Positions 1 to 64,000 are shown, numbered from the stretch's first letter. The stretch: 64,000 nt of DNA from Macrostomum lignano (GCA_002269645.1 NIVC01001700.1:201923-265922), one strand, 5' to 3'. Numbers and translations: made by a program. Notes: generated by a model from the letters alone, not told the origin.

Positions 1-402
1 CTTCATGGGCCGGAGTTTTGCGATTCCTGCTACAGGAAAACACTGATTTGAAAGCTTAAAATCTACAAGCTACGGAAGCTACAAATTTTAACAAAATACA
101 AGTAGCTCGTATAGCTGTTCTAATGTAGTTTAGAAAACTTAAGTATGACAAGGTGACGTGTGTGACAAATTGGATACATACTCCAGTTACTCCAGATTTT
201 TGGTCCAGAATCTCCTTGTCAAGTCCCAATTTTTTGGGGGGCTGCCTGAGTCACTTCAGCACTTCCCACGCCTCCACACACACAGCACACAACAGCACAG
301 CAGACGGTTGGGCACAGCAGCTTCAGAACTGACGCTGGCTGGCGGGGGAGGAGCTAAAAATAGAACACTGCCCCCCTGCCCCACCCCCCTTCCAACGCCG
401 GC

Positions 403-408
403 TATAAA
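403..408 (+). promoter_or_regulatory. TATA box of the prepropeptide gene
   Basis: GCTATAAATC in a GC-rich context, about 130 bp upstream of the ATG at 532. Confidence 0.55.
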
Positions 409-531
409 TCCGAGGCCCCGGCGGCGGCCTCCAAGCCCTCTTCACTTTTCTACGAACTCATTCGCAACTACCAGTCAGACGCAAAAGGCAAAAAGACAAC
501 CAACAAAGGAGCAAGAAAGCAGACAGCAGAC

Positions 532-825
532 ATGCAACGATTAAACGGCAGCCTTCTCATTGCTCTGGTATTCACCATGGCCCTGTGTATCGCCACACTG
601 GACGCTGTGGCCCTGTCTCCGTCCGGGGCTCTGCGACTGGAGCTGAACCGCAACTCGGCCGCCAGCGAGACCTACTTGATGCGGCAGCGGCCGGATTCCG
701 AGTCCCCAGCGGCAGCACTGCTCAGCAGGAAGCGACGCGGACCTGAGAACGTGCTCATGCGAGCCTACCAGTGCAACCTGTACCGGAAGCAGGGCAAGAA
801 GCCGCCGCCCAGCCTGAAGTGCTGA
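532..825 (+). CDS. Intronless secreted prepropeptide (putative neuropeptide/hormone precursor), 97 aa
   Basis: Hydrophobic signal peptide (LLIALVFTMALCIATLDA), a pro-region, a furin-type RKRR site, then a 28-aa C-terminal peptide GPENVLMRAYQCNLYRKQGKKPPPSLKC with two Cys. Codons are GC3-rich. TATAAA at 403-408; AATAAA at 1270 and 1337-1346. Confidence 0.75.
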   Translation: MQRLNGSLLIALVFTMALCIATLDAVALSPSGALRLELNRNSAASETYLMRQRPDSESPAAALLSRKRRGPENVLMRAYQCNLYRKQGKKPPPSLKC

Positions 826-1662
826 AGTGTCCTCCGCTCCGGCCGTTACACCAAATTTGACAGTTTTTTTTCTTGTGCTGCTCTCGCTAGTTAGCGTTGC
901 TATGATGCTGTGATGCTGTACTCTCTACATCATCAATGAATAGTTGAACTCAGCTAGGAAACTGGCTTTGTAATTGCGCTGGCCAACCAACTCAATTATT
1001 CCGCGAAGTTGTCTTTGAAATTTACATTATTTTAAATTTTTGCATGTTTATTTAGCTTGCTTCACGCGTAAACCAGTCACAACCCACATCTTTACACAGT
1101 TCATATGACCTCCAGCTGCTCATACCGCTTGTGCCCTCCTGACCTCAAGTGAGCTCGGCTCTCAGCTGTTTCTCATTGCTCACTAATTGCTCACAATTGA
1201 AAGTCTAAAAAAAGTGCCGCCGATTGTATTCAATCGCAAATTTTCTGAGCATTTCTTGCTTATAAATTGAATAAAATAACTGACTGGATCAGAGTTCGAT
1301 TAAACAAATCCTGCCTTGGATTTTATTTCTTCCGTCAATAAATAAACGAAAAGTTTGACGAGCCTGCACTTACAGCATCGGCAAAATGAGGGCACAAGTG
1401 GAAGCAATTGAGCTGTCAGGTGGTATCTCTATGTGCCAGCGCCTATAGGCCCTGGCCTAGTCATTCTGTGCCAGCGTGCGCACCGCAGACACAGAGAGGA
1501 GAACAGATAATAAGAAGACAGAGAGGAAGGAGTCACCGACTCTGCCGCTTGCTCACTGCAAGAGTTTAACTGTACTTAGAACTTTGTTACGGTAGGGGGG
1601 GGGGGTCGCCCAGCGCAAAAAAGTTGCCAATGCAGATTGATGGGAATTTTCACGCTCGCTGC

Positions 1663-1678
1663 AGAGAGAGAGGGAGAG

Positions 1679-1727
<49 letters not shown>
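1663..1727. repeat. (GA)n microsatellite
   Basis: Read directly from the sequence. Confidence 0.95.
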
Positions 1728-1733
<6 letters not shown>

Positions 1734-1989
1734 TTTTAGCTTTCGCATTCCACCTATATAGTCTGGTTGCTCCTGGTTACCGGAGCGCGCCGGCCGGCAT
1801 TGAAGTGTTTGTTTGTGGGTGGGGCAGGTAGTTATTTTATAGCAGCACTGCAGACCGAACTGGGAGGGCTGGCGCACAATGCACCCGGCCAGTAATAGAG
1901 AAGCGATAGGAATGCGGCCACGAACTCCAACGTTTGCCAAGGAGTTCTAGATAAGTACATCTGGATAGAAAGTTAACTGCTAGCGAACT

Positions 1990-2248
1990 GGCACTGATTT
2001 TGGCGCTTTGACATCAAACACCTGGCTTTGGGCACTGATTTTGGCGCTTTGACATCAAACACCTGGCTTTGGGCACTGATTTTGGCGCTTTGACATCAAA
2101 CACCTGGCTTTGGGCACTGATTTTGGCGCTTTGACATCAAACACCTGGCTTTGGGCACTGATTTTGGCGCTTTGACATCAAACACCTGGCTTTGGGCACT
2201 GATTTTGGCGCTTTGACATCAAACACCTGGCTTTGGGCACTGATTTTG
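1990..2248. repeat. 41-bp minisatellite, about 6 copies
   Basis: Unit GGCACTGATTTTGGCGCTTTGACATCAAACACCTGGCTTTG starts at 1990, 2031, 2072, 2113, 2154 and 2195. Confidence 0.95.
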
Positions 2249-3273
2249 ACACCCCTAGAGACAAGCTTAGGATTAAAGAAGCTAACGAAAATCTAAGGAT
2301 AGAACCTTGTTAGAAAAATTGCAAGCATACATGTAGCACCCTATATAACTTTGACTAAAGGGGGGGGGCACATGCCCCCCCTGTCCCCTCCTTCGGTCAA
2401 GGTCAGGGTCAGGTGAATGGGCAACTCATTGCAAGTCGCGATCTTCGTCTTAACGTGCGGCATTTAAACCAAGGGATAGTTGTTAGCGAGCCACCAGTTT
2501 CCAATCCAGATAGCTATAGTTTTAGAACTCCATGGATACATGTTCACCAAAGCATGACGTCAACGCGGTTCTTCTATTTCTTAGAAATTTCCGCCGCCGT
2601 TTAAAAATAAAAAATGGAAGTTTTCTGACTGCAAGAGATAGGAGAGCGGTGACGCGCAGATATGTAGGCAAGTTTTTTCAAAGTATTTGCAGCACTTGAC
2701 AGGCAATTGTTGTGCAATTTTATTTCAGATTGTCTGTCTGCTTAACCGCGCATGCGACTGTTCAGTAGATGAAGCGAGTGCGTAGCAAATATAATTTTTG
2801 GAAGCCATTTTACACTTAGAGCAAGCAATTTAATTGATCAGTAGGGAAGGGAAACCCAGCGCTATAAGATTGATTTCTCAGTAGTCTATGGCCCAAACTG
2901 TCGCTCTGAGGCGACCAATATAGTAATCGGAGCACCAATTTAGTCATTTCCAGTGTCACTGGTGCTGGATTTGGGGAGTAAGCAATAAAGCACAAACATT
3001 TAGAGAAATATAAAACTGAGCACACAACTGAGCTCAAACTAAAGCTACACCTTTTCACGTTCAATTTCGATCAAAGTCCAGTTCTAAAAAAAACTAGCGG
3101 AAATTCAATTCAGACAATTTAGACTGGGGCCCAGTCTAACCCACAGACAGATAGCAGGAGAAAGAACTGGGTGTGCTAGAATCAGTGAGAGAAAAGTTGT
3201 TTTGCTGGCTCTACGCTAGTTATAAGATACTGGCGCGGGGGGGGGGGCGAAGTCTCGCGAACGAGGGATTCCA

Positions 3274-4036
3274 ACCATAGACAGTGAGAATTTGGCCTCC
3301 ACTGAAGGAATGGAGAGTGAGCCATCTAGTGTTTATATAGAATCTGTGGTCTAAACCCAGTTCAAAACATTATAACACGACGAAGTGTGCATTTAACAAC
3401 ATAGTCTATGGTCAAACCGTGGTAATCATTATGTATTTCAACAAATACATCAGCGTGCATTTAACGCAGGCAGTAAACCGTAGATGTTGTAGATCAATGT
3501 AGGCCTGCCATTGCCAGTAGTGTTGGTCAGCGTCGTTGCGGTGGTAATATCAGTTGTTCCACTGTGTTCAGAGACTGGCTCATCACTGTCAATGAATCGA
3601 TCATCAAAACATGTTGCTCTTGATTAGGCGGCTCAACAGTGGTGTTAGCAGGCTCTTGGGCTGTAGGAGTCACGTCACTACCACGAAGCAGTGCACGTTA
3701 CATTCTTAGTTCTTACACAAAGCAGGTTTCCAGTAGTTCCTGGACATTTTTTCCAGATATTCCATCTGTAGGCCTGTAGAGCTGTAGAAATCTTGGACTC
3801 AGGGAATGCATCCTTGATCCTTGATAAATCCTTGAGGGAATGCGTCAATAAATCTTTGATTTGATCCGTGGACATTCCAAGAAATTATTTCATTTGGAAA
3901 GTGCAGCAGGTCGATTAGTTTTCTTTTCTCGGTAGTTCCATTCTCTTTTTGAGTCAGTAAAGCTAGCTCTGCTTTATTCTTCTCTCTTCTCGTCTTCAAC
4001 GTGCATCTAACGAAACTGCAACCTTTTGTCTATGGT
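3274..4036. mobile_element. Possible degenerate inverted-repeat element
   Basis: ACCATAGACA (3274-3283) pairs with TGTCTATGGT (4027-4036), and GTGCAT(T/C)TAAC recurs inside. The TIRs are short and there is no clear TSD. Confidence 0.3.
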
Positions 4037-5514
4037 AATTCGTAGTATTATAATGTAACTAATATATAACTCCCGAAAAAGGCATGTGTCACGGAAAGTC
4101 TTTATTTCTATGGATTATTGTGTTATTATTCATCTCGCTGCAGCATTGCGGTAGAGAATGGTCTATGGCCCGATCGTATTGTTGCATCTGAATGAGCACA
4201 GCTCGCTCGGTATTAAAATAAAATGAAAGAAAGAAGCAGTCGAAGGGGAGAGCAAGCTAAGGCTTTAAAAATTTTATCTAAAGGCCGGCTACACAAATTG
4301 TCAAACTCGGAAATTCTCTTTGAATTTGAATTTCTTTGAAATCTTTTGAATGCAAAGAAAGTATTCTATTTTTTCATTTTTATATTGTTTTTCAGCTCGT
4401 TTTTACTGGTTTATAATGACCTTCAGCTGTAGGAGTGTAGAGGGACTGTATGCACCCATTGTCACACAGCCAACGAGAGGCATTGCTGCCCATTCCGCCA
4501 ACTCCCCTTAGCAGGCACACAGGAGTGCACAGCGGCCCTAACTTTATTTATCGTCAGGCATGTACACTTCACTGTGCCTTGGGGGTTGGCCCTTCAGGGC
4601 GTTAATTGCACGAGCAGAGCCAAGCCGAGATTCCAAATTAGCCCCAAATTAATGTTGACTGCACTTGGAATCGAGCCTGGGCCGCTGGCACATCAGAGCG
4701 CCACGCTGCACCGCTGGGCTACGGCCTCCGAGATGTAGAGAAGACAGATAGTGTGTTAGGAGACAGAGAGCAAAAAGTTTTGAACAATCCGCTTGGCTTT
4801 CAGCATACGTCAAACAGTTAAGTCTGTCCACTGAAACAATTTTTTTGTTCAAAGTTGCAATCGAATTGCTGCAGAGATTTATTGCTTCTGGGCAAGTGCT
4901 TATCTGTTCAGTAGCTAAGTGTCGGGGGTTTCAGGCTCTAGATTGTCCAGCAAATACACGAATAGGCTCACACATTGCTTTGATTAAATTTACACATGCA
5001 GCAAAAATAAGTGCTTAGCAAAGCGAATAGAAAGTCGGCTTGAAGCGACAACCGTCTAAATAATTGAAAACAGAACAACGGGTATAAAAAATTGATTTTC
5101 AAATTATTCACCGAAACTGCAAAAAAACTGAAGCACAAAAGCAAGTCTTGTACGGTAAATTAGTGCTTCCAATTAACACGCGTCTTGCACAGCAATTGAC
5201 TACAGGGAACTTGAAGATTTTAGTGAGAGAAGAAGAAAACTAAATGGAGGTAGGTAGAGCATGAAAGTGCCGGAATACAATGTTTAACAAATAAAGTATT
5301 CATAGGGACTCGCGAGGCAATGAGGGAACACAGGTTGTTGTCAGGCTAAAAGCCAGAGTCAAAGGTATAAAAACAAACGGTTTACGTGTGGCTGCGCGAC
5401 TAGTCTCGCTTTCGATGTGTTTCGCTTTGTCGCTGGATTGCTTGTTTAGGCTTGTCCCGCTGGTTGCCGCAAGGCCGAGATGAAGGAGTTGGAGGCTGGT
5501 GAAGGTTTGCCGAG

Positions 5515-5757
5515 TGGGTGTATGCGGAGTGGGGTGTATGCGGAGTGGGGTGTATGCGGAGTGGGGTGTATGCGGAGTGGGGTGTATGCGGAGTGGGGTG
5601 TATGCGGAGTGGGGTGTATGCGGAGTGGGGTGTATGCGGAGTAGGGTGTATGCGGAGTGGGGTGTATGCGGAGTGGGGTGTATGCGGAGTGGGGTGTATG
5701 CGGAGTGGGGTGTATGCGGAGTGGGGTGTATGCGGAGTGGGGTGTATGCGGAGTGGG
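5515..5757. repeat. 16-bp G-rich minisatellite, about 15 copies (downstream of the Delta stop)
   Basis: Unit TATGCGGAGTGGGGTG. Confidence 0.95.
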
Positions 5758-5920
5758 TAGGGGTGGCTGCGAAGGGGGGTGGGTGTGGAGGAGGGGTGGG
5801 TGCCAGATGAGGGAGCGCTGCCATTGCAGGAGTGGCTACAGAAGGGCCTGTTGTAGTCGGGCCGGCAGTACCAGGAGCGGCGCACAGGGCGGCAGGGGGA
5901 GAGGCAGCCGCAGCAGATGG

Positions 5921-26374
<20,454 letters not shown>

Positions 26375-26954
26375 CCTGTCGACATTGCCAGAAGCGAGGC
26401 AGTGGAGTGAAGCAACTGGCGGCGAAGCGACCGGCTAGGAAGGCAGTGAGGCTGAGACTTTAAAGGAGAGAATTAGCCGAGCTTCTTGGGAATCGCAGCC
26501 GGATCTAACAGTGCGCCTGCCTTTTCATAGCGGAGAGCAGACAGACAGAGAGCTGAATTGGGGAAGGCACGCAGCCCCCCGCCTTCGCCTTTCCTTTTCT
26601 ATGGTTTGCTCAGCGCCCATTGGTCCGAGTCGCTTTGGCAAAGCCAATAAAGCGGGAGTAGCTTAACAGGGTACCATTGAGGCTGAACAATGGCCAGTAT
26701 CTCGGCCTAAACGCGCTGGACACTGGTACCCAGCTGCCAAGAACGTGGAACTTGTTAGTTCTGCATTTCAACAACCCCCTGTTAAAATGCACGTGCGATT
26801 TCCATTCATGTTGAAGGCCTTTGGGTGCGGGGGAGGGTGGGTGTTGGCTGCCCATTTCAGTTGGTACGAAATTCGACCTCAAAAATCTGCCTTTAGTGCC
26901 GGATAGATGATACAGCTCATGGCTGCGGGCCTTCTGCGTGTTTGGCACTTCAGA

Positions 26955-27830
26955 GAGAGGAAGGAGAGGGGAGGAGGAAGAGGAGAGAAGAGGGGAGAAA
27001 AACGTAGAAGAAAAGAGAGGAGAGGAGAGGAGATTAGAGGAGAGCAGATAAGAAAAGATAAGAGGGGATGAGAGGAGATGAGAGGAGATGAGAGGAGATG
27101 ACAGGAGATGACAGGAGATGAGAGGAGATGAGAGGAGATAAGAAAAGATAAGATGAGATGAGAGGAGATGACAGGAGATGACAGGGGATGAGAGGAGATG
27201 ACAGGAGATGACAGGGGATGAGAGGAGATGAGAGGAAATGAGAGGAGATGACAGGGGATGAGAGGAGATGACAGGAGATGACAGGGGATGAGAGGAGATG
27301 AGAGAAGATGAGAGGAGATGAGAGGAGATAAGAAAAGATAGATGAGATGAGAGGAGATGAGAGATGACAGGGGATGAGAGGAGAGGACAGGGGATGAGAG
27401 GAGATGAGAGGAGATGAGAGATGACAGGGGATGAGAGGAGATGACAGGAGATGACAGGGGATGAGAGGAGATGAGAGGAGATGAGAGGAGATGACAGGAG
27501 ATGACAGGAGATGACAAGAGATGAGAGAAGATGAGAGGAGATGAGAGGAGATAAGGAAAGATAAGAGGAGATGAGAGGAGATGAGAGGAGATAAGGAAAG
27601 ATAAGAGAAGATAAGAGGAGGTGAGAGGAGATGAGAGGAGATAAGGAAAGATAAGAGAAGATAAGAGGAGGTGAGAGGAGATGAGAGGAGATAAGAGGAG
27701 ATGAGAGGAGATGAGAGGAGGTGAGAGGAGATGAGAGGAGATAAGAGGAGGTGAGAGGAGATGAGAGGAGATAAGGAAAGATAAGAGGAGATGAGAGGAG
27801 ATGAGAGGAGATGGTACGAGTTGGAGGGGA
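26955..27830. repeat. Polypurine satellite (AGGAGATGAG)n upstream of Delta
   Basis: Read directly from the sequence. Confidence 0.9.
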
Positions 27831-28667
27831 GGAAAGAGGGGAGGAAGAGGAGGATAGAGGATAGATGAGAGGGGAAAGAATAGGAAAGGATGGAAGAGTA
27901 AATGAACAAATATTAAGAAGATGCGGCAGGACAAAGAATTAACGCGGATATTTTCTCTTGCTTTGAAAATAAATTCAAGTCACATGCGAGTCGTGCTGCA
28001 TCGGGGTCGCCATCATACTGCTCATATCAGAAATATGAGTTTGGCTTGTACCCGCACCTGTAGATAGATAGATGCTATATCAAGACCTCATTGTTCCAGC
28101 TTTCCCCTACAGCATTAAGATGAAGCGCGGCGGCTCCGGCGGGCCAATTGGGAGTCAACGATGGGAGAACTGGCGCTAGTTGGAGCAGGTGTATTGCTGT
28201 ACAGTGTAGGGCGTTGATGAATTATTCATGGGCCTGTGAAAACAACTCAGCGAGAGGGAATACACACGGGGTGGGGCCCGGGGGGAGGCAAGCTTTTGAA
28301 ATCGATCCCAAAAAGAACCCCCCCCCTCACTTTCTTTATACAGCTATAGCTAACTCAATGCTTTGTGTGTCTGACAGTTCTGAATGCAGGGATGCAGGGC
28401 AAACAGTATTTCATGGCTTTTGCTAGGATTTTTCTTGCGCAGCCCGAATGCAAATCGCCTTTTCTCTGGGAATATTGGCGGTGCATGTGCCCCGAGAATT
28501 GGGAAGATTTCGACTTGATATGATTACTTTAATTGTGTTTATTTAATTGAGGGCAAGCAGTGTTTATCTTAAAGAAACAGTTGTTAGGTATAGAAGCTTA
28601 TCTAACCTGGCCAATTCTTAGGGACCCCCACCGTACAGAAACGCCATCCTTCAGGTATGCGCTAACC

Positions 28668-28890
28668 TTGGTGTACATGTGCAGGTAAGCGCAATCTTTG
28701 GTGTACATGTACAGGTAAGCTTTATCTCTGGTGTACATGTACAGGTACGCATCAGCTTTGGTGTACATGTACACAGGTAACGCATCAGCTTTGGTGTACA
28801 TGTACAGATATGCATCAGGTTTGGTGTACATGTACAGATATGCGTCAGATTTGGTGTACATGTACAGGTACGCATCAGCTTTGGTGTACA
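28668..28890. repeat. Roughly 30-bp degenerate repeat with a palindromic GTACATGTAC core
   Basis: TTGGTGTACATGTACAG occurs about 7 times. Confidence 0.85.
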
Positions 28891-29650
28891 CGTATGCCCT
28901 TTAGTCAAAGCAAGCTGGCGTCATCCTTAAGATGGACTCTCAATAGAATGCAAATGCCGCACATTATGCCTTTCCATCGTAGTCATAAAATATTGAACCA
29001 AAAACTGGAAATATGAGAATAAATTTATTTCTCAAAGGTGTACTTAACAAAAATCTGTGCCATACAGAATTTGTGTGCCCCACACCCAGTTCTTCTCCGA
29101 CCCGTCAATAAGCCAGCCAAGCCCCCCAATAGCTGAATGGCCGTCTCTACACACGTGAGTAAATAACCGTAAGGATTGAAAGCTTATCCACCTGCGCCTT
29201 AAACGCATTTCAAGCGCGCGACGCGGCACCGGGCTAGGCGAGACTCGTGCGGAGCTGGCACTCGATCCACTTTGCAACAATTCGGCTCGTTTAAATCAAC
29301 ACAGCTTCGCCTGCCGCCTGTTTGCTTGACGTCGCCCCTCGTATCCAATAAATTGTCTTACTATAGCTGTTCCTCTCTCCCCCATTGCGATTGCAGTTTG
29401 CTTTTAGGTGCCAGACAGTTATAGATCGAATTTTATGACTATTTACTGACTTATTATATGCTCAGTGAATGCCATTTTGCGCTGGGGCGTCGTCATAATT
29501 ATGTTTGGAGAGATTTTATAAGATTTTATAAGGCTAATTCATATTTCAAAATTATTAAGAAATATTGCTGGCTTGAAAGAGGAATATACAGAGTTCTGGG
29601 TGCTGTCTTGTAGAGACAAGAGGAGACACTGCGGTTTATAGAGGGTGCTA

Positions 29651-30147
29651 TGATCTGTAGAGAGCGGGTGTCGTGGTCTGTAGAGAGAGGGTGTCATGGT
29701 GTGTAGAGAGACGGTGTCATGGTCTGTAGAGAGAGGGTGTCATGGTCTGTAGAGAGAGGGTGTCATGGTGTGTAGAGAGAGGGTGTCATGGTGTGTAGAG
29801 AGAGGGTGTCATGGTGTGTAGAGAGAGGGTGTCATGGTCTGTAGAGAGAGGGTGTCATGGTGTGTAGAGAGAGGGTGTCATGGTGTGTAGAGAGAGGGTG
29901 TCATGGTCTGTAGAGAGAGGGTGTCATGGTCTGTAGAGAGAGGGTGTCATGGTGTGTAGAGAGAGGGTGTCAATGGTCACTGGTCACTGGAAGGGGCGCC
30001 ATGGTCACTGGAAGGGGCGCCATGGTCACTGGAAGGGGCGCCATGGTCACTGGAAGGGGCGCCATGGTCACTGGAAGGGGTGCCATGGTCACTGGAAGGG
30101 GCGCCATGGTCACTGGAAGGGGCGCCATGGTCACTGGAAGGGGCGCC
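29651..30147. repeat. Adjacent 23-bp (about 14 copies) and 21-bp (about 8 copies) minisatellites
   Basis: GGGTGTCATGGT(G/C)TGTAGAGAGA followed by ATGGTCACTGGAAGGGGCGCC. Confidence 0.9.
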
Positions 30148-31004
30148 CTGGTCAGGTTAGTCCACGTAACTATAGCTAATAAAAATAGGCCTATGCATCC
30201 AGTCTGGCACTGTCCGTGTAACTGATGTTGCATCGCAGCCTTCACAAACAGCAGATAATTAGTGAGCGAGTTGCATGCCGCAAAGGCAGGGCCTGGATTG
30301 CCCCCTCCGTCTCTGAAGCCTCTCTCTTTCTTCCTGTCTTGTTGTTCCTAGAAAATTAGCGAGAGCTTAGCAAATAGGCTAATCAGAAGTCTGCACCTGT
30401 CACAATATCCTCTCTTTAATCTTTCCAATGCCTTCAAGTCTTTCACTTGCATGGCTGTATAGGAGCTTTCTACTGTAATTTCATCATAATTGTCAGGAAC
30501 CTCTCTGTTTTTGCGACCCCAGACGCAAAAAATACAAAAACTATATGAGTTTTAGAATAATTGCATATATATTACAGAATGCGGGGCTGCTTACAGTCAT
30601 GCAAGCGCATGTCTTTGAGCTGCTATTTTACCAGTTGTATAGTACCGCCCCTTCTCAATATACCTTTGTATAAAGCTATTGTAGTCGGAGGCCAGATTTT
30701 CTCACGCTAAATTGCTCCGCTGTCGTAAATGGTGCCGTGAGAGCCTGTCAATAGTAAACAACCACTTTAGAGCTTGAGTATAGTTGAACTCCTCTTATAC
30801 CAACTGAGCATTCGTCTCTTATAATGTACACGTCTGCTCGAATGCAGCTGCAACTTCTAAATTGCTTCTGTTGCTGTAGTTTGTACCGCATCTTAACAAA
30901 AAAACAAATCGCAAAGTTTGTTGCAATTTTTAAAACAAGTTGAATTTTAAAGCTAACGTTTTGTCTCAGGGTCCTTGTCCGAAACCATAGAAGTTCTTTA
31001 GAAA

Positions 31005-31808
31005 GTCCAGCTCCTTACAGTCCAGCTCCTTACAGTCCAGCTCCTTACAGTCCAGCTCCTTACAGTCCAGCTCCTTACAGTCCAGCTCCTTACAGTCCAG
31101 CTCCTTACAGTCCAGCTCCTTACAGTCCAGCTCCTTACAGTCCAGCTCCTTACAGTCCAGCTCCTTGCAGTCCAGCTCCTTACAGTCCAGCTCCTTACAG
31201 TCCAGCTCCTTACAGTCCAGCTCCTTACAGTCCAGCTCCTTACAGTCCAGCTCCTTACAGTCCAGCTCCTTACAGTCCAGCTCCTTACAGTCCAGCTCCT
31301 TACAGTCCAGCTCCTTACAGTCCAGCTCCTTACAGTCCAGCTCCTTACAGTCCAGCTCCTTACAGTCCAGCTCCTTACAGTCCAGCTCCTTACAGTCCAG
31401 CTCCTTACAGTCCAGCTCCTTACAGTCCAGCTTCTTTGTGACAGTCCAGCTCCTCATTATTGACAGTCCAGCTCCTCATTAATGACAGTCCAGCTCCTCA
31501 TTATTGACAGTCCAGCTCCTCATTATTGACAGTCCAGCTCCTCATTATTGACAGTCCAGTTCCTCATTATTGACAGTCCAGCTCCTCATTAATGACAGTC
31601 CAGTTCCTCATTAATGACAGTCCAGCTCCTCATTAATGACAGTCCAGTTCCTCATTATTGACAGTCCAGCTCCTCATTAGTGACAGTCCAGCTCCTCATT
31701 ATTGACAGTCCAGCTCCTCATTAGTGACAGTCCAGCTCCTCATTATTGACAGTCCAGCTCCTCATTAATGACAGTCCAGCTCCTCATTATTGACAGTCCA
31801 GCTCCTGA
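31005..31808. repeat. Adjacent 15-bp (about 28 copies) and 22-bp (about 17 copies) minisatellites sharing a core
   Basis: ACAGTCCAGCTCCTT followed by ACAGTCCAGCTCCTCATTATTG. Confidence 0.95.
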
Positions 31809-32637
31809 CAGCTCCCTAGGAACCGCTCAATAACTTTCCTTACATGGCACATGCGCATCGAGAAGGAACCTTGTTAGGCGATTAATGGAAGTGTCATATA
31901 ACCTGTTGCCATGTTAACCATGGGTATTGCCTGGCTATAAGTGATAAGTGATAAATCTGCTATTATATATCCTTCGGAACCTGTCAGCCGTTTTATGATC
32001 TGATCACTTATAGCTCCTCGTAAGTGTCACAGCGACGCAATTAGCTCGTAATCAACAGAATTTACCATTGGACTATTGGACTCTATTAGACTATTAAGCT
32101 TTAATCACCACACTAAGTGACACTTGGAAAGGACTAAGGTTTAAAGCTGGATTTGTAAGAAAATTGTATTTTGTATTTTAAGAGCTGCTAAATACGACCT
32201 AAAACAACTTTATGATCGCGGGAAGGTATAAAATCCAACGTTTTTTAGCGTACCTGAAAGCATTTCTTTAATGGCAATAATATTTTTTTATCAAAATTGC
32301 AAGCGATGGTGAAATGGAGAGCATATCTGCGCCTACCTTTCAGACGAGAGAATTTGTTTCTAAAAATAGCACCCACGGATCACCTTACTGTACATTGTTG
32401 TACGCGCTTTCGCAAGAATTTCCCCATCAATCTATCCTACTGACTCAGTACAGTGTTATGATAATGAATGAATTTTTCTGATTACTGTAATAATTATTTC
32501 GACTATTTAGCGCAAGATGCAAATGCATGGAATTGGTATATAATCAAGCACTCTTTGCCATGCAGCCAGCTGGATAATTAAAGCTCGACAGTTTTTTAGT
32601 AATTTGCCTCTAGATTTCTCATGCGCGGAATAAGCCA

Positions 32638-33472
32638 ATGGCATCTAGTCGGCGTTCAAAGGCTGTGCATTCTGAAATAAAAATGGAGACGGCTGCCGAC
32701 TCCGCTGACGAAGGGCTTCGATACGACAATGTGCGCTGCTCTGAGCTGCGCGTCAAAGGCTTCGTGCTGATTGGTGGCAGGCCGTGCAAAATTGTGGAGA
32801 TGAGCAGCTCCAAAACTGGTAAGTCTAGAAAGGACTTTTAAGATGTACAAGTGTAGCACGTACGTGTTTCTATGCTCGTAGAATTAAAAAAATGTACATG
32901 CACAAGGAAGGAGTCTAAGACAGTACGTGGTGCTGTACCTGCATGCAGTGTATATGTATGGCTCTTATGACATAAAGGGTTACAGTTACACATAAAATTG
33001 CGTGAAATCATACAAATTTTCTAAATTCCTAAATTTATGTGTAGACTTATTAAATTTTCACAACCCAAACGCGTATGGTATGTATGTATGTATATAAATT
33101 TCAGGAAAGCATGGTAGCTGCAAAATTCATCTAGTTGCAATTGACGTGTTCACTGGGAAGAAGCGCGTCACGGCGTATACCAGTAGTGACGTTGTTCAGG
33201 TGCCATTGGTTGAGAAGCGCGAATGCCAGCTCGTGAGGATTGTCATGAACAATGACGATGATTCCCGAGACCCGGGACAGCTTCTGGTCGCCGAAAAGTC
33301 TGGTTCAACAGCCACCGTGGGTTTGTGCCCAGATAAAGCGGCCCAGCTTCTTGAAGCTACTCGTCACTGCATTCGGGACGACAACGAGTACCCTGTAATC
33401 GTCACTGTCATGTCTGCAATGGGCGAGGAAGCTGCTGTTGCCGTACGAAGGGCTAGGGAACGCGGAAAATAG
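32638..33472 (+). CDS. EIF5A: Eukaryotic translation initiation factor 5A-like (divergent), 2 exons, 182 aa (167 aa if the ATG at 32683 is used)
   Basis: Exons 32638-32818 and 33105-33472 (GTAAGT...TTCAG, phase 1). The spliced product reads [34 protein letters not shown]...IVTVMSAMGEEAAVAV, matching the eIF5A family. Confidence 0.92.
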
Positions 33473-34192
33473 TCCCGATCCCCAAAATTGGATCGATTCG
33501 ATTATGACAACATGATTGAGTGAAAAAACTTTTTTATGAAAGGTATAATTAATGTATTCTACTGTTTTTTTTATCCAACGTGTAACACCCATCTCGTAAA
33601 CCAACTGAAAAATTCACTGTATCAAGGAATTGTATACGAGGCACACCTTATATGCTAAAAATAAACCTTTATACCGAATGTCTGAAAATACATTGCAGTG
33701 TAGTTACCCACCCCAATCACCCAGCGATAAGAAAAGAATATCACCGAAATACTACCAAATAAAAAATCGTTGTTATCGTAAGCATCATCTTTTGGAGAAA
33801 TAAAAGCGCAAAAATTAAATTCTCTGTTTTGTCTAAGCAAAAATTATGTTCTTTTAAATTGGAATAATAAACAAAATATAGTTTCTTAGACCTTTGTATT
33901 GGCCAGAAATTAAGGCTGTCTAGCCTGAGCCACTTTATTACTACTATTAAAACTATACAAGCAATTTAATGTATCCATATACACATGAGTATTTTTTACT
34001 AAGTAATAACTAAAATGAATAGTGCATATGCATAGTATCCATTTGCTTAATTGCTAAAACCATCTCTTTTTAAAAATATTTGTAAAGGAATATTATAAGA
34101 CCGAATTGGCCGAAGAGGTTTTTTGCCTGAACCTGAACCAAATATGTGCTGCACAACCCACCACTGATATTCTAATTTAAAAGTACATGATG

Positions 34193-34385
34193 CAGTAGCG
34201 CAACCAGAAATTTGTTGAGGGGGCGGGTTTTAGAATCTAGAGGGTAAAGATCCAGGGGGGGGGGTGCGGCTCTGTATTTTGGCAAAAATTCGCTTGGTCC
34301 CCCCTTTCATTTTTCTCTGGTCTGGTCCACCTAAAGAGGGGGGCGATCGCCCCTCCCGCCACCCTGCCCCCTGGTTGCGCCACTG
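34193..34385. mobile_element. Short hAT-like MITE (CAGTGGCG-type termini)
   Basis: TIRs CAGTAGCGCAACCAG and CTGGTTGCGCCACTG match at 14/15 positions. The interior has G/C runs. No clean TSD was found. Confidence 0.6.
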
Positions 34386-35718
34386 AGTACTATGTATATT
34401 AGTCAATAGGTAGCAAGCTTACTAAATCCAGTAGTTTACCTTTTACAATATTATTTAGTTACTTTAATCACCATGAAATGGTATTGTTAAAATTGGAAAT
34501 TGCATCATAATGCCAGTGACATAATGGAATTTAAAAAATAGATTTGGCTAGCTGAAGTGTTGCAGCTGGCTATTCTTCTATCCTTAATAAGACTATCATA
34601 CAGATGCCACCAAAGTTGTTGTAGGGGTTAGTTCTACCCTCTAAAATAAGTCTCACTGCTAAGCCACCAAGCTGGGCTAGGGCTATACTCTCTCCTTTAG
34701 TTAAATCCAAAAAACGGCCACCAAAGTTTCTTAGAATCGGTCTGCGTATATTCTTATAGTATATATTTGAGTAATTGTCTGAGTAGTGAGTATATGTCTG
34801 AGTATCTGTCTGAGTATATACCTACGCATTTGTTGCCCTTTATGGTAGCCTTCCTATTCTGTACTGGTAGCGTTCCATGTAAATCTGGCCTGATGCGGTA
34901 TTCTACTGCATGGTATTTGTACTGCATGCATGATCTTTCCAGTCCTGGGCGAAATGAGGGTCACGAAGTATATATGGTCTGGGATCTACTTCGTTTCACT
35001 TTGAATTGGCTTTTCTATTTATCAGTAGTATATACGGTATATGCTCTTTCTACTTCACTCTCGGAAAATTACTGTCGGAATCACTTCTTAATATTTACTC
35101 GGAACCACAGAGTTCTCGGAACTCCTAATAGATTTGCTCAACTAGCCAGTAAAGGCTGAAGGCTGATTCGAAGCTCGAAACGAGTTGTCTTCTCCTCGCT
35201 GAAAATCGCGTCCATTTGTACTAAAATTTCAGTTCCTTTAAAAAAAAACAATTACGAAATTTAAAATACATGTATTAAAAAACAAAATGTTTTTCTTAGA
35301 AACGCGCAGATTTGAAATTGCATAGAAATTTAGATTTGTCGCCTAAAAAAGATAACTAAGAATGCATTATATTAATGCAGAAGCTAATTATTAAGAAGAT
35401 CATATAAAAAATAAAAGTTTTCATCCATTTATCCATTAAAGCTTTAGTTTTAGAATTAACATATTAGAGATTTATATAGGATATAGGATTCGATATCTTG
35501 ATCATAAATCCAAACAGCCGTTTAAATATTAACCAAAATGAACTTATCTAATAGATTAGAGTATAGTGCTCCAACTCCAACCAAACAATTGCAGTTTCCC
35601 GCGTTAAATTATTTTTCGTAAAATTATGCGATATTAATGTATTGCAGGGAAGTATTATGGATTGTTAAGTGTCACAAAGCTAAAAGTTAAAAAAAGAAGT
35701 TAAAAGTTCACTTTACTT

Positions 35719-35943
35719 TTAGCGTTGATAATAATGCTGTATCCAGTGCAAAATATTTCCAAATTGCTTCTCCGGAAAAACACGTCGCCACATGAATTCG
35801 CCAAGGTGAGCCTTGCCAAGGTGATCTGTAATAGGCCTAATGCGGGTGCCTAGCAACATGTAGCTGTTGATGATGGGTAGTAGACTATGCACAGAGCAAT
35901 CTGGAACAACTTCTATCATACACCAGTTGGACCCTCGTTCCAC
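35719..35943 (-). pseudogene. Internally deleted Merlin/IS1595(ISXO2)-like DDE transposase remnant
   Basis: ERGSNWCMIEVVPDCSVHSLLPIINSYMLLGTRI and HLGEFMWRRVF...FGNILHWIQHYY resemble the central and C-terminal motifs of eukaryotic ISXO2-like transposases, with the catalytic middle missing. Recognised from memory; no search was run. Confidence 0.6.
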
Positions 35944-36258
35944 TATACTGAAATAAAGGCAAATTTAAATGAAAAATTATTTGATGTGGAAAACTGAATT
36001 TATGTCAATCAATTAATGAATTATATAGGCCTAATTTCTATATTTTATCTATATTTTATCTAGTCATGTCTTGACTAAGTTAAAGGCAAAAAATTATTGC
36101 CTAATTTAAATATTTGCACTGGACTGCTACAATAAAAATCCTTATATAGACCAAAAAAAGTGTAAAATTTAAAGTTAAAAATTGAGTTTAGTAGGTAGCT
36201 TTAAGCCTATTATATATAAATTTTAGAGCCCTTTGGTATTGGCCTTAAAATTAAAAAA

Positions 36259-36854
36259 AGGCAGTGCTTATCCCCACGGTACCGTAGGAATAATTTCTAT
36301 GTTATTCCAACGGTACCATGGGGATAATTTTCTGCTTATCCACACGGCACACTGACGAGATAGCTGCCCCATCTTCTACATATGCCGTGGGTTCATAATT
36401 TAGTTTAGTACTTACGGTTTGAGTGCAGTATAACAACATAACTTTGCTTGGCCATTATTTTTATAGAAGTAAAGATTTAATGGCCTTTTTACGCAAAAAA
36501 AACTTTTTTTTGTATTTGTGACGTATGATTTAAGATGAATTGCTCTAGTAATTGTTTACAATTTAAGAACTTTTAGCAACTAGTCTAATCCCGACATCCC
36601 CGAAAAGTCCATTTCTGCTGCTACTGTAGACTTCTTACTAGACATGTAAATTCTCAATTTGTTTGTATAGATTATTTCATTGCTTCAACAATTCACCCGT
36701 GCGGATAAGCAGAAAATTATTCCCACGGCATATGTAGAAGATGGGGCAGCTATCTCGTCAATGTGCCGTGCGGATAAGCAGAAAATTATCCCCACGGTAC
36801 CGTTGGAATAAGACAGAAATTATTCCTACGGTACCGTGGGGATAAGCACTGCCT
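36259..36854. mobile_element. Non-autonomous DNA transposon (MITE) with about 133-bp terminal inverted repeats
   Basis: 36259-36391 is a near-perfect reverse complement of 36722-36854 (AGGCAGTGCTTATCCCCACGGTACCG...). An apparent 8-bp TSD TTAAAAAA flanks it. Confidence 0.85.
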
Positions 36855-38359
36855 TTAAAAAATATCAAAATTAGTATTACTGTTCTAGGTCTATTTCAAT
36901 TTTCTATATATTAATTATCCTTTGTTTTATATAAGCCTAGACCTACTTTGCATTATTAATATTTCATTGATTTAAATCTAGGTTTCTATCAAAAACATAT
37001 GATTAAAGTCACTTTAATTATTTATAGGATCTGCTTTATATTTATATATAACTTATATATAGCAAATAAGGATATAATATTTAACATGTATTTAATAATA
37101 TACCATGCATTTTAATGTATCACAAAACTTAAAATTTAATTTTGACCAGGTAAGAACAAAATAGCTATAGCTATGAAGTATAAAATTTCAAACAATAAAG
37201 ATTTTACTTAAATCTAATCAGTAATCTACTAAAGACAATAACAATTGAAATTTTATCTAAAAAGTATAAGTATTCTTAATAAGATTAAAAAGCTACTATA
37301 TTTGAGAATACACAGTAAATTCTAGCTTAGCCTTAGTATTGACTTTTAAGTGACAAAATTTATGCCATGCAACACACAGTTAGACTAAGTAAAGAAGGAT
37401 TAAGAAAAATTAAAGGTGAAGATTAGATGGGTTGAAGCTTTATCCAGTTTTCATTGTTTTTTTTTCAAATATTTTTTAATATCAAAATAGTTGGCTAGGT
37501 GATAGACACTAGTCAAAAGACACTGCTCATTGGAGCAAAAGTTGGCAACTTGTCAATGTTGCTAAGTATATATTAAATAAGCTTGAACAATATTATTAGC
37601 CAATAATACTAATATGCAATTTATATTTTGCTAATAGCCATTGTCCTAATTGTAATTAGTCCTTAATCCCTAATAAATTAAGTCTTATTCTTTTACTCTT
37701 ATTCTTATATAGAGATCCCTTCTAAACATAATTCTAAATGCTTTTAGACCATATTCCAGATCATGCTAAGTGTATATTAGAATGCCTCAAATCAAATTCA
37801 CAAATGTATAACAATACTAAGCAGATGCATACCAATACCAACACAATAGACTTGAAAGGAGAGAGATTGTGCACCAATGGACTAAGGGGGATTTTGTGCC
37901 AATAGACCAGTGGCAGGAAATTGTGTACCTTTCATAAGCAATCATATATGCGATGCAAGATTTTAGAATGCATCCTAGAAAATCCATGGATTGATTTTCT
38001 TCTTGGATTAAATATTTATTAAGACTTAATCATCTTTTTTCAAGGATAAGACATAGTAATAAGGGTAGTTGTATTCAGAAATGGGCAAAGCTGGGTTTGG
38101 CAAAAAGTGACAAAAGTTGGGCTTGGGATAAGAAAGAACAAGAAAAGGGATAATTGAAAATATTATGTCAACTTAAGCTAATAAGGTTGAGTCCCTTACC
38201 TTAACCTTAATTATTATTAAGGTAGAGCCAAACCTAGTTTCCTGGTGTCACTATGAACAGAATAGATGTATTATTTGTGTACATAGGTCAAGGTCACTCG
38301 GGCTCCACTTTATGAGCTTAAGTTGACAGGCCCTACTCTTGAAAACTCTTATATTTAAC

Positions 38360-38783
38360 CAGTGCCGCAAATGTGCAAATAATGTGCAAGACCCTAAATT
38401 TCTGTGCAAATCAGACTTATTTTTGGATTGCTGACAATCTGGCAGTAGCAAAATGGTCAATTCCGCTTCAAATAATGATACATTGATATTTCACTTGCCA
38501 GTTATGGCTGATCTTTGTTTGCACTTAAAATTAAACACACAATTTTCACACAATTTTTTTATTTTTAAGCATTAAGCATTTAATTTATTTAGGAAAGAGT
38601 TTTTAGGGATTCGAAAGTTTAAAAAGTTGTGACTGCGAAAAAGTTATGACAAGAAAAAAAGGACGTTGGACTGAATTTCTTCATTTGTTTCTTCATTTCA
38701 CTAACAACAATCAGCTTAGGCTTCTACCTGCGCAAATTTTTTTACTCTGCGCAAAAATATTTTTTTTGTGAGTGGCAGCACTG
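38360..38783. mobile_element. MITE with CAGTG termini and a 10-bp TSD, immediately upstream of KEAP1
   Basis: Termini are CAGTGCCGC and GCAGCACTG. TATATTTAAC is duplicated at 38350-38359 and 38784-38793. Subterminal TG(T/C)GCAAA repeats are present. Confidence 0.7.
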
Positions 38784-38830
38784 TATATTTAACCTAAAAT
38801 CTTTCTACGTGTATTGCAGCTAGAAGCGCA

Positions 38831-38890
38831 GTAAGTCTTATTTGTTCAATTCTACTCATTCAATAGCTATCAAAGCTTGCAAATTTCAAG
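38831..38890 (+). other. Probable 60-bp 5'UTR intron of KEAP1
   Basis: GTAAGT at 38831 and TTTCAAG ending at 38890, 16 nt before the ATG. Confidence 0.5.
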
Positions 38891-38906
38891 CGGCCCCCTA
38901 GCAACA

Positions 38907-41900
38907 ATGGATGGCGAGGACTATCCGCAGTGCAGTCTGGAGTCTGGCTCTGGCAGCTCTGGTGCTGCGGCCGCCGCTGCAGCCGCTGCTGCCGCTGCCG
39001 CCGCTGCCGCTGTCGCTGCCAGCAGTCACGGTGGCGGCGCGGCTCCAGCGGTGTTCCAGCAGCACAAGGAGCATCTAGCCGAGACATTTGCCGCTATGTA
39101 CGCTTTGTACGAGTCTGGCCAGCTCAGCGACGTTGCTCTGCTAGTTGAGGGCGAGCGCCTGCCCTGTCACAAGATTGTGCTCGCGTCCGCTTCGCCCTAC
39201 TTCCGAGCCATGTTCACTGGTGGACTACGCGAAGCTGCAATGTCTGAGGTGAGGAGCACTGGAGTTGTTGAAATGGTGCATCTTGGGAAACTTCAAGTTC
39301 AGAGGGACATTGTGGGTAGCAACACCCATGTATGAATAAAATCTATTGTATAGATTCCTTAATGGCATCTGAATAGTCTTGACTGAAATCACCTACCAAC
39401 TAACACTGTATGTGACCTTGAGGTTTCCCTAATGACAAAAAGTCCTAACGATCACAATCCATCAAGCTGTACATTCCCCGATCACAAACAATCAAGCTGT
39501 TCATTCCCCGATCACAATCCATCAAGCTGTACATTCCCCGATCACAATCCATCAAGCTGTTCATTCCCCGATCACAATCCATCAAGCTGTACATTCCCCG
39601 ATCACAATCCATCAAGCTGTACATTTCCCGATCACAAACCATCAAGCTGTACATTCCCCGATCACAATCCATCAAGCTGTACATTCCCCGATCACAAACC
39701 ACCAAACTGTACATTCCCAGATCACAAACCATTAAGCTGTACATTCCCCGATCACAAACCATCAAGCTGTACATTCCCCGATCACAAACCATCAAGCTGT
39801 ACATTCCCCGATCACAAACCATCAAGCTGTACATTCCCCAATCACATATAATCAAGCTGTACATTCCCCGAACACAAACCACCAAACTGTACATTCCCAG
39901 ATCACAAACCATTAAGCTGTACATTCCCCGATCACAAACCATCAAGCTGTATATTCCCCGAACACAAACCATCAAGCTGTACATTCCCCGATCACAAACC
40001 ATCAAGCTGTATATTCCCCGAACACAAACCATCAAGCTGTACATTCCCGAACACAAACCACCAAGCTGTACATTCCCCAATCACAAACCATTAAGCTGTA
40101 CATTCCCCGATCACAAACTATCAAGCTGTACATTCCCCGAACACAAACCACCAAACTGTACATTCCCAGATCACAAACCATTAAGCTGTACATTCCCCGA
40201 TCACAAACCATCAAGCTGTACATTCCCCGATCACAAACCATCAAGCTGTACATTCCCCGATCACAAACCACCAAGCTGTACATTCCCCGATCACAATCCA
40301 TCAAGCTGTACATTCCCAGATAGTCTGATATCAATTCAACACCTCAAATAAACAGGCAATGTGTACATCTAAGTCAATGCCGCACACTGAAACATTCCAG
40401 GTCCGATTGCACGGCGTCAAAGCTTCAGTTCTACGCCAGCTTCTTAGCTTCATCTACACTGGCGAAGTTCGCCTGACCCCATCAAACGTTTGCGACTTGC
40501 TGCCGGCCGCTACAATGCTGCAGTTGGCCTGCGTGACCAGGGCCTGCTGCCAGTACCTGCTGGCCCAGCTGCACCCCACCAACTGCCTGGGCATTCACCA
40601 GTTCGCCGTCACCCACGGCGCCTCCGAGTTGGCGCGCGATGCCGACAAATTTATTGAGAGACACTTCTGCGAGCTGGCCGGGCACGAGGAGTTCCTTGAG
40701 CTGTCCGATCGGTCGCTGGCACGAATTCTCGCCTGCGATCGGCTGCACGTGCGGACTGAGGCGGACGTGTTTAGCGCCCTGGTGCGCTGGGTGCATCATA
40801 ACAGGCCTGCCAGGTGCGCGGGTTTAGCTATGGCTTCCGGGAGGAGGGGGGGGGGTCAAACGCGTCTGGCTCTTGCACCACGACCCATCCCGATCCCGAT
40901 GAAAACGGTACATAGGCCAAGAAGCGCCCCAGAGTCGCTTGCGTCGCCCCAGAGTCGCTCGCGTCGCCCCAGAGTCTCTTGCGTCGCAGATGACACAGGT
41001 AAACTAGGAAACAAGGGACTCTAAACGATACTAAAACGACGAGATGTCACGGTAAAAGTCTTCAAAGAGTTGACTCTGAAACGATTCTGGAGCGGTAAAG
41101 TCGTATTATTTGAGGCGTGCTAGAATCGCTGTAAAGTTACACAAAGTTACACAATAAACAGTCAGTATAGCCTTTTGAACTCTAATTGCACTCTAACTAG
41201 CCTACTTAGTTAGTAGAAAATGAAGCGTTAACACAACGATTCTTGGACGACTCTTTCGCGATTCTACACAAGAGTCACTAGAGAGTTGTTTGCAACGACT
41301 TTTTAGGGATTCTTGTCCCGGTAACTTTTTGAACGGGCATGAGGGCCAACGCCCAAGGCACTGAGAGACAGTGTACATGCATTACCATTAGAAAGTCAGG
41401 ACCGCTGTACACCCTGTGTGAGCGTGTGTACAGTATTGGCGCTTTTATGTGTGCTCCGGAGTAGAATTGATATATAGCATGCAAGCCCAATGTCTAGTGG
41501 TTGTGTGTGGTTGGTTAGAGCGTCTGGCTCAACTTGAAGGTCGGGGGTTCGATTCCTGATCCTACTCGGAACAATTTGTGTCCTTGAGCAAGGCACTTAA
41601 CTCCTGCATTGCTTCAGTTCACCCAGCTGTAAAATGGGTGCCAGCATTAGCTGGGGTAATTGAGGCTGTGTGTGGCGATCCCTCAGTCCTTGGACTGAAC
41701 AGCCGTACGGAGCCTTCAGATGCACCGCGCAATAGCTGCGGCTGAGCTGTCGGTTGCACATCTGCCCATTAGGTCAGGTGTATTCAATTATTATTATTAT
41801 TACTCAATGTCTAAAGTGCTTATTAGCTTTATTATACATTCCTACTCTTCTATTCAAGGTCTCGCCATCTAGTTAGTCGCCATTTTCTCCCCCCCCCTGC

Positions 41901-44697
41901 AGATCCCCTCTCCTTCCGGACCTGCTCCCTCTCGTGCGCTGCCACGCGCTCTCCCCGGACTTCATCGATCGGCAGTTGCGCAACTGCGCCCTGCTGCGCG
42001 AGCAGCCCCGCGCTCGCGAGATCCTGGCCGCCGCTCACGCCAGCCTGCTGTCGCACCGGCGAGTTGACCCGAACCGGCGCCAGTCGCCGCTGAACTCGGT
42101 AATCTACGCCGCTGGCGGCTATTACCGGTACTCGCTGCGCACATTCGAATGCCTCAGCTTGGACACGATGCGCTGGGAGCGCCTGCCGGACCTCGCCAAT
42201 CCCCGCTCAGGCCTGGCCGCCGTGTCAGTTCGCGGCTGCGTCTACCTGATCGGCGGCCGGAACAATCACGAGAGCGGCAACTCGGACGCCGCCTGCCTGG
42301 AGGTGTTCGATCCGGCCGCTGGCCAGGGCCAATCCCGTTGGCACCGGTGCGCGCCCATGTCCGTGTCGCGCAATCGAGTGGCTGTTGGCGTTATTGACGA
42401 TAAAATCTACGCTGTTGGCGGCGCATCTCAGTCGCAGTCGCATTGCAGCGCCGAGAGGTTTGTGATGTCTGTCCGTCTTGTTAGGCTTGCTTATAGCTTA
42501 TCACAAATTGGCTCTGACAGCTTCCACATTTCTGTGAACAGATTCCAAATCCCCGTGAAGAGCTCCCAGATCCTGTAAAAAGGTCCCAGATCCCCGTAAA
42601 CAGCTCCCAGATCCCTGTAAATAGCTCCCAGGTCCCAGATCACCGTGAACAGTTCCTAGATCCCTGTGAACAGCTTTCAGACCCTGTGATCAGCTTCCAG
42701 ATCCCTGTGAACAGCTCCTAGATCCCTTTGAACAGCTTTCGAACCCTGTGAACAGCTTTCATATCCCTGTGAACAGCTCCCAGATCCCTGTAAACAGCTT
42801 ACAGATCCCTGTGAACAGCTTCCAGATCCATGTGAACAGCTCCTAGATCCATGTGAACAGCTTTCGGACCCATGAACAGCTCCAAAATCCCCGTTAACAG
42901 CTCCCAGATCCCCGTGAACAGCTTACAGATCCCTTTGAACAGCTTCCAGATCCATGTGAACAGCTCCCAGTTCCCTGTGAATAGCTTACAGATCCCTGTG
43001 AACAGCTCCCAGATCCCTGTGAACAGCTCCCAGATCCCTGTGAACAGCTTTCGGACCCATGAACAGCTCCCAAATCCCCGGTAACAGCTTTCAGACCCTG
43101 TGAACAGCTCTCAGATCCCTGTGAACAGCTTTCGGACCCATGAACAGCTCCCAAATCCCCGTAAATAGCTCCTAGATCACCGTGAACAGTTCCTAGATCC
43201 ATGTGAACAGCTTTCAGACCGTGTGATCAGCTCCCAGATCCCTGTGAACAACTCCCAGATCCAGCTTTCAGCTCCCAGATCCAGCTTTCAGATCCCATGT
43301 GAACAGCTCTCAGATCCCTGTGAACAGCTTTCGGACCCATGAAAAGCTCCCAAATCCCCGTTAACAGCTTTCAGACCCCGTGAACAGCTCTCAGATCTTA
43401 TGTGAACAGCTCTCAGATCCCTGTGAACAGCTTTCGGACCCATGAACAGCTCCCAAATCCCCGTTAACAGCTTTCAGACCCTGTGAACAGCTCTCAGATC
43501 TTATGTGAACAGCTCCCAGATCCCTGTGAACAGCTTTCGGACCCATGAACAGCTCCCAAATCTCCGTTAACAGCTTTCAGACCCTGTGAACAGCTCTCAG
43601 ATCCCTGTGAACAGCTTTCGGACCCATGAACAGCTCCCAAATCCCCGTTAACAGCTTTCAGACCCTGTGAACAGCTCCCAGATCCCTGTGAACAGCTTTC
43701 GGACCCATGAACAGCTCCCAAATCTCCGTTAACAGCTTTCAGACCCTGTGAACAGCTCTCAGATCCCTGTGAACAGCTTTCGGACCCATGAACAGCTCCC
43801 AAATCCCCGTTAACAGCTTTCAGACCCTGTGAACAGCTCTCAGATCCCTGTGAACAGCTTCCGGACCCATAAACAGCTCCCAAATCCCCGTTAACAGCTT
43901 TCAGACCCTGTGAACAGCTCTCAGATCCCTGTGAACAGCTTTCAGACCTTGTGCATAGCTCCCAGATTACCTCATGTATTGCTCAAAAATCCAAGATCCT
44001 CGGTCGCCGCCTCAATCCCAGATAATCAAGCGCCATTCCAATCCGGGATTCTTAGGCGCCACCTCAAAATGCCAGTTCCTTAGTTATTTCAGGTGTTACT
44101 GAGGCGAACACTGCCGTCATACTTGTATAAAAGTCTCAACTCTCAAGCAGTTAATGTCCATATTTATCCATTCCCAGGTACGACCCGGACTCCGACCAGT
44201 GGCTGCCGATCGCCCCAATGCGCCAGGCCCGCATAGGCCTCGGTGTCGCAGTTGTCGATCGTCTACTGTACGCAGTCGGCGGCTTCGACGGCTGCCAGCG
44301 GCTCAGCTCAGTTGAGCGCTACTGGCCTGAGGACGATCGTTGGGAGCCGGCCGCGGCCATGACGCAGCCACGCAGCGGCGCCGGAGTCGTAGCCGTCGGC
44401 AAGTACATCTACGCCATCGGCGGATACGATTCGCGCCAGCAATTGCGCACAGTTGAACGCCTGGACACAGAGGCCAACCAATGGCAGGCCTGCGCTCCGA
44501 TGCTGCGACCGCGCAGCGCTCTGGCCGCCGTTTCCGTTGACGACTGCGTTTGGGTGTTCGGCGGCTACGATGGATACGAGTTCGTGTCCTCTGTTGAGGT
44601 CTACTGTCCGCGCACCGACTCCTGGACAGAGCGGGAGCCCATGAGCTGCGGCAAGAGCGGCCACGGTGTCTGCCTAGGCGTGGCACCGCCAGTGTAG
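38907..44697 (+). CDS. KEAP1: Kelch-like ECH-associated protein 1 orthologue (BTB-BACK-6xKelch), 4 coding exons, about 609 aa
   Basis: Exons 38907-39248, 40401-40813, 41903-42457, 44178-44697, with compatible phases. KEAP1-diagnostic segments include VRCHALSPDFIDRQLRNC, PRSGLAAVSVRGCVYLIGGRNN, CAPMSVSRNRVAVGVIDDKIYAVGG and RIGLGVAVVDRLLYAVGGFDG. Confidence 0.93.
39445..40320. repeat. 30-bp minisatellite, about 29 copies (KEAP1 intron 1)
   Basis: Unit TACATTCCCCGATCACAAACCATCAAGCTG. Confidence 0.95.
41497..41804 (+). mobile_element. tRNA-derived SINE in KEAP1 intron 2
   Basis: A-box-like GTGGTTGGTTAGAGCG, B box GGTTCGATTCC (41546-41556), central GTGTCCTTGAGCAAGGCACTTAAC...CACCCAGCTGTAAAATGGGT, and a (TTA)n tail. 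A 9-bp TSD CAATGTCTA lies at 41488-41496 and 41805-41813. Confidence 0.85.
42533..43965. repeat. Roughly 21-bp complex minisatellite (KEAP1 intron 3)
   Basis: Unit CAGATCCCTGTGAACAGCTCC and variants. Confidence 0.9.
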
Positions 44698-44802
44698 TCC
44701 ATGCTGACGGAGTCTGGTTGTCTCTGTGTACTTTGATTTGATAATCCTGAGTCTGTCACTTTTCTGGAGATGTCCCAGTCTGTACGCTCGTGTTACTCAT
44801 TC

Positions 44803-47466
44803 CCCCGTGTTTGTCACTCTTCTTAATTCCCCTTTCCCGTGTTTGTCACTCTTATTGATTCCCCTTTCCCGTGTTTGTCACTCTTCTTAATTCCTTTCCC
44901 GTGTTTGTCACTCTTCTTGATTCCCGTGTTTGTCACTCTTCTTGATTCCCGTGTTTGTCACTCTTCTTGATTCCCGTGTTTGTCACTCTTATTGATTCCC
45001 CTTTCCCGTGTTTGTCACTCTTCTTGATTCCCGTGTTTGTCACTCTTCTTGATTCCCCATCCCGTGTTTGTCACTCTTGATTCCCCTTCTCGCGTTTGTC
45101 ACTCTTCTTGATTCCCCTTCTCGTGTTTGTCACTCTTCGTGATTCCCCCCTCCCGTGTTTGTCACTCTTCTTGATTCCCCATCCCGTGTTTGTCACTCTT
45201 CTTGATTCCCCCTCACGTGTTTGTCACTCTTCTTGATTCCCGTGTTTGTCACTCTTCTTGATTCCCGTGTTTGTCACTCTTCTTGATTCCCGTGTTTGTC
45301 ACTCTTCTTGATTCCCGTGTTTGTCACTCTTCTTGATTCCCGTGTTTGTCACTCTTCTTGATTCCCGTGTTTGTCACTCTTCTTGATTCCCGTGTTTGTC
45401 ACTCTTCTTGATTCCCGTGTTTGTCACTCTTCTTGATTCCCGTGTTTGTCACTCTTCTTGATTCCCGTGTTTGTCACTCTTCTTGATTCCCGTGTTTGTC
45501 ACTCTTCTTGATTCCCGTGTTGTCACTCTTCTTGATTCCCGTGTTTGTCACTCTTCTTGATTCCCGTGTTTGTCACTCTTCTTGATTCCCGTGTTTGTCA
45601 CTCTTCTTGATTCCCGTGTTTGTCACTCTTCTTGATTCCCGTGTTTGTCACTCTTCTTGATTCCCGTGTTTGTCACTCTTCTTGATTCCCGTGTTTGTCA
45701 CTCTTCTTGATTCCCGTGTTTGTCACTCTTCTTGATTCCCGTGTTTGTCACTCTTCTTGATTCCCGTGTTTGTCACTCTTCTTGATTCCCGTGTTTGTCA
45801 CTCTTCTTGATTCCCGTGTTTGTCACTCTTCTTGATTCCCGTGTTTGTCACTCTTCTTGATTCCCGTGTTTGTCACTCTTCTTGATTCCCGTGTTTGTCA
45901 CTCTTCTTGATTCCCGTGTTTGTCACTCTTCTTGATTCCCGTGTTTGTCACTCTTCTTGATTCCCGTGTTTGTCACTCTTCTTGATTCCCGTGTTTGTCA
46001 CTCTTCTTGATTCCCGTGTTTGTCACTCTTCTTGATTCCCGTGTTTGTCACTCTTCTTGATTCCCGTGTTTGTCACTCTTCTTGATTCCCGTGTTTGTCA
46101 CTCTTCTTGATTCCCGTGTTTGTCACTCTTCTTGATTCCCGTGTTTGTCACTCTTCTTGATTCCCGTGTTTGTCACTCTTCTTGATTCCCGTGTTTGTCA
46201 CTCTTCTTGATTCCCGTGTTTGTCACTCTTATTGATTCCCCTTTCCCGTGTTTGTCACTCTTCTTGATTCCCGTGTTTGTCACTCTTCTTGATTCCCCAT
46301 CCCGTGTTTGTCACTCTTGATTCCCCTTCTCGCGTTTGTCACTCTTCTTGATTCCCCTTCTCGTGTTTGTCACTCTTCGTGATTCCCCCCTCCCGTGTTT
46401 GTCACTCTTCTTGATTCCCCATCCCGTGTTTGTCACTCTTCTTGATTCCCCCTCACGTGTTTGTCACTCTTCTTGATTCCCGTGTTTGTCACTCTTCTTG
46501 ATTCCCGTGTTTGTCACTCTTCTTGATTCCCGTGTTTGTCACTCTTCTTGATTCCCGTGTTTGTCACTCTTCTTGATTCCCGTGTTTGTCACTCTTCTTG
46601 ATTCCCGTGTTTGTCACTCTTCTTGATTCCCGTGTTTGTCACTCTTCTTGATTCCCGTGTTTGTCACTCTTCTTGATTCCCGTGTTTGTCACTCTTCTTG
46701 ATTCCCGTGTTTGTCACTCTTCTTGATTCCCGTGTTTGTCACTCTTCTTGATTCCCGTGTTGTCACTCTTCTTGATTCCCGTGTTTGTCACTCTTCTTGA
46801 TTCCCGTGTTTGTCACTCTTCTTGATTCCCGTGTTTGTCACTCTTCTTGATTCCCGTGTTTGTCACTCTTCTTGATTCCCGTGTTTGTCACTCTTCTTGA
46901 TTCCCGTGTTTGTCACTCTTCTTGATTCCCGTGTTTGTCACTCTTCTTGATTCCCGTGTTTGTCACTCTTCTTGATTCCCGTGTTTGTCACTCTTCTTGA
47001 TTCCCGTGTTTGTCACTCTTCTTGATTCCCGTGTTTGTCACTCTTCTTGATTCCCGTGTTTGTCACTCTTCTTGATTCCCGTGTTTGTCACTCTTCTTGA
47101 TTCCCGTGTTTGTCACTCTTCTTGATTCCCGTGTTTGTCACTCTTCTTGATTCCCGTGTTTGTCACTCTTCTTGATTCCCGTGTTTGTCACTCTTCTTGA
47201 TTCCCGTGTTTGTCACTCTTCTTGATTCCCGTGTTTGTCACTCTTCTTGATTCCCGTGTTTGTCACTCTTCTTGATTCCCGTGTTTGTCACTCTTCTTGA
47301 TTCCCGTGTTTGTCACTCTTCTTGATTCCCGTGTTTGTCACTCTTCTTGATTCCCGTGTTTGTCACTCTTCTTGATTCCCGTGTTTGTCACTCTTCTTGA
47401 TTCCCGTGTTTGTCACTCTTCTTGATTCCCGTGTTTGTCACTCTTCTTGATTCCCGTGTTTGTCAC
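44803..47466. repeat. 25-bp minisatellite, about 105 copies, just 3' of the KEAP1 stop
   Basis: Unit CCCGTGTTTGTCACTCTTCTTGATT. Contains a 1240-bp internal duplication. Confidence 0.97.
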
Positions 47467-48116
47467 TTATGCCCCTTTCATCAAGAAGTCTTTCTCGCTT
47501 ATTCAGCTTAGTAAAAGTTGATTCGACCGAATTCTATTGATCTCATAGGAATTATTCTGCCCAGCAATATTTCTCGTGTAGAGGTGATCTCCTCACAGCA
47601 ATCCTTGGCTGCATTCCCTGATAATCAAATTCTTGAAAAAGCGAATTGTTAATTTGATTGACATAAGATTGAATCATATCCTTTAGTTTAACTGCTAGCT
47701 TAGTATTAGTGCTAGGTGTGTTAGTATAGTGCAATACGTGTACAGGTATATAGAGTTTCTGTATCGTGTTTTGTGCGTATTTTTGTGTACTTTGCATTTT
47801 TTAGCCTTTTTTAACTGGAGTATATTTCTGTCTGATTGGATCGTGTTATATAACTCCATTATTTTTTTTAACGCTTAATGTCTAATTGATTTTTTTTTAT
47901 CTTTTTCATTGACATTAGTATAATTAGCTGACTTGTGGCTTCTTTTGTCTGTGATTGTAAGTTCGTATGTTGTACTCGTAATCATATAGATAGCAAAAAT
48001 TACTGTCAACTATTGCCTGTCTCAACCAGTGATGCTAAAGATATGCTTATTAATGCTTTTTTAATCTTTAGAATACATATTTGATGCCGTTTTTTTACCT
48101 TTTGAACTTGGAATCT

Positions 48117-48440
48117 TTCAATGTTCCTTCAGTGTGGCAGATGCTACCCTCAGCAGGGTCCTTCAATGTGGCAGATGCTACCCTCAGCAGGGTCCTTCAG
48201 TGTGGCAGATGCTACCCTCAGCAGGGTCCTTCAGTGTGGCAGATGCTACCCTCAGCAGGGTCCTTCAGAGTGGCAGATGCTACCCTCAGCAGGGTCCTTC
48301 AGAGTGGCAGATGCTACCCTCAGCAGGGTCCTTCAGTGTGGCAGATGGGACCCTCAGCAGGGTCCTTCAGTGTGGCAGATGCTACCCTCAGCAGGGTCCT
48401 TCAGTGTGGCAGATGCTACCCTCAGCAGGGTCCTTCAGTG
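48117..48440. repeat. 34-bp minisatellite, about 9 copies
   Basis: Unit CAGATGCTACCCTCAGCAGGGTCCTTCAGTGTGG. Confidence 0.95.
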
Positions 48441-48969
48441 GACAATTACACTCAAAGCCCTTTATATCCCTTTTTGTTGCAAATCCGCTTTTTTTAAAAA
48501 AAATCTTATTTATACTACTTGATCAGTAGCATCACTGTGGTACACCGCAACTGAGATACACTCTGATTAATCTCTTTCATCTACTACTCGCTGTAGTAGA
48601 CGAACTTAGACAGAAACTAACTGTTTGTTTATCTTGCCGCTTGCCGATACGCAATAGCGAGCTTATAATTCGTTTGTGTCTCATTATTTAACTGTATTTT
48701 TCCTACGCATTGCTTTCGTGTATTGCTTATTGTGTCATGCACTCTAGCAGTACGGTGTTACGATACGTCAAGACACTAGCTTTGCTACATCGGTTGCTGA
48801 TCTGTCCATCATATCTGCACTGACAAATGCATAATAAATAGTTTCTATTGTCCAGAAATGATTCGTTATTTGAAATAAGCCGGATTATTCTTTAATTAAA
48901 CTATGGTTTAATGAACGGAGGTCTGGGAGTTTTATTTAATTTATACTATTCTTGTAGAACAACTATCCT

Positions 48970-49330
48970 ATCTGGTCCTCGTAAGCATAAAAAATCGAAA
49001 CTGGACTCTGGTCCCCGTGAGCAAAAAAATTGAACCACGGACTCTGGTCCCTGTGAGCATAAAAAATCGAACCCCGGACTCTGGTCCCTGTGAGCATAAA
49101 AAATCGAACCCCGGACTCTAGTCCCCGTGAGCATAAAAAATTGAAACTGGACTCTGGTCCCTGTGAGCATAAAAAATCGAACCCCGGACTCTGGTCCCTG
49201 TGAGCATAAAAAATCGAACCCCGGACTCTGGTCCCTGTGAGCATAAAAAATCGAACCCCAAGTTCTGGTCCCTGTGAGCATAAAAAATCGAACCCAGGTT
49301 CTGGTCCCCGTGAGCATTAAAATTCGAACC
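48970..49330. repeat. 37-bp minisatellite, about 9 copies
   Basis: Unit GAGCATAAAAAATCGAACCCCGGACTCTGGTCCCTGT. Confidence 0.93.
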
Positions 49331-50291
49331 ACGACCCCTTTTGTCGAAGAGTCTATGAAATTTAGCAAACTTGCATTGTAGAAAGTTGACAGTAGTATAT
49401 GTAGAAAATTGGTGCATCGTTTGTACTTTAGGTAATTTTTTTATTCAAAGCAGAAATAATGAAAAATAATGAACAGTAGTAAATTATAAATAATGTAAAT
49501 TGCAAAAATATCTGCAAATATTGCAAAAATATGAAGCGTCCATTATAGTTGTAACAAAAACTAAGAAAAGATATGCACCGCATAATAATAATATTAAGAA
49601 TAAATAAATACTGAGAAATCCATCCCAAAACTGACAAAAAGTCAAATTAATAATTAATAAACAGGAAAGAGTGATTAGCTAAGCATAAGGTGTGCAGACT
49701 GGATTTTGTACGTCATAGCTATAAGCCATATAGCTGCGCCTGTGCGTCCCTGTGAATACCAATATTATTACTACTACTGCATTTATTATTAATTACTTTT
49801 GCAATTATGCCGATAGCAATAATGAGTTTTCCACGGCATTCTCTGGCAGATGGAATCATGTCTTGAAAGGAAAACTCAGTGTGCAAAGCTTAACAAAATA
49901 AATAATAGATGTATTTATCTCAATAAACATATGCTCAAAGTTATTACAGCAAACACTTGACAAAAATAGAAATAAAACACGCTTTGATATTGGCAGTTAT
50001 GATAAAGTTACAGACAAAAAATAAAAAAGTAAGTAACTGAACAAATTTCCGGATTCAAAAACCCAGAGCCGATTGAAATGAGTCAATCAACTCAACAAAA
50101 GCCCTAAATAGAAGACTCTTAGAACACAAAACAGCTGAAATTACCGCTGAAAAAAGTACTCAATTGCTCAAATTTAATTTCAAGAATAAATAATGTCAGG
50201 TAGTTTAAAGTTTTAAGCTCTCACGAGACTTTTAACTGGATATCAAGTAGCTACCGCATTGAAAGAGTATAGAGAAAGAGATTCCAGAATT

Positions 50292-50630
50292 TTAGTCACG
50301 TCACTTTTTATTTACTACCATTTTCTGCCATAGACAAGGATTCAGTTTAGTCACGTGACCTATAAATTTACCATTTGTCTGCTAACGTACAGACGGAGAT
50401 TCTGGTTAAGTCACGTGACCTATAAACTTGCCATTTGTCTGCTAACGTACAGACGGAGATTCTGGTTAAGTCACGTGACCTATAAACTTGCCATTTGTCT
50501 GCTAACGTACAGACGGAGATTCTGGTTTAGTCACGTCGTACAGACTGGGATTCTGGTTAGTCACGTGACCTATTAATTGCTATTTCTTTGCTAACGTACA
50601 GACGGAGATTATGGTTTGGTCATGTGACAT
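50292..50630. repeat. 60-bp minisatellite carrying GTCACGTGAC
   Basis: Units start at about 50350, 50410 and 50470, with degenerate flanking units. Confidence 0.9.
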
Positions 50631-50987
50631 TAAATTCGAACTGCTTATTTTAATTCTTCTTTATAACTATTAGATAGTTTAAACCGAAAACAATAGTTAA
50701 AGCTGAAATAAATAAATGTGTTATATGAGAACTAATATAATAAAAACAAAAATATCCTGAAACACAGAGGAATGCAATAATTTTATCCAGAAACAAAAAA
50801 AAATAGTTTGGATAACAGCAAACTTTACTTTATGCTTCGTGTTCAGAGCACAGTAGACTCAATTATAACACTGCAGCTGAGATTCCAATTTTTGAATAAA
50901 TTTTTTTGGTCTGGAAAATTCTATGCAACATTTTTCAGGCCCGTGTATTGAATAGTTAGTCGTAACCACAGATATTCAATACTAGAG

Positions 50988-51403
50988 TAGATGGGCCACT
51001 CAGCACATTTGCATGTAAGCTACTTTCAGTTCAGTAGTAAGTTAAACTGAAGCGTTTTAATGTACTTTTAAAGCCAAGGCTCGTGTATGCTTACCAGCCA
51101 GCTTAAACCCTCCAATCGCGCCTTTCCACACTACACCCCCCGACCCAATTTTTATTGCCTTTCTCGGATTTCCAGCCTAAAGCTGCCATGTACATTTCAG
51201 TGGACTGGCTAATGTACATTATTGCTGAACCTGAACCAATTAGCAAGTTGTTTACGCCTGCAAGCTTTGGGCTTCTAAACTTATCAAAGTCATTTCAGTT
51301 CAGCTGCTTTTATTTTATAAAGTAGCTTATGTATTCTTCTTTGCTACTGAACTGAAAGTTGAAAGTTGTTTTGCTAAGTATATATGCCTGAGTGGCCCAT
51401 CTA
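50988..51403. mobile_element. MITE in the SARAF 3' region
   Basis: TAGATGGGCCACTCAG (50988-51003) pairs with CTGAGTGGCCCATCTA (51388-51403). A second inverted pair is ACTTTCAGTTCAGTAG / CTACTGAACTGAAAGT. The outer TA may be the TSD. Confidence 0.7.
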
Positions 51404-51444
51404 GTTATTATTTATATATATTACTGAAAGTAGGCGAAAACAAA

Positions 51445-53514
51445 TCAGCGATTCCATCCCGAGCCGAATCCCACAGCCGAGCCGATGTCGTCGTCAGAGA
51501 AAGCGCTGCCAGAGTCGCCGCCGACAACAAAGTCGGACTCGTAGGCCACCTCGCATGGCGCCGAGTGGCCGCCGAAATGGTGCGGCGCCGAAGCCGCCGA
51601 GCCCATCATGTAGCCCGTCATGCCGCCCATTGCGGCGCCTTTGGGGTGTTTTGAGATTAGCGTTGCTATTGCACTTTTGTTAATGAGCTAATGGATAGGG
51701 ATTATGGATTAGAGTGTAGAGGCTGAAGATAGCGATTAAGGACTAGAGATCAGTGGCAGAAGATAGCGATTAAGGACTAGAGATTAGTGGCTGAAGGTAG
51801 CGATTAAGGACTAGAGATTAGTGGCTGAAGGTAGCGATTAAGGACTAGAGATTAGTGGCTGAAGGTAGCGATTAAGGACTAGAGATTAGTGGCTGAAGGT
51901 AGCGATTAAGGACTAGAGATTAGTGGCTGAAGGTAGCGATTAAGGACTAGAGATTAGTGGCTGAAGGTAGCGATTAAGGACTAGAGATTAGTGGCTGAAG
52001 GTAGCGATTAAGGACTAGAGATTAGTGGCTGAAGGTAGCGATTAAGGACTAGAGATTAGTGGCTGAAGGTAGCGATTAAGGACTAGAGATTAGTGGCTGA
52101 AGGTAGCGATTAAGGACTAGAGATTAGTGGCTGAAGGTAGCGATTAAGGACTAGAGATTAGTGGCTGAAGGTAGCGATTAAGGACTAGAGATTAGTGGCT
52201 GAAAGTAGCGATTAAGGACTAGAGAATCGAGATTAGGGGTTGAAAATAGGGACTAAGGAATAGAGAATAGTGGCTGATAATAGACTCAAAGAATAGGTAC
52301 AGACAGGTGATTAAGGCCTAAGAGTTAATAATAGACAATAGAAATATGGACCTAGGGGATTACTTGGGTTGGAGGTATCGTGGGAGTTAGCAACAGTGAG
52401 ATAAGTGATATGAGATTATCTTGCTCTCTCTCTTCTATCCGCAGCTCAAGCCTCTTCCTATCTTTCGCTCACCAGACCAGAAGCCAGGCCCACTTCCGCC
52501 GCTGTGATGATACCCATAGTGTGAAGGCGGCGGTGGCGGTGGTGGCCCCTCCTCGGCGGTGTACACCCGGTGGTAGCGGTGCCGCCTGGAACGGAACAGC
52601 TTGAACACCAGCGCCAGCATGGCAACCACAACAGTGAAGGCTAGCAGGCCAGTCAAGACGCTAACCATTGGGTTGACAATGTGGACACGGCGGAACAGGT
52701 GGCCGTGAATGCCATGCTTGCGGTGCCGGCGCCTTCCAGACCATCGCAATGAATAGGTGAGCCCGCAGGAGCCGGCAAGGATGTATGGATCGTTAGGGTG
52801 ATCGTAGCCTTCACAGCTCACCTGAGATGAGTGGAGCAACTCAACAATTAGTGAGAGATTAATTTTGTGTCATAAAATCTTAGCATTAGATAAGCAATGT
52901 AAACATTTTTAATTTTAACTAAATGAATGAAGTTATATGGTTTAATGGATCAAGAATATATGATTCATGGAATTGATTATAGCTAATTTAGCAACAGATA
53001 CAGCTGTTATAATATAAGCAAAACAAATAATATGATATTGATAAATACAAACCAGAAAAGCTCAATAACATAACATGAGCCTTTTATTATGAAGATTTTA
53101 TGCCAAATTATAGAGTACTTGCACTTAAAGATAGTATGCAATTATGCTGACTACTAGTACTACTACATCAATCTTAATTAGATGCATGTATAAGAGAAAA
53201 ATGTTTACCTGAATAGTATCAAACTTAAGACGCTTCGACATCTGTGCTTCACATCGCCACTGAATGCTTAACCCATCCGATCCTTTATTGTAGCACTGAA
53301 CAACAGAGGGAAGAGATTGAGACTGACAAGTTGCTCTACCAGAAACACAACGGAGCTGTGGAACTGGGGCGAGTCGGCGACCTGTAGTAAATTTTCCTTC
53401 GCGAAGTGTGATTGTGTTTACTGAAGAGATTAATATTTTCTGCTGTAATTCCTGACAAAATCCACTTTGCAGATACGCAAAAACTGCTAAAAGCAGGACG
53501 ATTATCTTATTCAT
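51445..53514 (-). CDS. SARAF: Store-operated calcium entry-associated regulatory factor (SARAF/TMEM66), 3 exons, about 282 aa
   Basis: Exons 53209-53514, 52473-52821, 51445-51638. Contains a signal peptide, TTGRRLAPVPQLRCVSG...QCYNKGSDG...QWRC...VSCEGY...YILAGSCGLTYSL, a TM helix and the GFWSG-GAAMGGMTGYMMG motif. Confidence 0.93.
51720..52225. repeat. 34-bp minisatellite, about 15 copies (SARAF intron 2)
   Basis: Unit GGCTGAAGGTAGCGATTAAGGACTAGAGATTAGT. Confidence 0.95.
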
Positions 53515-55497
53515 CACAGGAAGCTGTCTGAGTTTAAATTGTGTTTGGAACTAAAATTAAAATCTAACTTAGGTAGATAGGGTCTAGGGATAGCTGAGTC
53601 TTATAATCAAACAAGTCTCCAGTTCACCGCTAAAAACAAGCTTTGGTGAAAAATATAAAGCTGGGCAAACGATACTGTATTTAATATGAGACGGAAAATC
53701 TAAACTATTTAGTTTTTTAGCTTTGGAGAATGTAATGTAGCAGTGTAGCTTGCTTGAATTATCTATTGCAGTCAAGACGACGAAAACTACCTAGGAAAAG
53801 TTGTAAAGTTTAAGTTAAAATCCAAGCACAACGCAAATAATGGAGCACTAAAGAACAAAATAAATACACTAAAATAAGATATCCACCAAATTCATACAAA
53901 AATTAAAAATTAAACTATTATCAAAAGTCTCTAATATGTGGTATTTTGTTATACCAATACATTTTTTGCGCAAAGTTAATTTTTATTTTATTTTATTGGA
54001 CTCAAGCGCGCTTGATTGCTTGCTTGCTGTTTAGGGCCCTACTGTCTGTCTGTCTGTCTTCTTTGTCTTCTTGTCGACAAGTCAAGCTTCAAGCCCTAAG
54101 TGAAAAGTGTGCTTTACTCATTATTCAGAGTTCTGACTGGTACAACTTTATAATAGCTTGTACTTGTATACTATAGGCCTACCTGAATATTTTCAAGGCA
54201 AACAAAATACAAAATGAATCTTAATGACTATTCAAAATATTAGCGGACAAATAGGTAGCAGACAAAATCAGTATTAGCCCTTGAAAGGGATTTTAAAACT
54301 TATTTGTTATCAATATTTTAATTCCATGTGATAAATATGATTGGCCTAAATAAGATGATACCTTAGGCCTATACATAAGTTACGTCTTATGACTCAAGTT
54401 AGGCCTAGGCCTATTTTTGAAAGTTATCAAATTTTTTAAACTTTACTTTAAAACTTAGTTGCCTGAATTCCCTGAAATTTAATTTATTTTTTCTTAAATG
54501 TAGCAAGCATAATTTTTTTCAAAAGTTCAAGTTTACTTAGCTTAGGCCTAGGGCCCTCAAAATATTGTTTTGAGAATTGAAAAAATAGTTTAGGCCAAAT
54601 ATAATAGATAGAGAACAAAGCAAACACTTGATTGCCTTTTTTAAGATTATATTTTGTCCTTTTTACAATGAGTAACAATATTTAATAACTAGGGCTAGGC
54701 TCTATTGAAAGTACTAATGCTAAACTTTTTTATATTAATAAAATTTAGAGTTTGCTAGTGTTTTATTGTACTTTTTAGGTATAATCTATAAGTTTCTAAG
54801 TTTATAATATGGTTTACCTAAGTATTTTTGTTTTACTTTAACTGTTTCTAATATTTTTTAAAATTAAAAACTACAGCTTTGGGAAAGATTTAAGATTTTG
54901 TTCCTGAATTAAATTGAAAGTTTCCATTCTGACTCTAATCAGAGAAGCTGACTTTTTGAGAAGTGCAAAGAAGGGCATATGTTATGTTCTGACATTTCCT
55001 TGTCTTCTATGGTTACTTGTGGCTAGCTAGAGGTATATTTTGTCATTGTTGTTATATGGGCTTTTTCTCTTGTTAGTCTTTTAGATTCTTCCTATCAATC
55101 CTACTGTTGATATTTTGAAATTAGCCCCAATTCAATTATCTAGAACTAGCTGAAACACTACGCTACAATATTGGCTCAATTTGCTAATAAATTTGCAAAC
55201 AAAGCATATGAAAACCATTTTCCTGACTCTTCATAACTTGATTCATAACTTGCATGAAACTAGTATGGGCCTCTGTCCAATGATTAGGAATCATACATGG
55301 GCAATTGCTGGCCGCCCTGGCCAATCTGGCCACCAAAAATTGTCATGGACCTGGGGTAAGTTGCAAAAATGCCCACCCCAAACAATAGATGTATTACTAG
55401 TCAGATGACGAGGCATTCAGCCTTAACAAAATAGTCATAGTTACTCCTGCCGTTTACCCAAAATTGCGTTAATTTTGCCTTACGGTTTCTTTCACAG

Positions 55498-55738
55498 GTA
55501 AGTCGCATTTTTGGTCAAAAAGTAAGTCGCATGGCCAGTTTAAATCATTTTTTGTAACTTATCATTTTTCATTGCTTAATAACAGCCGTACCGATCAGCT
55601 CTCATATCCCATAAAACAGTTTGGCATTACTAAAACACAATATTTATAAGAAAAATCAGTTTCTCGGTCCAGCTGTTTATTCACAATCTTCAATACTAAA
55701 CAAATTAGACATTTTTAAGATCTCGCCTTCACTTTCAG
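55498..55738 (+). other. Probable 5'UTR intron of RPL32, preceded by a pyrimidine-rich TCT/TOP-like first exon
   Basis: TTTCTTTCACAG|GTAAGT at 55498; acceptor CTTTCAG ends at 55738, followed by CCAAATG. Confidence 0.65.
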
Positions 55739-55742
55739 CCAA

Positions 55743-56168
55743 ATGGCGGCCAAGCGATTGCAGGCTGTGAAACCGCTGCGCCGGCAGGTTTGCATTAAGA
55801 AGCGCAACAAGCACATCCAGCGTCATCACAGCGACCGTTACTACCGCGTCAAACCCAGCTGGCGCCGCCCGAAGGGCATCGACAACCGGATGCGCAGGAA
55901 ATTCAAAGGCCAGTCGGTGATGCCGCAGATTGGATTCGGATCTGACAAGCGGACTAAGCATGTCCACAGGGACGGCTTCCGTCACGTGCTGGTGCACAAC
56001 GCCAAGGAGCTGGAGATGCTGATGATGGAGAACCGGCGTTACGCTGGGGTCATTGCGCACACCGTGAGCTCTAAGAAGCGCAAAGGCATGGTGGAGCGGG
56101 CTGCCCAGCTCGGCATCCGGCTGGTGAATGGCAGCTCGAAGCTGCGCACTGACGAGCAGCAGGAGTGA
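55743..56168 (+). CDS. RPL32: 60S ribosomal protein L32 (eL32), divergent copy, 141 aa, no intron within the CDS
   Basis: RHHSDRY...WRRPKGIDNRMRRKFKG..MPQIGFGS...LVHNAKELEML...AHTVSSKKRK..VERAAQL. Confidence 0.95.
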   Translation: MAAKRLQAVKPLRRQVCIKKRNKHIQRHHSDRYYRVKPSWRRPKGIDNRMRRKFKGQSVMPQIGFGSDKRTKHVHRDGFRHVLVHNAKELEMLMMENRRYAGVIAHTVSSKKRKGMVERAAQLGIRLVNGSSKLRTDEQQE

Positions 56169-56949
56169 ATTGGATTGCTGTGACTAGCAGGTGGCTTCAG
56201 TTAACTATTGCCGTTGGCTGGGATTATTCTGCGTGTTATTGGCCGCTGGAATACACGATAAAGTCGCATGTTATTACTTGGATACAGAAAAAATAACTTC
56301 ATGAATTATTTTGTCACAGCGTTACTCATTTCTAGTCATTTGATTAGTTTACAGCTTTTCAATTGACATCTGGGTCACAGGGGCTTTTTGCGATCCACAC
56401 CCAATAAGTTCTCGTTCGTAATAAAAAGGACATTTGATTCACTAAATGGAGGCAATTTTCAATTTTATAGGTGGTAAAAGTCATTTTTCTCCTGATCGTT
56501 AAATTGGATAATTTATTTTGTAATTGCAGTGCAGAATTCAATTGACATCACAGAAACAGATAACTGAGAAGTACACTATGTCTGTACTACTCATAAGTAG
56601 TGGAAATTGTGATTAACTAACTCCGTGCGCATTGAAAATTTTAACTGCTCGGTGCAATCGTCGGTGCATTTTAGATGGCAAGAGTAGGAATTTAAAATAC
56701 ATTGACGAAAATCGGTGTGCATTGTAAATGGTTAACAGGTTAAGTATACTGGGGATAATTGTGCCTACCGTATGCCAAACTGAATGTTAACATTAGGAAT
56801 TAAGTGTCAGAAGTATTGTACTACGGCAGTGCATTTACGTGTAATTCATTATTATTATTACAAAAATATCACTTCTGATAATAGAAGCTGTGCATTCTAT
56901 CAATATCAATTCGTTAATCCGTCAATTCGTCAATATCATTATCAATTTG

Positions 56950-57390
56950 GGAGTGTACATTCTCTATCCCCTTAAGAGTGTACATGTACATTCTCGATCA
57001 ACTTGAGTGTATGTACGTTTCATCACTTTAAGAGTGTACATTCTCTATAACTTTCAGTGTATAACTTTGAAAGCTTGTACATTCTCTATCACTTTGAGAG
57101 TGTACATTCTCTCTATCACTGAGAGTACATTCTCTATCAATTTGAGAGCGTACATTCTCTCTATCACTGAGAGTACATTGATCTCTATCAATTTGAGAGC
57201 GTACATTCTCTCTATCACTGAGAGTACATTGATCTCTATCAATTTGAGAGCGTACATTCTCTCTATCACTGAGAGTACATTGATCTCTATCAATTTGAGA
57301 GCGTACATTCTCTCTATCACTGAGAGTACATTGATCTCTATCAATTTGAGAGCGTACATTCTCTCTTCTGTATCACTTTGAGAGTGTACA
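56950..57390. repeat. 51-bp composite repeat between the 3' ends of RPL32 and the iGluR gene
   Basis: Unit GAGAGTACATTGATCTCTATCAATTTGAGAGCGTACATTCTCTCTATCACT. Confidence 0.85.
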
Positions 57391-57531
57391 CTCTGATCTT
57401 CAGAAGGAAACTTTATGTACCCAAGCAGAACTTACGAACGTAATTACATGTACATCCCCTTTTCTCGTATCTTTAAAACACAAAACTGTTTAAAATTCTT
57501 TCGATCCAGTCTGACCTCCGTACGTGTGGCC

Positions 57532-60500
57532 TTAGTAGTGATCCTTCGTGGTTCTATAAGACGCTGCCGTGAGCCCCCGCGGCCTATTGGGCTGCTGCTT
57601 GCACCATCTGGTGAGCGCGTCTGCAACATATTCCATCAGCAGCACCACCAGGCCGCAGGCGTAGAACCCGGCCGCTATGATGAACCCGCCGCTCGACTCC
57701 TCGATGCCGATTGGTTTGCTGTCCGACAGAGAGCTGTCCTGACTGCAGATGTTCTCAGCTCGCCACCACTTCTGTATCCAGCGGGCGATGAGGCCCGAGT
57801 CGATCATGCTGCGGATTCTGGAGGCGAAAGGTTTTGAGCTGGCTTGATTGATCGGCGATTACTTACTGGGGATAGTCCAATCGAGTTTTGTTTTTTGTTG
57901 AATTGTCTCCAAGGATGCTCGAGAGGTTGGGATTAAGATTAGTGAGATTTGAATCCGCTGGGATAAGAGATAATGAGGTCTGGGATCATCGCTGATCGTG
58001 ATCTTAAAGCAGATTGGGATCTGCAGGGCTCATAAAGATTAGGATCTGGGATAATAAAAATTGGAATCTGGGTTCATAAAGATTGGGATCTAGGATCAGA
58101 GAGATCGGGATCTTAAAGCAGATTGGGATCTGCAGGGCTCATAAAGATTGGGATCTGGGATAATACAAATTGGAATCTGGGTTCATAAAGATTGGGATCT
58201 AGGATCAGAGAGATCGGGATCTGGGATCATAAAGATTTGGATCTGGGATCATAAAGATTGAGATCTGTGATCATAAAGATTTGGATCTGGGATCATAAAG
58301 ATTGGGATCTGGGATCATAAAGATTGGGATCTGGGATCATAAAGATTTGGATCTGGGATCATAAAGATTGAGATCTGGGATCATAAAGATTGAGATCTGG
58401 GATCATAAAGATTGAGATCTAGGATAATAAAAATTGGAATCTGGGTTCATAAAGATTGTGATCTAGGATCAGAGAGATCGGGATCTGGGATCATAAAAAT
58501 TGAAATCTGGGATCAAAAAGATTTGGATCTGGGATCATAAAGATTGAGATCTGAGATCATAAAGATTTGGATCTGGGATCATAAAGATTGAGATCTGTGA
58601 TCATAAAGATTGAGATCTGTGATCATAAAGATTGAGATCTGGAATCATAAAGATTTGGATCTGGGATCATAAAGATTGGGATCTGGGATCATAAAGATTG
58701 AGATCTGTGATCATAAAGATTTGGATCTGGGATCATAAAGATTGAGATCTGGAATCATAAAGATTTGGATCTGGGATCATAAAGATTGAGATCTGTGATC
58801 ATAAAGATTGAGATCTGGAATCATAAAGATTTGGATCTTGGGATCATAAAGATTTGGATCTGGGATCATAAAGATTGAGATCTGTGATCATAAAGATTGA
58901 GATCTGGAATCATAAAGATTTGGATCTTGGGATCATAAAGATTGAGATCTGGGATCATAAAGATTGAGATCTAGGATAATAAAAATTGGAATCTGGGTTC
59001 ATAAAGATTGGGATCTAGGATCAGAGAGATCGGGATCTGGGATCAAAAAGATTGAAATATGGGATCATAAAGATTTGGATCTGCGATCATAAAGATTGAG
59101 ATCTCTGATCATAAAGATTCTAAGATCATAAAGATTGGGATTTGAGATCATAAAGATTGGAATCTGGGATGACAAAGATTGGGATCTGGGATCATAAAGA
59201 TTGAGATCTGGGATCATAAAGATTTGGATCTGGGATCATAAAGATTGAGATCTGGAATCATAAAGATTTGGATCTGGGATCATAAAGATTGGGATCTGGG
59301 ATCATAAAGATTCTAAGATCATAAATATTGGGATTTGAGATCATAAAGATTGGAATCTGGGATGACAAAGATTGGGATCTGGGATCATAAAGATTGAGAT
59401 CTTGGATCATAAAGATTTGGATCTGGGATCATAAAGATTGAGATCTGGGATCATAAAGATTGAGATCTGGGATAATAAAAATTGGAATCTGGGTTCATAA
59501 AGATTGGGATCTAGGATCAGAGAGATCGGGATCTGGGATCATAAAGATTGAAATCTGGGATCATAAAGATTTGGATCTGGGATCATAAAGATTGAGATCT
59601 GGGATCATAAAGATTGAGATCTAGGATAATAAAAATTGGAATCTGGGTTCATAAAGATTGTGATCTAGGATCAGAGAGATCGGGATCTGGGATCATAAAG
59701 ATTGAAATCTGGGATCATAAAGATTTGGATCCGGGATCATAAAGATTGAGATCTGGGATCATAAAGATTTGGATCTGGGATCATAAAGATTTGGATCTGG
59801 GATTATAAAGATTGAGATCTGTGATCATAAAGATTGAGATCTGGAATCATAAAGATTTGGATCTGGGATCATAAAGATTGGGATCTGGGATCATAAAGAT
59901 TTTAAGATCATAAAGATTGGGATTTGAGATCATAAAGATTGGAATCTGGGATGACAAAGATTGGGATCTGGGATCATAAAGATTGGAATCTGGGATCATA
60001 GAGATTCTAAGATCATAAAGATTGGGATTTGGGATCATAAAGATTTGGATTTGGGATCAGAGAGATTGGGATCTGGGATCACAAAGATCGGGATCTGGGG
60101 TCATAAAGATTGGGATCTGGGATCATAAAGATTCTAAGATCATAATATTGGGATTTGGGATCATAAATATTGGGATCTGGGATCAGAGAGATCGGGATCA
60201 GGGATCATAAAGATTGGGATCTGGAATCACAAAGATTTGGGTCTGGTATCATAAAGATTGCACCTACTCCCTGTTGATGTCGGCCTTGTACACAGCAGAC
60301 TTGCGCATCGGCCAGCCGAAGGTGGCCACATTGAAGATGTCGCTGAGCAGCAGCAGGTCGCAGTTGGTGAGGGCGATGTACCGCAGCTGGGTACTGTCGG
60401 AAATGTAGGCGTACTGTTGGGTGCCGTTGGCCACCAAATCCACGCCCTGGTAGGTCTCCGTAATGAAGGGCATGTCAGTCATGAGCGAGTAGATCTTCGA

Positions 60501-63500
60501 GTAGGTGCTGCCCGGTGCTGAGGTCTGGGAAGAGTTCGATTAGGATTTGGGGATTCGAATTTTTTTATAAGAAGTATCTTGACAATGGTAGGAATCATAG
60601 AAATGTTAGATGCCTTTTAAGGGTGGATTATTTTTTTAGCATATTAGATGTTTAGATTGGTAGAAAAATGGTAATTTAGTAAAATGATGGGTTGGTAAAA
60701 CTGTAGCTTAGTAGATTGTCGGCGGATTGGTAGAATGGTAGATGATTACAATGGCAAACTGGTATATCAGAGATTGTTATATATTGGCATATTGGTACAA
60801 GGGTAGATTGGAAGATTATTAGAATCGCATTGGTAGAGTCGTAGATTGGTAGAGTGGTAGATACGTGTAGGTGGAATGGTAGATTGGTAGAATCGTAGTT
60901 AGGCAGAATGGTAGATTGTTAGAATGATAGATTGTTAGATGTGTAGAATAGTGCATTGATTGATGGCTAGATTGGTATATTTGTAGAATCGTAGTTAGTA
61001 GAATGGTAGATTGCTAGATTGGCAGAATGGTAGATTAAGTGGATTGTTAGATTTGCAGATTGGTAGAATCTTAGATAGGCAGAATTGTAGATTAGTAGAA
61101 TGGTAGATTGATAAACTAGTAAGATTGAGAGACTGGTAGATACATGCGGTATAACTGTCGATGTTAGAATGGTAGATTAGTAGAATGGTAGATTGATAAA
61201 CTAGAAGATTGATATACTGGTAGATACATGCGGTATATTTGTTGATTTTAGAATGGTAGATTGGCTAGATTGGTAGACTATTGCAATCTAGTGCCCGCTT
61301 CGGGGCGCCCAATAAGCAAGGAGCAAAAATTATTCATGCAAATCAATTAAAACAACACATTTTCTTAAGAACTAATACCTTCTACAGTTTTATAAATCAC
61401 CTTATTCCAGTAAAATTGTCATGGACAAAGATTCTTGCTTCTAAAAGTAACAAAAGTACGCAACAAAATAAAGCCCTCACAAAGATAACAGGCATTCCCC
61501 CTAAATCGAAAGTATCCCCCAGACCGCAAGCATCCCCCCATCCCCCGAGATAGCAAGCATCCCCCAGACAGCAAGCATCCCCCCATCCCCCCAGATAGCA
61601 AGCATCCCCCAGATAGCAAGCATCCCCCAGACAGCAAGCATCCCTCATATAACAAGCATCCCTCATATAACAAGCCCCTCAGATAGCAAGCATACCCAGA
61701 TAGCAAGCATCCCCAGATAGCAAGCATCCCTCAGATAGCAAGCATCCCTCAGATAACAAGCCCCTCAGATAGCAAGCATCCCCAGATAACAAGCATCCCT
61801 CAGATAGCAAGCATTCCTCAGATAACAAGCCCCTCAGATAGCAAGCATCCCCAGATAACAAGCATCCCTCAGATAGCAAGCATTCCTCAGATAACAAGCC
61901 CCTCAGATAGCAAGCATCCCTCAGATAACAAGCCCCTCAGATAGCAAGCATCCCCAGATAACAAGCACCCCTCAGATAGCAAGCATTCCTCAGATAACAA
62001 GCCCCTCAGGTAGCAAGCATCCCCCAGACAGCAAGCATTCGGCAACAGCAAGCAAGTAGATTAGTAGAATGGCAGGCGGTAGAGGCGGTTTTCTAGAACT
62101 GCAGATTGGTAAGTAAGTTGGACAGAACTGTAAATTATTGCTGCTGAGCAAGCATGGCACTTTGCTGCCGCCAACCTGGAAAAGCGTCTGCACGTTGGTG
62201 CCGGACTTCACCACTGGCCGGATGACTGTCTGGCCGGCCAGCTCCTCCAGATTCTTCACCGTCGCAGCCGGGATGTTCAGCGTGAGGTAGCCGATCATGT
62301 CCGCGGTGTAGTAGGCCATCATCACCACCGTGACGATCCACCAGAAGCCCAGGACGAAACGGGAGGAGGAGGCGACCGGGTAGAAGTCCTGGCCTGTGTG
62401 GGTGAGGATGGGGTGGGTGAGTAAGGATTGGGGTGGGTGAGTAAGGATTGGGGTGGGTGAGTAAGGATTGGGGTGGGTGAGTAAGGATTGGGGTGGGTGA
62501 GTGAGGATTGGGGTGGGTGAGTAAGGATTGGGGTGGGTGAGTAAGGAGTGGGGTGGGTGAGTAAGGATTGGGGTGGGTGAGTGAGGATTGGGGTGGGTGA
62601 GTAAGGATTGGGGTGGGTGAGTAAGGATTGGGGTGGGTGAGTGAGGATTTGAGTGGGTGGATGAGTGAGGAGTGGGGTGGGTGAGTGAGTAGTGGGGTAT
62701 GTGAGTGAGGATTTGGGTATGAGTGAAAATTGGGGTGGATGAGTGAGGATATGTGAGAAAGTGAGTGAGAATTCGTGTTGGTGAGTGAACGGATTGGTGG
62801 ATTGGAGCTGCAGCCATAGCTCGCATGGATTAATAAGCAGATTCGCACCTTGCTGCAGCAGCGAGCCAACGATAGACCAAAAATTCTCCCTTATCGACAC
62901 CTCGTCGGAGATCTTCTCCGACAGATTCATGTTCCAGGCGGAGAATGGCGACAGGTAGGAGAACAGGAACATACACACGGCGGCGGTGAACACAGAGCCA
63001 AGGATGGCCAGCCAGCTGTTCAGGGAGAACGGCGACAGCACTCGGAACATAGGGTTCTCCTGGCCTGGGGTCGGTTTCAGGGACGTTTTGGATTGAAGTT
63101 CAGAGGTCCAACAAATCACGAGAGCTCAAGGTACCAAAAAAGAGATTTCAGGGGTCCCAGTAAAAAGGTGTCAGAATTCCTAAAAATCAGGGGTCAGAGG
63201 TCTAAATAAGAGGTGTCAGGGCCTTCAAAAGAGGTGTCAGGGACCGCAGTAAGCGAGGTGTCAGGGACCGCCGCAATAAGCGAGGTGTCAGGAACCGCAA
63301 TAAGCGGGGTGTCAGGGACCGCAGTAAGCGAGGTGTCAGGAACCGCAATAAGCGAAGTGTCAGGGACCTCAATGAGAGAGGTGTCAGGGACCGCAATGAG
63401 AGAGGTGTCAGGGACCGCAATGAGAGAGGTGTCAGGGACCGCAATGAGAGAGGTGTCAGGGACCGCAATGAGAGAGGTGTCAGGGACCGCAATGAGAGAG

Positions 63501-64000
63501 GTGTCAGGGACCGCAATGAGAGAGGTGTCAGGGACCGCAATGAGAGAGGTGTCAGGGACCGCAATGAGAGAGGTGTCAGGGACCTCAATAAGAGAGGTGT
63601 CAGGGACCGCAATGAGAGAGGTGTCATGGACCACAATGAGAGAGGTGTCATGGACCACAATGAGAGAGGTGTCATGGACCACAATGAGAGAGGTGTCAGG
63701 GTCTCCAATAAATTAATCTCCATGAAAGCCTCAAAAACTCGATAAGCTGTTTTCCTTGGATCACCTGGCTTTTTAATCAAAATCGTATTGCCATCCTCCA
63801 TGAAGGCCTCGGAGAAGTCAATCACGGTCTGCCGGATCGCCGTCATCGTGAACGGCCCGATGGCGAAGTCGATTTTCTACAGAAAGAATTTCGGTGGCAA
63901 TTCCACAATTACTGCTAGCCAATATTAGCTAATAAAGGCTTGTGTTCAGAGGCTACAGACCCTGTCCAGAATTTCCTTGACCATGCCGTTCCATGTGCCG
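57532..64000 (-). CDS. Ionotropic glutamate receptor-family / IR-type channel, 3' portion (5' end outside the window)
   Basis: Exons 63961-64000 (partial, GTWNGMVKEILDR), 63765-63876 (IDFAIGPFTMTAIRQTVIDFS), 62849-63064 (M1, pore SLLQQG), 62176-62393 (M3, start of S2), 60268-60524 (S2), 57532-57817 (M4, stop). All phases are compatible. Confidence 0.9.
57990..60260. repeat. 22-bp minisatellite, about 100 copies (last iGluR intron)
   Basis: Unit GATCATAAAGATTGGGATCTGG and variants. Confidence 0.95.
60640..62040. repeat. Degenerate GGTAGATT repeat (about 60640-61278) and 17-18-bp CAGATAGCAAGCATCCC repeat (about 61516-62040)
   Basis: Read directly from the sequence. Confidence 0.8.
62398..62770. 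repeat. 20-bp G-rich minisatellite abutting an iGluR acceptor
   Basis: Unit GGGTGGGTGAGTAAGGATTG. Confidence 0.9.
63200..63705. repeat. 24-bp minisatellite, about 21 copies
   Basis: Unit GAGGTGTCAGGGACCGCAATGAGA. Confidence 0.95.

What the first reader, a model, noticed from the sequence alone, without database searches (positions are those of the whole stretch)
532..825. Unrecognised secreted peptide precursor with a 17-residue disulfide ring ending at the C-terminal Cys
Seen: an intronless gene with a TATA box, polyA signals, a signal peptide, an RKRR site and a mature 28-mer GPENVLMRAYQ-CNLYRKQGKKPPPSLKC*. The two Cys enclose exactly 15 residues and the second Cys is the last residue. Known: C-type natriuretic peptide has this geometry (furin-processed, 17-aa ring, no tail), but here the CFGxxxDRI motif is absent and only the Cys pair and Leu15 match. 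The internal G-KK could be an amidation site, although the following Pro normally blocks cleavage. Inference: this is an undescribed neuropeptide, hormone or gland peptide family. I do not recognise it as any known invertebrate neuropeptide, and the ring-size match may be convergent or chance.
Basis: partly seen in the sequence, partly recalled or inferred. Interest (0 to 1): 0.75.

Follow-up and report, generated by a model that had tools for sequence, protein, structure and literature searches.

The report
Orphan flatworm secreted cyclic-peptide precursor gene
This is a real, transcribed, single-exon gene of the flatworm Macrostomum lignano. It encodes a small secreted precursor that is probably cut at an RKRR site to release a 28-residue, strongly basic peptide. 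The peptide probably closes into a 17-residue disulfide loop. It has no detectable relatives, is not a natriuretic peptide, and its function is untested.

Summary
Window 532-825 (+) is a 97-codon ORF with a TATA box (403-408), no upstream ATG, poly(A) signals at 1270-1346, a signal-peptide-like N-terminus, one RKRR site, and a C-terminal 28-mer with Cys12 and Cys28.

The window is Macrostomum lignano contig NIVC01001700.1. GenBank already lists the ORF as a "hypothetical protein" (Mlig013743 cluster). That annotation was built from RNA-seq, and its 5'-partial CDS starts about 40 nt after the TATA box, so a transcript exists.

- **Coding signal:** GC3 is 0.78, like known exons in the window, against 0.40-0.49 in the flanks.
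- **Selection:** two other genomic copies differ at 4 nucleotides in the CDS, all synonymous. Two of these are in the P4 Arg codon of RKRR.
- **Relatives:** none were found in Pfam, a 5.8-billion-cluster word search, an exhaustive phmmer run over 1.84 billion representatives, PDB by sequence or fold, or a metagenome scan.
- **Natriuretic peptide link:** the resemblance is ring size only. None of the 7 fixed motif positions match, and ring identity is at chance.
- **Antimicrobial reading:** the predicted helix is hydrophilic and not amphipathic, which argues against a membrane-lytic peptide.

Best reading: an orphan, convertase-processed signalling or gland peptide. Its tissue, receptor and conservation in other species could not be tested here. 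Interest is moderate to low.

The parts
154..253 (+). Upstream promoter region with candidate regulatory motifs: TGACG half-CRE at 154, CCAAT at 226, perfect AP-1/TRE TGAGTCA at 247-253. A further TGACG lies at 330.
   Evidence: Motif scan. The motifs are unchanged in the two other genomic copies. Function is untested, and a single 7-mer is only mildly unexpected in 530 bp.
403..408 (+). TATA box (TATAAA).
   Evidence: It is conserved in L001 and L002. It lies about 37-42 nt upstream of the annotated transcript 5' end.
443..531 (+). 5' UTR, from the inferred transcript start (about 443-445) to the start codon. It contains no upstream ATG.
   Evidence: The GenBank 5'-partial CDS starts at 445, although the frame stays open back to the stop at 361-363. 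The CDS is therefore limited by the RNA-seq transcript end. This is the most diverged segment between copies, with indels.
532..825 (+). Complete CDS of the 97-aa prepropeptide, single exon, stop codon included.
   Evidence: GC3 0.78. The four differences from the sister copies are all synonymous.
532..606 (+). Signal peptide (residues 1-25; an alternative cleavage is after residue 21).
   Evidence: Hydropathy and the -3/-1 rule. AF2 predicts a helix at 4-28. The exact cleavage site is inferred.
607..726 (+). Cys-free pro-region (residues 26-65), net charge about 0, predicted disordered.
   Evidence: pI 6.2; pLDDT below 50 for most of residues 36-69.
727..738 (+). Tetrabasic convertase site R66-K67-R68-R69 (furin/PC consensus R-x-K/R-R).
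   Evidence: Read directly from the sequence. The P4 Arg codon is AGG here and CGA in the sister copies, so two substitutions kept Arg. Cleavage itself is inferred.
739..822 (+). Predicted mature 28-mer GPENVLMRAYQCNLYRKQGKKPPPSLKC. Cys12 (772-774) and Cys28 (820-822) bracket a 17-residue ring.
   Evidence: predicted helix at E72-K86 with pLDDT 72-90; pI 9.8; charge +4.7; oxidised monoisotopic mass 3215.65 Da. The disulfide is inferred.
826..1365 (+). 3' UTR with poly(A) signals AATAAA at 1270, ATTAAA at 1299, and AATAAA at 1337 and 1341.
   Evidence: The region is about 98% identical to the sister copies. Which poly(A) site is used is not known here.

Best explanation
Window 532-825 is a transcribed, intronless gene of Macrostomum lignano. 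It is one of three near-identical copies in this neopolyploid genome.

The inferred pathway has four steps:
1. The 97-aa product enters the ER through an N-terminal signal peptide, which is removed after about A21 or A25.
2. The only two remaining cysteines, C81 and C97, oxidise to a disulfide.
3. A furin/PC-type convertase cuts after R66-K-R-R69.
4. This releases a 28-residue peptide of 3.2 kDa that is strongly basic (pI 9.8) and hydrophilic. Its N-terminal half is a short helix. A Gly-Lys-Lys-Pro-Pro-Pro turn brings the C-terminal Cys back onto the helix and closes a 17-residue ring.

Pro at P1' should protect the internal G-K-K-P from convertase cleavage, so the 28-mer most likely stays intact and unamidated.

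The most likely role is an extracellular signalling ligand: a neuropeptide or peptide hormone acting on a receptor that has not been identified. The precursor is built like those of somatostatin, allatostatin-C, urotensin II, MCH and CNP, but it is not related to any of them by sequence.

**Shown:** the ORF, the promoter and poly(A) elements, the RNA-seq-derived gene model, the coding signature, the synonymous-only divergence, and the absence of relatives.

**Inferred:** signal-peptide cleavage, the disulfide, cleavage at RKRR, and the signalling role.
For: - **Gene anatomy:**
- **Organism and existing annotation:**. The Mlig_3_7 annotation is built only from RNA-seq (StringTie/TACO/TBONE plus TransDecoder; PMC5730564). 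Its 5'-partial CDS starts at 445, although the frame is open back to 361. This places a transcript 5' end about 40 nt downstream of the TATA box.
- **Coding signature:** GC3 is 0.78, equal to RpL32 and Kelch exons, against flanks at 0.40-0.49.
- **Purifying selection:** 4 of 4 substitutions against the sister copies are synonymous (S=76.7, N=214.3 sites; P about 0.005-0.02). They include a double substitution, AGG to CGA, that keeps the P4 Arg of RKRR. The 5' UTR carries indels.
- **Prohormone-like layout:** a hydrophobic N-terminus, a Cys-free disordered spacer, a single tetrabasic site, and both Cys in the C-terminal product, one of them as the last residue.
- **Structure prediction:** AF2, from the single sequence, gives a confident helix at 72-86 (pLDDT 72-90).
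- **Peptide chemistry:** the peptide is hydrophilic (GRAVY -1.0). Its helix is not amphipathic (muH 0.17, against a shuffle mean of 0.28). This fits a receptor ligand better than a membrane-lytic peptide.
Against: - No expression site, peptide mass or receptor is known.
- No orthologue could be examined, so conservation of RKRR and the Cys pair beyond the roughly 3-5% diverged in-genome copies is untested.
- The selection test rests on only four substitutions.
- Known flatworm neuropeptides are mostly short, amidated and multi-copy (Collins 2010 Table S4). A single unamidated cyclic 28-mer is atypical for them.
- Macrostomum has many lineage-restricted secreted gland and seminal-fluid proteins (abstracts of PMC5977470 and PMC7336406). 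On prior odds, an orphan secreted protein is as likely to be exocrine as neuronal.
- Signal-peptide and cleavage predictions were made by rule, not with SignalP or NeuroPred.
Confidence: 0.5

Rival explanations
1. It is an exocrine gland product rather than a neuropeptide. Candidates are a seminal-fluid (prostate) peptide transferred at mating, a cement, adhesive or rhabdite gland peptide, or a non-lytic host-defence peptide. It would be made by the same secretory and convertase route but released to the outside or into the partner.
For: - No relative exists anywhere outside M. lignano. This pattern is typical of fast-evolving reproductive and gland proteins in this genus (abstracts of PMC5977470 and PMC7336406).
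- A strong TATA promoter, a compact intronless gene and high GC3 fit a highly expressed, cell-type-specific secretory product.
- The peptide is cationic (+4.7) and its C-terminal disulfide loop ends at the last residue. From my own knowledge, this geometry is also seen in Drosophila sex peptide and in 'Rana-box' antimicrobial peptides.
Against: - The helix is not amphipathic and the peptide is very hydrophilic, which argues against a membrane-lytic antimicrobial peptide.
- The pro-region is neutral, not anionic.
- The gene ID and sequence were not found in the held supplements of the M. lignano seminal-fluid in situ screen or of three other M. lignano papers. This is weak evidence, because the files are partial and use different ID schemes.
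Confidence: 0.33
2. It is a true, highly diverged or convergent natriuretic-peptide-type ligand of a flatworm receptor guanylyl cyclase.
For: - The 17-residue ring has no C-terminal tail, and the peptide sits at the C-terminus of a furin-site precursor, as in CNP.
- Receptor guanylyl cyclase orthologues occur across animals, and their protostome ligands are largely unknown (PMC6878697).
Against: - None of the 7 fixed non-Cys motif positions are satisfied.
- Ring identity to CNP is 1 of 15 inner positions, against a shuffle mean of 1.13.
- Pfam gave no hit at E<=10.
- A Pro-Pro-Pro stretch sits inside the ring.
- Natriuretic peptides are known only from vertebrates, and earlier protostome candidates were judged not orthologous (PMC6878697).
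- Ring size alone has a chance of about 1 in 27, and many ring sizes would each have matched some known family.
Confidence: 0.03
3. The protein is secreted but is not cleaved at RKRR, or is cleaved elsewhere as well. For example, cleavage at R85-K86 or K89-K90 would give a two-chain, disulfide-linked product. In either case the active entity would not be the intact 28-mer.
For: - Cleavage is only predicted from the consensus.
- The ring contains RK and KK dibasic pairs.
- G-K-K could in principle be an amidation signal.
Against: - R-K-R-R followed by Gly is an optimal furin/PC site. The P4 Arg is kept despite two substitutions.
- KK is followed by Pro, which is unfavourable at P1' (established convertase specificity, from my own knowledge).
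- RK lies inside a confidently predicted helix.
Confidence: 0.1
4. It is not a functional protein-coding gene. It would be a chance ORF on a transcribed, repeat-rich region, or a recent de novo ORF without a function.
For: - There are no homologues anywhere.
- The window is full of spurious long ORFs created by minisatellites.
- The copies are too similar for a strong selection test.
Against: - The ORF is not repetitive.
- GC3 is 0.78, against flanks of 0.40-0.49.
- All 4 substitutions are synonymous, while the adjacent 5' UTR has indels.
- The TATA box, uATG-free leader, signal peptide, tetrabasic site and Cys pair together form a coherent design.
Confidence: 0.04

Closest known systems
C-type natriuretic peptide (CNP-22) and the natriuretic peptide family
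   Same: The precursor has a signal peptide, a pro-region and a furin-type site, with the active peptide at the extreme C-terminus. Two Cys enclose 15 residues, giving a 17-residue ring, and the second Cys is the last residue.
   Different: None of the conserved ring residues (CFGxxxDRIxxxSxxGC) are present, and identity is at chance. Pfam gave no hit. The ring contains PPP and is highly basic. The family is known only from vertebrates (PMC6878697). It is not a member.
Somatostatin / allatostatin-C / urotensin II / MCH-type precursors
   Same: The precursor logic is the same. A single bioactive disulfide-cyclised, unamidated peptide sits at the C-terminal end of a small precursor, directly after a basic convertase site. 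Somatostatin-14 also ends in the ring-closing Cys (from my own knowledge).
   Different: The ring sizes differ (12, 8, 6 and 10 residues, against 17). The core motifs (FWKT, [YF]FNPxSC, CFWKYC, the MCH ring) are absent. Pfam gave no hit and HMMER found no relative.
Drosophila sex peptide / DUP99B
   Same: These are small, basic secreted peptides with a Pro-rich segment and a C-terminal disulfide loop. In sex peptide the last residue is the loop-closing Cys (from my own knowledge). They are taxonomically restricted. They are relevant because M. lignano has an active seminal-fluid biology.
   Different: Sex peptide has no pro-region or furin site, since the signal peptide is followed directly by the mature peptide. 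Its loop is 13 residues and it has a Trp-rich N-terminus. There is no sequence similarity (Pfam).
Cationic host-defence peptides with a C-terminal disulfide loop (Rana-box brevinins and esculentins, thanatin, arenicin)
   Same: They are cationic, 20-40 residues long, have a single disulfide that forms a C-terminal loop, and are released from a propeptide.
   Different: Those peptides are amphipathic and hydrophobic. This peptide has GRAVY -1.0 and a helix hydrophobic moment below the shuffle mean. There is no sequence similarity.
Described flatworm neuropeptide precursors (npp, spp, npy and other families of Schmidtea and the parasitic flatworms)
   Same: They are small secretory precursors processed at basic sites, and many are lineage-restricted.
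   Different: The listed planarian families are mostly amidated, often multi-copy linear peptides (RL/RMamide, RFamide, Wamide, NPY/F and others; Collins 2010 Table S4). None was recovered as a relative. The catalogue of Koziol et al. 2016 could not be read.

Membership tests
Natriuretic peptides (ANP/BNP/CNP; Pfam ANP) | Two Cys enclosing 15 residues (17-residue ring) | tested here: met
   C81 and C97 of the precursor are Cys12 and Cys28 of the 28-mer. The disulfide itself was not testable.
Natriuretic peptides (ANP/BNP/CNP; Pfam ANP) | Conserved ring motif C-F-G-x3-[DEA]-[RH]-I-x3-S-x2-G-C | tested here: not met
   None of the 7 fixed non-Cys positions are satisfied. One of 15 inner positions matches CNP, against a shuffle mean of 1.13.
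Natriuretic peptides (ANP/BNP/CNP; Pfam ANP) | Activates a receptor guanylyl cyclase (cGMP) | not testable with these tools
   This needs a cell-based cGMP assay.
Natriuretic peptides (ANP/BNP/CNP; Pfam ANP) | Taxonomic range: vertebrates | tested here: not met
   The source is the flatworm Macrostomum lignano. [quoted passage not shown]
Somatostatin / allatostatin-C | C-terminal cyclic peptide after a basic site | tested here: met
   RKRR is followed by a 28-mer that ends the precursor.
Somatostatin / allatostatin-C | Ring of 12 (somatostatin) or 8 (allatostatin-C) residues with an FWKT or [YF]FNPxSC core; detectable profile similarity | tested here: not met
   The ring is 17 residues (CNLYRKQGKKPPPSLKC) and contains neither core. 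Pfam gave no hit. phmmer found no relative.
Urotensin II / MCH | CFWKYC hexapeptide ring (urotensin II) or the 10-residue MCH ring | tested here: not met
   Read directly from the sequence. Pfam gave no hit.
Drosophila sex peptide family (Pfam Sex_peptide) | Profile similarity; 13-residue C-terminal loop; no propeptide | tested here: not met
   Pfam gave no hit. The ring is 17 residues. A 40-44 residue pro-region and an RKRR site are present.
Membrane-active cationic antimicrobial peptides | Amphipathic structure with a hydrophobic face | tested here: not met
   The helix 72-86 has muH 0.166, against a shuffle mean of 0.282 (77.5% of shuffles are at least as high). GRAVY is -1.01.
Membrane-active cationic antimicrobial peptides | Net positive charge; released from a propeptide | tested here: met
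   The charge is +4.7 and the pI is 9.8. An RKRR site is present.
Generic convertase-processed prohormone or propeptide (a 'kind', not a homology family) | N-terminal signal peptide | tested here: met
   Hydropathy, the -3/-1 rule and the AF2 helix at 4-28. This is rule-based; SignalP was not run.
Generic convertase-processed prohormone or propeptide (a 'kind', not a homology family) | Basic cleavage site flanking the product, with actual cleavage | tested here: inconclusive
   The R-K-R-R consensus is present and the P4 Arg is kept through two substitutions. Cleavage needs peptidomics.
Generic convertase-processed prohormone or propeptide (a 'kind', not a homology family) | Expression in neurons or endocrine cells | not testable with these tools
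   No expression data were reachable. The gene ID was absent from the held supplements of 5 papers; a sixth paper held none.
Described flatworm neuropeptide families (npp, spp, npy ...) | Sequence or motif similarity to a described flatworm precursor | tested here: not met
   Only the gene itself was recovered from collections that include NCBI flatworm proteins. The planarian family list has no comparable cyclic peptide. The Koziol 2016 catalogue is not held.

The most novel reading that the evidence does not exclude
The 17-residue-ring, tail-less 28-mer is a ligand of a flatworm receptor guanylyl cyclase. It would have arisen independently of vertebrate natriuretic peptides, or diverged from them beyond recognition. 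That would make it one of the first endogenous peptide ligands identified for the orphan protostome NPR-like receptors.
Probability: 0.03. Interest if true: 0.8.

Novelty: new member of a known kind. Interest (0 to 1): 0.3.

Why it matters
The neuropeptide complement of flatworms is still poorly sampled (PMC13551398), and the papers searched describe no neuropeptide catalogue for Macrostomum. M. lignano is the one flatworm with stable transgenesis, working RNAi and transparency. A compact gene with its promoter within about 450 bp is therefore an easy reporter and knock-down target.

If the peptide is neuronal, it adds a new cyclic, unamidated peptide type to the flatworm repertoire and a ligand for receptor deorphanisation. 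If it comes from the prostate or another gland, it becomes a candidate for seminal-fluid or surface biology in a model of sexual conflict.

In either case it remains one orphan secreted peptide. It does not bear on a long-standing question unless the guanylyl-cyclase reading turns out to be true.

Tried and rejected
- **Pfam:** hmmscan of the precursor at E<=10 gave 0 families.
- **Word-indexed search of 5.8 billion protein clusters:** only the gene's own cluster came back.
- **Exhaustive phmmer over 1.84 billion representatives:** it returned the gene itself plus P0003 (E 2e-4). P0003 is a 650-aa tandem-repeat ORF and was rejected as spurious.
- **PDB by sequence:** the 28-mer matched only a designed TPR repeat at E 0.2, which is meaningless.
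- **PDB by fold:** Foldseek with the AF2 model found nothing.
- **Metagenome contig scan:** 304 pattern matches, none confirmed.
- **Rfam on the whole window:** no hit.
- **Literature:** no paper contains the peptide strings or 'Mlig013743'. The gene ID and sequence were searched for in the held supplements of 5 M. lignano papers and were absent; a sixth paper held no supplements.
- **Koziol et al. 2016 flatworm neuropeptide catalogue:** not held.
- **Paralogues:** tblastn found none in the window or within +/-5 kb of the three loci.
- **Amphipathic antimicrobial helix:** rejected on hydrophobic moment.
- **CNP homology:** rejected on motif and chance-level identity.
- **Longer protein from upstream exons:** rejected. 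The frame is closed at 361-363, upstream of the TATA box. The annotated CDS is 5'-limited only by the transcript end, and the leader has no ATG.

Full report
**What is there.** Window 532-825 (+) is an ATG-to-TGA ORF of 97 codons. It encodes MQRLNGSLLIALVFTMALCIATLDAVALSPSGALRLELNRNSAASETYLMRQRPDSESPAAALLSRKRRGPENVLMRAYQCNLYRKQGKKPPPSLKC. A TATAAA box lies at 403-408. There is no ATG between 400 and 531, and the start codon has A at -3. The nearest in-frame upstream stop is at 361-363. Poly(A) signals lie at 1270, 1299, 1337 and 1341.

[quoted passage not shown] It is annotated there as a 5'-partial 126-aa protein. The same genome holds two further copies on NIVC01000995.1 and NIVC01004387.1, listed as 'hypothetical protein BOX15_Mlig013743g3, partial' (PAA47625.1, PAA73750.1). 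Those two copies are 99.6% identical to each other. They are about 95-97% identical to the window copy over kilobases of flank, with downstream synteny kept. This is what the neopolyploid genome of this species would produce (abstract of PMC10733133). No paralogue lies in the window or within +/-5 kb of any copy.

**Transcript evidence.** The Mlig_3_7 annotation was built only from RNA-seq, using StringTie/TACO, a de novo transcriptome and the TBONE boundary pipeline, with ORFs called by TransDecoder (PMC5730564). The annotated CDS starts at window 445, although the reading frame is open back to 361-363. The 5'-partial call is therefore set by the 5' end of the assembled transcript. That end lies about 37-42 nt downstream of the TATA box, where a TATA-driven start site is expected. 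The sister-copy model starts within 3 nt of the equivalent position. I could not see read coverage or the tissue of expression.

**Coding and selection signals.**
- Third-position GC is 0.78. The window overall is 0.446, the flanks are 0.49 and 0.40, and the RpL32, BTB and Kelch exons in the same window are 0.74-0.84.
- Against the sister copies the CDS has four nucleotide differences in three codons: C19 TGT/TGC, P30 CCG/CCA and R66 AGG/CGA. All are synonymous. With 76.7 synonymous and 214.3 non-synonymous sites, the chance of this under neutrality is about 0.005 per nucleotide or 0.018 per codon event.
- The R66 codon is the P4 arginine of the RKRR site. It changed twice and still encodes Arg.
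- The 5' UTR, by contrast, carries several indels and substitutions.
- The sample is small but consistent with constraint on the protein.
- Most long 'ORFs' in this window are minisatellite artefacts. Among the 42 non-repetitive ATG-ORFs of at least 60 aa, three others have a comparably hydrophobic N-terminus. Two are SARAF exons, and only one of those also has a furin-type motif; the third has GC3 of only 0.38.

**Anatomy of the product.**
- Residues 1-25 form a classical signal sequence: MQR, then a 17-20 residue hydrophobic core. Cleavage is plausible after A21 or A25.
- Residues 26-65 are Cys-free, carry net charge of about 0, and are predicted disordered.
- R66-K-R-R69 is the only R-x-[KR]-R site.
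- The remaining 28 residues have pI 9.8, charge +4.7 and GRAVY -1.0.
- AlphaFold2, run on the single sequence, gives a confident helix for E72-K86 (block pLDDT 72-90). The following G-K-K-P-P-P-S-L-K-C segment has block pLDDT of 79-90.
- After signal-peptide removal only C81 and C97 remain, so an intramolecular disulfide is the natural reading, but it is an inference. Random placement of two Cys in the proprotein would give 'one last, the other also after the cleavage site' about 1% of the time (post hoc).
- The internal G-K-K is followed by Pro, which convertases disfavour at P1' (established specificity, from my own knowledge). I therefore expect no amidation there.
- The predicted product is the intact oxidised 28-mer, with a monoisotopic mass of 3215.65 Da.

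**Search for relatives.** Nothing related was found. Pfam gave no family at E<=10. The 5.8-billion-cluster word search returned only the gene's own cluster. The exhaustive phmmer run over 1.84 billion representatives returned the gene itself and one spurious tandem-repeat ORF. PDB showed nothing by sequence or by fold, and a metagenome scan found nothing. No paper holds the sequence strings or the gene ID. These collections include the NCBI proteomes of planarians, flukes and tapeworms, so there is no detectable flatworm homologue. For a 97-residue precursor, homology could still be missed. The other Macrostomum genomes and transcriptomes are not in any collection I could search. The key test, conservation of RKRR and the Cys pair in orthologues, therefore remains open.

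**Comparison with natriuretic peptides.** Ring length (17 residues), the lack of a tail and the furin-site precursor layout match CNP, but nothing else does. One of 15 inner ring positions is identical to CNP, against a shuffle mean of 1.13. None of the seven fixed non-Cys motif positions are satisfied. Three consecutive prolines sit in the ring. Natriuretic peptides are known only from vertebrates, and earlier protostome candidates were judged non-orthologous, although receptor guanylyl cyclases are widespread and mostly orphan in protostomes (PMC6878697). The match in ring size has a chance of about 1 in 27, and many other ring sizes would have matched some other family. The peptide is not a natriuretic peptide. 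A convergent guanylyl-cyclase ligand cannot be excluded, but nothing supports it specifically.

**Other comparisons.** The precursor logic is that of the somatostatin, allatostatin-C, urotensin II and MCH precursors: one unamidated cyclic peptide at the C-terminal end after a basic site. Ring sizes and core motifs differ, and no profile matches. Drosophila sex peptide also ends in a loop-closing Cys, but it has no propeptide. C-terminal-loop antimicrobial peptides are cationic too, but they are amphipathic. Here the helix has a hydrophobic moment of 0.17, below the shuffle mean of 0.28, and the peptide is strongly hydrophilic. That argues against membrane lysis. The listed planarian peptide families are mostly amidated linear peptides (Collins 2010 Table S4).

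**Most likely mechanism and its probability.**

| Claim | My estimate |
|---|---|
| Real, expressed gene for a secreted protein | about 0.85-0.9 |
| Cleaved at RKRR to give the disulfide-looped 28-mer | about 0.6-0.7 |
| The 28-mer is a signalling ligand (neuropeptide or hormone) | about 0.45 |
| Exocrine role (seminal fluid, gland or non-lytic defence) | about 0.33 |

The exocrine rival is strong for two reasons. Macrostomum has many lineage-restricted secreted reproductive and gland proteins (abstracts of PMC5977470 and PMC7336406). An orphan with a strong TATA promoter fits that class as well. An in situ hybridisation or a look at existing positional RNA-seq data would decide between the two.

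**Verdict.** This is an uncharacterised, taxonomically orphan member of a well-known kind of gene: a convertase-processed secretory peptide precursor. It is already deposited as a hypothetical protein, and the CNP-like ring is best explained as coincidence. Interest is moderate to low (0.3). It is a tractable candidate in a transgenic flatworm model rather than a surprise.

Noticed in passing
window 154-335: The promoter of the peptide gene carries a perfect AP-1/TRE site (TGAGTCA, 247-253), two TGACG half-CRE sites (154, 330) and a CCAAT box (226). All are unchanged in the two other genomic copies. Activity- or stress-responsive regulation is possible but untested.
   Followed up: partly
window 727-729 (codon 66): The P4 arginine codon of the RKRR site is AGG in the window copy and CGA in the two sister copies. 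Two substitutions have preserved Arg.
   Followed up: yes
window 1663-1733 and 1990-2248: Just 3' of the gene lie an (AG)36 microsatellite and a 41-bp tandem repeat of 6.3 copies at 100% identity.
   Followed up: no
window 5300-31500 and scattered to 63800: The density of minisatellites is extremely high (periods of 12, 14, 16, 21, 27 and 41 bp among others). They generate most of the long six-frame 'ORFs' in the window. The only non-self phmmer hit (P0003, 650 aa) is the same kind of repeat artefact.
   Followed up: partly
window ~6600-20350 (-): This is a Delta/Serrate-type Notch-ligand gene. A DSL domain exon lies at about 19.0-19.3 kb, and an EGF plus transmembrane exon at about 7.1-7.8 kb. 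The open frames run straight on into minisatellite arrays.
   Followed up: partly
window 38877-44697 (+): This is a BTB-BACK-Kelch (KLHL-type) gene in at least four exons, with minisatellites in the introns.
   Followed up: partly
window 52435-53517 (-): This is a SARAF (store-operated Ca2+ entry regulatory factor) gene with two exons. Its first exon encodes its own signal peptide.
   Followed up: partly
window 55743-56168 (+): This is a ribosomal protein L32 gene, apparently a single coding exon, with GC3 of 0.82. It served here as a codon-usage yardstick.
   Followed up: partly
window 62322-63846 (-): These are ionotropic glutamate-receptor-like exons. The Lig_chan Pfam hit is just below the gathering score. 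They run to the window edge and are interrupted by repeats.
   Followed up: no
L003 1-4556 (upstream of window start): The 4.5 kb upstream of the window holds only GA-rich sequence and arrays with 42-bp and 59-bp periods. No convincing gene is there, so the peptide gene sits isolated between repeat blocks.
   Followed up: partly
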